DNA from: an uncultured Alphaproteobacteria bacterium
Lineage (GTDB): Bacteria; Pseudomonadota; Alphaproteobacteria; Rhizobiales; Hyphomicrobiaceae
Length of the DNA stretch: 64,000 nucleotides
Direction of reading: 5' to 3'
Assembly: GCA_963831345.1 (NCBI GenBank)
Contig: CAWHPZ010000039.1
Span: forward strand, 33,118-97,117
In this document: in pieces, positions 1-64,000 of the stretch
Numbering within the stretch: position 1 is the first letter of the stretch
Layout of the letters: every line of letters begins with the position of its first letter
Program-made: the position numbers and the translations under genes
Notes under the pieces: generated by a model
What the model was told of the DNA's origin: nothing
Databases searched by the model: none
What the model saw: only the letters and a program-made list of their open reading frames with translations

Positions 1-165
1 CAGCCGGTGGACCTCGTGTTCCTGCTGCTACTGCCGGCCTCGTCGCAGCTCGATCAGCTCAACGCGCTCGCGGCCGTGGCCCGGAAACTGCGCGATCCGG
101 ATACGCTTAGGGGCCTCAGGGCCGCGACAAGTGCGACGGCGCTCTATCGGGCCATCGCGGAGTGA
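1..165 (+). CDS. ptsN: PTS IIA-like nitrogen regulatory protein, C-terminal part (5' truncated by window)
   Basis: Frame 1 reads QPVDLVFLLLLP...LAAVARKLRDPD...LYRAIAE*, typical PTS IIA C-terminus; stop TGA 163-165. Confidence 0.75.
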   Translation, partial: QPVDLVFLLLLPASSQLDQLNALAAVARKLRDPDTLRGLRAATSATALYRAIAE

Positions 166-271
166 GATTACGGCCGTTTAATGGGGTCACCAATTCGTGA
201 GCCTTGCGAAACCGGGTTAGGATGCCGACCGTATATGGCATCAGATAATGCCTAACCCGAGAGGCTCAGCC

Positions 272-1220
272 GTGTTGATCCGCAAGCCGTCCGATATTCC
301 CTCCTCGGAAATCACGCCCTTCGACGTGTATCTGCGCCGGCGCGAGTTTCTGGCCGGCGCCCTGACGCTCGGCGCGCTAGCGGCCCTGCCGGGCAGCGTC
401 TCGGCGGCGGCGCTCAACGCGGTCAAAAGCCCGCTTTCGACGACCGATGAGAAGGTTACGAAGCAGTCGGACGCGACCACGTACAACAACTTCTACGAGT
501 TCGGGGTCAACAAGTCCGATCCCGCCGCCAACGCCGGCTCGCTCAAGACCTCGCCGTGGACCGTCAAGGTCGACGGCCTCGTCGGCAAGCCGGGCGACTA
601 TACGCTCGAAGACATTCTGAAGCCGGTGACGCTCGAGGAGCGCATCTATCGCCTGCGCTGCGTCGAGGGCTGGTCGATGGTCATTCCGTGGATCGGCTTC
701 CCGCTGGCGAGCCTGCTCGCCCGTGTCGAGCCGCAGGGCAGCGCCAAGTACGTCGCCTTCGAAACGCTGGTGCGCCCGTCCGAGATGCCGGGGCAGAGCG
801 GTCTGTTCCAGCCGCTCGACTGGCCCTACCGGGAAGGTCTGCGCCTGGACGAAGCCATGCATCCGCTGACCATCCTCGCCACCGGCATGTACGGCGAGAC
901 GCTGCCGAACCAGAACGGCGCGCCGCTGCGGCTGGTCGTGCCGTGGAAGTACGGCTTCAAGAGCATCAAGTCGATCGTGCGCATTTCGCTGGTCGAGAAG
1001 CAGCCCGAGACGAGCTGGAAACTGCAGGCCGAGAGCGAGTACGGCTTCTATTCGAACGTCAATCCCGAGGTGGATCATCCGCGCTGGAGCCAGGCGACCG
1101 AGCGGCGCATCGGCGAAGGCGGCCTGTTCGCCAAGCGCCGGCCGACGCTTGATGTTCAACGGCTACGGCGACCAGGTGGCCCAGCTCTATTCGGGCATGG
1201 ACCTCAAAGCGAACTATTGA
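272..1220 (+). CDS. msrP: Protein-methionine-sulfoxide reductase catalytic subunit (molybdoenzyme); one frameshift near 1150
   Basis: Tat signal RRREFL; [36 protein letters not shown] motifs; true C-terminus [22 protein letters not shown] in shifted frame. Confidence 0.95.
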
Positions 1221-1222
1221 TC

Positions 1223-1879
1223 ATGATCGTGCAATCCAGAAAGAGCGGCCGGCACCCCTTCGTGCGCTTCCTTCAGGAGCGCCGCTGGTGGCTCTATGCC
1301 ATCGGCCTCGTGCCGGCGGTGTGGACCTTCTATCTGGGTCTCAACGATCAGCTCGGCGCCGATCCGATGAAGACGCTCGAGCGCACGCTCGGCCTCTGGG
1401 CGCTGCGCTTTCTCATTATCGGCCTCGCCATCACGCCGCTGCGGCGCATCGGCGGGCCGAACCTGATCCGCTACCGCCGCGCCATCGGATTGCTGGCGTT
1501 CTACTACGCGGCGCTGCATGTCACCGTTTACGCTGGGCTCGATCAGGGGCTGGACTTGGCCGCCATCTGGCAAGGACATCATCAAGCGGCCCTACATCAC
1601 GATCGGCATGCTGGCGTTCCTCATTCTCATTCCGCTGGCGGTGACGTCGAATGCGACCATGATCAAGAAGCTCGGCGGCGCGGCGTGGCAGCGGCTGCAT
1701 CGCTGGGTCTATCTTGCGGCGGCCGCGGCGGCGCTCCATTTCATCATGCTGGTGAAGTCCTGGCCGGCGGAGCCGATCATCTACGCCGCGATTGTCGCGG
1801 CACTGCTGCTGTTCCGCGCGGCCGACCGGCTGCCCGGCCTAACTCAAAAACGGCAGCGCGTGGGGCGCTGGCCGAATAG
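1223..1879 (+). CDS. msrQ: Heme-binding membrane subunit of MsrPQ; frameshift near 1570, 3' end approximate
   Basis: [23 protein letters not shown], then [11 protein letters not shown] and WQRLHRWVY in second frame; directly after msrP. Confidence 0.9.
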
Positions 1880-1894
1880 GGAGGAACACTTGCC

Positions 1895-2278
1895 ATGGAT
1901 CAGAACGAAGAAGACGTCTGGCGCAGCAAGCTGACGCCCGAGCAGTATCGCATCCTGCGCGAGAAGGGCACCGAGCGGCCGTTCACCGGCGAATATCTGA
2001 ACTCGGATGCCGACGGCAAATTCGCCTGCGCGGCGTGCGGCAACAAGCTGTTCGATTCGGACACCAAGTTCGACTCGGGCACCGGCTGGCCGTCCTTCGA
2101 TCAGGCCCTGCCCGGCGCGATCGCCTATCATCGCGATGCCACTCACGGCATGGTGCGCACCGAGGTGACATGCGCGAAATGCGGCTCGCACCTGGGTCAC
2201 GTGTTCGACGACGGCCCGACCGGGACCGGCAAGCGCTATTGCATCAACTCGGTCTGCCTCAAGCTCGAAGAGGAATAG
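1895..2278 (+). CDS. msrB: Peptide-methionine (R)-S-oxide reductase
   Basis: [18 protein letters not shown] zinc pairs, [21 protein letters not shown]. Confidence 0.97.
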
Positions 2279-2524
2279 GCTGCACCGGCGGTCAGTTCCG
2301 GCGAGGGCAAGGTTGCGGGCCGCTCCTCCGCCAGCTTCAGGTTTCATCAGCAGGTCGCCAGGGCGCCGCAGCCCCGGCGGCCACTTTTGTGTCCGGCGAG
2401 CTTGATGCTCGGCCCGCCTCCCTGTATGACCGATCTGCTTTAAGCGCGGACCGGGGTCGAACCACGAGGTCAGCGTTCAAAAGCAAGCACGATGAGCGGC
2501 TTAGGCCGCCATGCTTCAGAAAGC

Positions 2525-2599
2525 GCCGGCTTAGCACAGTGGTAGTGCAGCGGTTTTGTAAACCGAAGGTCGGGAGTTCAAATCTCTCAGCCGGCACCA
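2525..2599 (+). tRNA. tRNA-Thr (anticodon TGT)
   Basis: GCCGGCT acceptor stem pairs with AGCCGGC, anticodon loop TTTGTAA, T-loop GTTCAAATC, encoded CCA end. Confidence 0.95.
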
Positions 2600-2645
2600 T
2601 ATCTCACCCATGTCCCTCTCCATGCCGCCTCCCCACGACCGCCGA

Positions 2646-3509
2646 ATGGCCCCGCAGATTCTCGATGGCGCCGGCGCGCTCCTGAGCCGTTACGACGTGA
2701 TTTTCTGCGACGTGTGGGGCGTTCTGCACGACGGATTCAAGGCTTATGAGAGCGCCGGGGCAGCGCTGACGCGTTTCCGCAGGGGCGGAGGCACGGTCAT
2801 TCTGGTTTCCAATGCGCCGGTGCCGCGCCATCGCGTGCTTTCGATGCTGGATTCGCGCGGCGTCGCCAGGTCGGCCTTCGACCACATCGTTTCATCCGGT
2901 GAGCTGGCGCTCGCCCATCTCGACGACAAGGGCTACCAGCGCGCCTACTACATCGGCCCACGCGATCGAGACGCGGCCTTCTTCGAGCGCTCGACGGCGA
3001 CGCCGGCCGAGATGGCGGACGCCGAAGCCCTTGTATGCACCGGCCTCAACGACGACCGCACCGAGAGCGCCGCAACTTATGTGCCGATCCTCGAGGCGGC
3101 ACTGGCGCGGAAGCTGCCGTTCGTGTGCGCGAACCCGGATCTGGTCGTCGATGTCGGCGGACGGCTTTACCTGTGTGCTGGCGCGCTGGCGGACGTCTAC
3201 GAGCGCATGGGCGGAGACGTTTATTGGGCCGGGAAGCCATACCCCGCCGCCTATGAGAGCGCGCGGGCGGCAGCCCAGGACATTCGCGGGGCGGACGTGC
3301 CGCATGGGCGAATCCTGGCCGTCGGGGACGCGCTGCGCACGGACCTCGCCGGTGCGGCGGCTGCCGGCATAGACGCCATCTTCATCACGGGCGGCATCCA
3401 TCGAGACGACACCATGGATGGGCCGCTCATCTCGGTGCCGAAGCTCGAGAAACTGTTTGCCGACGGCGCGCCGCCCGCGATTGCAGCCATGCCGGTTCTG
3501 AGCTGGTAG
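2646..3509 (+). CDS. HAD-superfamily class IIA hydrolase (TIGR01459-like)
   Basis: FCDVWGVLHDG motif I, CANPD, GKPY, VGDALRTD. Confidence 0.9.
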   Translation: MAPQILDGAGALLSRYDVIFCDVWGVLHDGFKAYESAGAALTRFRRGGGTVILVSNAPVPRHRVLSMLDSRGVARSAFDHIVSSGELALAHLDDKGYQRAYYIGPRDRDAAFFERSTATPAEMADAEALVCTGLNDDRTESAATYVPILEAALARKLPFVCANPDLVVDVGGRLYLCAGALADVYERMGGDVYWAGKPYPAAYESARAAAQDIRGADVPHGRILAVGDALRTDLAGAAAAGIDAIFITGGIHRDDTMDGPLISVPKLEKLFADGAPPAIAAMPVLSW

Positions 3510-3521
3510 AGGCGCCTAGCC

Positions 3522-4157
3522 TCAAATCTTGTGCGACATGCGCCGGCGCTTGGTTTCCAAGTAGCGCTCGTTATGCTCACTCGGCGTCACGACGAGCGAA
3601 ACCTGCTCGACGACCTCGATGCCCTCGGCCTTCAAGGCATCCATCTTGGCCGGATTGTTGGTCATGAGACGGATCTTGGAGAAGCCGAGATCCTGCAGGA
3701 TCTCGCCCGCGAGCTCGTATTCGCGCGCATCGATGGGCTCGCCAAGCTCGATATTGGCATCGACAGTGTCGAGGCCCTGATCCTGCAGCGCATAGGCCTT
3801 GATCTTGTTGAACAGGCCGATGCCGCGCCCTTCCTGATAGGGCAAATAGATCAGCACGCCGTTTGGCGTCTTGGAGATGCGGTCGAGAGCACATTCGAGC
3901 TGAGCGCGGCAATCGCACCTCAGTGAATGGAAAATATCGCCGGTGACGCAGCCGGAATGCACGCGTACGAGCGGAATTTCCGCCGCCGCCGCGCCCTCGC
4001 CACGATTGATGAGTGCCATGGCCTGCATCTGCTCGTCCTTGCCCTGATAGGCGCGCGCCTCGAGCTTCAGCTCTCGACCCTTGAAGTCGATGGGCAGAAC
4101 GGTGCGTGCCGACCTGTCGAGGTCGAGCTTTGTCAATTTGGCGACGCCAGACGGCAT
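3522..4157 (-). CDS. ribA: GTP cyclohydrolase II
   Basis: VRVHSGCVTGD, RCDC, QEGRGIGL, KIKAYALQD, LMTNNPAK; GGAGA RBS before ATG 4157. Confidence 0.92.
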   Translation of the reverse strand: MPSGVAKLTKLDLDRSARTVLPIDFKGRELKLEARAYQGKDEQMQAMALINRGEGAAAAEIPLVRVHSGCVTGDIFHSLRCDCRAQLECALDRISKTPNGVLIYLPYQEGRGIGLFNKIKAYALQDQGLDTVDANIELGEPIDAREYELAGEILQDLGFSKIRLMTNNPAKMDALKAEGIEVVEQVSLVVTPSEHNERYLETKRRRMSHKI

Positions 4158-4379
4158 CAGTTTCTCCAAGTGTCTTCCCAAGCCGGGGCGGGATCGATCC
4201 CGGCATATGTGTGGATAAGGCGCAGAACGTCAAATGGCCCCGCCATCATGGCTGCCTAGCGCCTCGCGCATGGACAAGATGTAGCACAGGGACGCAGAAC
4301 CGAGATGCGAATTGGACGCCGCCCCCATGGCACGTATACCTTGGCGGATAACCCTCCAATGGCCGGAGTCGCGCCGCGG

Positions 4380-6594
4380 ATGCATCGTGTTCCCCCTCTT
4401 CTATTAAGCTTATTAGTCCTTTTCGCCGCACCAGCTCATTCCACCCCCTCACTCCAGCCACAACCGGGCGTGGCGAAAACGGATGTCCTCGGCATCGAGG
4501 CGAAGATCGACGGCCTCCTCGAGCGCATGACGCTCGAGGAGAAGATCGGCCAGCTCAACTTCCCCTCCTACGCCTTCCCGAGCGAAACGCAGGTGGAGGA
4601 CGTGAAGAAGGGCCGTATCGGGGCCATGCTGAATGTGGCGCACCCGGATCACGTGGCAAAGTTCAAGGCTGCGGTGGCTGAATCGCGCCTCAAGATCCCG
4701 ATGCTGTTCGCCATCGATTCCATCTACGCCTTCCACATCTCCTTCCCGACTCCCATCGCCTGGGCCGCGACGTGGCGGCCGGCGCTGGCGGAGGCGGCGG
4801 CCGAAGCCATCGCCCGCGAGACGTCGGCCATCGGCATCAATCTCACGTTCGCACCCATGGTCGACATCTCGCGCGACCCCCGCTGGGGGCGCGTGATCGA
4901 GGGGGCGGGCGAGGATGCGTTTCTCGGCGCGGCTTTCTCGGCAGCCCGCGTGCGCGGCTACCGCAAGGGCGGGCTCGCGACGTCGGCCAAGCATTTCGTC
5001 GGCTACGGCGCGCGGCGAGGGCGGCCGTGACTACAACGGAGCGCAAATCTCGCTCGCCGAGCTGCACGACCGCTATCTGCCGCCGTTCCGCGCCGCGATC
5101 GAGGCCGGGACGGAGACGGTCATGGCGTCGTTCAATACGGTCAACGGCGTGCCGGTGACGGCGAACCGCAGCCTCATCACGGGTGTGCTCAAGGACGAGC
5201 TCGGCTTCGACGGCATCGTCATGTCCGACTTCGCGGCCATCACGGAGCTGATGAACCATGGAGTCGCCGTCGACCTCGGCGAAGCCGCGCGCAAGGCGAT
5301 CCTTGCCGGCATCGATCTCGACATGGAAGGAAAGGCCTACGCCAAGCACCTCGCGGACGAAGTGCAAGCAGGGCGTGTTCCGCTTGCAGCCGTCGACGCA
5401 GCGGTCCGGCGCGTCCTGCGCGTCAAGATGCGCATGGGGCTGTTCGACGAGCCAAGCAAAGCGGTGAGGATGCAGAAGCTCGGCCTCAGCGAAACCGCCG
5501 TGCGCGAGCGTGCGCGCGAGGTGGCGCGGGAGAGCTTCGTTCTGCTCAAGAACGGCGGGGCGACGCTTCCCGTGACCAAGGCCGTGAAGACCATCGCTCT
5601 CATCGGCTCGGCCGCAATGGCCACAGCCGATCACTCCTGGTACGGGCCGGCTGGCCTGACCAAGCCCGAGACCGAGACGCTGCGTGACGCGCTCGAGCAG
5701 CGTCTTTTGCCGGGGCAGAAGCTCATCTACGCGGCTGCCTTTGCGGACCCTTGCGGCAAGGCATTCGAGGACAAGCCCGGGGCCATCAAGGCTGCGCGGG
5801 AGGCCGATCTCGTCATCTACATCGTCGCCGAGGATTGCGAGATGTCGGGCGAAGGCGTGTCGCGCACCAACCTCGGGCTCTCCGGCGTGCAGCAGGAGCT
5901 GCTAGAGGCCCTGGCCGGCGTCGGCCGGCCCATCGCCCTCGTGGTCGAGACCGGGCGGCCGCTCACTCTCGGCTATGCCAACGAGAACGCCAGCGCCATT
6001 CTGATTGCTTGGCACGGCGGCACGGAGGGGCGCACGGCGCTCGCCGAAGTGCTGATGGGCGAGGTCTCTCCCTCCGGCAAGCTGCCGATGACGTTCCCGC
6101 GCTCGGTCGGGCAGATCCCCATTTCCTACAACGATCTGCCGACGAGCCGTCCAGCCAAGGGGAACCGCTTCACGACAGGCTACGTGGACGAGGAGGCGAC
6201 GCCGCTGTTTCCGTTCGGGTTCGGCCTTTCGTACACGACGTTCGCCTATTCCGATCTCAAGGTCAGCAAGCCGGCGATGTCTCGCGACGGCGAGGTCGAA
6301 GTCTCGGTGCGCGTGACAAATACCGGCAAGCGCGACGGGATGGAGGTCGTGCAGCTTTACACGCACCAGCACGTAGGCTCGCGTTCGCGGCCGCTGCGCG
6401 AGCTCAAGGGCTTCGAGAAGATCAAGCTCGGAGCCGGCGATCGCAAGACCGTCCGCTTCCGCCTCAAGGCGTCGGACCTCGCGTTTCATGACGACGCGGG
6501 CAAGGCTCTGATCGAGCCCGGCACGTTCAGCGTGTTCGTCGGCGGCAGCTCGACGGCCGACCTCACCGGAACGTTCGAGATCGCGGCCAAATAA
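4380..6594 (+). CDS. bglX: Periplasmic GH3 beta-glucosidase; frameshift near 5012
   Basis: Signal peptide, MTLEEKIGQL, RDPRWGRV, KHFVGYG, nucleophile context VMSDF, PLFPFGFGLSYT, C-terminal Fn3-like domain. Confidence 0.9.
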
Positions 6595-6623
6595 TCGTTG
6601 CGGTCGTCGTTTGGAAGGCAATC

Positions 6624-7316
6624 TCAGGATTCGGAGCCCTCGAGGCGGCTCTGCCAGCTTTCGACGCTCCTCGACTTGATGCGTCTCTCGGCAAGGCGGC
6701 GCCAACCGTCGGCAAGCTCTGGCAACTGCGCAAGGGCAGCGAGTTCGTCAAACGCCAGCGTTCGCTCGTAGAGGAGCGCAGTGATGCGCGAGAGCGGCCA
6801 TTCGGGGTGCAGCCGGTCGAGTTGTTTCAGGCCGTCTCCAGGCACGATGCGGCCCGGCTCGACAACACGATAGTACCAGCCTGTCCGCCCCGTTTTCTGC
6901 ACGCGTACCGCCATGTCCTCGATGCCGAAGCGGGCATTCAGCTTCCAGCAGGGCTGGCGGCCCTGGGCGATCTGCAGCGTGACGCCGCCGACGCGAAAGA
7001 TATCGCCGATACATACATCGGCTTCAGTCAGCCCGATGGTCGAAATGTTTTCACCGAAGGCCGGCACCTCGGCGAGCGTTTCGGCCAGGATCGGTAGCTC
7101 GCGCGCCCAACTCGCATAGTGATCTTGCGGGTAATGATGGAGGGCCTTCTCCAAACCTCCGTGATTGACACGATCGCCCTGCGCGTCACCTACCAGCCCC
7201 TCGGCCGTGACGATCCACGGCCCTTCAATCGGCCGCTTACGAATGGCGCTCAGAGCGCCGCGGGGCCCGAGAGGGGCGGGCGCTCCAGCAAAGAGCTTGT
7301 CGATTACAATCTGCAT
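6624..7316 (-). CDS. MOSC domain protein (YiiM-like)
   Basis: SAIRK, HGGLEKA, FGENIST, GRQPCWKL, GRTGWYYRV, C-terminal 3-alpha region. Confidence 0.9.
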   Translation of the reverse strand: MQIVIDKLFAGAPAPLGPRGALSAIRKRPIEGPWIVTAEGLVGDAQGDRVNHGGLEKALHHYPQDHYASWARELPILAETLAEVPAFGENISTIGLTEADVCIGDIFRVGGVTLQIAQGRQPCWKLNARFGIEDMAVRVQKTGRTGWYYRVVEPGRIVPGDGLKQLDRLHPEWPLSRITALLYERTLAFDELAALAQLPELADGWRRLAERRIKSRSVESWQSRLEGSES

Positions 7317-7334
7317 CCGGTTCCCTCGAAGGCC

Positions 7335-7894
7335 TCAAGTCCGAACACGGCCAGCGTCACCGCCGATTGGGAAGAAGCGCTTTCTGCACGCCATGCGCCG
7401 CGAGTTTCGGACGCTGGCTCGTGAGATGCGGGAGTTGACGCCGGCCCAGCCGATCTCGCCGGACAGCCGTCCGTACTCGATCTTGGGGCAGCGGTTCATG
7501 ACGACGTGCAGGCCGGCGGCCTCGGCCTCGGCGGCCGCCACGTCGTTGCGCACGCCGAGCTGCATCCAGAGGCACCTTGAGGCCGAGCTTGTCCTTGAGC
7601 GCGATGGCCTCGCGGACGATCACCGAGAGCGCGCGTCCGCATTGCGGAAGATATCGACGACATCGACCGGGCCCGGCACGTCGGCCAGGCGCGCGTAGAC
7701 CTTCTGGCCGAGGAGCTTCTGGCCGGCGAGCCCCGGGTTGACCGGGATGGACCGCGTAGCCCTTGCCGAGCAGATACTTCATGGCGAAGTAGCTCGGCCG
7801 GCTCGTAGTTGGCCGAGGCGCCGACGAAGGCGAAGACGCGCGCGTCGCGCAGGATGTCGGCGATGTAGTCGTCGCTGTAGCTGTCGTGGTTCAT
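7335..7894 (-). CDS. CoA-binding protein (YccU-like); several frameshifts
   Basis: [54 protein letters not shown] spread over three frames. Confidence 0.85.
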
Positions 7895-8352
7895 CGGTCG
7901 CGGCGGTCTGCGGGCTGAGCTCACGGATTAGTCGAGGAGCGTCACGCGGCCCTCGGCATCGAGCGGGAAACCGGGGTTGTGCGCGACTTCCCACAAGTGG
8001 CCGTCGGGATCGGCGAAGTAGCCGGAATAGCCGCCCCAGAAGGCGCGCTCCGCCGGCTTGACGATGCGGCCGCCGGCGGCTTCCGCTTCGGCAAGCACGC
8101 TGTCGGCCTCGGCTTCGCTGCTGACATTGTGCGCGAGCGCGACGCCGGAGAAGCCCGAGCCCGCGGCGTCGAGCTGGCATCCTCGGCCAGCGCCTCGCGC
8201 CCGTACAGGGCGAGCACGATGCCGCCGGCATCGAAGAAGACCACATTGGGATTGCTGGCGCTCGAGGCCTTGAAGCCGAGCTTGTCGTAGAAGGCGCGCG
8301 CACGCGCGATATCGGCAACGCCGAGCGTGACGAAGCTCACCCGGGGCTGCAT
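7891..8352 (-). CDS. VOC/glyoxalase family protein; frameshifted
   Basis: MQPRVSFVTLGVADIARARAFY; FWGGYSGYFADPDGHLWEVAHNP in another frame. Confidence 0.88.
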
Positions 8353-8356
8353 GCCC

Positions 8357-9199
8357 TCAACACCCTTTCCAGGTGGGCGTGCGCTTCTCGAGGAAGGCGC
8401 CGATGCCCTCCTCCGCGTCCGCGCGCCATCATGTTCTCGACCATGACCTGCGAGGCATAGTCGTAGGCTTCGGCCAGCGGCTGCTCGAGCTGGCGGTAGA
8501 ACGCCTGCCTTGCCGATGGCGACGGTGACGCGGCGACTTGGACGCGATCTGGCGCGCCATGGCCAAGGCTTCGTCGAGCACCGCGTCCGGCGCGGCGACC
8601 CGATTGACGAGACCGTACTCGACTGCCGTCTCGGCGGACAGCATCTCGCCGAGCAGCAGCATCTCCATGGCGCGCTTGCGCGACACGTTGCGCGACAGCG
8701 CCACCATGGGCGTCGAGCAGAAGAGGCCGATGTTGACGCCCGGCGTCGCGAACTTGGCTTCGCTCGAGGCGACGGCGAGATCGCAGCTGGCGACGAGCTG
8801 GCAGCCGGCCGCCGTGGCGATGCCCTGCACGGCGGCGATCACGGGCTTGGGGCTCGCGACGATGGACTGCATCAGCGCGGAGCAGGCCTGCATCGTGGCT
8901 AGGTAGAAGGCCTTGCCGCCATCCGCGTCGGCGCGGTGCGCGGAAAGCTCCTTGAGATCGTGGCCGGCGGAGAAAGCCGGGCCAGCAGCCGCCAGCACGA
9001 TCGCCTTGATCGACGGATCACGCTCGGCAGCGCGCAAGGCGCCGTCGAGCGCCGCGATCATGGCGCGCGACAGCGCGTTGCGGGACGCAGGCTTATTGAG
9101 AGTGAGGAGTGCGACCCCTGCCTCAGGCACGCTCGTGAGTACCGCTTCGGGCGCGGCCGGCTGCTCGACGTGTCCGGCCGTTTTCGTGGCGGTGCTCAC
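8357..9199 (-). CDS. Enoyl-CoA hydratase/isomerase family protein; frameshifts near the 3' end
   Basis: FSAGHDL, ATAAGCQLVASCDL, TPGVNIGLFCSTP; C-terminus EEGIGAFLEKRTPTW. Confidence 0.9.
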
Positions 9200-9244
9200 A
9201 AGCGTCTCCTTTCGGCCGTTTCCTTTCGGCTCGGGCGATGCGGC

Positions 9245-9800
9245 TCAGGGCGCCGGCGCGCTTTCGCCGGTCTCCTCGGGAATGAGCTTCTCGAGCTCGG
9301 CGATGTGCTTCTTTACGACGTCAATGTTGCCTTTGTATTTCAGCGGCTGGGCGGAGGCGATTTCCTGGGTCAGGTCGTCGACGGCGAGCTTCTTGTCCTC
9401 AGCCGGAATGCTCGCGTCGGCCTTGATCTCCTCAAGCTCCTTTTTCATTTTCTCAGCGGGGTCGGTGTAGCTGCCGCTCGTCGCGGTCGAGACCATCGAG
9501 CACGATGGTGATGTTGGCTCCCACGTCCTCGAACTCGGCGAAATCGGCAAAGCCGTTCTTCTTGGCGATGTCCTCGAGCTGCGTCGTCAGAGATGCATCA
9601 GGCTTGTCGCCGCCTTCGGCAAGCTTGCTGGACAGCGGCGCGAAATCCTTCTGTGCGGTAATGAACGAGGTCACGAGCTTGTCGTTGAGCTCGATCTGCT
9701 TCAGATCCTGAGCCTGCGCCGTGGCGCCGAGCGCCCACAGCCCGAGGCCCGCGCAAACAACACCAGCGAGCGTCGCGACCCGCGTGATCAAAGTGCCCAT
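9245..9800 (-). CDS. Conserved secreted hypothetical protein; frameshift near 9475
   Basis: Signal peptide ending AQA, helical domain split over ORFs 9453-9800 and 9245-9550. Confidence 0.7.
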
Positions 9801-10291
9801 TCGTCATCTCCTGCGTTCATCAGTGTGATTATCGTATGATTGTCACTCAACCGCGGCGTGATTCCGTGCTCACCCAACAGCACAACTGAGACGGATATAA
9901 GAACGCATTCCGTCGTTGGGCCTCACCGGTCGCAACCCTCAGGGAGCCGGACCACAACACCGTTCCGCCCCTCGTGTTCCCCATCTTCGGCCCGGCGCGG
10001 CTGGCAATTGGGCTACACCCCGGCATCTTCGGCCGCAAGCGGCTGCGCTCGGTTCAGACGCAAGAAAATAAGGGAGCCGCCCCAGAGCGAAGTCATCATG
10101 CGGTATCTTGATACCACATAGGCGGTATTATTTTACCTACTTCACTATCGTGCTGTTTTTGCTATATTTATTCCACGCGCTTCGCATTTGTTTGACTTGA
10201 TTCCGGACTTCGATTAGACACCGCGCTTCGGAGCGGTTCCGTACGTGTCCAGTCGGTCCGCACAGCACATAACGGGCAGGAGCGCTGCCGC

Positions 10292-10753
10292 ATGAAATCT
10301 TTCGTCGCCAAGCCTGGCGAAGTGAATAAGAAATGGATCCTGATCGACGCCGAAGGTCTCGTCGTCGGTCGTCTGGCCTCTCTTATCGCTTTGCGCCTCA
10401 AGGGCAAGCACAAGGCTCTGTACACGCCGCATGTCGATTGCGGCGACAATATCATCGTCGTCAACGCTGAGAAGGCCGTTTTCACCGGCAAGAAGTACGA
10501 CGACAAGATCTACTATCGCCACACCGGCTACCCGGGCGGCATCAAGGCCACCACGCCAAAGCGCATTATCGAAGGCCGCTTCCCCGAGCGCGTCATCGAG
10601 CTTGCCGTCGAGCGCATGCTGAGGCGCGGCCCGCTTCAGCGCCAATTGCTCCGCAATCTCAAGGTTTACAAGGGCGCCGAGCATCCGCATCAGGCGCAGA
10701 CGCCGGAGAAGCTCGACATCGCCGGTCTCAATCGCAAGAACTCGAGGGCATGA
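10292..10753 (+). CDS. rplM: 50S ribosomal protein L13
   Basis: [40 protein letters not shown]. Confidence 0.99.
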
Positions 10754-10758
10754 CATCC

Positions 10759-11247
10759 ATGGCACAGGAAACCAAAACCCTCGACGATCTCGGCTCGCTC
10801 AAAGGCTCGACGCCCGCCGCCGCTCCGGACGCTCCGGTGTACGTGCAGAAGCTCGATAAGTTCGGCCGCGCCTATGCCACCGGCAAGCGCAAGGACGCGG
10901 TCGCCCGCGTCTGGATCAAGCCCGGCAAGGGCGTGATCACGGTCAACAAGAAGGACTTCAAGGCGTATTTCGCACGTCCCGTGCTGCAGATGCTGCTGCA
11001 GCAGCCCTTGAACGCGGCCAACCGCGCCTCGCAGTTCGACATCATCGTGACGGTCGCCGGCGGCGGCCTCTCGGGTCAGGCTGGCGCCGTCCGTCACGGC
11101 ATCTCCAAGGCTCTCACCTATTACGAGCCGGAGCTGCGCGGCGTACTCAAGAAGGGCGGCTTCCTCACCCGCGACAGCCGTACCGTCGAGCGCAAGAAGT
11201 ACGGCCGCATGAAGGCTCGCCGCAGCTTCCAGTTCTCGAAGCGCTAA
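10759..11247 (+). CDS. rpsI: 30S ribosomal protein S9
   Basis: [34 protein letters not shown]. Confidence 0.99.
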
Positions 11248-11276
11248 ATAAGCCTCTACCTTTACGGATATTCTTG

Positions 11277-11310
11277 CAACGGCCCGCCCTGGCGGGCCGT
11301 TGTTTTTTTT
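11277..11310 (+). terminator. Rho-independent terminator after rpsI
   Basis: CAACGGCCCGCC-CT-GGCGGGCCGTTG hairpin followed by T run. Confidence 0.9.
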
Positions 11311-11391
11311 CTAAATATGGTGTTGTTCATCGCTGCGCCGGATGGGGGACACCATTTCTGGCGGCACTGCCCAACCCGGAGAGGCATTTTG

Positions 11392-12117
11392 ATGCTCGAA
11401 GCGCTGTTGACCGAGATCGGCCACCTCACAAGTCCCGAATGGTGGCAGCAGAATGCCGTTCCGCTTTTCAACATCCTGATCATCGATCTGACGCTCGCCG
11501 GAGACAATGCGATCGTCGTCGGCATGGCGGCCTCGCGTGTCCATCCATCCATGCGCGCCAAGGTCATCTTCTGGGGCATTGCCGGCGCGGTCATCCTTCG
11601 GATCCTGTTCTCCAGCATCGCGCAGCAGATGCTGCAGGTCATCGGGCTTACGCTCGCGGGCGGTTTGCTGCTCCTGTTCGTGTGCTGGAAGATGTATCGT
11701 CAGATCATCGACGGCGACGAGCACTCCATCGATGAGATCGAAGGTCAGCTCGCCTCGAAGACTACTCCCCATAACGAGGCCACCTTCTGGTCGGCGCTGT
11801 GGACGATCATCATCGCCGACCTCTCGATGTCGCTCGACAACGTTCTGGCCGTCGCAGGTGCCGCCGGCGAATCGACGCTCGTGCTTGTTATCGGCCTCGC
11901 GATCGCCATCATACTGATGGCCGTGGCATCGACTTACATCGCCAAGCTGCTTGCGCAGTACCCGTGGATCGCCTGGATCGGCCTGATCATCATTCTCTAT
12001 GTCGCCCTCGACATGATCTATCGCGACAGCCACAATATCGTCTGCGCCGCCTATGGCGTTGGCTGCTCGGAGACGATCTTCCAGGGCATCCTGCATCGCC
12101 TGGGGATCGGCGGATAG
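11392..12117 (+). CDS. TerC family (YjbE-like) membrane protein
   Basis: [13 protein letters not shown] and [13 protein letters not shown] motifs. Confidence 0.92.
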
Positions 12118-12121
12118 CGGC

Positions 12122-13095
12122 ATGTCGATGATGGCGCAAACCACGAAGCTCAAGTCGGCGTCGGGCCCGGTCGTCTTCATCGACGGCGAAGCGGGCACGA
12201 CGGGGCTCGAGATTCGGGAACGGCTCGAGCACGAGCCTGGGCTCACGATCAAGAGCATTGCGCCGGAGCTGCGCAAGGATGCGGCCGCACGCAAGGCGCT
12301 GATGGCTGAAGCCGATGTCGTGGTGCTGTGCCTGCCGGACGATGCCGCGCGCGAAGCCGTGGCGCTCGCGGCTTCGCTCGGCGCGGAGGCGCCGCGCATC
12401 ATCGACGCCTCGACGGCGCATCGCGTTGCCGACGGCTGGGTGTACGGCTTCGCCGAGCTCGACAAGGACCAGACTGAAAAGATCCGCCATGCGCGGCTCG
12501 TGGCCAACCCCGGATGCTACCCGACCGGCGCCATCGCGCTTTTGCGCCCGCTCATCGACTGCGGGCTTCATTCCGAAGGACTATCCGGTGACCGTCAACG
12601 CGGTGTCCGGATACTCGGGCGGCGGCAAATCGATGATCGAGGCCTACGAGGTGTCGTACACGGCGCCGGATTCCGAGATCTACGGGCTCGGTTTCGACCA
12701 CAAGCACATCGCGGAGCTGCAGAAATACAGCGGCCTCATCGCGGCGGCCCATCTTCATTCCGTCGGTCGGCAATTTCTATCAGGGCATGCTGGTCAGCAT
12801 CCCGCTGCACCTCGACACGCTTACCGGCATGCCGAGCGCGGGCGACCTCGAGGCGGCGCTGGCGGCGCACTACGCGGGCGCGCCGCTCGTGCGCGTCGTG
12901 CCGTCGAGCGAAACGTCGAAGCTCAAGGGGCGGCTCGATGCGCTCGGCGTCAACAAGACGGACCAGCTCGAGCTTTATGTGTTCGGGACCGATGCGCACG
13001 GGCAGGCCCTGCTCGTGGCCCGGCTCGACAATCTCGGCAAGGGCGCCGCGGGCGCGGCCGTGCAGAACCTCAAGCTGATGCTGGGGCTCGCATAG
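12122..13095 (+). CDS. argC: N-acetyl-gamma-glutamyl-phosphate reductase, type 2; two frameshifts
   Basis: [52 protein letters not shown]. Confidence 0.93.
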
Positions 13096-13130
13096 GCGAC
13101 CGTCCCCCTTAACGGCTTAAGGTCGGGAAT

Positions 13131-13166
13131 CCCCCCTCCTAACCTCCCCCACAAGGGGGGAGGAAC
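13131..13166. repeat. REP-like palindromic element between convergent genes
   Basis: CCCCCCTCCTAACCTCCCCCACAAGGGGGGAGG with CCTCCCCC/GGGGGAGG stem, like the CCCTCCCC-N4-GGGGAGGG intergenic repeats of alphaproteobacteria. Confidence 0.6.
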
Positions 13167-13174
13167 ACCGGCCT

Positions 13175-14248
13175 TTATGCAGTCTGCCGCCGCAGGATGT
13201 GCAGGTGGCGCACGGCAATGACCAGCAACACCGCCGCGCCGGCCTGATGAGCAATGCCAAGGCCGAACGGGACTGCTTCGAGCAGCGTCCAGATGCCCAG
13301 CGCAATCTGCGCCAACACACCGGCAAGCAGCAGCAGCGCCGAGTTGCGGACGATCGCAGGTTGCGGGGCGCGCAGAAGCGACCAGACGTTCCACACCACA
13401 AATGCGAACACGATGTAGGCCACGAGGCGGTGATCGAACTGGGCCGTGACCGGGTTTTCGAACGGATTGTGATACCAGGGCTCGATCAGCAGAAGTTCGT
13501 CCGGCACGAGCTTGCCGTTCATGGTCGGCCACGTGTTGTGCGTCAGGCCGCCCTTGAGGCTGGCGACGAAGGCGCCGAGGATCACCTGCAGAAAAATGAG
13601 CCCGACGATCCATGCCGCAAGCGTGGCGTCGGGGCTCTTCGCCCTGCTGCTTGCGGTGGCGGGCTGGCCGAGATCAAGCGCCAGCCAAACGACGAGGGCC
13701 AGCAGCATGAAGGCGACCGTCAGATGCAGCGCCAGCCGGTACTGGCTGACGTCGACGCGATCGACGAGGCCGGACTTGACCATGAACCAGCCGATGGCGC
13801 CCTGAAGGCCGCCCAGCGCCAGCACGGCGGCATATTTCGCGACGTTTCCCGGCCGCAGAGCGCCCTTGGCCCAGAAGAATAGAAACGGAAGGGCGAAGGC
13901 CATGCCGATGAAGCGGCCGAGAAAGCGATGGCTCCATTCCCACCAGTAGATGGATTTGAACGCCTCCAGGGACATGCCCTTGTTGACGAGGTGGTACTCG
14001 GGAATTTCCTTGTACTTGGCGAAGGCCGCCAGCCAATCCGCTTCGCTCAGCGGCGGGATGGCGCCGAGGAGCGGCTGCCATTCGGTGATCGACAGGCCGG
14101 AATCCGTGAGCCTCGTGGCGCCTCCGACGGTGATCATCGCCAGGATGAGGCCCGCGACCGCGAATAGCCAAAGCTGCACGGCCCTGTCCCAGCCGCGCGA
14201 CGGCATCGCGACATCCCTGTTCGCCAGTGCTGTGCCGCCATGCGCCAT
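13175..14248 (-). CDS. ctaA: Heme A synthase (COX15/CtaA family)
   Basis: GGATRLTDSGLSITEW, YWWEWSHRFLGR, SQYRLALHL, QFDHR, HQAGA. Confidence 0.95.
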   Translation of the reverse strand: MAHGGTALANRDVAMPSRGWDRAVQLWLFAVAGLILAMITVGGATRLTDSGLSITEWQPLLGAIPPLSEADWLAAFAKYKEIPEYHLVNKGMSLEAFKSIYWWEWSHRFLGRFIGMAFALPFLFFWAKGALRPGNVAKYAAVLALGGLQGAIGWFMVKSGLVDRVDVSQYRLALHLTVAFMLLALVVWLALDLGQPATASSRAKSPDATLAAWIVGLIFLQVILGAFVASLKGGLTHNTWPTMNGKLVPDELLLIEPWYHNPFENPVTAQFDHRLVAYIVFAFVVWNVWSLLRAPQPAIVRNSALLLLAGVLAQIALGIWTLLEAVPFGLGIAHQAGAAVLLVIAVRHLHILRRQTA

Positions 14249-14402
14249 CGATCAGTCGCTAGCCATGTTCCCTACGTTGTCGGCGGCCATGGTCTGCGTC
14301 GTCGAGGTTTGATAGGGCGAGATCGCCGCTTGATCAATGCGAACGTCCGGCGCAAAACGTCACTTCCCGCCGCATTACAGGTCTTGAAGGAGCAGAACCC
14401 GC

Positions 14403-14612
14403 ATGACGCCGCGCACGCGCAAGCTCGCGGGCACCATTGTGCTCCTGATATTTCTCTCGGTTTATGCGCTGATCGCGATGCTCGTCGCGGTGGTGCTGCA
14501 GGTGAACGCCAGCAAGACGGTCGAGCTTATTTACTATGTCGTTGCTGGGCTTCTCTGGGTGCTGCCAGCAGGCGCGTTGATAACGTGGATGCAGCGTCCG
14601 GACGGGGGCTGA
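14403..14612 (+). CDS. DUF2842 small membrane protein
   Basis: RTRKLAG...YYVVAGLLWVLPA..WMQRPD. Confidence 0.85.
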   Translation: MTPRTRKLAGTIVLLIFLSVYALIAMLVAVVLQVNASKTVELIYYVVAGLLWVLPAGALITWMQRPDGG

Positions 14613-15689
14613 GGGCGCCAAGCGCGCCCTTCACGAAGGCCTGCAGCCGCTTGACGTAGGCGCGCAGAACGAACGGCAACCCCGTCAACATGACCTCGAA
14701 CATAGCGGCTCTTCTGATAATCGCCGTTGATCGACACGCGCGGCAGGCCGGTCATGCAGTCGGCGTGCGCTGACGTGAGCACGCCTTTTTGCGTCGTCAC
14801 GGCCGTAGTGAGCCCAAGATCCTTGGCGATGGCGAATTCACGCTCGCCGGCGCTGGTCGCATCGCCATAGGGAAAGCTGAAGTGCACGCACGGGCGGCCG
14901 AGCTCCTGCTCGATGCGGCGAACACTCAAGGCGATCTCGGTCCTAACGTCGGCCTCGCTGAGCTTGGCCAGGGCATAGTGATGGCGCGTATGTGCGCCGA
15001 TCGTGACGAGCGGATCCTGTGCCAGCGCCCGGATCTCGTTCCAGTTCATCACCATGTCGGCGCAGAGCTGCGAGGCGTCGTAGCCGGCGTCGCGCGCAAT
15101 CCTGGACACGCACGCTCTCAGCTCACGCTCGGGCAACTTGCGCAAAGTCCAGTAGATCTCGCTGAAGGTATTCCACTTGCCGCGGGCCGTATCGGTATCG
15201 AAGTGCCGGACCTGGCCTTCGAGAGTCGACGGTCAGCTCGTCAGTGCGCTTGATGGCCTCCTCGAGCTTCAGCCACCAGAGATCGCCCTGCCAATCGGCG
15301 TAGGCCGTCGGGATGTAGATCGCGAACGGCAGGTTGAGGCGCTTGAAGACCGGATAGGCGTGCTCGCGGTTGTCGCGGTAGCCGTCATCGAAGGTGAAGC
15401 AGGCGAAGGGACGGGCATCGGGGCCCTCCTTGATGCGGCGCGCGGCTTCGTCGAGCGAGACGATTTCATAGCCCTGAGCCTGGACCTCGCGAATGGCGGT
15501 CTCGAGGAACTCCGGCGTGATCTTGAGGATGCGGTTCGGCTCGAACTCTCCCGGCGGCTCAGGGCAAACCCGGTGCAGCGTCAGAAATACGCCATTGCCG
15601 CGCGTGAGCGGGGCGATGAGCCGGCTCAAGCCCGTGTAGTGCAGCACCGAGAGGGCCGCTTTGAAGACCTTTGTCGCTTTGCGAGCCAT
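14612..15689 (-). CDS. Polysaccharide deacetylase (NodB/CE4); frameshifted, 3' end approximate
   Basis: LTLHRV, TFDDGYRDN, IGAHTRHH, HFSFPYG, LPRVS. Confidence 0.88.
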
Positions 15690-15840
15690 GGGGCTTTCAC
15701 ATGATCATCGGATGGGCCGATTAGATGATCAAAGGCTGTGCAAAGTCCTAACCGCACCCCCCAAGCGTGACGCCACCTGCAACAGCGTTAAAAAATGGCA
15801 AACGGCCAGCTCGAAGTGGGTATCCCGGCGGTTGGGCGTC

Positions 15841-18020
15841 TCAGCCAACCCGCATGCGCGGTTCCTGCCGGGTCAGATGCGCCGCTCTGCCTGACGCCTT
15901 CCCAAAGCTCGCCGGCACGACATAGCGCATGAGCTCGATGCCATCGACCTCGTAACCGAGGAACGTCTGTGCATCGACCAGCAGCGGTGCGCCCTCCGCG
16001 GAGACAACCGTAATGCCGCAATCGAAACGGCCCTCGATGGCCTCGAACAGGTGGCGAGCGGCTTCCTCGCGGCTTGCGACGATGATCTGGTCATAGACAC
16101 CGTCGAGTGCGTCGAGAACGAAATTGACGTGGTTCGGGTCGATGATCTCGCCCGCGGCGAGGCTTGATCCTGCCGGAATGAGATGCGCGCCGCTCTGGCC
16201 CAGAGCGCCGACGACATCCTCGAACTTGACCCTTCCGGCAACCAGATCAAGCATTCCCGGAACGCTCGCGTGGCCCAGCGCTTCAGCGATGCCGCCACCT
16301 GCCGGCGCCCAGTCGATCAGGATGACCGTCTGGCCTTTTGCGGCGAGGGCTTTGCCCAGGCTCGCTGCCTCCACGGCCAATTGCCCGGCGGCGATGTCGC
16401 CCGCGATGAGCGAACGCGTGCCGCTCAGGGCTTGCGCGCGCATAGCGCGCAGGCGATCGGCTATTGCCGCCGGTGAGTTGAATGCGTGCATGGCCGCGCC
16501 TTGTGGAGGCTCGGCCTGCGGCGGCCAAGCTCCGGCACCCGGTGCAGCCCCGGCAGCACGGGGGCAACCGGCATCGTGCGGCGCATGGGCTCTCTCTCGA
16601 CGGCGACCGGCACGCGCACCCCGCTCAAGAGACCGCGCGTGATGACGATAGCCATGCCGAACATCAAGGTCGCGACGGCGACAAGCAGCGTCGTTGCGGT
16701 CTTTTTCGGGAACACCGGCACGCTCGACGGGCGCGCCATGGAGACGATCTGGGCCTCGACCGGAATGGTGCGGCTGTCGTCGGCGCGCACCCTGTTGCCC
16801 TCATACTGGGCCCGGAGCCGGTCCAGCTCGGCGCGTTTCGATCTGGCGTTGGCCTCGAGGTTCCGGAGCTTGGCTTCGTCGGGGCCGGTATCGACGATGC
16901 GCGTCTTGATCTCGCTGACGCTCTTCGCGACGGCCTCCTCGCGCATCGCGGTGACCTTGGCCTCCTTGGAGAGACCCTCCACGATCTTGGCCACCTCGGC
17001 GCTGATCTGCTTCTTCAAGCCGGCGAGATCGGCGTTGAGCTGGCGCATGCGCGGATGGCCGGGCAGAAGCGTGGCCGAGAGTTCCGAAATCTGCCGCTCG
17101 ACGCGTACGCGGCTTTGCACCAGGTTTTGAATCACCGGCGACTTCTGCACGTCCGGCAGCGCATCGGCGCCGCCAGCCGTCAGCATCTCGCGTGCCTGCT
17201 TGGCGCGCGCCTCGGCTTCGGAGCGCGCGGCCTTGGCCCGCGACAGCTCGGCGTTGAGCTCCGCAAGCTGCTGCTCGTTGAGACCCGTCGACTGCTGGCC
17301 GCCCTTGAAGATGTTGGCCTCGCCGCGGAATCTCTCGACGTCGGCCTCGGCTGACGCCGCCTCGTCTGCAAGTTTGGCGATCTGCGGCGCAAGCGCCTTC
17401 TGCACGTCGTCGGTCTCGGTGATGCTCTGGCGCGCGAGGTTCTCGCGATAGGTCTCGGCGATGCGATTGGCGACGGCCGCGGCAAGCACGGGATCGCTCG
17501 AGGAGAAGCGAATGCCGATGACGCGGCTTTCCTTGGCCGGATAGACGTCGAGGTGCGCGAAGTAGGCGCTGATCACCAGCTCCTGCACGCTTTCGCCGGG
17601 CCGGGGCTTTCCGATGCCAACGAGGCGAAGCAATGCCGACAGCGTATCGGGCGCGCCGAGCGTGCTGTTGAATTCGACCTTATCGGCGAGCTTCATCTCG
17701 CGCACGATGGTCTCGGCGAGGTCATAGGACTGAAGCGCACGCACGTGCGTGTTCACGGCTTCCTTGTCCATGCGCACGCTGACCGAATCCGATGCGCCCC
17801 CCGTGCGATTTGGATCGGCGTACGGATTGTTGGTGCTCTTCGATTCGATCGAGATCTGCGTTTCCGACATGTAGCGCGGCGCTACGAGCGAGAGAACGCC
17901 ATAGGTTGCAGCCCCAGCCACGAGCGCAAGGACCGCGAGCCTGGGCAGGCTGCGCACAGCCAGTGTCCAAAGCGCTCCGAGGTCGATGTCATCGGACGCA
18001 GGGCGGCGGGTCGTACGCAT
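15841..18020 (-). CDS. GumC/Wzc-like polysaccharide co-polymerase (UppB-like) with degenerate kinase domain; frameshift near 16560
   Basis: DIDLGAL N-terminus, Wzz TM, coiled coil with LLPGHPRM, PSSVPVFPKK before second TM; C-terminal P-loop-like domain without GKS/T. Confidence 0.85.
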
Positions 18021-18172
18021 TGGTTCGGTCCGGTCCGGCTCGAGAATGAACGATCCTCAATGTCTTACACGTGGCCCCGTTATGATTTCCTTAAGCATCC
18101 CGGAATGGTGCGCGCCCATCAGGTTTTGTTAACCGGCCATCCGTAGAAACAATTGATGGCTGAGTTTGTGAA

Positions 18173-18835
18173 ATGGTGATCATGCGCGCCCGGAGTCCGC
18201 TCCGTCGTTTGTTGGTCGTCGGCGTCATGTCGATGATGCTGGGGGCGTGCGCGCACGATCAGATCGAATTCCTGGCGGCGGGCGGCCGAGAGCCTGTCGT
18301 CGTTGCTCCTGCGGATGCAGGCTGGAACGGCCCGGTGGTGCAGGCCGCCTATGATGCCGGTCCCGCGGACCTCAATGGCCCTTACGTTCTCGACACCGGC
18401 GACCGGCTGCGCGTGTTCGTCTATGGCCAGCCCAACCTTTCGCGCGCCTATACCGTGGATCAGGACGGGCGCATCTCCGTGCCTCTCATCGGCAACGTGG
18501 AAGCGCGCGGGCGCACCACCGACGATCTCGAGCATGCCATCCGTGGCCGCCTCGGGGCCGAGTTCGTGCGCGATCCGCAGGTCACGGTGGATGTGCTGCA
18601 GAACCGGCCATTCTTCATCCTCGGCGAAGTGAAAGCCGCGGGGCAATATCCGTACGTGTCGGGGATGACGGTGGAGACGGCGGTGGCCATAGCGGGCGGC
18701 TACTCCGACCGCGCCAGCGACCGCCAGTTCCGCGTCACGCGCCGCAGGAACGGCTACATCGAGCAACTTGAAGCTCCGAGCGAATATCTGATCCAGCCGG
18801 GCGATACCGTCTATGTCTATGAACGCTTTTTCTAG
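18173..18835 (+). CDS. Polysaccharide export protein, Wza family (UppC-like)
   Basis: Lipobox LGAC, YVLDTGDRLRV, ISVPLIG, RPFFILGEV, AVAIAGGY. Confidence 0.92.
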   Translation: MVIMRARSPLRRLLVVGVMSMMLGACAHDQIEFLAAGGREPVVVAPADAGWNGPVVQAAYDAGPADLNGPYVLDTGDRLRVFVYGQPNLSRAYTVDQDGRISVPLIGNVEARGRTTDDLEHAIRGRLGAEFVRDPQVTVDVLQNRPFFILGEVKAAGQYPYVSGMTVETAVAIAGGYSDRASDRQFRVTRRRNGYIEQLEAPSEYLIQPGDTVYVYERFF

Positions 18836-18875
18836 TTCGGCAGCGAATGCCGCAGCCGTCCATGCCGACTACAGC

Positions 18876-20072
18876 ATGGACGCGATGGACGAGGCCGTGC
18901 CCGCCTCATCGCGGCCGCTGCGGATCCTGCACATCATGCGCGCGCCCGTGGGCGGTCTGTTCCGGCACGTGCTGGATCTCGCCGGCGAGCAAGCGCGGCG
19001 CGGCCATGCCGTCGGCATCGTGGCGGACGCAAGCACGGCCGATGGCCTCACTCTTTTGCGGCTGCGCGGCATAGAGTCGAAGCTCAGGCTCGGAATTCAG
19101 CTCATTCCCATGAGCCGGCAGCCGGGGTTCGGCGATCTGTCGGTGAGCCGTTCCGTATATCGCCTCTCCAGGGCTCTCAAGGCCGACATCCTGCACGGTC
19201 ATGGCGCGAAGGGCGGCGCTTATGCGCGTCTGGCAGCCATGCCGATTTCGGTACGGGTAGACAACATAAAGGCCTTCTATACGCCGCATGGCGGCAGCCT
19301 TCACTTCAAGCCCGGCACGTTCGGGGGCGGGGCCATTCTCGGCCTCGAGAAACTGCTCGGCCGAATGACGGACGGCCTCATTTTCGAGAGCGACTTCGCC
19401 CGCCGGCTCTATACGGAGCGCATCGGCGTGGGCTCCATTCCGGTGCGCGTCATTCCCAACGGCTTGAACCCTGCCGACTTCACGCCGCATGAACCGCTGC
19501 CGAACGCCGCGGATTTTCTGTTCATCGGCGAATTGCGTGACATCAAGGGTGTCGACGTTCTGCTCAAGGCGCTCTCGAAGCTCAACGTGTATCAGCCGGT
19601 CACGGCCGTCATCGTCGGCGCGGGCCCCGATGCGGAGCGTCTCCAGGCGCTGGCGACGCACCTGCGGCTCGGATCGCGCGTGCGCTTTCCGGGAGCCATG
19701 CCGGCACGCGAGGCGCTCCCGCTCGGACGCTGCCTCGTGGTTCCCTCGCTTGCGGAGAGCTTTCCCTACGTCGTGCTCGAGGCCGGGGCGGCGGGCATGC
19801 CGCTCGTTGCGACCAATGTGGGCGGAATTCCCGAGATCGTCGCCGGAACGCACATCCGTCTCATCCCGCCGGGTGACGTCGCCGCGCTGACGGCCACGAT
19901 GCACCGCGTGCGCGAGAAGCCGGAACGGGCCTTGCTCGACGCCAAGGAACTGCGCTCTGCCGTCCAGCGCAAATACACCGTCGAGGCGATGACGGACGAG
20001 GTGCTCGCCTTCTATGCGGCGCCGTCCACTGTGGTGGCGCCTCCGCGACCGGAAGCGGTCGCGGAAGGTTAA
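18876..20072 (+). CDS. Glycosyltransferase family 4 (UppD-like)
   Basis: RAPVGGLFRHV, HGHGAKGG, YTPHGGSLH, ESFPYVVLE. Confidence 0.9.
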   Translation: MDAMDEAVPASSRPLRILHIMRAPVGGLFRHVLDLAGEQARRGHAVGIVADASTADGLTLLRLRGIESKLRLGIQLIPMSRQPGFGDLSVSRSVYRLSRALKADILHGHGAKGGAYARLAAMPISVRVDNIKAFYTPHGGSLHFKPGTFGGGAILGLEKLLGRMTDGLIFESDFARRLYTERIGVGSIPVRVIPNGLNPADFTPHEPLPNAADFLFIGELRDIKGVDVLLKALSKLNVYQPVTAVIVGAGPDAERLQALATHLRLGSRVRFPGAMPAREALPLGRCLVVPSLAESFPYVVLEAGAAGMPLVATNVGGIPEIVAGTHIRLIPPGDVAALTATMHRVREKPERALLDAKELRSAVQRKYTVEAMTDEVLAFYAAPSTVVAPPRPEAVAEG

Positions 20073-20111
20073 TGCCGACCGCGGGTTTCCTGCCCCCTAC
20101 CCAAGGCCCGG

Positions 20112-20127
20112 TGGCACGCCGGATGCA
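20112..20127 (+). promoter_or_regulatory. Candidate sigma-54 (-24/-12) promoter
   Basis: TGGCACGCCGGATGCA versus consensus TGGCACG-N4-TTGCW, one mismatch, GG/GC spacing correct. Confidence 0.5.
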
Positions 20128-20195
20128 GCCTTTGCACGTAAGTGAGCCTTATTCGGAGGCCTCACGCTGCAAGTGTCGCATTCTGAGCCAGACCC

Positions 20196-21706
20196 ATGGT
20201 CTTTTCTCCGTCCCTGCCGCCGTCCGGATTGTCTCAATCCGCATCACTCGACGACGCCCTCCGCGTTCCGAGGCTCGCGGACGTACGCCCGGGGAGCAAG
20301 GCGCGGCTCATCCCGCCGGCCGTGCTGCGCGGCATGGCCCGCCTTTCCGATTTCACCGTTGCTGCCGGGACGGGTCTCGGCGTCGCCGCCAGCGCCGCCA
20401 TAAGCCCGGCCGAGGTGCCATTCTACTTGCTCGCCATCGGCTCCACGAGCGCGGCCATGCTCATCTTCATGCAGGTGCTTGGGCTCTATTCGACTGACGT
20501 TCTCAAGGCGCCGCTGCTGCACCTGCCGCGCGTCGTGCTCGCATGGGTCGCAACGATCACGATTTTGGCCACGGCCATGCTCGCCGTCAGCGCGACCCAC
20601 GAGGCGAGCCGGATCTGGCTTCTCGTCTGGTTCGGCGTGGGGGCCGTTGGTCTCGTCGCGGGACGGCTTGCGGCGGGGCGGATGGTGAGGGGCTGGGCGC
20701 TGGCCGGCCGGCTGTCGCGGCGCGCCGCCATCTATGGCGGCGGCGACATCGCCGAGGACGTGTTGCGCCGTCTCGAGGCCGAGCAAGCCTCCGATATCCG
20801 CATCACCGGCGTTTTCGACGATCGGCAGGATGGGCGGACGCCCGATGCTGTCGGCGGCTATCCGCGACTCGGCACTCTCGAAGCGCTGATCGCGAAAGGG
20901 CGCGAGACGCGGCTCGATCTCGTCATCGTGGCGCTTCCGGCCGCAGGAGAGAAACGGCTCGCAATGGTCGCCGAGAAGCTGTCGCAACTGCCGGCCGACA
21001 TCCGCCTGCCGGCACGAGCCACGAGCTCAGGCTGTCGCCGCGGCTCTACTCTCACATCGGGCCGGTGGCGATGATCGATCTCTACGACAAGCCGATCGCG
21101 AACTGGGATTTCGTCATCAAGTCGGCCTTCGACAAGATCGTCAGCGCGCTGGCGCTCATGCTTTTCTCGCCGCTGATGCTGGCGATCGCCCTGGCCATCA
21201 AGCTCGATTCGTCCGGACCGATCTTCTTCCGGCAAACGCGCTATGGCTTCAACAACGAGCCCATCGAGGTTCTGAAGTTCCGCTCGATGTATACGAACGC
21301 CGCGGACGTAGCCGCCGCGCAACTCGTGACCAAAGGCGACGCGCGCGTGACGCGCGTCGGGCGCTTCATCCGCAAGACGAGCCTCGACGAGCTGCCGCAG
21401 CTGTTCAACGTTCTGAGAGGGGATCTGTCGCTCGTCGGGCCGCGGCCGCATGCGCCGGCGGCAAAAGCTGACGACCGCCTCTACACCGATGTGGTGTCGC
21501 ATTACTTCGCCCGGCACAAGGTGAAGCCGGGGATGACGGGCTGGGCCCAGGTCAACGGATGGCGCGGGGAAACCGACACGAGCGAGAAGATCGAAAGGCG
21601 GGTCGAGCACGATCTTTATTACATCGAGAACTGGTCGGTGCTGTTCGACCTCTACATTCTCGCGCTGACGCCGCTCGCCCTGTTCAAGACCGAAAACGCT
21701 TATTGA
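20196..21706 (+). CDS. Undecaprenyl-phosphate hexose phosphotransferase, WcaJ/WbaP family (UppE-like); frameshift near 21020
   Basis: Four N-terminal TMs, [47 protein letters not shown]. Confidence 0.93.
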
Positions 21707-21753
21707 TACGGGGCCTCGCTGCTTGATGCCGGCCCAGGCCAAGCAAGAAAGCG

Positions 21754-21855
21754 CTATGAGAGGCGAACCATTACCTTGACCAATAGGGCGAGGGCCGGTC
21801 CGAAGACCGCCACAAACGACAGCACAAGCGCCAAGGTCATCGACATATCGAGCAT
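21754..21855 (-). CDS. 33-aa hydrophobic small protein (not in ORF track)
   Basis: Reads MLDMSMTLALVLSFVAVFGPALALLVKVMVRLS*; GAGGG upstream; single TM-length hydrophobic stretch. Confidence 0.5.
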   Translation of the reverse strand: MLDMSMTLALVLSFVAVFGPALALLVKVMVRLS

Positions 21856-22027
21856 TACGCCCGGTGCCCTCGAGTAGATCACGGGCTGCGACAATCGCAC
21901 GCTCCGTCACGCACCGGACGCACTGGGCAGAAACAAACTCGGCCCGGTTCAGATGCTGAAGCACTGTACCAGGGCCGGGTGTGAACTCAATTTACCGAAG
22001 AGTATAGCGGCGGGATTTACCGGCGTG

Positions 22028-22507
22028 TCAGGCTGCCGCGTGCGCGCCCGGAGCAAAGCTCTCACCGGCCGTCTCGAGCGCCTCGCTTACAGCGCGTGCG
22101 AGCTTGTGCGGGTTAAAGCCCCACTTGACGTTGAGGCGCATGCCGGCTGCGATCTCGAGTGTCTTCACCACAGCCTCCTGACCATGGCTTGCTATGAGCT
22201 CGCTGATACGACGCGACTGGCAAGCTTCCATGAGGCTGCGGAAGCGCAACAGAACGGCGACCTTGCGTTGACGGCCGCGGCGCGAGATCTGCCAGAAGGC
22301 CTGTTCGACGCGGCGGAGATCTTCATCCGAAAGAGAGACCGAGGGGAGCAGCAAGCCGCGTCCCGAGAGCATCTTGAGAGCGAGAGCAAGCTCACGCGCA
22401 CCTACGCGCGGAACATCGCTGGTATCGAGTGCGGCCAGGGTGTCGCTGCGATCCGCAGCCTCAGAGCCGTTCGATGAAACTGGTGTCGCTGAAGACATCG
22501 TGGCCAT
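22028..22507 (-). CDS. Hypothetical protein
   Basis: 159-aa ORF with GGAG RBS, 5 nt after the cold-shock-like gene. Confidence 0.7.
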   Translation of the reverse strand: MATMSSATPVSSNGSEAADRSDTLAALDTSDVPRVGARELALALKMLSGRGLLLPSVSLSDEDLRRVEQAFWQISRRGRQRKVAVLLRFRSLMEACQSRRISELIASHGQEAVVKTLEIAAGMRLNVKWGFNPHKLARAVSEALETAGESFAPGAHAAA

Positions 22508-22512
22508 GGCAA

Positions 22513-22746
22513 TCAGCTCCGCTTACCAAATGTTTTTTTGTGGGCGAAAGCGCCCCAAGGAGATCCATGCAACAAGACAATGTCTCTCGGCTTACGTGAT
22601 TCGATCAGGAAGTCCACGTCGAGTCCGACCAGCTTTCCATTCGGATTGCATATCTCAGACGCCGAGAAGCGGAATTTCTGTCCGTCTTCGCTACGGATAA
22701 CGCCGAAGCCGATATCGTCGCGAAACTTGGTGATATGTCCCTGCAT
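22513..22746 (-). CDS. Divergent cold-shock-domain (OB-fold) protein
   Basis: MQGHITKFRDDIGFGVIRSEDGQKFRFSASEI resembles the CSD RNP1/RNP2 pattern; GGAGA RBS. Confidence 0.7.
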   Translation of the reverse strand: MQGHITKFRDDIGFGVIRSEDGQKFRFSASEICNPNGKLVGLDVDFLIESRKPRDIVLLHGSPWGAFAHKKTFGKRS

Positions 22747-22817
22747 GTCGTTCTCCAACTCATGTGGACCTCGTCTGGCCCGTTGAGTGGAGCTTCCCAC
22801 GACACGCTTGTTTGCTC

Positions 22818-22833
22818 AGTTCCCCAAGTCACA
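22818..22833 (-). promoter_or_regulatory. Crp/Clr-like box, copy 1
   Basis: TGTGAC-TTGG-GGAACT, then 21 nt, then GAAGCT (22796-22791). Confidence 0.55.
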
Positions 22834-22902
22834 TTGAACGAAATTTCGCTCCCGCCGTCCAGCGGTCATGCGCATGGTAAACAAGGGTCAAACAAAATTA
22901 AC

Positions 22903-22934
22903 AGGGGCCGTGTCTCTCGCGAGACCCAGCCCCT
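22903..22934 (-). terminator. Hairpin after the periplasmic adaptor gene
   Basis: AGGGGC..GTCTC-TCGC-GAGAC..GCCCCT stem with T-rich sequence downstream on the minus strand. Confidence 0.55.
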
Positions 22935-23010
22935 ATTGATTTAGTTAGACAGTGATGGCGGCAAAGCCAGGGCAAGAACGCCCGTTTTCCGTCGAGGTGG
23001 ACGATCTGTC

Positions 23011-24045
23011 TCAGTCTTTACGAAAAAAGGCGTCTACCCGCATCCCCGGCAAAAGCGGCGACGTCCCTTCCAGATCGATCGTGACTTCCATGACCTCGAC
23101 GTCATTGGCGCGGCGCGGACCGCGCGGGTTGATCTTCGCCTGTCCCAGCGTGGGAGCGAGACGCGTGACCTTGCCTTCGAAATCCTTGCCGGGATGGCCA
23201 ATAGAACGGATGAAGGCCTTCTGACCGAGCTTGATCTTGGCCACGTCAACGTCGTCGACCTCGGCCTTGACGCGAACCACGCTCATGTCACCCATGACGA
23301 CCAGGGGCTGCTCGGGCGAGGGCGCGACGACCTCGCCCTGCTTGGCATTGAGCTCGAGGACTGTGCCAGGCGACGGGGCACGGATGCGGGTCTTGTCGAG
23401 GAGCGCCTCGGCCATGCGCACTTCGGCGCGTGCGGCGCTGACGGCGGACTCGGCGCGGCTCGGCGCCGGCAGGTTGGGCTTGGTCTGCGCCTTGACGAAG
23501 GCGACGCGCTCGCGCTCCAGGCGGTCGTTGGCTTCCTTCAAGCGGCGGCGCGCTTCGGCAACGGAAGACTCCGCTGCCGCTGCCGCGTGCGCTTCGCTGC
23601 CAGATGCATAGTCGAGCTCGATGCGTGCACCCGTGACGGCGCGCTCCGCGGAATAGATGGCGTCCTCGGCCTTTCGCACGTCCTCGCGGCCGGAAGCGAA
23701 AGCCTTCTCGCGATCTTCGCGAAGCGCTTCGGCCTCGGTCTCGGCAGACGCCAGCTTGGCGCGGGCTTCGGAGTCGTCGAGGCGGATGAGCAGCTCGCCC
23801 TCCTCGACCTTGTCCTCGACGCTGACGAGAACCTCCCCGACGCGACCGAGTAGGCTCGTGCCGAGATGGATCTCGCCGGACTTCGGCTCGACCCTGCCCG
23901 GCGCGGCAGCGACCCAGTCGATGACTTCGACGGGAGCCGCCGGCTCCTCGGTGTAGGCCTTGCCGACGTTGTATTTATCGAAGGCGACATAGCCGACAGC
24001 GCCGGCCACGGCCAATAATGTGATGAGGTTCGTCCGGGAAAACAT
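23011..24045 (-). CDS. Efflux periplasmic adaptor (HlyD/MacA/DevB-like)
   Basis: N-terminal TM, AAPGRVEP, lipoyl halves, coiled hairpin, IRAPSPGTV, PGMRVDA. Confidence 0.9.
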   Translation of the reverse strand: MFSRTNLITLLAVAGAVGYVAFDKYNVGKAYTEEPAAPVEVIDWVAAAPGRVEPKSGEIHLGTSLLGRVGEVLVSVEDKVEEGELLIRLDDSEARAKLASAETEAEALREDREKAFASGREDVRKAEDAIYSAERAVTGARIELDYASGSEAHAAAAAESSVAEARRRLKEANDRLERERVAFVKAQTKPNLPAPSRAESAVSAARAEVRMAEALLDKTRIRAPSPGTVLELNAKQGEVVAPSPEQPLVVMGDMSVVRVKAEVDDVDVAKIKLGQKAFIRSIGHPGKDFEGKVTRLAPTLGQAKINPRGPRRANDVEVMEVTIDLEGTSPLLPGMRVDAFFRKD

Positions 24046-24059
24046 GGCGCGTCTGGTCC

Positions 24060-24860
24060 TTAGGCTACGGCTGTGCTGGATGAATTGGGTTTGGCAGCGG
24101 GGGTTCCGTGTGGCTCGTGGCCGCTGGTCCAGCCCCTGGCTATGCTGCCGTTGGGCCGTTCGTCGGCGACGATCAGTCCGTCCTCGATGCGAATGATGCG
24201 GTCGGCATAACCGAGCGTGCGGTGGTCATGGGTCACGGCGAGCACGGCACGAGAGGGATCTTGCGCGACCTCGGCGAGAAGCTCCATCACGGCCTTGCCG
24301 TTCTCGCTGTCGAGAGCGGCCGTCGGCTCGTCGGCGAGAATGACCGAGGGCCTGCCGGCGAGCGAGCGCGCAATGGCGACACGCTGCTTCTCGCCGCCCG
24401 AGAGCTTCGAGGGATAAGTGTGCATGCGATGACTGAGGCCGACCGCCCGCAGGGCTTCTGCCGCCGTCTCGGTGGGGTCGGATGACCTCGCATCGCGGAC
24501 ATCGAGTGCGACGAGCACGTTCTCGAGCGCGGTCAGCGTCGGGAACAGATTGTAGCTCTGGAATACGAAGCCGACGTGCTGGCGGCGGATATCGGCAAGG
24601 CCTTCGGCCGAAAGGCCGACGGCCTGGTTGCCGGCAAGATTGAGCTTGCCGCTGGTGGCAGTCAGGATGCAGCCGAGGATGGAAAGCAGCGTGGTCTTGC
24701 CGCTGCCCGAGGGGCCCATCAACAGCGTGAGCTCGCCGGGGCGGAGGTCCATGCTGACGCCCTTCAGGATGCGCAGGATGCCTGCGCCCGTACCGATGGA
24801 CTTCACGATATTAGTCGCCTCGATAACAGGTGGCGCGGGCGACTTGGCCGGTGCGGTCAT
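24060..24860 (-). CDS. ABC transporter ATPase (MacB/LolD/DevA-like)
   Basis: GPSGSGKTT, GFVFQSYNL, LSGGEKQRVAIAR, ILADEPT, VTHD. Confidence 0.95.
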   Translation of the reverse strand: MTAPAKSPAPPVIEATNIVKSIGTGAGILRILKGVSMDLRPGELTLLMGPSGSGKTTLLSILGCILTATSGKLNLAGNQAVGLSAEGLADIRRQHVGFVFQSYNLFPTLTALENVLVALDVRDARSSDPTETAAEALRAVGLSHRMHTYPSKLSGGEKQRVAIARSLAGRPSVILADEPTAALDSENGKAVMELLAEVAQDPSRAVLAVTHDHRTLGYADRIIRIEDGLIVADERPNGSIARGWTSGHEPHGTPAAKPNSSSTAVA

Positions 24861-24931
24861 TGGTAAGATCTCCCTTAGTGCGTGCAAATTAGCAGATGCT
24901 GCGGAGAATGGATCATTTCGAGTTCGAGCGC

Positions 24932-24947
24932 TGTTCCGCGTGACACA
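24932..24947 (-). promoter_or_regulatory. Crp/Clr-like box, copy 2
   Basis: TGTGTC-ACGC-GGAACA, then 21 nt, then CATTCT (24910-24905). Confidence 0.7.
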
Positions 24948-25140
24948 TCAGGCTCATTTTTGTTGGATGCGGGGAAGTTTCCTGAAGCACAAAAAGCGCT
25001 GCGGCGGCCGCTTCAAGTTGACGCTGGAATGGCTGGAAGCTCCCGCGTTTTTTCTCGTCATCCTTACTTCCTCGAGATGCGCGAAGCGCATCATGATTTG
25101 ATCGACGTCTACCGCGTCAGGTATTCGGCTAAACTGCCGA

Positions 25141-25170
25141 GGCCCGGAGGCGGGTGAACCGCTCCGGGCC
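25141..25170 (-). terminator. Strong hairpin after the ABC permease
   Basis: GGCCCGGAG-GCGG-GTGAA-CCGC-TCCGGGCC. Confidence 0.55.
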
Positions 25171-25197
25171 TTACGGCTTTCAGACTCTCGACGGTCC

Positions 25198-26405
25198 CTA
25201 CCGGTTAAAGACGCCCGCAGGGTCAATTCTTGTCACCTTGAAGATGGCCGTTATGGCGGCGAAAACGCACATCCCAACCGTCAAAGCAAACAAATAGGCG
25301 GCCAGCTTCGGCGTCATCAGGATCGTCAGCGTCGCGCTCTTCGACGCCAAGCCGTAGATCACGAACAGCGCCAACGCCATGCCGAGGATGTAGCCGATCA
25401 CGGCGCTCAACAGCGCCTGGATCAGGATGACGGCGTGGATGTAGCTCGCCGAGGCACCGAGGGCGCGCAGCGTCGCGAACTCGTTCAAGTGATCCTTGGT
25501 GCTGGCGTAGAGCGTCTGCGCCACGATGACGACGCCGACGATGATGCCGAGGGCGGCACCCATGATGAGCGCAGCGCCGGCACCCGTGTTGAACATCCAG
25601 TAGTTGAGGCTGCGAGCGCGGAACTCTTCGTGCGTCAGAACTTCCGTGTCGGGGAGCCGCTCAATAAGGCTTGCGCGCACGGACTCGAGGTCGGCGCCGG
25701 GGGCTACAGTAACCAGCTCGTAGGTCGCCTGCTCGGGGCCTGCGCTGAGTCAACTGTCGTGCACGCGAGATCGGCATGAACACATAGGGCAGCGTCGTGA
25801 ACGAGCGGATGGCCGATGTCACCGCCGTGACGTGCACGCGCTGGCCGTTGATCTCGGCGTTGGCGCCGATGCCTTCAATGCCGAGATCCTTGAAGTAGGA
25901 TTTGTCGACGGCCACGGCAGCGGGAGCCGAGAGATCGGCGACCGTGCCTTCGACAAGGTTCCAGGGCAAGGTTCCGCCATTCAAATAGTCGAGGCCCACG
26001 AGTACGAAGGCCTTCTTTCCGCCCTCCGGGTTTGCGCCAGGACGAGAAGCTCACGACCATGTCCTCGACGCGCTGAACGCCCGGCGTCGACAGCGCCGCA
26101 TACTTCTCACGGCCCGTCATCAGCGACGGATCGTCGAAGCTCTTGGTGCCGATGGGGACGATCCACAGGTCGGCCTTGGCCTTGTCGAGCACGGTCGCGA
26201 TCTTGCTTTCGGAGCCGAGGTAGAGGCCGCACTGGATGGCGACGAGCACGACCGAGAACACGATGCCGATCAGCGTGACGAACAAGCTCATGCGATCATG
26301 GAAAAGATTCCGGTAGGCGATCTTGGGCGCCATCTTGATCTTCTTAACCGGACCGCCCTGGGCCGCCACGGCCGCGGGAATATTCACACTTTTCATGGCC
26401 GTCAT
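25198..26405 (-). CDS. ABC permease, MacB/FtsX (DevC-like) family; frameshifts near 26030 and 25750
   Basis: IAYRNLFHDR, TLIGIVFSVVLV, periplasmic domain, QTLYAST..EFATLRALGA, RIDPAGVF. Confidence 0.9.
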
Positions 26406-26499
26406 TTCCGTCTCCAAACCGCACATCTCTTTGTGCGCCGAACTCCCAGTGCCGTCCAGCGAATCACCCGCGTGCGGCACTACGCTTCGAATATCGATA

Positions 26500-27104
26500 T
26501 TAATCGCCGCAAGAAACCGAGACCGTGATGCCGATCGCGGGAATGAACTTCTTGCAGTTAAGCTTTTTGTCGGACGAAGCGGTCTTCACTTCATCCTTCT
26601 TGGGCTCGTCCTTCGTCTCGTCCTTCTGGGCTTCGACCGGCGCAGTATCAGCCGAGGTTGACGTTTCGGTGACCTTGGCCGGCTCGTCCGTCTTCGTCGG
26701 CTCGATTGCTGCCGTCTGGGTCGTCTGGCTCGCGGCAGTAGCCTGGTTGGCCGTGTCGATCAGGGCGGTGCTGCCGCTCGAGGACGTGGTGCTGGTCGAA
26801 GCCGAGGTCGTCGTCGACGCGGTTTCCTTAGATTTCTTGCTCGCTGAAGACGTCTTGGAAGGGGCGGCCTCCTCGGCCTTGGCGACACGCGCTGCCTTCT
26901 TGGCGGCGGCAGCCTGACGGCCTGCGGCCTTGCGTGCGTAGACGTCGCCATAATCAGCGCCGCCTCCACGAGAGGGGGTCGCTGTGAAATTGCCAAGCGG
27001 CAAACCGAAGTTGAGGCGCACGCCGCCGCCGGCGTCGGCGGCAGTCGCAGAGAACGTCACGGCCGCTGCGATCACTGTCGCGATGGCGATAATTTCGGGG
27101 TCAT
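26500..27104 (-). CDS. Secreted low-complexity protein A with C-terminal Cys motif; frameshift in an A run just after the start
   Basis: GGAGAG RBS; restored MTPKIIAIATVIAAAVTFSATAADA signal peptide; S/T/A/K/E-rich linker; ends CKKFIPAIGITVSVSCGD. Confidence 0.8.
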
Positions 27105-27211
27105 TGGAGCTCTCCGATTTCTGTTCCGCCTGAAGGCGGTTTTCAATCCACTGTTCGAGGACGATCTTCCTCGGTTCATGGCGGAGATTGCCGAAGTTCG
27201 CCCTTCAACGC

Positions 27212-27227
27212 TGTTCCGGGTGGGACA
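27212..27227 (-). promoter_or_regulatory. Crp/Clr-like box, copy 3
   Basis: TGTCCC-ACCC-GGAACA, then 21 nt, then CAATCT (27190-27185). Confidence 0.75.
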
Positions 27228-27273
27228 AAGAAAAATTATTCGAACGGCTTTGCGCGGAAGATCGAGCGCCCGC

Positions 27274-27307
27274 AAAAGAAAACGCCGGGCTCTGACGGAG
27301 CCCGGCG
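27274..27307 (-). terminator. Rho-independent terminator after secreted protein B
   Basis: CGCCGGGCTC/GAGCCCGGCG stem followed by TTTTCTTTT on the minus strand. Confidence 0.85.
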
Positions 27308-27338
27308 CACATTCGAGGATGAGAACTTTCGTTGGAGA

Positions 27339-27951
27339 TCAGCAGCCGACCGTGACTGCAACTCCGAGAGCCGGAACATATTTCTTGCATGTCGCCGGGG
27401 CGGGCTCTTCGGCCTTAACCTCGGCCTTTTCGGCCAAGGGTAGCAGTGGACGTCGGAACTTCGGCAGTTGCGACAGTATCGGTCGCGGTTTCGGTCTTTG
27501 CCGGCTCGGTTGTGTCGCGGCGGTCGAACTTGCCGGAGATGTCGGCCTGAGTCAGGGCTGCCGTGCTCGAGGGTGCAGCGACATAGGTGCTTTCGCCCTT
27601 CTTCGCGGTGTCGTTGTCGGCGGTCTCGTCTGCGTTCTGCTCGGAGGGGTTCTCAGCTTTCTCGGCCTTGGCGGCGGCAGCCTTCTGAGCTGCGATTTCC
27701 TGCTGGCGGCGAGCGGCGGCGACTGCCTTCGCCTTGGCGCGGGCTTGAGCCTGAGCTTCGGCACGTGCACGGGCGCGGGCCCGGGCTTCCTCAGCCTTTT
27801 GCGCCTGCTGGGCCTGGTGAGCCATGACGCCAACGGCCAGAACGCCGAGGCCAATTCCAAGTCCGCGGTTACCTGCCTGAGCGGCGGGCGTAATTGCCAT
27901 GCTGGCTGCGACCGTGGCGGCGATCAAAGTGATGCTGAGCTTCGAGGCCAT
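27339..27951 (-). CDS. Secreted low-complexity protein B with C-terminal Cys motif; frameshift near 27438
   Basis: Signal peptide ending AAQA; Ala/Gln/Lys helix and T/E linker; shifted frame gives AEKAEVKAEEPAPATCKKYVPALGVAVTVGC* just before the terminator. Confidence 0.8.
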
Positions 27952-28050
27952 TTTCGTCTCCATCCTCAAAAACAAGTTCTCAAACCGTTGAGCCTGGGCT
28001 GCGCCCCGACTTGCTTGAGAAGAAGAATGCCAGAATGCCCCTCATCCGCC

Positions 28051-28066
28051 TGTTCCTGCTGGAACA
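28051..28066 (-). promoter_or_regulatory. Crp/Clr-like box, copy 4 (perfect palindromic arms)
   Basis: TGTTCC-AGCA-GGAACA, then 21 nt, then CATTCT (28029-28024). Confidence 0.8.
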
Positions 28067-28214
28067 AGGCGCAGAAAATCGAGCGGACGAGGAAAATTCT
28101 CGTCCGCCCGCCAGTCCGCGCGCGGCAATGCGATATGATGTAAGTATCTGTAATTGCTAGACATAACCGCGCTCCGGCATGGGCTGTGGTGTGTCCATTA
28201 CTTATGCGGCCTGC

Positions 28215-29078
28215 TCATGCGGAGGCCACACGCGGAAATCTAGCATAAGCCTCGGCATTCCGCACACCTGCATTCAGCACACTGGAGATCATGCCGATGA
28301 AGGAGGACGTGCGGTCGAGAACGATGTGGCGCTGCCGATCGACCGTAACCATGTGATAGCAGTCATCGAGGACCACGAGGTCGACCGGCCCCGCGAGCTT
28401 GTTCTGCAGGTAGTTGGCGTTGTCGAGACCGGCATAGTCGTCCTCGCGCGCATGCATGATGAGAACCGGCTGACGGATGCTGCCGAGCAAGCCCATGACA
28501 ACCCGCGCCAAGCGGTGACGCTCGAGAACGGCGCCGCCCGGGGTCTTGATCTGGGTCGGAGCGCCCTGCCCCACCTTGGTGGCATTGCGGACGAACTCGC
28601 GGATGCGCTGATCCTTAATGCCGACGTGCATCGGCACCGGGAACTTGAACATGTTGGCGATGGCTTTGCTGTTGATGCAGCGGAACAGCGGCACATACCA
28701 GGGAACCTTGCGGCCGCTCAGCCACAACGTGGGCGAGTAGAGCGTCACGCCATCAATCTTCTCGGGATGCTTGGCTGCGAGCATCAGGCTCAGCACGGCG
28801 CCGGTGGAAAGGCCGCCGATGATGACCCGGTCACATGTGGCGCGGAGCTCGAACAGGGCCTCCTCGGCGCTGCGATACCAGTCCTGCCAGGTGGAGGCCT
28901 GAAGATCGGCCTCGCTGCCGCCGTGACCGGCCAGTTGCGGGCACAGTACGGTCATGCCCTCGCGGGCCAGCCCGTTGGCGACATAGCGGATCTCTGCAGG
29001 CGAACCGCACAGTCCGTGGATCAAAAGCACGCCCGTGCGTCCGCCTTTGATACGATAGCTCGCGTCGTTCACCCTCAT
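28215..29078 (-). CDS. Alpha/beta-hydrolase carboxylesterase (YvaK/Est30-like)
   Basis: LLIHGL, LAGHG, nucleophile GLSTG, AREDD, YHMVTVD. Confidence 0.88.
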   Translation of the reverse strand: MRVNDASYRIKGGRTGVLLIHGLCGSPAEIRYVANGLAREGMTVLCPQLAGHGGSEADLQASTWQDWYRSAEEALFELRATCDRVIIGGLSTGAVLSLMLAAKHPEKIDGVTLYSPTLWLSGRKVPWYVPLFRCINSKAIANMFKFPVPMHVGIKDQRIREFVRNATKVGQGAPTQIKTPGGAVLERHRLARVVMGLLGSIRQPVLIMHAREDDYAGLDNANYLQNKLAGPVDLVVLDDCYHMVTVDRQRHIVLDRTSSFIGMISSVLNAGVRNAEAYARFPRVASA

Positions 29079-29139
29079 GACACATCCCTGCTTGCCGAAA
29101 TCCATGCGGCCGAAGGTAGGTCAGCAAGAAAAGTGCCGC

Positions 29140-29155
29140 TGTTCCTGCAGTTACA
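29140..29155 (-). promoter_or_regulatory. Crp/Clr-like box, copy 5
   Basis: TGTAAC-TGCA-GGAACA, then 21 nt, then TACCTT (29118-29113). Confidence 0.7.
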
Positions 29156-29261
29156 TGGGCGGGATATTCGCCGCGAAGTGCGCGCGAAGGCGCGGATGTG
29201 CTGCCGGCCTAGGGTGGGACAGGGTTGGACGTAAACCTTATTGCCCGGTGCGCGGAGCTAG

Positions 29262-29358
29262 TTTAGAGTTAATCTAAGGTAACTTTTTCTAGCGACTTTT
29301 GTGCGGGTCAACGGCCCGGTGCGCAGTGCCCTAGTAGCTACCTTAGAATTATTCTGAA
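29262..29358 (+). promoter_or_regulatory. Two Irr-binding ICE-like boxes upstream of bfr
   Basis: TTTAGAG-TTA-ATCTAAG (29262-29278) and CTTAGAA-TTA-TTCTGAA (29342-29358) versus TTTAGAA-N3-TTCTAAA. Confidence 0.65.
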
Positions 29359-29416
29359 TGAGGCTGAATTTCTGGAGCGTGCCCGAGTTGCCGCTCCACG
29401 CTTGAAGGGGACTGAA

Positions 29417-29909
29417 ATGAAGGGCACCAAAGAGGTTATCGAGATACTCAATGCGGCGTTGAAGCTCGAATTGGGTGCCGTCAACCAGTACTGGCTGCAT
29501 TACCGCATGCTCGAGAACTGGGGCTACACGAAGCTCGCCAAGAAAGAGCGGGCCAGAGTCCATCGAAGAGATGCAGCACGCCGACAAGCTCGTGACGCGC
29601 ATCATCTTCCTCGAAGGCCTGCCGAACCTCCAGCACGTGGCGCCGCTCATGATCGGCGAGAACGTCAAGGAAGTGCTGGAATGCGATCTCAAGGGCGAGA
29701 AGATCGCGCATGAGACCTACATCCGCGGCCGCGACATCTGCCGGGACGCCAAGGATTACGTGACCATGGATCTGTTCGAGGAGCTGATCAAGGACGAGGA
29801 AGGCCACATCGACTTCATCGAGACGCAGCTCGATCTCATGGCGCAGATCGGCAAGGAAAACTACGGCCAGCTCCAGGCCGATTCCGCCGACGAGTTTGGA
29901 AGCCACTAA
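29417..29909 (+). CDS. bfr: Bacterioferritin; frameshift near 29552
   Basis: [44 protein letters not shown]. Confidence 0.95.
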
Positions 29910-29935
29910 GTCCCGCTCAGCCTTCCCGCATATTG

Positions 29936-29970
29936 AAACGGCGCGCATCCAAGGGAAGCGCGCCGTTTTT
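29936..29970 (+). terminator. Terminator after bfr
   Basis: AAACGGCGCGC...GCGCGCCGTTTTT. Confidence 0.75.
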
Positions 29971-29988
29971 GCGTTCAGCCGGCGCGAC

Positions 29989-30060
29989 CGTTGCGTTTTA
30001 CGCCTGCGATCCTCGCAGGCTGCTCGTTGCGTCTTACGCCTGCGATCCTCGCAGGCTGCT
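29989..30060. repeat. 36-bp tandem duplication (2 copies, 1 mismatch) with an internal palindrome
   Basis: CGTTGCGT(T/C)TTACGCCTGCGATCCTCGCAGGCTGCT twice. Confidence 0.9.
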
Positions 30061-31219
30061 TACGGCATTCGACCAAAGAGCCGCGATGCCGCGCCGCTCG
30101 CGGCGCGTTCCATCGACGGCGCTCTTCGACTGCGCTGCGCCTCCCTTTGCTTTCTGAGGGGCGTCCGGACGCTGAGCACGCACGAGGTTGTGGATATAGC
30201 CGAGCTTGCGCACCGCAGGCGCGGAGATGACGAACGGGTAGAGATCCGGCTGGCCCATGGCTCGATTGAGACTGTTGACGGCGAACGTGATCGGCAGCCA
30301 CGCCTCGAGCAGGGTCTCGATGCTGGCAGCCTTATAGGGATTGCGGTCGACGACGGCGCTCAAACCTTCCTCGCCGCCGACACGCGGGGCAACGCTCAAA
30401 CTAAACGCGTAGGCCATCTCGAGCGTGTCTATCGTGTGAAGGTAGTGAGCCCAGGTCTCGGCGAAATCCTCCCACGGATGCATAGTCGCGTAGGCGCTGA
30501 CGTAACTCGCCTGCCAGTTCGGTGCCGGACCCGATGCGTAATAGCGGTTGAGGGCTTCGCCGTAGTCCTCCCGCTCGTCCCCGAACAGCGCGCGGAAGCT
30601 CTCGAGCTCGCCCGCATCGCGCACCAGGCGATCCCAGTAGAAATGACCCACCTCATGGCGGAAGTGGCCGAGCAGCGTGCGATAGGGTTCGCCCATGCTG
30701 GTGCGCACCCTTTCGCGCTCGCTATCGTCTGCCTCCGTGAGCGAGATGGTGATCGCGCCGTGCTCGTGGCCCGTCATGATCTCCTTGCGATCGGGCGGAT
30801 CGGCGAGGAAATCGAATACGAGCGGCTGCAGATCTCCCGACCCGGGAGTCGGCAGCGGCAGACGCAGCTTGATCAGCGAATAGAACAGCCGGCGCTTGGC
30901 CTCCTCGATGCGCTTCCACAGAATGTGCCGCTCCGGATCAGATACGTCCGGAATGGTGCGGTTGTGCTGGCAAGCCCGGCAGTACGGGCTCGTGAGAATT
31001 TGCCTCCACCATCCAGTTGCAGGCGTGTTGCTCCCAATTGGCGCAGAAGCGGTAGAGCGTCGTTGGATCGGCGCGGGCCGACCAGTTCGAGCCCGCGGGC
31101 TCGACCGCGCTCATCATCTCCTTTTCAGGCAGATATCCGATCTTGTGGCCGCATCGCTCGCATGCCGTGTTCTCGAAGTAGAGAAGGTGGCCGCAATTCT
31201 GGCACGCAAAGAGCTTCAT
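30034..31219 (-). CDS. Putative zinc-binding metallopeptidase (zinc ribbon plus DUF2248-type domain); several frameshifts
   Basis: FACQNCG..FENTACERCG, EPYRTLLGHFRHEVGHFYW, YATMHPWEDFAETWAHYLH. Confidence 0.88.
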
Positions 31220-31476
31220 GGACCTGTTCCAAAAAACGGGGCCGGCACGTCGCGCCGGCCCTCGATTCTATCAACGACGATCAACGACGGCATTGCATCT
31301 TACGGGTCTGTTAGACGCCAGGGCGGCGCTTGAGCACAACTGCGTACAAGTTGCGACGATCTTGCCCGGTATTTGCGCGACGACCAAGCTTACAATGGCC
31401 TCGCAGCGCGCACCGTCCTTGAGCATCACGCGCGACTTTACCACCAGACCGCCGGTAGCGGATAAGGCGGGGTCGT

Positions 31477-31502
31477 AACGCTTCGGCCTCGAACTCAGTT
31501 CC
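31477..31502 (-). promoter_or_regulatory. Candidate EcfG (general stress) promoter
   Basis: GGAAC-N17-CGTT on the minus strand. Confidence 0.45.
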
Positions 31503-31735
31503 GCGCGACGGCGCGAGCCATCGCACCAGCCTGCACATTAAATCGCGACACATCAAATCGCGACTGGGCGGCGGCGAATTCGAGCGTTGGTTACGCGCCC
31601 TTAACCGGCCTTGCCGCTACGCTTACCACCCCTGGGCCTCGTTGCCGACTTGGGCTTTCGCCCCGGTCGCCATGCGCGGCGTTTTGGAGTAAGCACGGGC
31701 ATCGTGCGGCGGCATCAGTTTGGATAGACGTTATT

Positions 31736-32512
31736 GTGTGGGCGAAACTAACCAGAAAGAAACCTGAAGCCACCAAGCCAAGCGCGGTGGCGGATGCTCC
31801 GGTTGCGAGCGTGCCGGACGGCCATCGGATTTACGCCATTGGCGATATCCACGGACGGGCGGATCTTCTCGACAGCATAGCGCGCGAGATCGAAGCCGAT
31901 CTCAGCTCCGCTCCGGTGGCTACGGCATCGGCGGTTTTTCTCGGAGACTACGTCGACCGCGGGCCCCATTCGTCGCAGGTGCTCGAGCGCTTGGCGCACC
32001 GTGACTTCCCTGTTCCGTTCGTCGCACTCCGCGGCAACCATGAGCAGATGCTTTTAAACTTCCTCGCCGATCCCGCGTTTCTCTCAACCTGGCGGCAATT
32101 CGGCGGGCTCGAGGCTCTGCACTCCTTCGGCGTCGATCTGCGCGATGCCCGCGAGGGACGCGACTATGAGCGCGCCCACGCAGAGCTTGTCGAGGCGATG
32201 TCTCCCGAGGTGCGGGCATTTCTCGAACAAACGCCAACGTCGTTCCAGGCCGGCGATTACTTCTTCTGCCATGCGGGTGTGCGGCCGAACGTTCCCCTCG
32301 CATCGCAGGTCGACAAGGACCTCATGTGGATCCGCGACGACTTCCTGCGTTCGCCCGCCTACCATGGCAAAATCGTAATCCACGGCCACACGCCTGTCGA
32401 CGAACCCGACTTGCGTCCGAACCGTATCAACATCGACACAGGCGCCTACGTGAGCGGACGGCTCACGAGCCTCGTGCTCGAAGGGCAAAGCCGGCGGTTT
32501 TTGTCGACGTGA
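31736..32512 (+). CDS. Serine/threonine protein phosphatase (calcineurin-like metallophosphoesterase)
   Basis: GDIHG, GDYVDRG, RGNHE, HAG, HGHTP, IDTGA. Confidence 0.92.
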   Translation: MWAKLTRKKPEATKPSAVADAPVASVPDGHRIYAIGDIHGRADLLDSIAREIEADLSSAPVATASAVFLGDYVDRGPHSSQVLERLAHRDFPVPFVALRGNHEQMLLNFLADPAFLSTWRQFGGLEALHSFGVDLRDAREGRDYERAHAELVEAMSPEVRAFLEQTPTSFQAGDYFFCHAGVRPNVPLASQVDKDLMWIRDDFLRSPAYHGKIVIHGHTPVDEPDLRPNRINIDTGAYVSGRLTSLVLEGQSRRFLST

Positions 32513-32559
32513 GCCGCGACGCAAACGCACATTAAGAGCCAGTCGCAGGCCAAACGTCG

Positions 32560-32574
32560 TTAATGTAACATTAA
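32560..32574. promoter_or_regulatory. CtrA box
   Basis: TTAA-TGTTACA-TTAAC on the minus strand, 60 nt before the GT2 start. Confidence 0.6.
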
Positions 32575-32633
32575 ACTCATGGACATGAGTGGTTCGCGCC
32601 CGCAAACTTCGCGTGGTCTTTCGAGAACCATTC

Positions 32634-33615
32634 ATGACATCGAACCCGCGCCGCATTTCCGTAGTCGTGCCAACCCGTGATCGGCCGGCCTTGGTGCGGC
32701 AAGCGCTTGCCAGCATTCGCGCGCATGAAGGTCCGCTCTACTCGTTCGAGAATTCTCGTAGCCGACAACGGTACGACACCGGAAACACCAGAGGTGGCTG
32801 AAGCCTTCGGCGCGACCTACATCAAGGTCGATGAGCAAGGTGCGGGCGCGGCGCGCAACGCGGGACTCAGAGCCGCCACCGCAGAGTATGTGGCGTTTCT
32901 CGATGATGACGACGTCTGGCTTCCGAGCCACCTCGGCAAGCATTTCGAGGCGCTCGATGCCGACCCCAAGATCGAAGCTGTTCTTGGACAGGTCATCTAC
33001 ACCGATCCGGAACTGCAGCCGCTCGGCGCGCCCTATCCCGCCGATGCGCCTCGCTCGGGCGTAGATCTCCTGAAAAATCTTCTAGGCGATTATCTCCCGC
33101 AGATCGGCACGCTGGTGGCGCGTGCCTGCGTCCTCGCCTCCGTCGGAGAGTTTGACGAGACGCTGCTGGGAGGCCAGGACATAGAATGGCTCCTGCGCAT
33201 TGCACGCCGGCGCACGATGGGGTTCGTCGCTGTTCCATCTCTGCTGTTCCGCGGCCGCCCGTATCAAACTTACGACGCGCTGCAGATCCAGCGCATCTAT
33301 TTCGCCCGCAGAGTTTTCCTGAGGCATGCGCTTCCGGAATGGCGTCTGTGGCGCTCGCCCATTTCCTTTTTCAGGGGTTACACGACAAGGCTCTGGCACT
33401 TCTACCAGTACTTCGTCGACGCTGCGGTCACGCGTTCCGAAGCCGGGGACCGCGCGGGTGCCATGCGGGCGATCATCGGAGCTTTTCGCGTATTTCCTCT
33501 GCGCGCCACCTATCACATGGTCGCGCCGAAGCCGCTCAGAAAAGCAGCACTCACAGCGCTGACATTTCACTGGCGCGGCCATACGCGACCGGCTGCAAAA
33601 GAGGACCTCCTGTAA
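32634..33615 (+). CDS. Glycosyltransferase family 2, copy 1; frameshifts near 32730-32760
   Basis: ISVVVPTRDRP, ARNAG, FLDDDDVW; close paralog of the next gene. Confidence 0.9.
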
Positions 33616-33989
33616 TTTGCGTTGTTTGCAGAGTTCGCGTTCTCGACGGCGATTCGCTTGAGATGGACGTGGTACATTTCGTAATCGATTGTCGGCGGCC
33701 GCACCGATCAATTCCATAGACAGAGCGCATCTCCGAGCGCACACTGCATATGCATTGGCAGGCTCAGGCATCTCAGGCCTCATGTAAAAACGGCCTTGAA
33801 GCATTTCGCCTAAACGGTTTTAAGAGCATTCCGTTGGTGGCGATCGTTCAGCGCAAATGACGCGAAGCCGGCACTCTTCCGGCGCTATGCGTAAAATTAT
33901 CTTAAAATTACACATTTGTAAAAATTTCGCGCGACGAAGTTTTCGGGGCTCTGTTCGGCGATGCTCTCGACGGGAGTGGAGTAGTGAGT

Positions 33990-34958
33990 ATGACCCAACA
34001 TCCGCGCCGTATCTCTGTCATCGTTCCAACCTTCAATCGGCCGAAATTCTTAAGGGAGGCGCTTGCCAGCATTCGCGCGCTCGAAGGGGCACTCTACTCC
34101 TTCGAAATTCTTGTCGCCGATAACGGATCGACACCTGAAACGCGCGATATCGCCGAAGCCTATGGCGCCCGCTATATCAAGGTCGAAAGGAGGGGAGCCA
34201 GCGAAGCCCGCAATGCCGGCCTCAGAGCGGCGACTGGCGACTATATCGCGTTCCTTGATGACGACGATGTCTGGCTTTCGAGCCACCTCGGCAAGCATTT
34301 CGAGGTCCTCGATGCCGACCCTAAAATCGAAGCAGTTCTTGGACAGGTCATCTACACGGATCACGAGCTCAAGCCGCTCGGTCCGCCGTCGCCCGAGATC
34401 GCGCCAGCCAGCGGGGAAGACCTGCTCTGCAGACTACTAAGTGACTATCTGCCTCAGATCGGTACGATTGTCGCCCGCGCGCGCATTGTCCGCGCCAACG
34501 GCGAGTTCTACGAAAGCTTGGAAGGCGGCGAGGATCTGGATTGGCTGATACGGATGGGGCGCCAGCGCACGATGGCGTTCGTCCCAGTTCCCTGTCTGCT
34601 TTTTCGCGGCCGCCCATATCTGACCTACGACGCGCTGCAAATTCATCGCACCCATTTCGGCCGCAAAGTATTCTTGATGCATGCTCTTCCGGAATGGCGT
34701 CTATGGCGCTCGCCGGCTCACTTTTTGAAGGCTTACACGGCAAGGCTCTGGCACTTCTATCAGTACTTCGTCGACGCTGCGGTCAAGCGCTCCGAAGCCG
34801 GGGACCGGACGGGCGCCGTCCAGGCGATTTTCGGCGCTTTCCGCGTGTTTCCCCTGCGCGCGGCCTATCATATGGTCGCGCCGAAGCCGCTCAGGAAAGC
34901 AGCGCTCACGGTGCTGACTTCCCACTCGCGCGGCGCAACGCGAACGGCCCCCAAATAA
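33990..34958 (+). CDS. Glycosyltransferase family 2, copy 2
   Basis: ISVIVPTFNRP, VADNGS, ARNAG, FLDDDDVW, GED. Confidence 0.93.
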   Translation: MTQHPRRISVIVPTFNRPKFLREALASIRALEGALYSFEILVADNGSTPETRDIAEAYGARYIKVERRGASEARNAGLRAATGDYIAFLDDDDVWLSSHLGKHFEVLDADPKIEAVLGQVIYTDHELKPLGPPSPEIAPASGEDLLCRLLSDYLPQIGTIVARARIVRANGEFYESLEGGEDLDWLIRMGRQRTMAFVPVPCLLFRGRPYLTYDALQIHRTHFGRKVFLMHALPEWRLWRSPAHFLKAYTARLWHFYQYFVDAAVKRSEAGDRTGAVQAIFGAFRVFPLRAAYHMVAPKPLRKAALTVLTSHSRGATRTAPK

Positions 34959-35018
34959 GACGTCACGTAACCGCGTTGCGCATTGAGCTGATGCCGTGTT
35001 CGTGATGCCGGGTGTGGA

Positions 35019-35942
35019 TTATCCGCGCCGCTTGGCCTTGCCGCCCAGCAGGGCTTCGCGGACGCGGTCCAATCCATAGGCCGCAAGCCCGGCCAGGTTT
35101 CCCTTCACGACGGTCCAATAGGAAAGATTGCATCCGGGATCGAACAGCGATCCGCCCCGGCTCTCGCGCACGGCATTTCTCGCGGCCCAATAGATGTGCT
35201 TTGAGAACCTGGGATCCGCGAAGAGATACTTCGAATAGAGCGCCCCGGTGCCGTAGTGATAGGCGTGGTTCAATTGCTTGATGGCCAGATCGCCTTTGCG
35301 GCCATGGAAGTGGTGGACCACCATATCGGGCACATACTCGACGGCGATCCCCTTGCGATGAGCGCGGTACAGCAAATCGGTGTCTTCGCCCGATCGATAG
35401 CGGGCGCCCGCGCCAAACCGCTCGTCGAATGGTCCAAGCTCATCCATCACGCTTCTGGGCACCATCATATTGCAGCCGAGGACGAAGCTGCCGGGATGGA
35501 CCGCGCCCTCAAGGCGCGCGCGCTCACGGCTGGTCTTGATGGTGAAGGGAATATCCGTGGGATCTCCGAGCTCGACGCGGCCGCCGATTATTCTCTTCTC
35601 GGCATTTGATGCGAGATGATCGGCAAGCTCCCTGCAATACGTCGTGCTCAAGACGCAATCGTCGTCGGTGAAGACGAAAAATTCGCCGGGTGCGCTGGCA
35701 ACGCCCAAGTTGCGGCTTGCCGAGAGGCCGGGGCGCTCGAGAAAGAGCCGCTTGGCTTCGAGAGGCGCGCTCGGGGCCCATGCATCGAAAACGCCTGCCG
35801 TATCATCGGTCGAGCCATTATCGACGAGCGTAAGGTCGTAGCGATGCTCCGGGGCAGCCTCCACGGCGCGCGAGATCAACTCGAGGGTGCGGCGAAGCTG
35901 AGGGGCTCGATTGCGGGTGCAGATTATGAATGAGAAATGCAT
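35019..35942 (-). CDS. Glycosyltransferase family 2
   Basis: IICTRNR, VDNGSTD, FTDDDC, FDERFG, GEDTD. Confidence 0.92.
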   Translation of the reverse strand: MHFSFIICTRNRAPQLRRTLELISRAVEAAPEHRYDLTLVDNGSTDDTAGVFDAWAPSAPLEAKRLFLERPGLSASRNLGVASAPGEFFVFTDDDCVLSTTYCRELADHLASNAEKRIIGGRVELGDPTDIPFTIKTSRERARLEGAVHPGSFVLGCNMMVPRSVMDELGPFDERFGAGARYRSGEDTDLLYRAHRKGIAVEYVPDMVVHHFHGRKGDLAIKQLNHAYHYGTGALYSKYLFADPRFSKHIYWAARNAVRESRGGSLFDPGCNLSYWTVVKGNLAGLAAYGLDRVREALLGGKAKRRG

Positions 35943-36037
35943 GGAGATTTGAATTCTCGCGTCCGCAATTCAGTCCTACGAGCTCGTCAGGCCGAGAGTC
36001 TGCTGAGGCTGGCTGCTGAGCTGGCCGCTAAGGCTGG

Positions 36038-37078
36038 TCAATCAACGTCCGGCCACCAGCCGACCTGGTGCGCCTGCATATGCCATAAATTTTTGTCGTC
36101 GCTCCACAAGGTGCCCGAGCCGCGGATGCGCCGTGCAACCTCGCGTCCGACAAGCCGCTTGAGCTGGAATTTCCAATAGACGACGGAGCGCCACATCGCC
36201 GGATCGTGCTCGGCGGCAAAGGCCATCATTTCCCGCCACCGGCGGTCGTCGTCATCTCTTTCGTAAGCGAAGCTCGCCAGTATCAAGGCTTCGCGGGCAA
36301 GGGCGTGCTCCATCTTGGTCACCCACTTGCCGAGGTCAGGATGTCCCGACCCCCACTTCTCGAGCACCTCCCTGCAGGTCAGGATGCGCTCGCGCCGGTC
36401 GCTGACGGGCTGACCGTAGAAGTCGGCGCTCATGTTGGCGCGGTGCCAGCGATAGAACCCCTGCAATTCATGGACGACGCCGATCGACGCGCGCGTCGCG
36501 ATCCGCATCCACATTTCAAGGTCGGACGTATGCGGGAGGTGCGGACAATATCCGCCCAGCTCCTTCTGCAGGCTGGTTCGCACGACGGCGCATGGCGAAG
36601 GCACGGGATTCCCATGCTCGCAGGATCGCTGCAGGAAGTCCGACCCGCTTATGATGCGGAACGTCGGCGCGCCTGGATCGGGAAGATCCGGAAGGCCGGC
36701 TTCGCCTCCCACGATTTCCGCAATGCCGTAGACCATGCCGACGCCAGGGTGCGCATCGAGCACGGTGGCGGCGCGGGACAGGGCTCCCGGCGTCAAGGCG
36801 TCATCGGCCGAAAGAAGCAGCCAGTATGTCGCCGTTACCCAGTCGATGCCCTCATTGGCGGTGCCGATGAGGCCACGGTTCACCTCGTGCCGCCGGTACG
36901 TCACGCGCGGATCGGATGCGGCGAGCGCCATGCCGATCTCGGCACTGTCGTCGGAGGACTTATCGTCGATGATGAGCACTCGCACATCGACGTCGCGCTG
37001 CGAAAGGATGCTGCCGACGCAGGCTCTCAGGTACCGTCCGTAATTGTAGCAAGGGACGACGACATCAACGGAGCTCAT
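36038..37078 (-). CDS. Glycosyltransferase family 2
   Basis: VVVPCYNYG, IDDKSSD, LSADD, HTSDLEMW. Confidence 0.92.
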   Translation of the reverse strand: MSSVDVVVPCYNYGRYLRACVGSILSQRDVDVRVLIIDDKSSDDSAEIGMALAASDPRVTYRRHEVNRGLIGTANEGIDWVTATYWLLLSADDALTPGALSRAATVLDAHPGVGMVYGIAEIVGGEAGLPDLPDPGAPTFRIISGSDFLQRSCEHGNPVPSPCAVVRTSLQKELGGYCPHLPHTSDLEMWMRIATRASIGVVHELQGFYRWHRANMSADFYGQPVSDRRERILTCREVLEKWGSGHPDLGKWVTKMEHALAREALILASFAYERDDDDRRWREMMAFAAEHDPAMWRSVVYWKFQLKRLVGREVARRIRGSGTLWSDDKNLWHMQAHQVGWWPDVD

Positions 37079-38330
37079 TCGACACCTTGGCCTCGGCAGG
37101 CTGCGGTTCGATTTTCCAGTCGCCCGGTTCGTGCATCACGCCGAAGGCGCTGGCTTCGAAAATGGGATGGCGAACGTGGAACGACCCGCCGGTCTGAGCG
37201 CACAGAATGCGGCGGAAGCTGCGCTCCCGCACCACGATCGACACAGTATACATATCGGCCACGAGCTTCAGGGGCGGCGTGAGCAATTCTATGACACCCT
37301 CGCCCGACACGCTGTCGATCTCCACGCCATCCGATATGCTGCTGAAGTTGCAGCACAAGAGATCATCCGATCGCGTAAGGGAAAAAAGGAAGTTCGGACG
37401 CTCAATGGGCTCGGACGCGTCGTACCGGACTCGAATGCGCAGACGCTCGCCGAAATCGAACAACGAACGTTCCTGGCCGTTCTCGCCCATGATCTCGACG
37501 CTGGTCACGTCGATTTGCGGCAGACCCGGCTCGGGATGGAACCAGGGCGCGGTCGCGAGCCGGCAGTCAGCCTCATAGCGCTTCAAGCCTTCGTCCACGG
37601 GACCGTCGTAGACGACCTCGCCGCGCTTCAGATAGATGACGCGCTGGCACATGGACTTGATGGAAAACATGTTGTGCGAGACGAAGAGGATCGTCGCGCC
37701 CTTGCGCTCGAGCTCATGGGCGAAATCGAGGCATTTGCGCTGGAACGTGAAGTCTCCGACCGCAAGGACCTCGTCGAGCATCAGGACGTCAGGATCGAGA
37801 TGGGCGGCAACGGAAAACGCAAGCCGAACATACATGCCGCTCGAATACCGCTTCACGGGCGTGTCGATGAAGTCGGCAATCTCGGAAAATTCGACGATGG
37901 CGTCGAACTTGCTCTCGATCTCCTCCCTCGTCATGCCGAGGATCGACCCGTAGAGAAGCACGTTCTCGCGGCCGGTCAGCTCCTGGTGGAACCCCGTACC
38001 CACCTCGATCAGCGCGCCGAGCCGGCCCTCGACACGACCGGTGCCCTCGGTCGGCGTGGTGATGCGCGATAGAATTTTAAGGAGCGTGCTCTTGCCTGCG
38101 CCGTTGAGGCCGATGATGCCGACGTTCTCTCCGCGGGCGATATCGAATGTGGCGTTCTTAAGCGCCCAGAAGTCGCCGTCATCTTTCGCGTCGCCGTTTG
38201 CACCGGAGGGGTGAAACAGCTGCTTTACGCCGCTCTGTATCACCTCGCGGAACGAGGTGACGTCTCCACCGCGTTTTCCGCGCCGGTAGCGCTTGCTCAG
38301 GCCGCGTACGGAGATCGCGAGTTCACTCAT
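37065..38330 (-). CDS. wzt: Polysaccharide ABC transporter ATPase with Wzt C-terminal domain
   Basis: GLNGAGKST, LTGREN, YSSGMYVRLAF, LDEVLAVGD, C-terminal carbohydrate-binding extension. Confidence 0.95.
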   Translation of the reverse strand: MSELAISVRGLSKRYRRGKRGGDVTSFREVIQSGVKQLFHPSGANGDAKDDGDFWALKNATFDIARGENVGIIGLNGAGKSTLLKILSRITTPTEGTGRVEGRLGALIEVGTGFHQELTGRENVLLYGSILGMTREEIESKFDAIVEFSEIADFIDTPVKRYSSGMYVRLAFSVAAHLDPDVLMLDEVLAVGDFTFQRKCLDFAHELERKGATILFVSHNMFSIKSMCQRVIYLKRGEVVYDGPVDEGLKRYEADCRLATAPWFHPEPGLPQIDVTSVEIMGENGQERSLFDFGERLRIRVRYDASEPIERPNFLFSLTRSDDLLCCNFSSISDGVEIDSVSGEGVIELLTPPLKLVADMYTVSIVVRERSFRRILCAQTGGSFHVRHPIFEASAFGVMHEPGDWKIEPQPAEAKVSNELR

Positions 38331-39211
38331 CAGATTACGTCCGCAAATGATTGTTCCATGCGCTTGAAGAACATCAGACCACCGGCCAGCAGGATGCCGA
38401 TCAAAACAAGGCTGATACCAAGCGACATGACATGTAGCTCGCCCGCGCCGAAGACGGCCCAGCGAAAGCCTTCGATCACTCCGACCATGGGATTGAGCGA
38501 ATACGCCCACTGCCATTCCTTCGGCACCATGCTCAGCGGATAGACGATGGGCGACGCATACATCCAGACCTGAATGATGAATGGCAGCGTGTGCTTGATG
38601 TCGCGGAAGCGCACGTTGAGCGGGCCCAGCCACAGGCCCATGGCCAGCGCGAGCAGGCCTGAGAGGACGATCAGCGGGAGCACGGCGAGGAGATGCCACG
38701 ACGGCATGATCCCGTACCACAGCATGAGCACCAGCAGGATGACGAAGCCGATGCCGAACTCGACGATCGGAGAGATCACGCCCGTGAGCGGAATGATGAG
38801 CCGCGGGAAATAGACCTTGCGCACGAGCTCGGCGTCGGTCACGAGCCCCGTGGCGCTACGGCGGAAGGCTTCCGAGAAGTAGGTCCACGGCAGGACGCCA
38901 GCGAAGGCGAACACCGCATACGGGATACCGTTGGTCGATATCTTGGCAAAGTGCCCGAAGACGATGGTGAAGATGGCGACGGCGAACACCGGCTGGATGA
39001 TGGCCCAAGCCACGCCGAACGCCGCTTGCCGATAGAGGACCTGGATGTCGCGCATCATGAGTACGAACAGCAGCTCGCGAAACTGCCAGACGGATTCGAT
39101 ATCGAGATCGAAGAGGCCGCGCCGCGGGCGAATGTCAAATCCTGCAGGGCGCTTGCGTTTGACAGCGTCGAGGGCCGGCTGAAGATCGGAACTTGGTTGC
39201 ACTACGTTCAT
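38330..39211 (-). CDS. wzm: Polysaccharide ABC transporter permease
   Basis: RDIQVLYRQ, KVYFPR, FRDIKH, SPIVYP, LNPM. Confidence 0.93.
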   Translation of the reverse strand: MNVVQPSSDLQPALDAVKRKRPAGFDIRPRRGLFDLDIESVWQFRELLFVLMMRDIQVLYRQAAFGVAWAIIQPVFAVAIFTIVFGHFAKISTNGIPYAVFAFAGVLPWTYFSEAFRRSATGLVTDAELVRKVYFPRLIIPLTGVISPIVEFGIGFVILLVLMLWYGIMPSWHLLAVLPLIVLSGLLALAMGLWLGPLNVRFRDIKHTLPFIIQVWMYASPIVYPLSMVPKEWQWAYSLNPMVGVIEGFRWAVFGAGELHVMSLGISLVLIGILLAGGLMFFKRMEQSFADVI

Positions 39212-40355
39212 CTTGTGGCGCAGGCCTGTTTCAATGTGGAAACGACGTGGTCTTGCTCTACGTGGGTCATCTGCGGATAGAGCGGCAGCATGACCGAGCG
39301 ATCCTGGGCGGCCTCCGAGCGCGGCAGCGAGACACCGCGGTAGTCACTGGCATAGGAGTCTTCGCGGTGCGTGCACATCACGCCGCGTCGCGTGGCAATA
39401 CCGGCATCGAGCATGCTCTGCATGACGGCCTTCTGATCGCAACCGTCCGGAAGGCGGACACAATAGCTTTGCCAGTTGCTCTTGGCGTAGGCTGGCTCCT
39501 CAGGAGCTTTTATAGCCGAATTGTCGGAAAAAAGAGCCGTATAGCGAGCGGCGAGGGCGCGGCGCGCGGTCACAACCTCCGGCAGGCGCTTCAGCTGCTC
39601 GCGCCCGACCGCCGCCTGGATGTCGGTCATGCGGTAGTTGTAGCCGACGATCGGGATAGCTCTCGAAGATCACCTGCGCCGAGCCGTGGCGCACGGTGTC
39701 GGGCACGCTCATGCCGTGCTGGCGCAGCAGCCGGAAGGTCGCGTCGAACTCGGCGTTGGCGGTGGTGAGCATGCCGCCGTCGCCGGTGGTCATGATCTTG
39801 CGCGGATGGAACGAGAAGCAGGCGATGTCGCCGTGCGGCCGGCCGATCCTCTCCCATCGCCCCTCCCAGTGGATCTCGCTGCCGATGCGCGCAGGCGGCG
39901 TCCTCGATGACGCGGGATCTCGTGCGCGCCGGCAACGGCTACGATCGCCTCGAGATCGCAGGGCATGCCGATCTGGTGCACGCAGAGGATGGCCTGCGTT
40001 CTCGGCGTGATCGCCGCCTCGATGAGCGGCGGGATCGATGTTGTAGGTGCCCGGCTCGACGTCGACGAACACCGGGGTCGCGCCGCAGTAGCGGATGGCG
40101 TTGGCGGTGGCGATGAACGAATGGCTGACGGTGATGACCTCGTCGCCGGCCTTGATGCCGAGCGCAAGCAAGCGCAAGATGCAGCGCGGTGGTGCAGCTC
40201 GACACGGCGCAGGCGTGGGGCGCGCCGACGAAGGCCGCGAACTCCTTCTCGAAGGCCGCAACCTCCGGCCCTTGCGTGATCCAGCCGCACAGGATGACGC
40301 GGCGCGCGGCGTCCGCCTCGCGCTCGTCCATGACGGGGCGGATGATCGGGATCAT
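39208..40355 (-). CDS. DegT/DnrJ family sugar aminotransferase; several frameshifts
   Basis: WITQGPEV, SSCTTALHL, EDAACA, FSFHPRK, GYNYRMTDIQAA. Confidence 0.9.
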
Positions 40356-41332
40356 GCTGGCCGCCTTGGACTTGGCTGCCTGCCACCAGTCGACCAGGCG
40401 CCGCAAGCCTTCCTCGAGATCGACCTCGGCGCGGAAGCCGAGCATGCTGCTCGGCCTTCGTGGTGTCGGCCAGGCGCCGCGAGCACCGGGTTCACCTTGC
40501 GCTCGGGGCCGTACTCGGGCTTCAGGTCCGAGCCCATGACGCGTGAGCAGGGCCGCGGCGAGATCGTTGAGGCTCGTCTCGGTGCCGCTCGCGACGTTGA
40601 ACACGTCGTCGCCGACGATCGGACTGCAGCGCCAGGATGTTGGCGCGCGCGATGTCGTCGATATAGACGAAGTCCATGGTCTGCTTGCCGTCGCCCAGGA
40701 TGAGCGGCGGCTGGCCGGCAGCGATGCGCTCCATCCAGCGGATCAGCACCTCGGTGTACTTGCCGTGGATGTCCATGCGCGGGCCGTAGACGTTGAAGTA
40801 GCGCAGCGCGACGTAGGGCAGGCCGTACATGTCGTTGAACGAGCGCAGCAGGCCTTCGAGCATGACCTTGCTGGCGCCGTACCAGGTGCGGTTGTTGTAG
40901 GGGTGATGGTCCTCGGTGGTCGGAAACGTATCGGCCAGGCCGTAGACGGACGCCGACGAGGCGGCGACGACCTTCTTGACGCCCGCGGCCTGGGCGGCTT
41001 CGAGCACGTTGAAGCTGCCGTCGCACATGACCTCGAGGGCTTCGCGCGGCTCGGCGGCGCAGGCGGTGATGCGCAAGCGTCGCCATGTGGATGACGGCGT
41101 CCATGCCCTTCGTCACCTTGTGCACGGCGGCGACGTCGCGGATGTCGCCCTGCACGAGGGTCACGCGCGGGTCCTTCAGCGCGGTTTCGACGTTGGCGAG
41201 CGTGCCGCGCACGAGATTGTCGAAGATCACGATCTTCGCCGGCGCATGGTCGCGCAGCAGAAGATCGATGGTCGTCGAGCCGACGAGGCCGCATCCGCCC
41301 GTCACTAAGATATTCGAACCACGCACGTCCAT
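40352..41332 (-). CDS. NAD-dependent sugar epimerase/dehydratase; frameshifts
   Basis: TGGCGLVG, SSASVYG, YGASK, RYFNVYGP. Confidence 0.9.
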   Translation of the reverse strand: MDVRGSNILVTGGCGLVGSTTIDLLLRDHAPAKIVIFDNLVRGTLANVETALKDPRVTLVQGDIRDVAAVHKVTKGMDAVIHMATLAHHRLRRRAARSPRGHVRRQLQRARSRPGRGRQEGRRRLVGVRLRPGRYVSDHRGPSPLQQPHLVRRQQGHARRPAALVQRHVRPALRRAALLQRLRPAHGHPRQVHRGADPLDGAHRCRPAAAHPGRRQADHGLRLYRRHRARQHPGAAVRSSATTCSTSRAAPRRASTISPRPCSRVMGSDLKPEYGPERKVNPVLAAPGRHHEGRAACSASAPRSISRKACGAWSTGGRQPSPRRPA

Positions 41333-41399
41333 AAGTCCACCCGTTCGTTTCTGGTCAGCAGGGAGGCGCGGCATGGGCGCGCTTCCCTTATTCTCTTGT

Positions 41400-42530
41400 T
41401 CAGCTTGCGATTTTTCTCAGCTCCAGCTCGCGCAGGCCCGCGATATCCAGGACCGCGGCGATGACCTCGTCCTGCATCGGACGCGTCAGCTCCGGATACA
41501 TCGGCAGCGACAGCACCTCGTTCGCGGCCTGCTCGGAATGGGGGAAGTCTCCGGCCTTGTAGCGCGGCGAGGCGTAGGCTTCCTGCAGATGCACCGGGAC
41601 CGGATAGTGGATGCCCGACTGGACGTCCCGCGCGTTGAGAAACTCCTGCCACTTCGCCCGCTCGGTCGTGCGTACGGCGTAGACGTGATAGACGTGGCGG
41701 CAATGCTCGCGCGCAACCGGCGTCGGAATCCCGCTATCGGCGAGCGCGTGATTGTAATAGGCCGCGGCTGCACGGCGGGCTTCGGTCCACTTCTCGAGGT
41801 GGCGCAGCTTCACGCGCAGCACGGCGCCCTGCATGCCCTCGAGACGGTAGTTATAGCCCTTCATGACGTGGTGGTATTTCTTCTCGGCACCCCAGTCGCG
41901 CAGCATGCGAATGGTGCGCGCGAAATCCGGGTTGCTGGTCGTGACCATGCCGCCTTCGCCATAGGCGCCGAGGTTTTTCCCGGGATAAAAGCTGAAGCAG
42001 CCCATGTCGCCGATGCTGCCGGCACGGCGGCCCTTGTATTCGGCGCCGTGAGCCTGACAGGCATCCTCGATGACGATCAGGCCATGTCTTTTGGCGATGG
42101 CGAGGATCGGGTCCATGTCGGCCGCCTGGCCATAGAGGTGGACCGGGATGATGGCTTTGGTCTTCGGCGTGATCGCGGCTTCGAGCAGGGCGGGGTCCAT
42201 CGTGAGGGTTATGGGATCGACATCGACGAAGGCCGGCGTCGCGCCGGTGTAGTGGATTGCCGCCGCGGTGGCCACGAACGTGAACGGCACGGTGATGACC
42301 TCGTCGCCCGGCCCGACGCCGGCCGCGAGAAGCGCCAGGTGCAACGCGCTGGTGCCGGTGTTGACGCCGATGCCGATCTTGGAGCCGCTGTAAGCCGCGA
42401 ACTCCTCCTCGAACTTCGCGACTTCAGCGCCGAGCGTGAACTGGCAGCTCTCCAGGACGCCCTGAACGGCGGCGTCGATCTCGGGTTTGATGCTGGCGTA
42501 CTGGGCCTTCAAATCAACGAACGGTATCAC
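41400..42530 (-). CDS. DegT/DnrJ family sugar aminotransferase (3-amino type, WbpE/FdtB-like)
   Basis: MIPFVDLKAQY, EDACQAHG, FSFYPGKNLGAYGEGG, HYPVP. Confidence 0.93.
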   Translation of the reverse strand: MIPFVDLKAQYASIKPEIDAAVQGVLESCQFTLGAEVAKFEEEFAAYSGSKIGIGVNTGTSALHLALLAAGVGPGDEVITVPFTFVATAAAIHYTGATPAFVDVDPITLTMDPALLEAAITPKTKAIIPVHLYGQAADMDPILAIAKRHGLIVIEDACQAHGAEYKGRRAGSIGDMGCFSFYPGKNLGAYGEGGMVTTSNPDFARTIRMLRDWGAEKKYHHVMKGYNYRLEGMQGAVLRVKLRHLEKWTEARRAAAAYYNHALADSGIPTPVAREHCRHVYHVYAVRTTERAKWQEFLNARDVQSGIHYPVPVHLQEAYASPRYKAGDFPHSEQAANEVLSLPMYPELTRPMQDEVIAAVLDIAGLRELELRKIAS

Positions 42531-43555
42531 GCTGCTGCTCCCTGGCGTTCTAAATGCACCGTCTCACCACGGCCACGCATCGAGCTGGTGGCGGCTTCAA
42601 GCATCTGCACGACGCGCAGACCGAGTTGGCCATCCGTGAGCGGTGTTTTGTTTTGTTCAATGCAGTCGAGGAAATGCTCGGCCTCGACGGTAAGCGCTTC
42701 CGCGCCGTCGAGCTTCGGCGCCCACATGTCGCCGGTGCGATAGCCGACGCGCATCTCGTAGATCTGAGCCGGGTCATCGGTAAAGCTGATGCCCTTGTCG
42801 TAGATCTTCACCTTCTCGCTAGGCTCGAGATCGTCATAGGTGATCATCTTCTTGCTGCCGCCGAGCAGGATCTGGCGCACCTTGACGGGCGCAAGCCAGC
42901 TCACGTTCGTGTGGGCGATGGTGCCGGAGTCGTAGAACATGGTGATGTAGGCGAGGTTCTCGGGCGTGCCCGGGAAGTGATTGATGCCGCCGGCCGAAAT
43001 GGCGACGGGCTGCTCCTTGAGGAGATAATCGAGGATCGAGAAATCATGGACGGCCAGATCCGAGATGACGCTGACGTCGCGCTGGAACAGGCCGAGGTTC
43101 ACGCGGATCGAGTCGTAGTAGTAGATGCGGCCGAGTTCGCCGTTGTTGACGATTTCGCCCATCTTGCGCACGGCGCCGGTGTAGATGAACGTGTGATCGA
43201 CGAGCAGCACGCGATTGCGCTTGGCGGCCTCGTCAACCAGCTTCCTCGCTTGCAGCGAGGTTTCGGCCATCGGCTTTTCCAGCCAAAGGTGCTTGCCAGC
43301 CTTGAGCACGGCCATGCCGAGCTCGAAGTGCGTATGGACCGGCGTCGCGATGGCGATGGCGTCGATCTTCGGATCGCGGATCAGATCCTGCCAGTTGGTC
43401 GTGGTCTTGACGTTCGGGAAACGGCGCGAGACGAGCTCGAGACGCTTCGGATCGAGATCCGCCACCGCGGCGACCTTTGCACGCGAGAGCTCAGCAAAGT
43501 TGCGGACCAAGTTGGGTCCCCAGTAGCCATAGCCGATAATGCCAATATTGATCAT
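42527..43555 (-). CDS. Gfo/Idh/MocA oxidoreductase (sugar 3-dehydrogenase-like)
   Basis: GYGYWG, EKP, DLAVHD. Confidence 0.92.
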   Translation of the reverse strand: MINIGIIGYGYWGPNLVRNFAELSRAKVAAVADLDPKRLELVSRRFPNVKTTTNWQDLIRDPKIDAIAIATPVHTHFELGMAVLKAGKHLWLEKPMAETSLQARKLVDEAAKRNRVLLVDHTFIYTGAVRKMGEIVNNGELGRIYYYDSIRVNLGLFQRDVSVISDLAVHDFSILDYLLKEQPVAISAGGINHFPGTPENLAYITMFYDSGTIAHTNVSWLAPVKVRQILLGGSKKMITYDDLEPSEKVKIYDKGISFTDDPAQIYEMRVGYRTGDMWAPKLDGAEALTVEAEHFLDCIEQNKTPLTDGQLGLRVVQMLEAATSSMRGRGETVHLERQGAAA

Positions 43556-43737
43556 GTTTCCCACTACGCAACATGCTGGTCAAAAAGACGGGGCACGTGT
43601 CCTGTTTTGGACCGAACTCGAGAAGTTATTGCGTCCAATACTTACGTTCCGATGTATACGTTGCACTTCTTGGACCATCATCTGCGATCCGGTCCGAGTT
43701 GCCGATGCGGACAAATAAGTCCGTCCGGCCAGGCCGC

Positions 43738-44217
43738 TTAAGTCTTCTCGCGCACGTCTCCGACCTGTCGCGCCGGAACTCCGACGACGATGGCAAAGTC
43801 CGGCACGCTCTTGGTTACGACGGCACCGGCGCCAATGAGGGCGCCTTCGCCAATGGTGATGCCGCAGACAATCGTTGCATTCGAGCCGATGGACGCGCGG
43901 CGTTTGACGAGCGTCTCCTCGACCTTCCAATCCGCCTCGCTTTGCGGGCTTCCGTCCAGATTTGTGGCGCGTGGAAAGCGATCGTTGGTGAACATGACGC
44001 CGTGGCCAACGAAGACCTCGTCCTCGATGACAACTCCTTCACAAACAAAGGTATGGGACGACACCTTGCACCGCTTCCCGACGGAGGCGTTCTTCTGGAT
44101 CTCGACAAACGAGCCGATGCGGCTGTCGTCCCCTATGCTGCATCCATAGAGGTTCACCTGCGCGGGATGGTGGATCTTGACGTTTTCGCCGAGTTTGACC
44201 GTGTCGGCAATTGGCAT
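43738..44217 (-). CDS. Hexapeptide-repeat N-acyltransferase (WbpD/WxcM-like)
   Basis: IGSFVEIQ, FTNDRFPR, hexapeptide repeats, VGVPAR. Confidence 0.9.
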   Translation of the reverse strand: MPIADTVKLGENVKIHHPAQVNLYGCSIGDDSRIGSFVEIQKNASVGKRCKVSSHTFVCEGVVIEDEVFVGHGVMFTNDRFPRATNLDGSPQSEADWKVEETLVKRRASIGSNATIVCGITIGEGALIGAGAVVTKSVPDFAIVVGVPARQVGDVREKT

Positions 44218-44399
44218 CCGATCTACCCCGCTTTAGAAATCCGGACAGGCAAAATGACCCACGAGGCCCACTTCGGCGCTCGCTACGCGACCTCAAATTC
44301 AAGCTCGCGCATCATCCCACAAAACGGCGTAACTTTATACTTAGGATAGCTCGCTAAGCGGCGGCTTGGTAAATGATAAGCTAGGCCCGTTCACGGGCA

Positions 44400-44414
44400 T
44401 TAACGGCCTCTTAA
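44400..44414. promoter_or_regulatory. CtrA box
   Basis: TTAA-CGGCCTC-TTAA upstream of the amino-sugar/Wzm-Wzt operon. Confidence 0.6.
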
Positions 44415-44506
44415 GCGTAAGGTCCGGAGACCAAAGGGCCTTTGCTAAAATCGTCGCGAAACGCCTCGATAAAGCGAGCATTGCATCGCGGATTCTGACC
44501 GGAGTG

Positions 44507-45568
44507 TCATCGCCGGCCTTCACTCAGTGGGAAGCCGATGAGATATCGAACTTTTCCTTCAGTGTCCTGCCCGCGGCCGCGCGAGAGTCGCGGGGCATAG
44601 GCATGGAGCTTTGCCCTCAGGGTCTCGGCCGCGATGTAGAGCCATGCGCCCGGCATGGCGGCAAGCACGCGCAAAGCCGCGAGCAGGCCCTCGGTGCTCT
44701 TGGTGTCGAGCACCACGCGATAGCGGTATTTGTCGAGCGTCGCACGCTGATGGGCCTCGACCGCGGCGCGTTCCTGCTCCGACAGAGCAGCGGGGGAAGC
44801 CAGGCACGCCGCATCGAAATCCACAATCCGCTTCAGGTCCGCCGCCGAGTGGCGCGAAGAGATCGATGTGCTCCGCTCGACGGCGACGTAGCCGCAGGCG
44901 CTCACCACCTTGAACACGGCACCGGCGATAAGAGCTTGCACGTAGAGGGCATAATCCTCGCCGAGCCTCAGAGCCTCGTCATACCTGAGCCGGTTCCGCT
45001 CGAGGAATTCGCGCCGCATAATTGGCTTCATGAAGCCGAGCTCGGCTCTTGGCTTCCCGGGCCGGCTGATATTGGAGCGAACGAACTCGGCAAGACGCAC
45101 CGTCATGCCGGTATGCTGGGGAGGAAGGGCGATAAGCTCGCTATCGAGCGCCTCGGGAACGATGACGATGTCATCGGCGAGAAAGTCCCAACCCTCGCCG
45201 CCCGACGCGATGAGGCGTGAGATGCGGCCGGGCAGCATGTAGTCGTCGGAATCGAGCAGGCAGACCAGCGGAGCCCGTGACGACGCGAGCGCAATATTAC
45301 GAGCTGCGGCGGGACCGACATTGCGCGGCGACGTAATAACGGAGAGGCGGCCGGTATCGTCGTCACAGTCGCGCGCGACGGCAACGGTGGCATCGCGGGA
45401 TGCGTCGTCACAGACGATCACTTCCGTAACGAACTTCTGCGCCAGCGCGGAGCGGACGGCGCGCGCGATCGTTCTCTCCGCGTTGAAGGCGGCGATGATG
45501 ACGCACACTTGCGGGTCGGAGGTCATGTGCAATCCCCAGTCCGACGCCTCACCGGTTTTTTCAGTCAT
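44507..45568 (-). CDS. exoU: Succinoglycan-type glucosyltransferase, GT2
   Basis: VCVIIAAFNA, LDSDD, RAELGFMKP, LRLGEDY, YVAVERSTSISSRH. Confidence 0.75.
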   Translation of the reverse strand: MTEKTGEASDWGLHMTSDPQVCVIIAAFNAERTIARAVRSALAQKFVTEVIVCDDASRDATVAVARDCDDDTGRLSVITSPRNVGPAAARNIALASSRAPLVCLLDSDDYMLPGRISRLIASGGEGWDFLADDIVIVPEALDSELIALPPQHTGMTVRLAEFVRSNISRPGKPRAELGFMKPIMRREFLERNRLRYDEALRLGEDYALYVQALIAGAVFKVVSACGYVAVERSTSISSRHSAADLKRIVDFDAACLASPAALSEQERAAVEAHQRATLDKYRYRVVLDTKSTEGLLAALRVLAAMPGAWLYIAAETLRAKLHAYAPRLSRGRGQDTEGKVRYLIGFPLSEGRR

Positions 45569-46647
45569 ACACTGGATCGATGTTTCGACGCACTGTCATT
45601 GCCGGCGACCGCGTCGTCCCTTCTGTCCAGCGCCGATCGGGTTTGGCGCCGCCGCCAGGCGAGAATGTCGCCGCGGCTGCGCCAGACCTTGGTCAGGAAT
45701 CCGGAGGCCCAACTCATGTGCATGACCATCGCGGCCAGGCCGCTCGCCGCAAGGCAGATGCGGCGGTTTCTTAGCGCAAGGATAAAGCCCCAGGCGATGC
45801 AAGCGGTGACGTAGATCGCCGGCACGGCGAGGAAGCGAGCGTCCAACAGCGACAGCAGCGCGGCCATGAGGCAGACGAGCAGGACGATCGGAGGCAGGAC
45901 CTGGCGCAGACGCGGGATGATCGCGTGCTTGATCATGGTGCCGGCCCGTCCCCAGCCATGCCACCAGTATTGGCGCGCCAGCGACTTGAAGGATGTGCGC
46001 GGAAAGTAGGTGACCGCGAGGTCGGAGTTGAGATAGATGCGCTCCCCCAGCATCACGAGGCGCCGGTCGAACTCCGCATCCTCGTTGTGGGTGAAACTCT
46101 CGTCATAGCCGCCGAGCTTCAGAAACACGTCTCGGCGGAAGGCGGCGTGATGGCCGTGCTCGACCAGCCCGGACTTGCCCAGGCTCCTGTGGGCCGAGCC
46201 GCCGTTCCCAAGCCGGCTGTTCTGCGCCGCGGCGAAGGCTTCCTGCATGCAGGTCGAGCCGACCGTCAGCATGGGCACCACGACGGAGGCGACGCCGTGC
46301 TCCTCGAGCGTGGCGACGCAGCGTTCGGCGAAACCCTTCGGATAGTGGAAATGACAGTCAGCCCTCAGCATGTATTGGGCTTCGGGATGGGCCGAAACGG
46401 CGCCCAGATTGACGCCCGCCGACTGGATGCGCTTCGGATTGTGAATGAGGCGGACGCGCGGGTTTGCGCCGGCAATCTCAAGCACGATGTTGCAGGTCCG
46501 GTCCGTGCTGCCGCCATCGGCGACCATGATTTCGTAGTCGACGACCTCGGCGTCCGGCAGCACCGAGGTGACAGCATCACGGATGTGAAGCTCCTCGTTC
46601 AGGGCTGGCATGATGATGCTGACGAAGGGTTTCGTCCGCGGGGCCAT
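45565..46647 (-). CDS. exoA: Succinoglycan-type glucosyltransferase, GT2
   Basis: ADGGSTD, NPKRIQSAGVN, QNSRLGNGGSAHR, HGHHA, HNEDAE. Confidence 0.88.
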   Translation of the reverse strand: MAPRTKPFVSIIMPALNEELHIRDAVTSVLPDAEVVDYEIMVADGGSTDRTCNIVLEIAGANPRVRLIHNPKRIQSAGVNLGAVSAHPEAQYMLRADCHFHYPKGFAERCVATLEEHGVASVVVPMLTVGSTCMQEAFAAAQNSRLGNGGSAHRSLGKSGLVEHGHHAAFRRDVFLKLGGYDESFTHNEDAEFDRRLVMLGERIYLNSDLAVTYFPRTSFKSLARQYWWHGWGRAGTMIKHAIIPRLRQVLPPIVLLVCLMAALLSLLDARFLAVPAIYVTACIAWGFILALRNRRICLAASGLAAMVMHMSWASGFLTKVWRSRGDILAWRRRQTRSALDRRDDAVAGNDSASKHRSSV

Positions 46648-46928
46648 GGGTATGCTTTCTAAGTCCGGAAAATCGTGGAAACAGTGCTAGCATCAGACGC
46701 TGTGTGGCGGGGGAGGACATGCGGCAATGGTGAACGGCCGCCCATCTCCTGGGGCGCGCAAATGCGGATATTATCAGCCATCCTATGGCTATTCACCATT
46801 GGATCAGGATCAACCCGCATATTCCATGCAAGAGGTTATGCAAAGGTGGCTAACGGTGCTTCGCTTTCCTGCGGCGGCCGCCTTCGGCAAAGACCAAAAG
46901 CACAAGTCCCGGTCGAGGCTGCGCAATC

Positions 46929-48120
46929 ATGACTGAGATGAAGCCGTTGAGGCACATGGCCTGCTTCTTTCATGACGCCACCGAAAGCACGGTCATGAAG
47001 CGCATCGAAGCCTTTCAAGCCTGTGGCTCGGACGTGACCGGCTTCACATTCCGCAGGCTGCGCAACAAGCGAACGCGGCCACCCTTCTGGCGCAACATCG
47101 ATCTCGGCGTGACCGAGGAACGCAACTACCTGAAACGCCTACCCAAGCTCGCCGCGGGCCTTTTCAAGGTGCTCACGCACTGGCGCACGCTGCGGCAAGC
47201 GCGTGTCTTCTATGCGCGCAACATCGACATGCTCATCATTGCCGTACTCGCCCGCGCTCTGACGGCGAGCCGCGGCGCCGTCGTCTACGAGGTGCTCGAC
47301 ATCCAGCGCGTATTCCTCGGCGACGGCCGCATGAACAAGGCCGTCCGCTGGGCGGAACGGACCCTTCTCAAGCACACTCAGCTCCTCGTGGTCAGCTCGC
47401 CTGACTTCATGAGCCGCTACTTCGTGCCAGTACAGGGTTATGCCGGCGCATGGCATCTCCTGGAAAACAAGGTCTCAGGCAGCACCCGGCTCTCGGAAGC
47501 GCTCAGCGGATCGCACGACCCGCAGCCACCCCCGCCGCCGTGGGTCATCGGCTGGTTCGGCGTGCTCAGATGCAGGCGAAGCCTCGAAGTTCTCGCTCTC
47601 ATCGCGGAGAAGCTGGGAGACAAGGTCTCGATCCAACTGCGCGGCATCGCTTCCGAAGACGATCTACCACTGGCCGAAATCGAGGCCCGCTGCGCCGAGC
47701 GTCGCAACATGAGCTACCTCGGCGCCTACCTCAATCCGGACGACCTGCCGACCATCTACGGCGCCGTGCACTTCGCCTGGTCCATCGACTATCTCGACGC
47801 CGGCACCAATTCGGACTGGCTTCTGCCGAACCGACTTTACGAGGCGGGGCTTTTCGGCGTTCCGGCCCTGACGCGCGAGGGGACGGCCACGTCGCGCAAG
47901 GCCGACGACCGAGCACCTCGGCTGGTCATTCGCCGAGCCGCTAGATCAGACGGTCACTCAATTCCTGGCAACGCTCGAGACCGAGACTTATGACGCCATG
48001 CGGCAGAGCGTGTCCGGTAAAGACCGGTCGGCATTCGTCGACACGGGCGACACGCGGGCGATGCTTCAGCGCATCGATGCGCTGGCTGCGGGCGCTTCGA
48101 CCCTCACGTCCGGCGCGTAG
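46929..48120 (+). CDS. exoL: Succinoglycan-type glucosyltransferase; frameshift near 47910
   Basis: YARNIDML, YEVLDI, LENK, PWVIGWFGVLRC, NSDWLLPNRLYE. Confidence 0.85.
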
Positions 48121-48138
48121 GGCTCGCGGCTCCAGCAC

Positions 48139-49488
48139 TCAGCGCGCCGGCAACCGATCGCCGATCGGCTCAGCGGTCGACCAAACGGGCGGGCGGGTCT
48201 CGACACGCACGAGCTCGCCGCCTTTGCGCACCCAGCCCTGCATGCCTCTCGCCGTGATGATTGAAACCAGCACCAACTCGTGGACGCCGTGGTTGTTAAA
48301 CAGCGGGTTCTCCGAGAAGCACAACAAGGTGACCACCACGAGATAAATGACCGGCCAGGCGTTGATGTAGGTCGGGCTCTCGGCGAAGCTCCGGAGAGCA
48401 CATGTGTAAGCAAACAGCAGCGTGCCGATCAGCACGACAGGGCCAATCACTCCGAACCCAACCAAGACCTCGAGGAAGTTGTTGTGAAACATCCAGAGGT
48501 TCTGCTCCATGACGACCTTCAGCAGGTATGCCGTCGAATCCGCGCCTGACCAATAGCCCTTGTAGCCATATCCGAGCCAGGGCTTGCGCTCGTAGGCATC
48601 CACGGCGAAGTCCCACAGGATGGTGCGGCCGCTCAGCGTCGAATCCTTGCCGAGCCCTCCCAGCACGAGTTCAACGACGTTGATGTCGTAGAGATCGATA
48701 ACGAAGAGCACAGCCGCGAGGGCCATAATGACGAGGCCGAGCGTCATCATGAATGCGGCGAGGCCCTTTCGATACGCGAACATGGGCGGCAGCAGCACGA
48801 ACGGTATTGCCGCCACGACAAAGGCCGAGCCTGAGCCCGACATGATCAGCACCAACGTAGAGAAGACGACAGCAGCCGCGACGAAAACGCGCCGCCAACC
48901 ATAAAGAAACAGGCAGATGCCTGCGGTGATCTCGGCGGCCATGGCGCCGCCCAGTGCGTTCTTATGACCGAAGAGGCCCTGCCATTCTCCGGTGTGGAAA
49001 TAGGCAATGCTTGGCATCAGCACGACGGCGAGGAAGCAGAGAACGGTGACGATGAATCCGGTGACGAACAGCAGTTGCAGAAGTCTCGTGATGCTTATCT
49101 GACTGGCCAGCATGAGACCGACGAGCATGGTCGTGAACAATTGCAGTCCGTGATAGAAGCTGGTGTTCGGGTCGCCCGACCACAGCGTCGATGCGCACGC
49201 CAGAACCGGCCAGCTCAACAACAGGGCGTTGCGCTTCGCCAGAGCCACGAACAGGGTCTGATTGCGGAGAAAGAACGCGATCGCCAGGACGTCGGCTGGG
49301 AACCAGGCGAAGCGCGGCAGCGGTCCGATCCCGATAGGCAGATACATGTTGCTCGTTAAAACGAGAAAGATCAGCCAGAGCGCATTGATCCTGAACTCAC
49401 GGCGCGACAGCCCCTGGGGCCATAGGCGATCGTCCGCCTCTGCCAGTGGAGCGTGAGCCGATGCCATGCCAGTTCTCAGTCCGATCAT
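48139..49488 (-). CDS. Wzy polymerase / O-antigen ligase family (ExoQ-like)
   Basis: Multi-TM; WQGLFGHKNALG, KDSTLSGRTILW, PWLGYGY, FHNNFLE. Confidence 0.85.
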   Translation of the reverse strand: MIGLRTGMASAHAPLAEADDRLWPQGLSRREFRINALWLIFLVLTSNMYLPIGIGPLPRFAWFPADVLAIAFFLRNQTLFVALAKRNALLLSWPVLACASTLWSGDPNTSFYHGLQLFTTMLVGLMLASQISITRLLQLLFVTGFIVTVLCFLAVVLMPSIAYFHTGEWQGLFGHKNALGGAMAAEITAGICLFLYGWRRVFVAAAVVFSTLVLIMSGSGSAFVVAAIPFVLLPPMFAYRKGLAAFMMTLGLVIMALAAVLFVIDLYDINVVELVLGGLGKDSTLSGRTILWDFAVDAYERKPWLGYGYKGYWSGADSTAYLLKVVMEQNLWMFHNNFLEVLVGFGVIGPVVLIGTLLFAYTCALRSFAESPTYINAWPVIYLVVVTLLCFSENPLFNNHGVHELVLVSIITARGMQGWVRKGGELVRVETRPPVWSTAEPIGDRLPAR

Positions 49489-49788
49489 TCTGCGTCCGAG
49501 ATTAGAGTCTCGACTGCCAATTGTGCGAGCGTCGCTGGTCGCGCGCGGTGTCTTTGTCGAGCCGTGAATGCGGGGGCCTTTGGGGCCAATCGTCAATCCG
49601 CAAAGTGTCCGTTTAACGTAAATTAGCAGCAAAAGGGTAAATCGGATCGAAATAGGCCCAAAAGCTTGACTTGCCCACGCTCGACTTGTGTAGATTGCAG
49701 CATCGAAATGCGCCTTCGCAGGCATATTTTGCAGTTTGGGTCGACCATAAGACGGGCTGAAAGCGGATCATCTCCGCCAGGCCGATCT

Positions 49789-50838
49789 ATGGATGGGAAA
49801 GGCGCTCATTTGCCCGCACTCGAGAAGGCGATCCGCACGCGCCGTGGACCGTTGATCCTTCTGTTCTACGACGGCTATGAGTTGCGTGCGGCGGAAAGCC
49901 CTTCCCACTATGCGTATGCGCAGGGACGGCGCGCCGCACGCTATGCGCTGCGCACTCTTCGCCGCCAACAGGTGTGGACAGGTTTCTACACCGCCTTCCG
50001 GCTCCTGCGTCTGGCGCTGCTCCGGGCTGGATGCGACGTGCGAGTCAACAATTTCGCATTGGCGCGCCGCCATCCGAAGTATCCGATCGGCATGGCGGGC
50101 TATCCGACCGTCCTCGACCGTGTCGATCTTCCAAATCCAGTGATCTTTGGGCCCGGCGATTATGGGCTTCCGGATGCTGCAGCCGCGATCGCGGCGCAGC
50201 CTAAATTCCGAAAGCTCATACAGCCCTGCGATTGGGCGGTAGATCTCTACGAAGCGTCGTGCGGCGACAAGATGGTCGCCTGGCCCGTCGGTCTCGATAC
50301 GCACCGAGGTGAGGATGTCTCGGCTCACGCCAAGGATATCGACGTCCTCATCTACGACAAGATACGATGGAACCGTGACACGCAGGTGCCACGCGTGCTC
50401 GACCAGGTGAAGCGGCATCTCGACGGGCAAGGGCGCAGCCATAAGGTTGTGCGGTACGGCCATTATCATCACAGTGCGTTTGTGAACACTCTCAAGCGCT
50501 CACGCGCGATGATCTTCCTGTGCGAGCACGAAACACAGGGTCTCGCCTGCCAGGAGGCCCTAAGCTACAACGTCCCGGTGCTGGCGTGGGACGAAGGCGT
50601 GCTCGTGGATCCCTTATTCAAACCCTTCGCACCACCGGGCCTCGTCGTGAGCTCGGTTCCCTATTTCGACGCTCGTTGCGGAGAGCGCTTCAAGATGCAG
50701 GATTTCGAGGCGGGATTCGCGTCGTTCTGGCAGGGCGTCGAGGCGTCACGCTACCGGCCGCGCCAGTTCATACTCGATACGCTGTCGCTGCCGCGCTCGG
50801 CGGAAAGCTACCTGTCGCTCTACGGCAGCCTCATGTAA
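49789..50838 (+). CDS. Putative glycosyltransferase (GT-B fold)
   Basis: WPVGLDT, VLIYDK, HETQGLACQEA (EX7E), VPYFD. Confidence 0.7.
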   Translation: MDGKGAHLPALEKAIRTRRGPLILLFYDGYELRAAESPSHYAYAQGRRAARYALRTLRRQQVWTGFYTAFRLLRLALLRAGCDVRVNNFALARRHPKYPIGMAGYPTVLDRVDLPNPVIFGPGDYGLPDAAAAIAAQPKFRKLIQPCDWAVDLYEASCGDKMVAWPVGLDTHRGEDVSAHAKDIDVLIYDKIRWNRDTQVPRVLDQVKRHLDGQGRSHKVVRYGHYHHSAFVNTLKRSRAMIFLCEHETQGLACQEALSYNVPVLAWDEGVLVDPLFKPFAPPGLVVSSVPYFDARCGERFKMQDFEAGFASFWQGVEASRYRPRQFILDTLSLPRSAESYLSLYGSLM

Positions 50839-50845
50839 TCCGGCC

Positions 50846-51818
50846 CTAGCGGTATCCGGGTGCGGCATACTCCTTGTAGCGCGCACCAGCCACGCTCGCG
50901 ACGAGGCCGGCGCCGCGGCAGAGCGTGTAGAAGCTAGCAACGAACGCTCCGGGCTTTCTCCACGAGTTCCCACAGGGCCGCCTTCGCGACGCGGAGGCTG
51001 CCGGCGCCGAGGCGGGCCAGTCCCCGCATCAGATTGTGGAGCCGGCCCCTCGCGGACGCGGGATCATAGCGGCCGAGGCTGGCCTCGATATCCCCGGTGC
51101 GATACCAGCGGCGCCAAAGCCATTGTGCCCGCATGCGGTGCTTTGGAATCGGCGCGAAGACGACGGCACCCTCGGCCCAGGCGATCCGCCCGCCGCCCTC
51201 CTGCAGGCGCTGGAAGAACATCGTGTCCTCGCCGCCGGTGTCGTTGAAGCGGGCATCGAAAATAAGCGACATCGCATCGATGGCGGAGCGCGAGACGATG
51301 GCGTTGCAAGTGTAGCCGTCGTCGACGAGGCCCTGATCATGCGAACGGAGGTCGCCAAATGCCATGACGGGAAGCCAGAACGGCGGAGGCGTCTCGAACA
51401 CCGGCAGCACGGGGCCTATGGCCGCGTCCGTGCCCCTGCGCTCGAGCGTGTCGACGAGGGATCGGAGCCAGTCCGGGCTCGGCAGCTCGTCGTCGTCGAC
51501 GAAGGCGACGTGCGTGATGCCGGGCTTCAGAGCTTCCGCGAGCGCGGCGTTGCGGGCGAATGCCAAGCCCTTCCTCGGCTCGTGCGTGAAACGAATAGCG
51601 AAACGGAGCGTGCGGCCGGCGGCCTGCCACGTCGCGCTTGCGTCGCCCGCGACACTGTTGTCGACGATCACGATTTCGATGCCATCATCAGACAAGCCGC
51701 CCAGGCGCTGGCGATCGAGAGCGGCGAGGAGCGCCGCGAGCCCGGCGGGGCGATGATAGGTGCAAATGCAGACTGCAATGCGCCGCGGGTCTCGCGCTAC
51801 GTCTGGGGCTGCTGTCAT
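50846..51818 (-). CDS. exoM: Succinoglycan-type glucosyltransferase, GT2; frameshift near 50960
   Basis: ICTYHRP, VDN, AFVDDDE, GPVLP, TGGEDT; restored end GARYKEYAAPGYR*. Confidence 0.75.
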
Positions 51819-52816
51819 TGCGGCGCGAGCCTCTTGGCCGCCGCCTGGGCAGCGAAGCGCGCCAGGAGCTTCCACGAGCGCGGATGAGAGGCGGCGCGAC
51901 CCAAGGCACTTTGCCACCGTCCGCCCTTCGCGTCGTCTATGGCGGAGGCGACCTCGCTTGCCGTGACGAGCGAGCGGCGATACGTGCCTGCGGCTTTCCT
52001 CACCTCGTCGTCGCCGGCGAAGCGGTTCTCGATGCCAAGCTCATCGTGCGAGCGCAGCAGCTGCGCGATGTCGCTCGCGCGCAAGCGCCAGGACAGCGAT
52101 CCGTCGCGTACGCGATACTTGTAAAGGGTTTCGGACGAGACGACGAAACGCGCACCTTCGAGCAGGCACGACAGGCCGAGATGGTAGTCCTCGCCGATGA
52201 TGACGTCTTCCATGTGCTCGATGCCATGGCCTCTCAGGAAGGCCGTGCTGAACATGAGCTTGATGTAGCCGAGCCGCGCGCTCGCATCGAACATGGCATT
52301 GCCGCGCAGGAACGCAGCCGTGTCGACGAAGAAGTAGTACGGGAACGGCGTCGTCGCGATCATGGTGGACAGCGGCTTGCCGGGATCGGCGGAAAAACGG
52401 GCGAAGTTGTCGCCGACAACATCCGCCGACGTTGCCTCCGCGAGATCGATGAGCCTTCGCGACCGCTCGGGCACGATGAGATCGTCGGCATCGAGGATGG
52501 CAATCCACGTACCGCGCGCCCGCCGCATCGCTTCGTTGCGGCAGGCCGAGGGACCGCCGTTGGTCTCGCGCCGGACGAGCGTCACGCGCGCGTCGCGTGC
52601 GGCGATGGACGCGACCACCGCGGCCGTTGTGTCGGATGAGGCATCGTCGACGACGATGACCTCGACCGTGACGTCGCGCTGCTCTAGCGCCGAGCCGATG
52701 GCAGCCTCGACGTAAGGCGCGGCATTGAATGCGGCGATTACGAACGACACGTCCGGCGTTGTCCCGGCCTTTCGGCCCGGGTCTGCGTCTTGCACTTCCG
52801 GGTGCGCTATTTCCAT
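51815..52816 (-). CDS. exoO: Succinoglycan-type glucosyltransferase, GT2
   Basis: PDVSFVIAAFNA, SALEQRDVTVEVIVVDD, LDADD, LGYIKL, IGEDY, GSLS. Confidence 0.8.
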   Translation of the reverse strand: MEIAHPEVQDADPGRKAGTTPDVSFVIAAFNAAPYVEAAIGSALEQRDVTVEVIVVDDASSDTTAAVVASIAARDARVTLVRRETNGGPSACRNEAMRRARGTWIAILDADDLIVPERSRRLIDLAEATSADVVGDNFARFSADPGKPLSTMIATTPFPYYFFVDTAAFLRGNAMFDASARLGYIKLMFSTAFLRGHGIEHMEDVIIGEDYHLGLSCLLEGARFVVSSETLYKYRVRDGSLSWRLRASDIAQLLRSHDELGIENRFAGDDEVRKAAGTYRRSLVTASEVASAIDDAKGGRWQSALGRAASHPRSWKLLARFAAQAAAKRLAPQ

Positions 52817-52823
52817 GGAGCTG

Positions 52824-53507
52824 TCACCGCGCGTTTATGCCAGCCACGATTTCGTTGCGGCGTTTGGCAGGGATCTCTGAAAATCTGGCGAGGAACAGGT
52901 CGCGAGAGGTGTTGTCGACTTTACCGAACATGGCCACGACGTCGGGGACGCGCGCATGGCGCGCGAAACGGCCGATGTCGTCAGCAAGCACGTCGGCGAC
53001 GGCGGAGCGGTCGATCTCCGCCAGGCGCGCCGTGAACGCGAGCCGCTGCTTCAAGATCCAGCCTTCCAGCGGCGCGGCTTCGGCCGACAGCCTGACCATT
53101 CTGGCCGCGTTGGGAATGCTGTCTGTCGCCGCGAATTCGACCATAGCGAGGCGAAGCCACAGGTTCCCGTCCCTCGGGAAACACTGAAGGGCGCTCGTCA
53201 ATGTCTCGCGCGCATTGGTGAGGGCCTCATTGGCCGCCGGGGAGTCGGCAGTGGCAACGGTGGTATCGAGCCCCGCGAGGCTGATGGTGGCCGCGCTTCG
53301 AATGGTATCGCGCGAGCAGGCGGCGAAGCCGGGCCCGGCTTTGATCTCTGCCAGGGCTTGCGGGAAATAGCTCGCCGGCGCTGTGGCGCCGTTCTCGAAG
53401 CGCAGTGCGACGTCGCGAAACTCCGAAGCGCGCAAGTCGATCACGATCGTCGCGATGGACCAGAGAAGCAACGCCAGCGCCAGAGGGACTATCGCAAGAA
53501 CCCTCAT
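52824..53507 (-). CDS. Membrane-anchored TPR-like hypothetical protein of the EPS locus
   Basis: N-terminal TM; helical repeats with ALQCFPRDGNLWLRLA and AAPLEGW. Confidence 0.65.
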   Translation of the reverse strand: MRVLAIVPLALALLLWSIATIVIDLRASEFRDVALRFENGATAPASYFPQALAEIKAGPGFAACSRDTIRSAATISLAGLDTTVATADSPAANEALTNARETLTSALQCFPRDGNLWLRLAMVEFAATDSIPNAARMVRLSAEAAPLEGWILKQRLAFTARLAEIDRSAVADVLADDIGRFARHARVPDVVAMFGKVDNTSRDLFLARFSEIPAKRRNEIVAGINAR

Positions 53508-53523
53508 TCAGCGCTCCCCGCGA

Positions 53524-55843
53524 TCATGCCCCGTCATGGTAGTAGCTCGTGTACTTGTCGCGGTAGTACGAGGTCGAGCCCGTCGAACTCGTAAAGCTTA
53601 AGCGAGTTGAGCTTGACCTTGTTGTAGATCACGCCAAGGCACTTGGAGCTGATCTGCGGCTCGGCGTCGAGCGTGGTGCGGACGAGGCGGCGCGAGGTCT
53701 TGCCCCATTCGACGACGAGGAGCACGGCATCGAGCTGTGGAGACAGAGCGCGGCTGTCCACGACGGCGCCCAGCGGCGGAAGATCGATGACGATGTACTG
53801 ATAGGAGTCGCGCGCCTGCCGCAGCACGGACTTCATGCCAGGAGAAGCCAGGAGCTCGGAGGTATGCGGAAGACGACGCCCGATCGCGGCCGGCAGGAAG
53901 GACAACGAGGTATCCTCCTCGCGCAGGACCACGTCCTTGAGCGGCACACCTTCGAGAACGGCATCAACGATGTTAGGGCCGGTCGGCGACCCGAGCGCGC
54001 GGGTCAGGCTCGGGTTCCTTATATCGGCGTCGATGAGCAGCGTCTTGGCTCCAAGGTGGGCAAGCAGCGAAGCGAAGTTCTTGGAAACAGTGGACTTGCC
54101 CTCGTGTGACAACACCGAGACGATGCCGATCACTTTGGTGTCGTTGTCGGCGAGACTGAGGTCGGCTGCGATCTTCGCCGAGCGCAAGGTCTCCGCAAAT
54201 CCTGACAGCGGGTGCTCGACCACGTAACGCATGATCGACGCCTGTTTGCCGATCGTGAGCGGGGCGGGGTCAGTGTCCTCCCCGCGTTTTTTCCTGCGGC
54301 TTGACCGTGCATTGACGTCGGTGCTGCCCGCGACCGCGGGCAACAAGCCGATGAATTCGAGGCCAAGCTCGTCGCGGACCTGATCAGCCATGCGGAAACC
54401 TGAATCACTCATCTCGCGCAGCACGCCGAAACAGACACCCAAGCCGATGCCGAACAACAGCGAGAGCGCCATAATCTTCATTTTCTGCGGCTTGCTCGCG
54501 GCGTACGGCGGCTGCGCGCTCCTGATGACGCGTGCGTCGGTAATCGGGAACGACTGGTTCTGCACGACCTGCTGATAGCGCTGCAGGAACGACTGATACA
54601 GCGTGCGATAGCTTTCAGATTCGCGTTCGAGCTCGCGTAGCGCTACCAGCGTCTCATTCGAGGATGCATTGGCGCCAACCAGGCTGGCGAAATTCTCCTT
54701 CAGAGCCTCCTCGCGGCGCTTGGCGATATCGAGCTCGCTGCGATAGACCTCGGCGATACGGCCGAGCTCATCGAACATCAACCGCTCGTATTCCTTCATT
54801 TCCGAGCGCAAGTTGACCACAGCGTCATGGTCGGGACCGAGCTTCTGCAACAGATCGGCCTGGCGCTGCGCGGCGTTGACGTATTTCGTCCGCAGCTGCT
54901 CGATCACCGAGTTGCCAATGGCCTCCGTCACCACCGCATCGGTCATGTGGCCATCGAGAATGGTCTTGATGCGGTCGTAGCGGGCCTCGGCGCGTGCTGT
55001 TTCGGCGCGCGCGGTCACGAGCTGCGTATTCACCTCTCCGAGCTGCTGCTCGTTGACGAGCTTTCCGCCCGAAGAAATGAGGTTGTTGCTGGCCTTGAAG
55101 CGCTGAACGGCAAGGTCGGTCGTCAAAACCTGCTGCTTCAGCTCGGCCATGCGGTCTTCGAGCCAGGCGCTGGCGCGTTTGGCGGCATCGAATTTTGCGT
55201 CGAGCTGATCAACGAGATAGGCGTCGGCGAAAGCGTTGGCGACGGTCGCCGCCTTGTCGGGACTGGGCGACGTATAGAACACCTAAATCAGAAGCGTGCG
55301 CGGTACACGGAAGGCGTCCATGCCGGCCCTAACCGCATCAGCAGCCTGTATGCGCCGCGTCGCCTCGTTGTCGATGACGGGGGCCCTTTTAGGTTCGGGC
55401 CAGACGCGCGCTTTGATGTCCTTGAGAATACGCTTCAGGACGCTTGGCTGGGGGGGCGGCTCGCTGTCCGTCTTGCGGGTGAGCTGCAGCTTGTCGACGA
55501 CGTACAGCGCCACCTTGTCGGACTTCAGAACTTCGACCTGACTCTCGACGAACGAGGCGCCCGCGTCGAGGGCCGGACCCAGCGTATCATAGGCGTCCTC
55601 GACACCGCGAAGGCGCTTGTTGTCGAGCAGCAGCGTTGTCGAGGCGGTGTATTGGGGCACGGCGGTCGCGAGATAGGCGCCGCCCAGCATCAGCCCCAGG
55701 ATGGAGCAGATGATCAGAACCGCCAGCTGCCGGCGTGCTGCGGCGAGGTAGATTTCGATCTCGCGATTATGACGCGGATCAACGATCTTTGCGGTCTCAG
55801 CCGGATGGCGCACGCCATCGTGCCTGGGTACGGAATGGAGCAT
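53524..55843 (-). CDS. exoP: Polysaccharide co-polymerase/tyrosine autokinase; in-frame TAG at 55283-55285 and frameshift near 53580
   Basis: Wzz domain, coiled coil, Walker A HEGKST, IDADIRNP, IDLPP; restored tail SYYRDKYTSYYHDGA*. Confidence 0.88.
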
Positions 55844-55908
55844 CAGTTAAATACAGCCTCTTCCTCAGCAGTAGCCAAGGTCCGCCTCAGCATTCGGGAG
55901 CCTGCACC

Positions 55909-56721
55909 TTATCTGGTGGGGCTTACCGTGTTCTTGCTGATTTCGGTCTGCCCACCACCGCCGCCGCCTGAAAATGTCAAACCTGGTTTCCCAATCGTAA
56001 ACGGACCCAGATTGAATTTCGGTCCGGGCGTAATTCCGTCGGCCAAATAAGGTCCGGCGCCGGGGCTCTGCGGCTTAACGGGTAGCTCCTTCGTGCGAGC
56101 AACGATCTCAGCCGTGCTGGGCTTGGGGATCTCGGCGGGCTCAATCATGATACGCGCGGGGTCAGCCGGGAGTACGCCCGGAGGCGCAGTCATTGACAGC
56201 TCACCCTTGACCTTCTTCTTCTGGATCAGGGCTTGCGCAGGAAGATGCGTGACGAAGGCAACGGTGAGACTTGGAAACTTGGCGCTCGTGACCTCATCGC
56301 CGATCTCGGCGGCAAGCTCAGGCAGCATGTCGCCACAACGGCGAATGACATCCGCGAGACCGGCGCCGATGGCGGTCACCTGTTCCGGCGTAGCGGTCTT
56401 TGCTGCGATCAGAATATCGTGGATCTTGCTCGCGTCGCTCAATGCGAGCTTGCGGACCTTGGCGGAGAGGACAGGACCTCCGAGGCGATGCTCGGCCAGC
56501 AGATCGGACAAGGTCGACGCGCCGACCAATCCGGAGTTCACGCTGAGATTGATCGCGGAAGGGAGGCACGGGTCGATCTTGTCGTCGGACACGATCTGAT
56601 CGGATGCGGATGCATGCGACGCGAACGCCACGACAACGCCAAACGCGAGAGCAGAGCCAAGAGCCTTGCCGGCTCCCTTGCGGGCTCCATAGACGGCGCT
56701 CATCCAGCCACTTTTACGCAT
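55909..56721 (-). CDS. Secreted hypothetical protein with Pro/Gly-rich tail ending VSPTR
   Basis: Signal peptide ending ASA; helical domain; low-complexity C-terminus. Confidence 0.7.
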   Translation of the reverse strand: MRKSGWMSAVYGARKGAGKALGSALAFGVVVAFASHASASDQIVSDDKIDPCLPSAINLSVNSGLVGASTLSDLLAEHRLGGPVLSAKVRKLALSDASKIHDILIAAKTATPEQVTAIGAGLADVIRRCGDMLPELAAEIGDEVTSAKFPSLTVAFVTHLPAQALIQKKKVKGELSMTAPPGVLPADPARIMIEPAEIPKPSTAEIVARTKELPVKPQSPGAGPYLADGITPGPKFNLGPFTIGKPGLTFSGGGGGGQTEISKNTVSPTR

Positions 56722-56936
56722 TGACGCAACTCCTCAGGCAACTCTGGTCAACGCTTTGATCAACTAAAGGAAACCAGTACGAGATTTATATCGCAAAACT
56801 CGGGCCAGCTCAATCGCGCGCTTGACGATGGCCGCTGTATCGGCTCGCAAGGTTAACCCTCGCTCTGCACTATGAAAATCGCCATTAACCGTAATTAATA
56901 CAGAACCGCGGAGAGACGAGCGGGTGTCCTGAAAAG

Positions 56937-57698
56937 CTACAGTGCCAAGCCCTTCGCGATCAGCGCGACTTCGGTGCGGTTTCTCGCGCTCAACTTCTTC
57001 ATGATGTTGCGGACGTGAACCTTTACGGTGCTCTCGCGCATATTGAGCTCATGGGCGATGGTCTTATTCGGCTTGCCCATGCAGAGCGCCCGTACCACCG
57101 CCGTCTGGCGCGTGGTGAAGATTGGCGCGGCGTCCTTGCCGTTGGCATGAGGCTTATCCCGCGGGCCTCGCGCCGTCAGGACGCTGCTTGCCGGGACGAA
57201 TACACCTCCGGCGGCGATAAGCCGGATCGCCTCGACGACAATATCGATGGAGAGGCTCGTAGGGATATAGCCACGAGCGCCGGCTTCAATGGCGAGCAGC
57301 ACTTGATCCAGGTCCTCGGTATCAGCAATGACGACCGTCGGCAGGCGGCTCGCAACCTCCGAAAACAGCATGGCAGTGCCTTGATCCGCGAACGAGCCGA
57401 AATCGCTCAGTTTGCAGACAACCACCTGGGTTACCTGTTGCAGTCCGGCGGTGCCGAGCCAGCTTTCAAGATCAAGGAAGGTCGACGTCTTCGCTCCCAG
57501 GCCTGTGCGAAGGCAGGTGGCGAGGCATTGAGCGAACAGAACTTGCTTGCCGACGACGACGATGTGCGGCTCGCACCCGTCGCCGATGTGCTTCTTGATC
57601 AACTCCCCCGTACGCCCCTTTTGTTGTACGAGGGACTTGCGGTTGGATCCGGTCCGAAGCTCTAAAGCCTTAGAGTGGGTACCGTTCGACGTAGCCAT
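56937..57698 (-). CDS. LuxR/NarL-type regulator with atypical receiver domain
   Basis: GARGYIP, C-terminal FTTRQ..GKPNKTIAHEL..STVKVHVRNIMKKL. Confidence 0.9.
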   Translation of the reverse strand: MATSNGTHSKALELRTGSNRKSLVQQKGRTGELIKKHIGDGCEPHIVVVGKQVLFAQCLATCLRTGLGAKTSTFLDLESWLGTAGLQQVTQVVVCKLSDFGSFADQGTAMLFSEVASRLPTVVIADTEDLDQVLLAIEAGARGYIPTSLSIDIVVEAIRLIAAGGVFVPASSVLTARGPRDKPHANGKDAAPIFTTRQTAVVRALCMGKPNKTIAHELNMRESTVKVHVRNIMKKLSARNRTEVALIAKGLAL

Positions 57699-57881
57699 GA
57701 ATGCTATTTCCCGCCTCGAGCACCTATTTCGATACCGTACGTATACGGTAGGATCTTAACACTGCTCACACCTCTTCACACATATTGTTAGCATGCAATG
57801 TTATTAATCTAGATTTTATGCCTTTATGGGTATCCCCATGCATTCATGTGAGATTATGGTTTACTTGGACCCCTACTTCGG

Positions 57882-59289
57882 ATGAATTGTCGCAGGGCCG
57901 CCATCGCTGAAGCCGGCTTCTATTTTCTTAGCTGTAGCGGTCGCAATTGCGGCGGTCCCGCTCGGCTCGGTCGATGCTGCAAGTGCCGGCGTTCTCGGCC
58001 TTTTGCTTTCGTTCTCTCTCATCTCGTCGCTGCTGGCCTCGCCGCCCACACCGGCGGCGTCTCGGATCATCGGAGTGACTGCTCTGCTCTGCGCAGGGCT
58101 CGTTGCGTGGACCATATTGCAGGTGATCCCGAATGCTGCGCACTTGTCCGTGGATCGCTTTTGGGCGGCGGCATCAGAGCTTACCGGCAGCACCTCCGCG
58201 CCCTTGGCGTCGGCGCGCTACCAGCCGCTGGCCTCGATCGGATACGTCATGCTGCCGCTCGCGACTTTTATCGCGGCCCTGGCGAACATTCGCGATACGC
58301 GCGGCTTCACCCGCTCGGCCGACATCATCCTCGGCATCAGCGGGGCGGTGAGCGCGGCCGCGCTCCTTCAGTATTGGGCTTATCCGGGCCGGCTCCTGTT
58401 CGAGGAGAAACACCACTATCTCGACTTTTTCACGGGAACTTTCGTCAATCCGAACACGGCCGCGACCTATTTCGGTGTACTCACACTGCTCTCGCTCGCA
58501 CTCATGTCTCGCCCGTGGAGCGTTCTCCGGCCGATGGCTTTTCTGCGCTCGAACCGCCGCTGGCTGCCCGACGACAGCAGACAGGCTGCCGCTCTCGCTT
58601 TCTATGCCGGCCTTGCCTTCATCTTCGCGCTCGCGCTGTTTCTCACGCGATCCAGAGCCGGCGTGCTCGCCTCTCTCGCAGCCCTTGCTGCTCTCGCCGC
58701 GGGGCAGGCGTACTTGTCGTTGCGGCGCAAATACTCCACGACGACGGCTCTCAGCGGCAGCCTGCTCGCGATCGGCGCGGTCGGCGGCCTCTTTGCAATC
58801 TTCGGCTCGCGTCTCCTGCTCCGCATCGAGACCGAAGGTCTTGTCGACGAGCAGCGGCTCTGCACCTACAGATCCACCTGGCAGGCGATCAGGGAGCACC
58901 TTCCGTGGGGAACGGGAGCAGGAACCTTCCAGGACGTGTTTCCGGCCTACCGAGCCGACGCGTGCGGCATCGAAGGGTACTGGGAGATGGCTCACAGCGT
59001 GCCACTCGAAGGCCTACTCACCTTTGGCGGCGCATTTCTGGCGGCGACCCTCATCGCCTATGTGACGCTCATCGCAATCTACGCGAAGGGGTTGAGAGAG
59101 CGGCGGCGCTACCGATATGCCCCTCTCGCCTGCCTTTCGATTTTGCTTCTCATCACACTGCACTCGACCGTCGATTTTTCGTTGCAGATCCCAGCCGTGG
59201 CGCTGCTCGTGGCATGGGCTCTCGGGGCTGGAGCCGCCATCTCCGTGGGGCGTTCGAAAGAAGCAAGCTTGGCGCCATCCGCCGGCTAA
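57882..59289 (+). CDS. O-antigen ligase (WaaL/O-OTase-like) family protein; frameshift near 57930
   Basis: GTFVNPNTAA, TRSRAG, GTGAGTF, AHS, LHSTVDFSLQIP. Confidence 0.88.
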
Positions 59290-59552
59290 GCCTCGAAAGT
59301 TAACTGTATTTTATCCACATGTTGCCGTTCGGCGACAGGCTGATCCAATTCACACTCGTCCCTAAACTTGGCTGACCTTGTTCACAGCGCATCAAGCTAT
59401 ACGGATAGGACTTAGTGGTTGGGCGTATGGGCTGATCGTCCGGGCGTGGTCGTGAGTTTCGCGATCTAAACGCCCCGCCTGCTCCAATACATGCATTGAT
59501 TTCCTTCGTCGTTGTTCTGCGTTCGGATGACCTTAAGGTGAGGTGTCGTCGA

Positions 59553-60803
59553 ATGCGCACGAATACGAGGAGTCGCGCCTTCGCCGTGGCTACGGCGTCT
59601 GCGATGATTGCCGCATGCACACAGCTTCCCGTGGACGGACCTTCACACCGCTCCGTTGACCGCGGCGCATCGACGTCGCTTCTCACGGAGCCCCGCGAAG
59701 TCGTCGTCCCCTACGCCTTGGTGGATATCAGCGAGGCCGTTCTCGCGAACCAGGTGGATGGCGGGCCCGGCTCGTTCTTTGGCAGCTTCGGCACCAGCAA
59801 GAGCGGTCCGCCTTCCGTATTGGTCGGCGTCGGCGACGTTCTGCAGATTTCCGTATTCGAGTCCCGCTCAGGCGGTCTCTTCATTCCGGCCGACGCTGGC
59901 GTCAGGCCCGGCAACTACGTGACGTTCCCTACACAAACGGTCGATCGCTCCGGCAATATCTCGATCCCGTTCGCGGGCGCGGTTCGCGCGGCCGGCCGCA
60001 CCTTGACCGCAATCCAGCATGACATCGAAGCAAAGCTCGAGAATCGGGCAATCGAGCCGCAAGTCATCGTCACGTTCCAAGAACAGAACGCTACGGCGGT
60101 GTCGGTCTTCGGCGACGTGATCAATGCGGCAAACCGCTTCAATATCCGCCAAGGTGGCGACCGTATCCTCGACATGGTCTCGCGCGCCGGCGGCGTCAGG
60201 TATCCAGGCTACGAGACCTACGTCACGCTGCAGCGTGACGGGCGGCGTGCCACGGTCTATTTCCCGACGCTGATCAACAACCCGGCCGAGAATATCTACG
60301 CAAACCCCGGCGACTCGATCTACCTCTTCCGCGAACCGCAGAAGTTCGTCGCTCTCGGCGCAGTGGCGACCGCCGGCCAGACGTTCGGCCTCACCGGTCA
60401 GTTTGCCTTCGAGCAAGAGAAGCTGTCGCTCAATGAAGCCCTTGCCAAGGCCGGCGGCCTCATCGACAACCGCGCCAATCCAAGCCAAGTGTTCCTCTAC
60501 CGCTTGGAATTCCGCAGCGTGCTCGAGAACATCGGCGCGAACCTCAACCATTTCCCGCCGGACATGAAGATGATCCCGACGGTGTACAGGTCGAATTTCC
60601 GCGATCCTTCGGCCTTTTTCTACACTCAGGGCTTCAGGATGCGTAACCGTGACAGCATTTATGTCGCCAACGCAGACTCCATCGAGGTCACTAAGTTCCT
60701 GAACTACATCACGACCATCACCTCGACCGTATCGGGCGTCGCAACCGACAGCGTCGTGACGGGTGATGCTCTCTCCGGCCGCCACGTTCTGGGCAAAGAC
60801 TAA
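59553..60803 (+). CDS. wza: Polysaccharide export outer-membrane lipoprotein (Wza/ExoF-like)
   Basis: Lipobox IAAC, GVGDVLQISVFE, ISIPFAG, SLBB repeats. Confidence 0.92.
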   Translation: MRTNTRSRAFAVATASAMIAACTQLPVDGPSHRSVDRGASTSLLTEPREVVVPYALVDISEAVLANQVDGGPGSFFGSFGTSKSGPPSVLVGVGDVLQISVFESRSGGLFIPADAGVRPGNYVTFPTQTVDRSGNISIPFAGAVRAAGRTLTAIQHDIEAKLENRAIEPQVIVTFQEQNATAVSVFGDVINAANRFNIRQGGDRILDMVSRAGGVRYPGYETYVTLQRDGRRATVYFPTLINNPAENIYANPGDSIYLFREPQKFVALGAVATAGQTFGLTGQFAFEQEKLSLNEALAKAGGLIDNRANPSQVFLYRLEFRSVLENIGANLNHFPPDMKMIPTVYRSNFRDPSAFFYTQGFRMRNRDSIYVANADSIEVTKFLNYITTITSTVSGVATDSVVTGDALSGRHVLGKD

Positions 60804-60849
60804 GAGGGCAGCCGACCGCGTCAACGACTGCTGTTGACGGCCAACACAC

Positions 60850-60885
60850 AGAAGCCCGCGAGCACTCAGGTGCTCGCGGGCTTCT
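60850..60885 (+). terminator. Hairpin terminator after wza
   Basis: AGAAGCCCGCGAGCAC-TCAG-GTGCTCGCGGGCTTCT perfect 16-bp stem. Confidence 0.8.
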
Positions 60886-61142
60886 CTGCGTGCTCATTCC
60901 CCCAGACGTAGCATTTGGTATTACGCCCAGCCCTCCAAGGTGGCACGCCGTACGTCCTTTGGCGCCTTGCTCTTTGCTGCATAGCGGAAATATGATCGAT
61001 CAAATCTTTATTGCATAAGAAAAGCTTTGTTAGCCAATTGCATAGGTCCGTTCATTTCAATCGCCAGTCTTGAAGTGCGGGAGACGGCGAAGTTGCGTCT
61101 TGAGTAGGGGTGCGTGCGGCACCTCAGCGGGAAAGATTAATC

Positions 61143-62024
61143 ATGCAGGGGTATGACCTCATTTCGAATGCAGGGCCTGCTCGCAGTTCGAGAGATGTGC
61201 CCCGCTCCCCCGCCAACTTAACCATGGGTTCGGCCTCGCTCGAGGCTTTCAGGAGCGACCCCTTCAGGAGCGACCCTGAATGGTGCACGGTCGTTTCCTC
61301 CGTGCGGACGTCGGGTGTCGGGGCTCTGGTCGGGCTCGATCCGGCTCTCGACAGGCGTCTTGATGCGCCTCTTGTTAGGGCTGCAGCTAGCAAAGCCCGT
61401 AGCGCCACACCGGTCGGGGGAAGCGTAAAGCGGGGGGTCGACTTGACCTTCGCCGTATGTGCACTCGTCGTTCTAGCGCCCATGCTGTTGTTCCTCGCCG
61501 TGCTTATCCGGGCCGTGACGGGCAGCAGCCCTATCTTTGCGCACGAGCGGGTGGGGTTTGGAGGACGGTCGTTCCGCTGCTTTAAATTCCGCACGATGAA
61601 GCTCGAGGCCGACGAGATCCTCAAGCAGCATCTGGCCGCGAACCCGCAAGCGGCCGAGGAGTGGGAACAGACGCGCAAGCTCATGCACGATCCGCGCATC
61701 AACTGTCTTGGAAACGTGCTGCGCAAATCGAGCATCGACGAGCTGCCTCAGCTCATCAACGTGCTTAAGGGCGACATGAGCCTGGTCGGTCCACGCCCTG
61801 TCACTCCCGCGGAGATGGAGCGCTATGGCCGGCGCGTACAGCAGTATATTGCCGTTCGCCCAGGCGTAACGGGGCTATGGCAGATCAGCGGAAGAAGCCG
61901 GGTAAATTACTCCACACGTGTGGCCATGGACTGCCACTACGTGCGCTCATGGTCGATCTGGCGCGATGCGGCCATCCTGATCAAGACCATTCCAGCTGTG
62001 ACGAAATTCGACGAGACGGCCTGA
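61143..62024 (+). CDS. exoY: Priming sugar (galactosyl)phosphotransferase
   Basis: KRGVD, HERVGFGG..FRCFKFRTM, EWEQTRKL..DPRI, KSSIDELPQL, RPGVTGLWQISGR. Confidence 0.85.
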   Translation: MQGYDLISNAGPARSSRDVPRSPANLTMGSASLEAFRSDPFRSDPEWCTVVSSVRTSGVGALVGLDPALDRRLDAPLVRAAASKARSATPVGGSVKRGVDLTFAVCALVVLAPMLLFLAVLIRAVTGSSPIFAHERVGFGGRSFRCFKFRTMKLEADEILKQHLAANPQAAEEWEQTRKLMHDPRINCLGNVLRKSSIDELPQLINVLKGDMSLVGPRPVTPAEMERYGRRVQQYIAVRPGVTGLWQISGRSRVNYSTRVAMDCHYVRSWSIWRDAAILIKTIPAVTKFDETA

Positions 62025-62062
62025 CGACTCCCCCGCGCTCTGCCGAGGTCTTCTCGCGTGGT

Positions 62063-62371
62063 TCAGCGATGGATTGCCATGCGGCCATTGTCGGCGACGG
62101 CGTGATGCCGGGCGACTGTTTCGCTCCCGGACTTGACGGCGGAACGAGCGCGCGCGCAGGAGATCGCAAAGCCCAGCAGATAGCCCGCGTTGAGCGAGCA
62201 CAACATCGCCAACGTATTGACCAATGTCGCAGCCGCCGTCCAATTGGCAAAGGGGCTCACGCACAGCATCGCGAGTACGCCGACCATGCCCGCGGCGATC
62301 AGCGCGCCGACTCGATAGCGCGCGCTCAGCAATAGTCCGGCGCCGCCAGCGAAGATACCTGCCCAAAGCAT
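62063..62371 (-). CDS. Small membrane protein, possibly ExoX/PsiA-like EPS repressor
   Basis: GGGAGA RBS; three hydrophobic segments ending TLAMLCSLNAGYLLG followed by a polar tail; adjacent to exoY. Confidence 0.55.
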   Translation of the reverse strand: MLWAGIFAGGAGLLLSARYRVGALIAAGMVGVLAMLCVSPFANWTAAATLVNTLAMLCSLNAGYLLGFAISCARARSAVKSGSETVARHHAVADNGRMAIHR

Positions 62372-62768
62372 CTGAGTGTCTCCCTGAATGCTAAGCGGTA
62401 GCACGTGGCGCACCTCTGTCACACAATCCGTGGGCGAAAAAAGGACGTTTTGTCCTGTATCCACCAAAAACATCGTCCAACAACAAATGCATATCGACGG
62501 TAAAGCCTTTCCTAACGCGGCGGCTGCAATGAAGCACATGCATACCATCGCTCAAAAATGCGAGCATAAGCTTCGTCGTCATATGTGATCGACGCTCATA
62601 CAGTCTTGGAGCAGAGGCAAACGACCTTCAATTTGTTGCCTCTGGCTGAAACAAAGGATCTCATCGCGACCCTGCCCACTTTCCAAGATGGCGGTTTTAA
62701 CGCGGTGCGGTAAATTTTGTTCCGTACACCCGCGCAGGCAATCCAGGCGACAGGCTGAACAGGTTTTT

Positions 62769-63725
62769 ATGTCCAAATTCAAAAAGAAGCCTGCTTCGGA
62801 ACGTGTGTGGGGCGATGGACTCATTGAGCAATCGCTCGGCGCATTTTACGGCCACGTGACATGGGACGACGTTTCCGGCGACGAATTGCCGATTCTAATG
62901 CCGGCGCTGGCTGGGCGCAGACCAGGGGCGGAGACCTCGCGAAACTCCGCCTATTTTGTGCAGCGCACACTCGTCGCGCGCATATTCCACTGCATGATAC
63001 GCATGGCCAGCCTGACGGAAGGCGACGATCCGCCCTCTCTGGCGGCGCGGCGGGCCGCGCTCGACACCATCGTTCGCAGCCAGGTCGTGACTGCGGTCTC
63101 CCCCATCGACGCGGCCTCGGCCGGCGAAAGCGTGTGGGTCGAGCTATTCGGATCGGAGCCGGCCTCGCGCTCTGCAACCGAGGGGCCGCTTCCCAATCTC
63201 CGGAACGAATGGCTGCTCGAACTCTCCATCCTTGCCTCCCTCGACCGCCTTCTCAATGATGCGCGCCGGTTGAAGCGAGGCGGCGCTGAACCCTCAACGA
63301 CCCGCATTCAGCCTTCGGACGCCCTCATCGCCTCGATCTATTCGAGCATCAACGCGGCTTATATCTATCCCGAGCTCGAATTCATGCACGAGATGCTGAT
63401 GCTCGGCGCATGGCTCGGCTTTCTCGAGCGCGGACGTCCGGCTCTGCTGCCGAATACGATTGCCCAGCGGCTCCTCCGCTATCTCGGAGAAAAGCCCGCA
63501 AAGATTCCGGCCACAGACGACGGCAAATGCGAGGCGCTCATCCGCGTGCACAGCGGAATGGCCGGACCGCGAGGGTGGCTCGCGAACGAGGCCAGACGAA
63601 TTTGTCAAACGGGGCAGCCCAGCATCATCAAACCCAGCCCGACCGCAAACCCGCGGCACGTGCGCATTTTGGTCGTCAACGCGGCACTGAAGCAGCGTCT
63701 CGAGGCAAGCGGAGCGCTGCTCTAG
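62769..63725 (+). CDS. Hypothetical protein
   Basis: 318-aa open frame with no recognisable motif. Confidence 0.65.
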   Translation: MSKFKKKPASERVWGDGLIEQSLGAFYGHVTWDDVSGDELPILMPALAGRRPGAETSRNSAYFVQRTLVARIFHCMIRMASLTEGDDPPSLAARRAALDTIVRSQVVTAVSPIDAASAGESVWVELFGSEPASRSATEGPLPNLRNEWLLELSILASLDRLLNDARRLKRGGAEPSTTRIQPSDALIASIYSSINAAYIYPELEFMHEMLMLGAWLGFLERGRPALLPNTIAQRLLRYLGEKPAKIPATDDGKCEALIRVHSGMAGPRGWLANEARRICQTGQPSIIKPSPTANPRHVRILVVNAALKQRLEASGALL

Positions 63726-63738
63726 CGTTCTGCAGCTA

Positions 63739-64000
63739 CTACGACAAGCTCGGATGGCCGTTGGGCCATTCGAGCTCGAGCACCTTCTTGACCGCAGGGC
63801 GCGCCGCCATGCGCAGCATGTGGGCGTGAACGGCCGGGTACTTCGTGGCATCGACACCGTCGGCCTCGAGCCAAAGGCAGATCGTGAACAAGTAGGGGTC
63901 GCAAATCGTGAAGGTCTCGCCCATGACCCACGGGCCAACGAGCATTTCGCGCTCGATCAGGCCGATGCAGTCGGCCATGTTCTCGGGAACCTTGCGCTTC
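63739..64000 (-). CDS. Glutathione S-transferase, C-terminal part (5' truncated by window)
   Basis: GPWVMGETFTICDPYLFT, RPAV. Confidence 0.85.
   Translation of the reverse strand, partial: KRKVPENMADCIGLIEREMLVGPWVMGETFTICDPYLFTICLWLEADGVDATKYPAVHAHMLRMAARPAVKKVLELEWPNGHPSLS

What the first reader, a model, noticed from the sequence alone, without database searches (positions are those of the whole stretch)
22791..29155. Five promoters with identical architecture define a hidden Crp/Clr-type regulon
Seen: five minus-strand units are each preceded by TGTnnC-N4-GGAAC(A/T), then exactly 21 nt, then an nAnnnT hexamer. They are TGTAACtgcaGGAACA/TACCTT (esterase), TGTTCCagcaGGAACA/CATTCT (secreted protein B), TGTCCCacccGGAACA/CAATCT (protein A plus permease), TGTGTCacgcGGAACA/CATTCT (ATPase plus adaptor) and TGTGACttggGGAACT/GAAGCT (cold-shock pair). 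I did not find this arrangement elsewhere in the window by eye. Known: a 16-bp TGT-N10-ACA site centred near -41.5 is class II Crp-family geometry, and the site resembles the box of the cAMP/cGMP-dependent regulator Clr of Sinorhizobium meliloti. Inference: genes that annotate as unrelated form one cyclic-nucleotide-switched module.
Basis: partly seen in the sequence, partly recalled or inferred. Interest (0 to 1): 0.85.

Follow-up and report, generated by a model that had tools for sequence, protein, structure and literature searches.

The report
Clr-type cAMP regulon promoters in Hyphomicrobium
Five neighbouring gene units in a soil Hyphomicrobium each carry the same conserved docking site for a cyclic-nucleotide-sensing regulator like Sinorhizobium Clr, so a secretion-related gene cluster is probably switched on together by cAMP; this extends a known kind of regulon to a new group of bacteria rather than revealing a new mechanism.

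Summary
Five minus-strand boxes TGTnnC-N4-GGAAC(A/T) each lie exactly 21 nt upstream of an nAnnnT hexamer, with 0.08 matches expected by chance in the window.

- **Genome-wide:** the genome has 36 such sites, 30 of them in non-coding DNA.
- **Conserved:** in 20 related Hyphomicrobium genomes the box, the 21-nt spacing and the A and T of the hexamer are kept upstream of the orthologs, while the sequence between has diverged.
- **Known motif:** the box fits the published Clr binding site of Sinorhizobium meliloti.
- **Candidate regulator:** one Clr-like protein, encoded outside the window, matches the Clr crystal structure at E 8.5e-49. It keeps all five DNA-reading side chains and sits directly upstream of a MASE7 adenylate-cyclase gene.
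- **Co-occurrence:** across 81 family genomes, motif enrichment tracks presence of this regulator.

Best reading: five class II, cAMP/Clr-type activated promoters drive an α/β-hydrolase, two secreted Cys-tail paralogs, a DevCAB/MacB-like exporter and a pair of small proteins.

Caveats: there are no TSS or expression data. The two nucleobase-contacting threonines of Clr are Ala/Asp here, so the ligand is unproven. The "cold-shock" label is weak.

This scan has noted Clr-type boxes before secreted-protein genes in other genomes. This is a new member of a known kind, of moderate interest.

The parts
29140..29155 (-). Clr-type box 1 (TGTAACTGCAGGAACA) upstream of the α/β-hydrolase. The -10-like hexamer TACCTT lies at 29113-29118.
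   Evidence: The box is conserved in 15 of 17 orthologous loci, with a TAnnnT hexamer at +21 in 15 of 17.
28215..29105 (-). α/β-hydrolase ('esterase'), unit 1. The likely true start is the second ATG, near 29066.
   Evidence: Pfam Hydrolase_4 / Abhydrolase_1, E 1e-18 to 3e-19. The start codon is my inference from the sequence.
28080..28110 (-). Terminator-like hairpin closing unit 1, just upstream of box 2.
   Evidence: 12-pair stem followed by a T-tract.
28051..28066 (-). Clr-type box 2, the perfect palindrome TGTTCCAGCAGGAACA. The -10-like hexamer CATTCT lies at 28024-28029.
   Evidence: Conserved in 16 of 17 orthologs (17 of 17 with the relaxed pattern); CAnnnT at +21 in 17 of 17.
27339..27951 (-). 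Secreted protein B. It has a signal-peptide-like N-terminus. Its C-terminal tail ...CKKYVPALGVAVTVGC is encoded in another frame after a frameshift near 27420.
   Evidence: No Pfam family.
27282..27308 (-). Terminator-like hairpin closing unit 2.
   Evidence: 11-pair stem, then TTTCTTTT.
27212..27227 (-). Clr-type box 3 (TGTCCCACCCGGAACA). The -10-like hexamer CAATCT lies at 27185-27190.
   Evidence: Conserved in 15 of 18 orthologs (16 of 18 relaxed); hexamer at +21 in 15 of 18.
26500..27103 (-). Secreted protein A, a paralog of B by its tail ...CKKFIPAIGITVSVSCGD. The ATG at 27103 is out of frame because of an apparent homopolymer indel.
   Evidence: No Pfam family.
25198..26480 (-). DevC/MacB-type FtsX permease, split into three ORF pieces by single-base frame breaks.
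   Evidence: Pfam FtsX E 1e-13 and a weak MacB_PCD hit. NCBIfam DevC E 6.5e-31, below its cut-off. Related contigs differ by 1 nt at 25744/25746 and 26022.
24932..24947 (-). Clr-type box 4 (TGTGTCACGCGGAACA). The -10-like hexamer CATTCT lies at 24905-24910.
   Evidence: Present in 12 of 21 orthologous loci, with the hexamer at +21 in 8 of 21. This is the least conserved of the five.
24060..24860 (-). ABC ATPase, DevA/LolD/MacB-like.
   Evidence: Pfam ABC_tran E 2e-33. NCBIfam DevA E 8e-69, below its cut-off.
23011..24045 (-). HlyD/DevB-type periplasmic adaptor.
   Evidence: Pfam HlyD_D23 and HlyD_3. NCBIfam DevB E 3e-27, below its cut-off. Orthologs at 70-84% identity in 24 of 24 genus genomes.
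22818..22833 (-). Clr-type box 5 (TGTGACTTGGGGAACT), the weakest of the five in this genome. The -10-like hexamer GAAGCT lies at 22791-22796.
   Evidence: The orthologous sites are mostly GGAACAGC with CAnnnT at +21: box in 15 of 18, hexamer in 14 of 18.
22028..22746 (-). Unit 5: a 77-aa protein with a weak CSD-like N-terminus (22513-22746) and a 159-aa protein of no known family (22028-22507).
   Evidence: CSD E 0.033, below the cut-off; no other family. Conserved in the genus at 56-77% identity.

Best explanation
The five boxes are binding sites for a dimeric Crp-family activator of the Clr type (cluster G). The regulator is most likely the single Clr-like protein encoded elsewhere in this Hyphomicrobium genome, at G000 contig C30:551655-552395. 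A MASE7-domain class III adenylate cyclase gene follows it on the same strand.

Proposed mechanism: when the cyclase raises cAMP, the regulator binds each 16-bp box. Each box spans about -49 to -34, centred at -41.5, exactly 21 nt from a minimal -10 element (C/T)AnnnT. These promoters have no -35 element, so the bound regulator recruits RNA polymerase by the class II mechanism.

The result is co-induction of five otherwise separate units: an α/β-hydrolase; secreted protein B; secreted protein A with a DevC-type permease; a DevA-type ATPase with a DevB/HlyD adaptor; and a pair of small proteins. The cluster is the densest part of a genome-wide regulon of about 30 sites.

Shown here: the sites exist and are statistically enriched; they are conserved together with their spacing; the regulator exists and keeps Clr's DNA-reading residues; a cyclase is adjacent; motif and regulator co-occur across genomes.

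Inferred: actual binding, activation rather than repression, the TSS positions, and cAMP as the ligand.
For: 1. Sites and spacing. Enrichment: 36 distinct genome sites, 30 in non-coding DNA, against control patterns averaging 11 sites with 4 non-coding.

2. Phylogenetic footprint in 20 same-genus genomes. The box is kept upstream of the hydrolase in 15/17, protein B in 16/17 (17/17 with the relaxed pattern), protein A in 15/18 (16/18 relaxed), the ATPase in 12/21 and the small-protein unit in 15/18. Over 75 aligned promoters, information content is confined to TGT..C....GGAACAGC and to hexamer position 2 (A, 73/75) and position 6 (T, 70/75). The spacer is unconserved.

3. Outside the cluster, 10 of 30 non-coding occurrences have nAnnnT at offset 21 or 22, against a background of 3.7% per offset.

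4. No canonical σ70 promoter with a -35 is present in 21900-29400, and no -35 shows in the conservation profile.

5. The box fits the published Clr site, core GTNNC-N4-GNNAC (PMC10127613; PMC5498481).

6. The C30 protein hits Clr structure 7PZA at E 8.5e-49. Two other paralogs tried scored 1.2e-13 to Clr or not at all. Q184, S194, R195, K197 and N199 of Clr are all identical, and the helix is invariant in 10 genus orthologs. None of the other 13 Crp/Fnr paralogs has this helix.

7. The next gene is MASE7 + Guanylate_cyc (E 4e-52). Its best structural relatives are mycobacterial adenylate cyclases (E 2e-53). The Lys/Asp ATP-specifying pair is present; I identified these residues from the alignment together with my own knowledge of class III cyclases.

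8. Phyletic pattern across 81 family genomes: motif hits have a median of 18 against 7 for the control pattern when the regulator is present (63 genomes), and 6 against 8.5 when it was not found (18 genomes). Motif excess correlates with identity to this regulator, Spearman rho 0.66. Outside the family the motif is at background level.
Against: - There is no transcript-start or expression evidence. The public RNA runs gave nothing usable.
- Clr's two nucleobase-contacting threonines, T140 and T141, are Ala and Asp here, invariantly in the genus. Ligand identity, and even ligand dependence, is therefore unproven.
- Three genus genomes (G012, G019, G003) have the motif but no close ortholog was found with this query. 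For G012 the expected position lies just past a contig end; G003 is rearranged.
- Thirteen family genomes have a homolog at 42-61% identity but no clear motif excess.
- Three of the five left half-sites deviate from the published 'Y' at position 4 (A, G, G).
- Box 4 is missing in 9 of 21 relatives, and box 5 in this genome is weak.
- Related genomes are not independent, so the p-values overstate the support.
Confidence: 0.75

Rival explanations
1. The boxes are real Crp/Fnr-family sites, but a different paralog binds them. The genome encodes about 13 others. Alternatively, the Clr-like protein binds them in response to a signal other than cAMP, such as cGMP, another nucleotide, or none.
For: About 14 HTH_Crp_2 proteins are encoded. 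The hinge residues differ from Clr (A/D in place of T/T). Three genus genomes have the motif with no ortholog found. Clr itself responds to both cAMP and cGMP (PMC10127613).
Against: Only one paralog carries Clr's readout residues S-R-P-K-V-N plus Q184. Motif excess tracks this protein across 81 genomes. The adjacent cyclase has adenylate-cyclase-type specificity residues. The gap in G012 coincides with a contig end.
Confidence: 0.15
2. The regulator binds the boxes but acts as a repressor or roadblock at these positions rather than as a class II activator.
For: The box overlaps the -35 region, a position from which Crp/Fnr proteins can also repress. No expression data exist.
Against: There is no -35 element for an activator-independent promoter. 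The exact 21-nt spacing to the -10 is preserved across about 60 diverged promoters, as expected for face-of-helix-dependent class II activation. In S. meliloti the promoters directly targeted by Clr are activated (PMC10127613). The G47/D48 contact to RNA polymerase is kept as G62/D63.
Confidence: 0.06
3. GGAAC is the -35 element of an ECF sigma factor promoter (EcfG/RpoE type, GGAAC-N16-17-CGTT), not half of a Crp-type palindrome.
For: GGAAC is the known -35 core of alphaproteobacterial EcfG-type promoters (my own knowledge). Regulon members are partly envelope or stress-like proteins.
Against: The conserved downstream element starts 22 nt after GGAAC, not 16-17, and nothing is conserved where an ECF -10 would lie. 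The upstream TGTnnC half is as conserved as GGAACA, and many sites are perfect 16-bp palindromes. An ECF promoter explains neither feature.
Confidence: 0.03
4. The similarity reflects chance or recent duplication of a promoter cassette, with no shared regulator.
For: Three of the five sites share the extension GGAACAGCG, and two share CATTCT followed by CCGC.
Against: Flanks and spacers are unrelated between the five promoters, and only the box and the -10 A/T are conserved. About 25 further sites lie at unrelated loci. The chance expectation is 0.08 per window.
Confidence: 0.01

Closest known systems
Sinorhizobium meliloti Clr (SMc02175) and its regulon / Clr binding site (CBS)
   Same: - Same regulator type, a cluster-G Crp. 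It is about 50% identical over 193 residues, and all five DNA-reading side chains are identical.
- Same 16-bp site, core GTNNC-N4-GNNAC with a GRWACA half.
- A class III cyclase gene lies beside the regulator gene, as with clr-cyaD1.
- Targets are mostly hypothetical proteins, many with signal peptides, and include a TPR protein.
   Different: - The host is a free-living soil Hyphomicrobium, not a legume symbiont.
- The neighbouring cyclase has a MASE7 sensor domain, not CHASE2.
- The hinge residues that touch the nucleobase are A/D, not T/T.
- The targets include a five-promoter island with a DevCAB/MacB-like exporter, two Cys-tail secreted paralogs and a hydrolase. None of these is listed among the S. 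meliloti Clr targets read here.
- Spacing here is strictly class II, whereas S. meliloti CBS-TSS distances range from -42 to -76.
E. coli CRP (CAP) class II promoters (for example galP1)
   Same: A 16-bp TGT-N10-ACA core ends 21 nt before the -10 hexamer, which centres it at -41.5. The -35 element is missing or poor. The activator is a cNMP-binding dimer.
   Different: - The half-site is TGTnnC/GGAACA, not TGTGA/TCACA.
- The recognition helix is SRPKVN, not RETVGR.
- The protein is only distantly related to CAP (E about 2e-9).
- There is no link to catabolite repression.
Cyanobacterial DevBCA / E. coli MacAB-type tripartite ABC exporters (the regulated cargo, not the regulatory device)
   Same: An ATPase, an FtsX-type permease and a HlyD-type adaptor are encoded together. 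The best NCBIfam hits are DevA, DevB and DevC.
   Different: - All three hits fall below the curated cut-offs.
- The gene order is permease, ATPase, adaptor, split over two promoters.
- The substrate is unknown.
- Control by a Clr-type box has not, to my knowledge, been described for such exporters.

Membership tests
Clr / cluster-G Crp regulators (candidate regulator G000 C30:551655-552395) | N-terminal cNMP-binding domain plus C-terminal Crp-type HTH | tested here: met
   PF00027 at E 1.4e-20 and PF13545 at E 1.7e-11 in the same 246-aa ORF.
Clr / cluster-G Crp regulators (candidate regulator G000 C30:551655-552395) | Closest solved relative is Clr, clearly ahead of main-cluster CRPs | tested here: met
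   7PZA/7PZB at E 8.5e-49; the next best hit (M. tuberculosis Crp) is at 1e-27. 7PZA is confirmed as Clr in PMC10127613.
Clr / cluster-G Crp regulators (candidate regulator G000 C30:551655-552395) | DNA-reading residues Q184, S194, R195, K197, N199 | tested here: met
   All five are identical in the alignment. The residue list comes from PMC10127613. They are invariant in 10 genus orthologs.
Clr / cluster-G Crp regulators (candidate regulator G000 C30:551655-552395) | cNMP pocket: G85, E86, R95, S96 (phosphate and ribose contacts) and T140, T141 (nucleobase contacts) | tested here: not met
   G, E and R are kept and S96 is T. T140 is A and T141 is D, invariantly in the genus. The phosphate and ribose contacts are met; the nucleobase contacts are not.
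Clr / cluster-G Crp regulators (candidate regulator G000 C30:551655-552395) | cAMP/cGMP-dependent binding to the CBS and activation of transcription | not testable with these tools
   Needs EMSA, ITC or reporter assays.
Clr binding site (CBS) | Core GTNNC-N4-GNNAC; full consensus HGTYHCNNNNGRWAC(A/W) | tested here: met
   All five sites match the core and the right half GRWAC(A/W). The left-half 'Y' is A, G and G in boxes 1, 4 and 5, so only 2 of 5 match the full consensus.
Clr binding site (CBS) | Over-represented in intergenic DNA of a genome that encodes the regulator | tested here: met
   30 of 36 sites are non-coding, against 4 of 11 for control patterns. Enrichment tracks the regulator across 81 genomes.
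Class II Crp-dependent promoter | Activator site centred near -41.5, meaning the 16-bp core ends 21 nt before the -10 hexamer | tested here: met
   Exactly 21 nt in all five promoters and in most orthologs; -11A in 73/75 and -7T in 70/75. The TSS itself is not mapped.
Class II Crp-dependent promoter | No functional -35 element; transcription depends on the activator | tested here: inconclusive
   No -35 is conserved and there are no canonical σ70 matches. Dependence on the activator is untested.
ECF sigma (EcfG-type) promoter | GGAAC -35, then 16-17 nt, then a CGTT-like -10 | tested here: not met
   The conserved downstream element starts 22 nt after GGAAC. Nothing is conserved at 16-17 nt. 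The upstream TGTnnC half is conserved.
Cold-shock protein (CSD) for unit 5 | Pfam CSD above the gathering score | tested here: not met
   E 0.033 and 14.5 bits against a cut-off of 27. The second protein has no hit.
DevBCA-type ABC exporter | DevA, DevB and DevC models above their NCBIfam cut-offs | tested here: inconclusive
   These are the best hits for all three proteins (231.6, 96 and 107.6 bits), but all fall below the cut-offs (295.8, 129 and 290.35). The permease was scored only as a fragment.

The most novel reading that the evidence does not exclude
The Hyphomicrobiaceae Clr-like regulator, whose nucleobase-contacting hinge is invariantly Ala-Asp where Clr has Thr-Thr, may sense a ligand other than cAMP, or sense it in a new way. 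The five-promoter island would then be a dedicated second-messenger-gated secretion pathway: a DevCAB/MacB-type exporter and a hydrolase induced together with their own Sec-exported Cys-tail substrates. That would be a signal-controlled two-step secretion system not described so far.
Probability: 0.15. Interest if true: 0.7.

Novelty: new member of a known kind. Interest (0 to 1): 0.5.

Why it matters
The Clr regulon has been characterised experimentally only in Sinorhizobium meliloti, where most targets are proteins of unknown function and the system is discussed in terms of symbiosis.

Here the same regulator type, the same DNA site and an adjacent cyclase operate in free-living soil Hyphomicrobiaceae. 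The regulator was found in 38 of 51 genera sampled, which argues that Clr-type signalling is an old, general envelope and secretion programme rather than a symbiosis speciality.

The five-promoter island gives a compact, conserved and easily testable model. It also ties a set of unannotated proteins to one signal: two Cys-tail secreted paralogs, a DevCAB/MacB-like exporter, a hydrolase and a pair of small proteins. That link is a useful functional lead for all of them.

Tried and rejected
- **PWM from the five window sites.** It overfitted the spacer and ranked coding hits highly, so I dropped it in favour of the strict pattern with control patterns and a PWM trained only on relatives.
- **Public RNA data.** Two metatranscriptome or RNA-labelled contig sets held only fragments at 90-99% identity. 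The two poly-A raw-read runs laid 0 and 3 reads. There is no information on starts, strands or levels, so the predicted TSSs remain untested.
- **Autoregulation of the Clr-like gene.** A core-only palindrome, GTTACCCCGGTAAC, lies about 70 nt upstream in G000 but is not present in G001. I did not pursue it.
- **Clr boxes near the EPS (exo-like) genes of the window.** Only a half-match at 58397-58412, and no PWM hit.
- **G010 as a natural knockout.** It shows no motif excess, no Clr-like hit and a cluster lacking the hydrolase, A, B and the small protein. This is suggestive, but its contig ends before the expected regulator position, so loss of the regulator is not shown.
- **Supplements of PMC10127613.** I searched them for similar target functions and found no occurrences.
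- **Literature search** for Hyphomicrobium + cAMP + Crp found no relevant study.
- **ECF-sigma reading** of GGAAC, rejected on spacing and symmetry.

Full report
**The observation**

Reading the minus strand of 22400-29400 shows the five sites exactly as reported. In each, TGTnnC-N4-GGAAC(A/T) is followed by exactly 21 nt and then an nAnnnT hexamer:
- TGTAACTGCAGGAACA / TACCTT
- TGTTCCAGCAGGAACA / CATTCT
- TGTCCCACCCGGAACA / CAATCT
- TGTGTCACGCGGAACA / CATTCT
- TGTGACTTGGGGAACT / GAAGCT

The pattern TGTNNCNNNNGGAACW occurs nowhere else in the 64-kb window. Shuffles give 0.08 matches on average and never 6.

**What lies downstream**

- Unit 1 is an α/β-hydrolase (Pfam Hydrolase_4 / Abhydrolase_1).
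- Units 2 and 3 start with two proteins of no Pfam family. Both have signal-peptide-like N-termini and share a C-terminal CKK(F/Y)xPAxGxxVxVxC tail.
- Unit 3 continues into an FtsX/MacB-type permease.
- Unit 4 is an ABC ATPase plus a HlyD-type adaptor.
- Unit 5 is a 77-aa protein and a 159-aa protein.

The transporter's best NCBIfam hits are DevA, DevB and DevC, all below the curated cut-offs. The 'cold-shock' label rests on a CSD hit at E 0.033, below the cut-off.

Strong terminator-like hairpins close units 1 and 2, immediately before boxes 2 and 3. The region contains no canonical σ70 promoter with a -35.

Several genes are broken by single-base frame shifts: the tail of protein B, the start of protein A (AAA where AAAA is needed) and the permease at two places. 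Related metagenome contigs differ by one base exactly at the permease breaks. The genome scores only 74% complete in 42 contigs. I therefore read these breaks as assembly or strain indels, not as evidence of decay.

**A genome-wide motif**

In the whole 4.36-Mb genome the strict pattern has 36 distinct sites; palindromes match on both strands, giving 42 matches in all. By a crude GC3-based coding mask, 30 of the 36 lie in non-coding DNA, where 34% would be expected (p about 2e-9). Forty control patterns with shuffled half-sites average 11 sites, 4 of them non-coding.

The consensus is the palindrome TGTTCC-N4-GGAACA, often followed by G. Outside the cluster, 10 of 30 non-coding occurrences carry nAnnnT at offset 21 or 22, against a background of 3.7% per offset. 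Class II geometry therefore recurs but is not universal.

Downstream genes elsewhere include a TPR protein, DUF2147, DUF3829, DUF1963, an MBL-fold hydrolase, two P450s, a YkuD transpeptidase, CorA and many small proteins of no family. The five-site island is the densest part of a regulon of roughly 30 sites.

**Conservation**

The adaptor has orthologs at 70-84% identity in all 24 sampled genomes of the genus. I fetched 17 kb around 20 of them. The gene cluster is syntenic, and the box sits upstream of the same genes:

| Unit | Box present | nAnnnT hexamer at +21 |
|---|---|---|
| Hydrolase | 15/17 | 15/17 |
| Protein B | 16/17 (17/17 with the relaxed pattern) | 17/17 |
| Protein A | 15/18 (16/18 relaxed) | 15/18 |
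| ATPase | 12/21 | 8/21 |
| Small-protein unit | 15/18 | 14/18 |

A box-anchored profile of 75 non-identical promoters shows information only at two places. One is TGT..C....GGAACAGC. The other is the hexamer: position 1 is C or T, position 2 is A in 73/75 and position 6 is T in 70/75. The 21-nt spacer and the flanks are essentially random.

The A and T are the two key bases of a σ70-type -10 element (-11A and -7T). With the hexamer at -12 to -7, the box spans -49 to -34 and is centred at -41.5. The -35 position reads CAGCGn, which is no -35 element. This is the textbook class II arrangement; that comparison rests on my own knowledge of E. coli CRP. It falls at the close end of the CBS-TSS distances of -42 to -76 reported for Clr-activated promoters (PMC10127613).

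**Which regulator**

The published Clr site is HGTYHCNNNNGRWAC(A/W), with core GTNNC-N4-GNNAC (PMC10127613; PMC5498481). All five boxes match the core and the right half. Three deviate at the 'Y' of the left half.

The genome encodes about 14 Crp/Fnr-type proteins. One of them, at C30:551655-552395 (246 aa), hits the Clr-cAMP-DNA structure 7PZA at E 8.5e-49. Its next-best hit is M. tuberculosis Crp at 1e-27. Two other paralogs I tried scored 1.2e-13 to Clr or did not list it.

In the alignment, all five Clr side chains that read the bases (Q184, S194, R195, K197, N199; PMC10127613) are identical. The whole helix region is invariant in ten genus orthologs. No other paralog has this helix. The RNA polymerase contact G47/D48 is kept as G62/D63.

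In the ligand pocket, G85, E86 and R95 are kept and S96 is T. The two threonines that contact the nucleobase, T140 and T141, are Ala and Asp, invariantly in the genus. The effector therefore cannot simply be read across from Clr.

**The cyclase next door**

The gene immediately downstream of the regulator, on the same strand, encodes a MASE7 membrane domain plus a class III cyclase domain (Pfam E 4e-52 on the intact G001 copy; frameshifted in this assembly). Its closest solved relatives are the mycobacterial Cya/Rv1625c adenylate cyclases (E 2e-53). In the alignment it keeps the Lys of IKTIGD and the Asp of YDIWGD, the pair that specifies ATP in class III cyclases; I identified these residues from my own knowledge. 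This predicts cAMP and mirrors the clr-cyaD1 neighbourhood of S. meliloti.

**Co-occurrence of regulator and motif**

Within the genus, 21 of 24 genomes have an ortholog: 19 at 73-81% identity, one split by a frameshift (G021) and one degraded copy at about 52% with internal stops (G006). Motif counts in the genus are 18-47 per genome against 1-14 for a reversed-pattern control. In 16 genomes from other families of the order, the motif is at control level and no homolog above 35% identity was found.

In a wider draw of 81 genomes from the family, the regulator was found in 63 genomes and 38 of 51 genera. Motif hits have a median of 18 against 7 for the control when it is present, and 6 against 8.5 when it was not found. 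Motif excess rises with identity to this regulator (Spearman rho 0.66). Related genomes are not independent, so this is descriptive support and not a formal test.

There are exceptions. G012, G019 and G003 have the motif but no close ortholog was found with this query. In G012, synteny with G001 runs to the contig end just short of the expected position. G010 shows no motif excess and no regulator hit, and its cluster lacks the hydrolase, A, B and the small protein. Its contig also ends early, so loss of the regulator there is not proven.

**Rival explanations**

- *ECF-sigma promoter.* An EcfG-type promoter with GGAAC as its -35 is excluded. The conserved downstream element starts 22 nt after GGAAC rather than 16-17. 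Nothing is conserved where an ECF -10 would lie. The TGTnnC half and the perfect palindromes would be unexplained.
- *Promoter duplication or chance.* This is excluded by the unrelated spacers and by the roughly 25 sites at other loci.
- *Another paralog or another ligand.* This remains possible, at about 0.15.
- *Repression rather than activation.* This is unlikely given the missing -35 and the rigid spacing, but it is untested.

**Organism, habitat and prior knowledge**

The closest orthologs of the regulator all come from Hyphomicrobium MAGs. Near-identical DNA occurs mainly in soil and rhizosphere metagenomes. No usable RNA evidence exists. I found no paper on cAMP/Crp regulation in Hyphomicrobium.

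This scan has already noted Clr-type boxes before secreted-protein genes, or next to cyclases, in several other genomes. Nothing was noted on look-alike DNA of this stretch.

**Verdict**

This is a Clr-type regulon, most probably cAMP-dependent, with a conserved island of five class II promoters in Hyphomicrobium. It is a new member of a known kind. The solid comparative evidence and the compact architecture make it a good experimental model. Binding, activation, TSS positions and the ligand all remain to be shown.

Noticed in passing
window 25198-27951, and G000 C30:552583-553827: There are many single-base frame breaks: the protein A start (AAA where AAAA is needed), the protein B tail, the permease at two places, and the MASE7 cyclase. 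Related contigs differ by 1 nt at 25744/25746 and 26022. Together with the 74% completeness score, this suggests an indel-rich (long-read?) assembly rather than pseudogenes.
   Followed up: partly
G000 C30:553954-557000 (locus L091:10955-13816): A paralogous DevCAB-like system (adaptor 46% identical to the window's) lies directly beside the Clr-like regulator and cyclase genes. No Clr box was seen upstream of it.
   Followed up: partly
L091 compared with L090 (G001 C4:89000-109000): Relative to G001, G012 and G010, this genome lacks a roughly 12.5-kb segment between the paralogous exporter and the cyclase. That segment holds an AcrB-type RND pump with its adaptor, an EPSP-synthase-family gene and histidinol dehydrogenase. 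This is either a deletion or relocation, or a misassembly.
   Followed up: no
L090:8005-8020 (G001): A Clr-type box, TGTTTCCAAGGGAACA, lies at the head of the RND efflux operon in G001. The same 16-mer recurs in G020 and G018. In other Hyphomicrobium genomes the regulon may therefore include an RND pump.
   Followed up: no
L051, L052, L053 (G003, G023, G016): In three relatives a 4-5.5 kb insertion separates the permease from the ATPase gene, yet the ATPase keeps its own Clr box. This fits units 3 and 4 being independent promoters.
   Followed up: no
L063 (G010 C43): One genus member keeps the exporter genes but has no detectable hydrolase, protein A, protein B or small CSD-like protein there. 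It has no genome-wide motif excess (4 hits against 6 for the control) and no Clr-like hit. This may be loss of the whole circuit, but the regulator's expected position lies past a contig end.
   Followed up: partly
G012 C1:200494-200907 and G003 C20:160551-160931: In two relatives a 630-683-aa ORF with a cNMP-binding domain lies immediately downstream of the cluster. The window has a different neighbourhood there, with a glycosyltransferase at 18813-20072.
   Followed up: no
G000 C36:40818-41640 (L111:2380-3123): An MBL-fold hydrolase with a Clr box 63 nt upstream has a weak hit to the Apyc1 cyclic-nucleotide phosphodiesterase family (E 1.5e-4, below the cut-off). It is a candidate feedback phosphodiesterase.
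   Followed up: no
G000 C14:613 and C14:3717: The site TGTGCCGGACGGAACT occurs twice with identical flanks in inverted orientation, 3 kb apart. These are probably two copies of a repeat or mobile element rather than regulon promoters.
   Followed up: no
window 58397-58412 and the exo-like EPS locus at 35000-62000: There is a half-match, TGTTTCTCCTCGAACA, inside the succinoglycan-like EPS locus. In S. meliloti, Clr/cAMP raises exo gene expression indirectly (PMC5498481). No good box was found before the EPS genes here.
   Followed up: partly
window 29103-29118: With the predicted TSS near 29106, the first ATG of the hydrolase ORF (29105) would be leaderless. A second ATG near 29066, with a GGGA-type ribosome-binding site, is the more likely start.
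   Followed up: no

Follow-up and report, generated by a model that had tools for sequence, protein, structure and literature searches.

What marks a periplasmic protein as a substrate of a MacB-type pump is an open question. These pumps are known to expel a few periplasmic proteins (STII and dispersin/CexE), and we know of no recognition signal that has been defined for them. The question is raised by a locus of an uncultured alphaproteobacterium from the family that holds Hyphomicrobium, in which two neighboring genes, here called A and B, encode proteins that end in the same cysteine-bounded tail and lie directly upstream of genes for a pump of the DevBCA/MacB type. The locus was analyzed within a window of 64,000 nucleotides (the whole stretch of DNA under study, to which the positions below refer), and the tail was followed through related genomes and through a library of 1.84 billion proteins.

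Proteins A and B End in the Same Tail

Protein A, as assembled, is encoded at 26500..27075 on the minus strand with a GTG start codon, and its C-terminus, CKKFIPAIGITVSVSCGD, is followed by the stop codon. This end contains the segment CKKFIPAIGITVSVSC (26509-26556, minus strand), which AlphaFold2 models as a hairpin (pLDDT 81-84) and which is followed by the residues GD and the stop. The body of protein B (27439..27951, minus strand) starts with ATG at 27951 and consists, in order, of a signal peptide, a hydrophobic stretch resembling a Gly zipper, a long helix rich in Ala, Arg, Lys and Gln, an STAAL island and a linker, from where the frame of the assembly runs on to an apparently false stop at 27415. 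The displaced C-terminal piece of B would be an open reading frame of 32 amino acids that lies one frame over (27339..27437, minus strand, stop codon included), at the end of which the hairpin segment CKKYVPALGVAVTVGC (27342-27389, minus strand) directly precedes the stop. In both tails the cysteines are spaced as C-x14-C.

The first-pass annotation of this DNA, made from the letters alone, had proposed that A and B share a tail of the CKK(F/Y) type, and a tail profile of 24 positions searched against the whole genome bears this out (E = 2.6e-13 for A and 8.5e-11 for B). The terminator that it had placed right after the tail of B was also found, as a strong intrinsic terminator on the minus strand at 27282..27308 (an 11-bp stem with nine GC pairs, followed by a T run). 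Furthermore, the common architecture that it had described, with a signal peptide, a Gly-rich hydrophobic stretch, an Ala/Lys/Arg helix, an STAL island, an acidic Thr-rich linker and the tail in this order, is conserved in 27 homologs of A and 17 B-type proteins. Its statement that the remainder of the two proteins cannot be aligned has to be corrected, as A and B are distant paralogs with one architecture. In the 27 homologs of A, three islands are conserved, namely GGGVRLGFGxPLGxFTATP right after the signal peptide, TGSTALIQ, and the tail. The STAL island does not qualify as a second element common to the whole module, because it is present in only 16 of the 80 tail proteins described below, although this is far more than the 0.7 expected from shuffles.

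Frameshifts in A, B and the Permease Gene

The break in B can be located to a one-base excess at 27436..27440 (minus strand), where a GGG run at 27438-27440 of the plus strand appears as ACCC on the gene strand. When ACCC is read as one step, the two pieces of B are joined into a protein of 203 amino acids (P0001) that is colinear with its orthologs, and tblastn with an intact ortholog as the query placed the frame change between 27422 and 27439. B orthologs are intact in three Hyphomicrobium assemblies, where they end in CK[KR][YF]VPALGVAxVGC directly at the stop. The frameshift-hidden tail had been taken for the true end of B in the first-pass annotation, in agreement with these three orthologs, none of which lacks the tail.

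A second frameshift, overlooked in that annotation, lies in the signal peptide of A. The closest homolog of A (P0002) starts with MTPKIIAIA, a start that A could have only if the T run at 27093-27095 were one base longer. The probable true 5′ end of A is at 27076..27104 (minus strand), with an ATG at 27104-27102 that is out of frame because relatives have one base more in this T run. Contigs from three or four independent metagenome runs contain the additional T behind 27092, and they are without one base each at 25744 and 26022, both in the permease gene; all these comparison contigs are from related strains, the best public runs sharing 0.47 of the sampled words of the stretch.

Compared with the orthologous proteins of one Hyphomicrobium genome, about 9.6 kb of the window contains six frame changes, two in the permease gene and one each in B, A, a ferritin-family gene and a sugar transferase gene. 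The Lnt gene of this genome (C41) is also split by a frameshift, and the genome (4.36 Mb in 42 contigs) has a completeness score of only 74%. Because of the six frameshifts in about 9.6 kb and this low completeness, the shift in B is most likely an assembly error, and we consider it highly probable that A, B and the permease gene all owe their frameshifts to indel errors of the assembly. There is little chance that B has truly become a pseudogene in this strain, with a real frameshift and a protein that ends at 27415 without the tail. Such a reading could appeal to the base call, which rests on the assembly given that the best public runs match only 0.47 of the sampled words. It is opposed by the frame changes in the ferritin-family gene, the sugar transferase gene, the permease gene (twice) and the signal peptide of A, by the split Lnt gene and the 74% completeness, by the displaced tail of B, which is still an intact open frame with every motif residue in place, and by the contigs of relatives, whose net length difference across B is −1 modulo 3. 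The assembly is indel-rich, which calls for caution with any apparent pseudogene in it.

A Short Tail on Different Exported Proteins

A set of 80 tail ORFs was obtained from 60 fetched loci. Their consensus is C-[KR]-[KR]-[FY]-[IVFL]-P-[AS]-x-G-x-T-[IVL]-[ST]-V-[PG]-C, a stretch of 16 residues whose last cysteine stands 0-3 residues before the stop. Four positions (C1, [FY]4, [IVL]12 and C16) are invariant in all 80 tails, P6, G9, T11 and V14 are kept in 90-96% of them, and the net charge is +2 in 58. By a hydrophobicity heuristic, 78 of the 80 tail proteins have a Sec-type signal peptide. AxA followed by G is found at the end of the signal peptide in 56 of these 78 proteins and in 66 of 382 (17%) control signal-peptide-like ORFs, a comparison in which the cleavage site is a predicted one and the control set is crude.

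A six-frame search detected five C-terminal copies of the tail in this genome, carried by A, by B, by a protein of 165 amino acids (contig 35), and by a TPR protein and an adjacent DUF2147 protein (contig 27). Across the tail set, the passengers are A-type and B-type proteins, two Cys-bearing N-terminal types, TPR proteins, Sel1 proteins (461 and 795 amino acids) and DUF2147 proteins. That the tail is modular, being common to otherwise unrelated proteins with predicted Sec export, is supported by these comparisons. The N-terminal types AGCGG and ACISCE have an extra cysteine right after the signal peptide; lipoprotein status was rejected for them, as no lipobox lies ahead of this cysteine. Tail genes also occur in tandem arrays of two to three. 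Among the best 150 of 508 library representatives, about 6% have the hairpin in an internal position or in two copies, and a free C-terminus is thus not obligatory.

The tail had been expected to form a β-hairpin, and AlphaFold2 models one in both A-type and B-type proteins, with the invariant cysteines closing its ends. In the A-type model, a long disordered stretch separates an N-terminal hairpin (pLDDT 78) from the C-terminal one (pLDDT 81-84, strands E173-178/E183-188). In the B-type model, for which an intact ortholog was used, a single helix of about 80 residues (pLDDT 93-98) is followed by disorder and by the hairpin (pLDDT about 80, strands E189-194/E199-204). The predicted structures have the geometry of a disulfide-closed hairpin, with antiparallel strands and with the paired cysteines at their outer ends at a pLDDT of about 80. 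We infer that a C1-C16 disulfide forms in the cell, because the tail proteins would be exported by Sec and the genome also encodes DsbA-like and DsbB genes.

Distribution of the Tail

With the 24-position profile, the tail was detected in 59 of 121 genomes of the Hyphomicrobium family, representing 27 of its 51 genera, with 1-7 copies per genome. No positive was found outside the family, either in the order (292 genomes of 60 further families, E ≤ 1e-4) or in the class (350 genomes of further families, E ≤ 1e-3). The tail is confined to the family holding Hyphomicrobium, and the match between A and B is not a chance one. A motif search through the whole genome and a large library, as had been proposed with the first-pass annotation, returned the five copies in this genome and 508 clusters at E ≤ 0.001 among the 1.84 billion library proteins (exhaustive representative search with 50-residue tails).

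No named family was known to the earlier annotation, and none was found here. The tail has no match in Pfam or NCBIfam, searches of A and B against these two collections gave low-complexity noise only, and the ESM Atlas gave only unnamed 'hypothetical protein' clusters. Curated models of PEP-CTERM, GlyGly-CTERM, LPXTG, MYXO-CTERM and other tags (Pfam/NCBIfam) did not match either.

A Dedicated Pump Paralog Is Linked to the Tail

The gene order on the minus strand is hydrolase, B, A, permease, ATPase and membrane-fusion protein. The alpha/beta hydrolase (28215..29105, minus strand) has no signal peptide and is a conserved upstream neighbor of both pump paralogs described below. The gene for the DevC/MacB-type permease (25198..26405, minus strand) is split into three frames and is colinear with intact orthologs of 392-405 amino acids; it is followed by the genes for a DevA-like ABC ATPase (24060..24887, minus strand) and a DevB/HlyD-like membrane-fusion protein, the periplasmic adaptor (23011..24045, minus strand). 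No terminator was found between A and the permease in the window. In the loci of relatives, homologs of A likewise sit between the hydrolase and B on one side and the permease, ATPase and adaptor on the other, and the intact permease orthologs directly downstream of them contain PF12704 (MacB_PCD) and PF02687 (FtsX). The Hyphomicrobium loci border polysaccharide-export genes. Elsewhere in the genome, one OEP-repeat gene (G000:C38:133735-134910) is a candidate for the outer-membrane factor of the TolC family.

The DevBCA models are the best-scoring named families for the pump, and all of them remain under their cut-offs (TIGR01185 for DevC, 155.1 versus 290.35; TIGR02982 for DevA, 236.9 versus 295.8; TIGR02971 for DevB, 88.6 versus 129). 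At curated thresholds, the pump is no DevBCA member.

Two permease paralogs can be distinguished. Nearly every genome of the family has the first (404-440 bits), whose locus combines the same hydrolase neighbor with a tail-less DUF2147 gene and has no tail gene. The second, which is linked to the tail, scores at least 470 bits and was found only in the Hyphomicrobium family. Of the 60 tail loci, 37 contain an orthologous permease. Where the permease is complete (32 loci), it shares its strand with the nearest tail gene, which ends at a distance of 46-709 nt upstream of it (median 159).

Among the 121 genomes, 52 have both the tail and the linked pump, 53 have neither, 7 have the tail only and 9 have the pump only. 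Each of the nine pump-only genomes has, immediately upstream of the pump, an ORF with a divergent C-x14-C tail at its end (for example, CRKFSAAIAGLIDVPC and CKKYFPSVGEMVAVPC). In five genera (g6, g18, g32, g37 and g40), congeners that differ in the pump differ likewise in all tail genes, including the dispersed ones. The exceptions are genus g9 (four genomes) and genome G107, which keep one or two tail genes with the linked pump absent or decayed; tail genes but no linked pump were also found in G055 and G089, both of which are fragmented assemblies. Synteny and joint presence and absence link the tail to a dedicated pump of the DevBCA/MacB type. The joint pattern overstates functional dependence, because neighboring genes are lost jointly and related genomes do not count as independent cases.

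The Tail as a Putative Recognition Handle

In the reading that we favor, with a probability of roughly 0.4, the hairpin would be the handle by which the linked pump recognizes Sec-exported tailed proteins and drives them outward. A and B would be Sec-exported and mostly disordered envelope proteins, whose two invariant cysteines would be oxidized by the Dsb system in the periplasm, and the disulfide would lock a cationic (+2), amphipathic β-hairpin. This hairpin would serve as a modular tag that is functionally coupled to the pump paralog encoded directly downstream of A. The periplasmic part of the pump would most likely recognize it, and ATP-driven mechanotransmission would then carry the tagged proteins out of the periplasm, either as far as the outer membrane or across it, by way of a TolC-like duct, in a two-step route like that of STII/MacAB or CexE/Aat. 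Both recognition by the pump and export are what we infer. More doubtful is the wider claim that the tail and the pump paralog constitute a previously unrecognized protein-sorting system, in which a transferable disulfide-locked signal would direct up to seven Sec-exported proteins per genome, TPR, Sel1 and DUF2147 proteins included, to the outer membrane or the surface.

Some observations count against the handle. The TPR and Sel1 passengers (312-795 amino acids, solenoid) are too big for a TolC duct once folded, the internal or tandem copies (about 6%) are more easily explained by a binding module than by an export signal at the terminus, and genus g9 and G107 keep tail genes without an intact linked pump. 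Because the widespread paralog has the hydrolase and a tail-less DUF2147 gene and no tail gene beside it, the ancestral pump probably moves something else.

If the wider claim of a sorting system is true, MacB-type pumps would have their first secretion or sorting signal defined by sequence. Comparative genomics supplies a candidate signal of 16 residues for the substrate choice of such pumps. The question is directly testable in culturable Hyphomicrobium, because there are a clear consensus, natural cargoes, a dedicated pump paralog and lineages that have lost the pump.

Comparison with Known Export Systems

In E. coli, MacAB-TolC exports STII in a Sec- and DsbA-dependent way (PMC5985334). 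The system described here is similar in its MacB-superfamily permease (MacB_PCD and FtsX), its periplasmic adaptor and its candidate TolC-type duct, and the candidate substrate would likewise be delivered by Sec to the periplasm and closed by a disulfide before the pump acts. However, the ATPase is a polypeptide of its own here, like that of DevCA, and the candidate substrates, of 139-795 amino acids, have a defined common tag. In addition, unlike for STII and MacAB, a candidate substrate gene adjoins the pump, which is a lineage-specific paralog.

The Aat system of enteric E. coli exports dispersin and CexE, the latter with a conserved N-terminal glycine after cleavage of the signal peptide (PMC7943197). 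As in Aat/Cex, a dedicated MacB-like pump is paired here with a small cationic Sec-exported protein, and the AxA-G at the predicted cleavage site of 56 of 78 tail proteins may correspond to the substrate glycine. In contrast to Aat/Cex, the tail-pump locus contains neither AatD, an Lnt-like acyltransferase, nor an outer-membrane factor gene, and a search of the genome gave a single Lnt with no second Lnt-like or AatD-like protein. The substrates of Aat, unlike the tail proteins, are without a C-terminal Cys hairpin.

DevBCA-HgdD of cyanobacterial heterocysts has the same set of a permease, a separate ATPase and an adaptor, and provides the nearest named families for all three subunits, although all three scores are below the curated cut-offs. 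DevBCA-HgdD exports a lipid, the heterocyst glycolipid, and to our knowledge it has no tail proteins.

In its general design, the tail resembles PEP-CTERM/exosortase, GlyGly-CTERM/rhombosortase, LPXTG/sortase and the C-terminal domain of the T9SS, in all of which unrelated Sec-dependent proteins carry a short C-terminal module that is limited to certain lineages. As in these C-terminal sorting-tag systems, a genome has several candidate cargo genes, of which one lies beside the machine, and their distribution matches that of the machine. The pump type was already known; the tag, its family restriction and its pairing with a dedicated pump paralog are new to the sources searched (Pfam, NCBIfam, the Atlas and the literature), in which no description of them was found.

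Alternative Functions of the Tail

Sorting, anchoring and polymerization had all been named as possible roles in the first-pass annotation. The main rival to the handle, which we regard as possible but rather unlikely, is that the tail serves for docking or anchoring. Without being transported itself, the hairpin would tether the periplasmic A, B, TPR, Sel1 and DUF2147 proteins to a fixed component of the envelope, for which the inner leaflet or LPS of the outer membrane, peptidoglycan, an acidic exopolysaccharide, and the pump or adaptor are candidates; the pump would export another substrate, such as a lipid or glycolipid, as DevBCA does. Several features of the tail proteins suit docking: the hairpin is cationic and amphipathic, with a net charge of +2 in 58 of 80 tails, it occurs on folded scaffold-type domains (TPR and Sel1) and in internal and tandem copies, and the B-type proteins combine a single helix of 80 residues with a disordered linker, as in envelope tethers. 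The genomic context offers further points, as tail genes outlast the pump in g9 and G107, the widespread pump paralog is without a tail gene yet has hydrolase and DUF2147 neighbors, and the Hyphomicrobium locus adjoins polysaccharide-export genes. However, docking alone leaves unexplained why a tail gene lies directly upstream of the first tail-linked pump copy in every locus examined, and why dispersed tail genes are missing from pump-less congeners. If docking is right, the tail would be a new envelope-tethering device in Alphaproteobacteria, of use as a portable tag and in the annotation of about 500 'hypothetical protein' clusters.

A role as a polymerization tag is improbable. The hairpins would pair by β-strand addition or swap intermolecular disulfides, so that A-type and B-type subunits would build an envelope or matrix layer to which the TPR, Sel1 and DUF2147 proteins attach. 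Exactly two invariant cysteines per tail, the additional cysteine after the signal peptide in the AGCGG and ACISCE types, the second conserved hairpin at the mature N-terminus of A-type proteins and the tandem arrays of two to three tail genes would be in line with such a layer, whereas AlphaFold2 places both cysteines opposite each other inside one hairpin. A tag of the sortase or exosortase type was rejected, since no transmembrane helix follows the motif. A basic cluster is likewise missing there, and the putative partner of the tail is an ABC pump and not a protease or transpeptidase.

In shape, the hairpin that we favor as a handle is similar to arenicin, tachyplesin and thanatin and to the C-terminal disulfide loop of type IV pilins, all of which are short, amphipathic and positively charged, with one disulfide. 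This is a resemblance only: the former are free peptides and the latter is a loop of the pilin fold, whereas the hairpin described here is an appendage of large exported proteins.

Transcription units and assembly quality

A second strong terminator was detected on the minus strand between the hydrolase gene and B (28080-28110 of the window), upstream of the latter, and B therefore looks monocistronic. A, in turn, appears to be co-transcribed with the pump genes. Comparison with orthologous proteins revealed six frameshifts within about 9.6 kb (window 20300-29900), and the Lnt gene of the source genome (G000) is broken into two frames (contig C41, 134096-135338). The G000 assembly, with a completeness of 74% at 4.36 Mb, is indel-rich, and seeming pseudogenes at other places in this genome are suspect.

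Sequence features of the tail proteins

Among the 80 tail proteins from 60 loci (L029-L088), AxA followed by Gly was found at the end of the signal peptide in 56 of 78, compared with 17% of the ORFs in a crude control. An apparently conserved Gly at the predicted mature N-terminus is reminiscent of that of the Aat/CexE substrates (PMC7943197). Two N-terminal types, AQA-CISCEYVPEV and A-G-C-G-G, carry extra Cys residues directly behind the signal peptide (L051, L058, L063, L086; L033, L034, L047, L070, L074, L088; L002:2640-3137), which gives them an odd Cys number or a second Cys pair.

The island [GSP]S[ST]A(A)L[ILTM], located at 26765-26785 in A and 27535-27560 in B, is present in 16/80 tail proteins (0.7 expected from shuffles). 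It lies N-terminal of the tail at a distance of 20-52 residues (34-52 in 15 of the 16), and occurs in several unrelated N-terminal types but in some genera only. In one subfamily (P0034, P0053, P0104, P0136 and L090:9657-10149), one or two internal hairpins, CRHYVPxAGxTIxVxC, precede a C-terminal motif of another kind, C..L.R..L......DL.......C, which is also bracketed by Cys and spans some 25 residues.

Tail genes and pump paralogues at other loci

Distant from the pump, adjoining DUF2147 and TPR tail genes were identified in G000 (contig C27, L001:1446-3298), the C-terminal ends of their products being CTYRIPYVGRTVSVPCRN and CRRFLPSAGVTVVVDCPK, respectively. Two genomes (L097, G080:C61; L098, G104:C157) contain the tail-linked pump paralogue in a second copy, in which the adaptor gene is divergently oriented; neither of these copies has a tail gene upstream. 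The widespread paralogue (L108:4401-9227, G040:C3; also L109) shares an alpha/beta hydrolase neighbour with the tail-linked one, and between hydrolase and widespread pump there is a DUF2147 gene without a tail on the opposite strand. The hydrolase-pump pair seems to be ancestral, and the tail genes seem to be an insertion into one copy.
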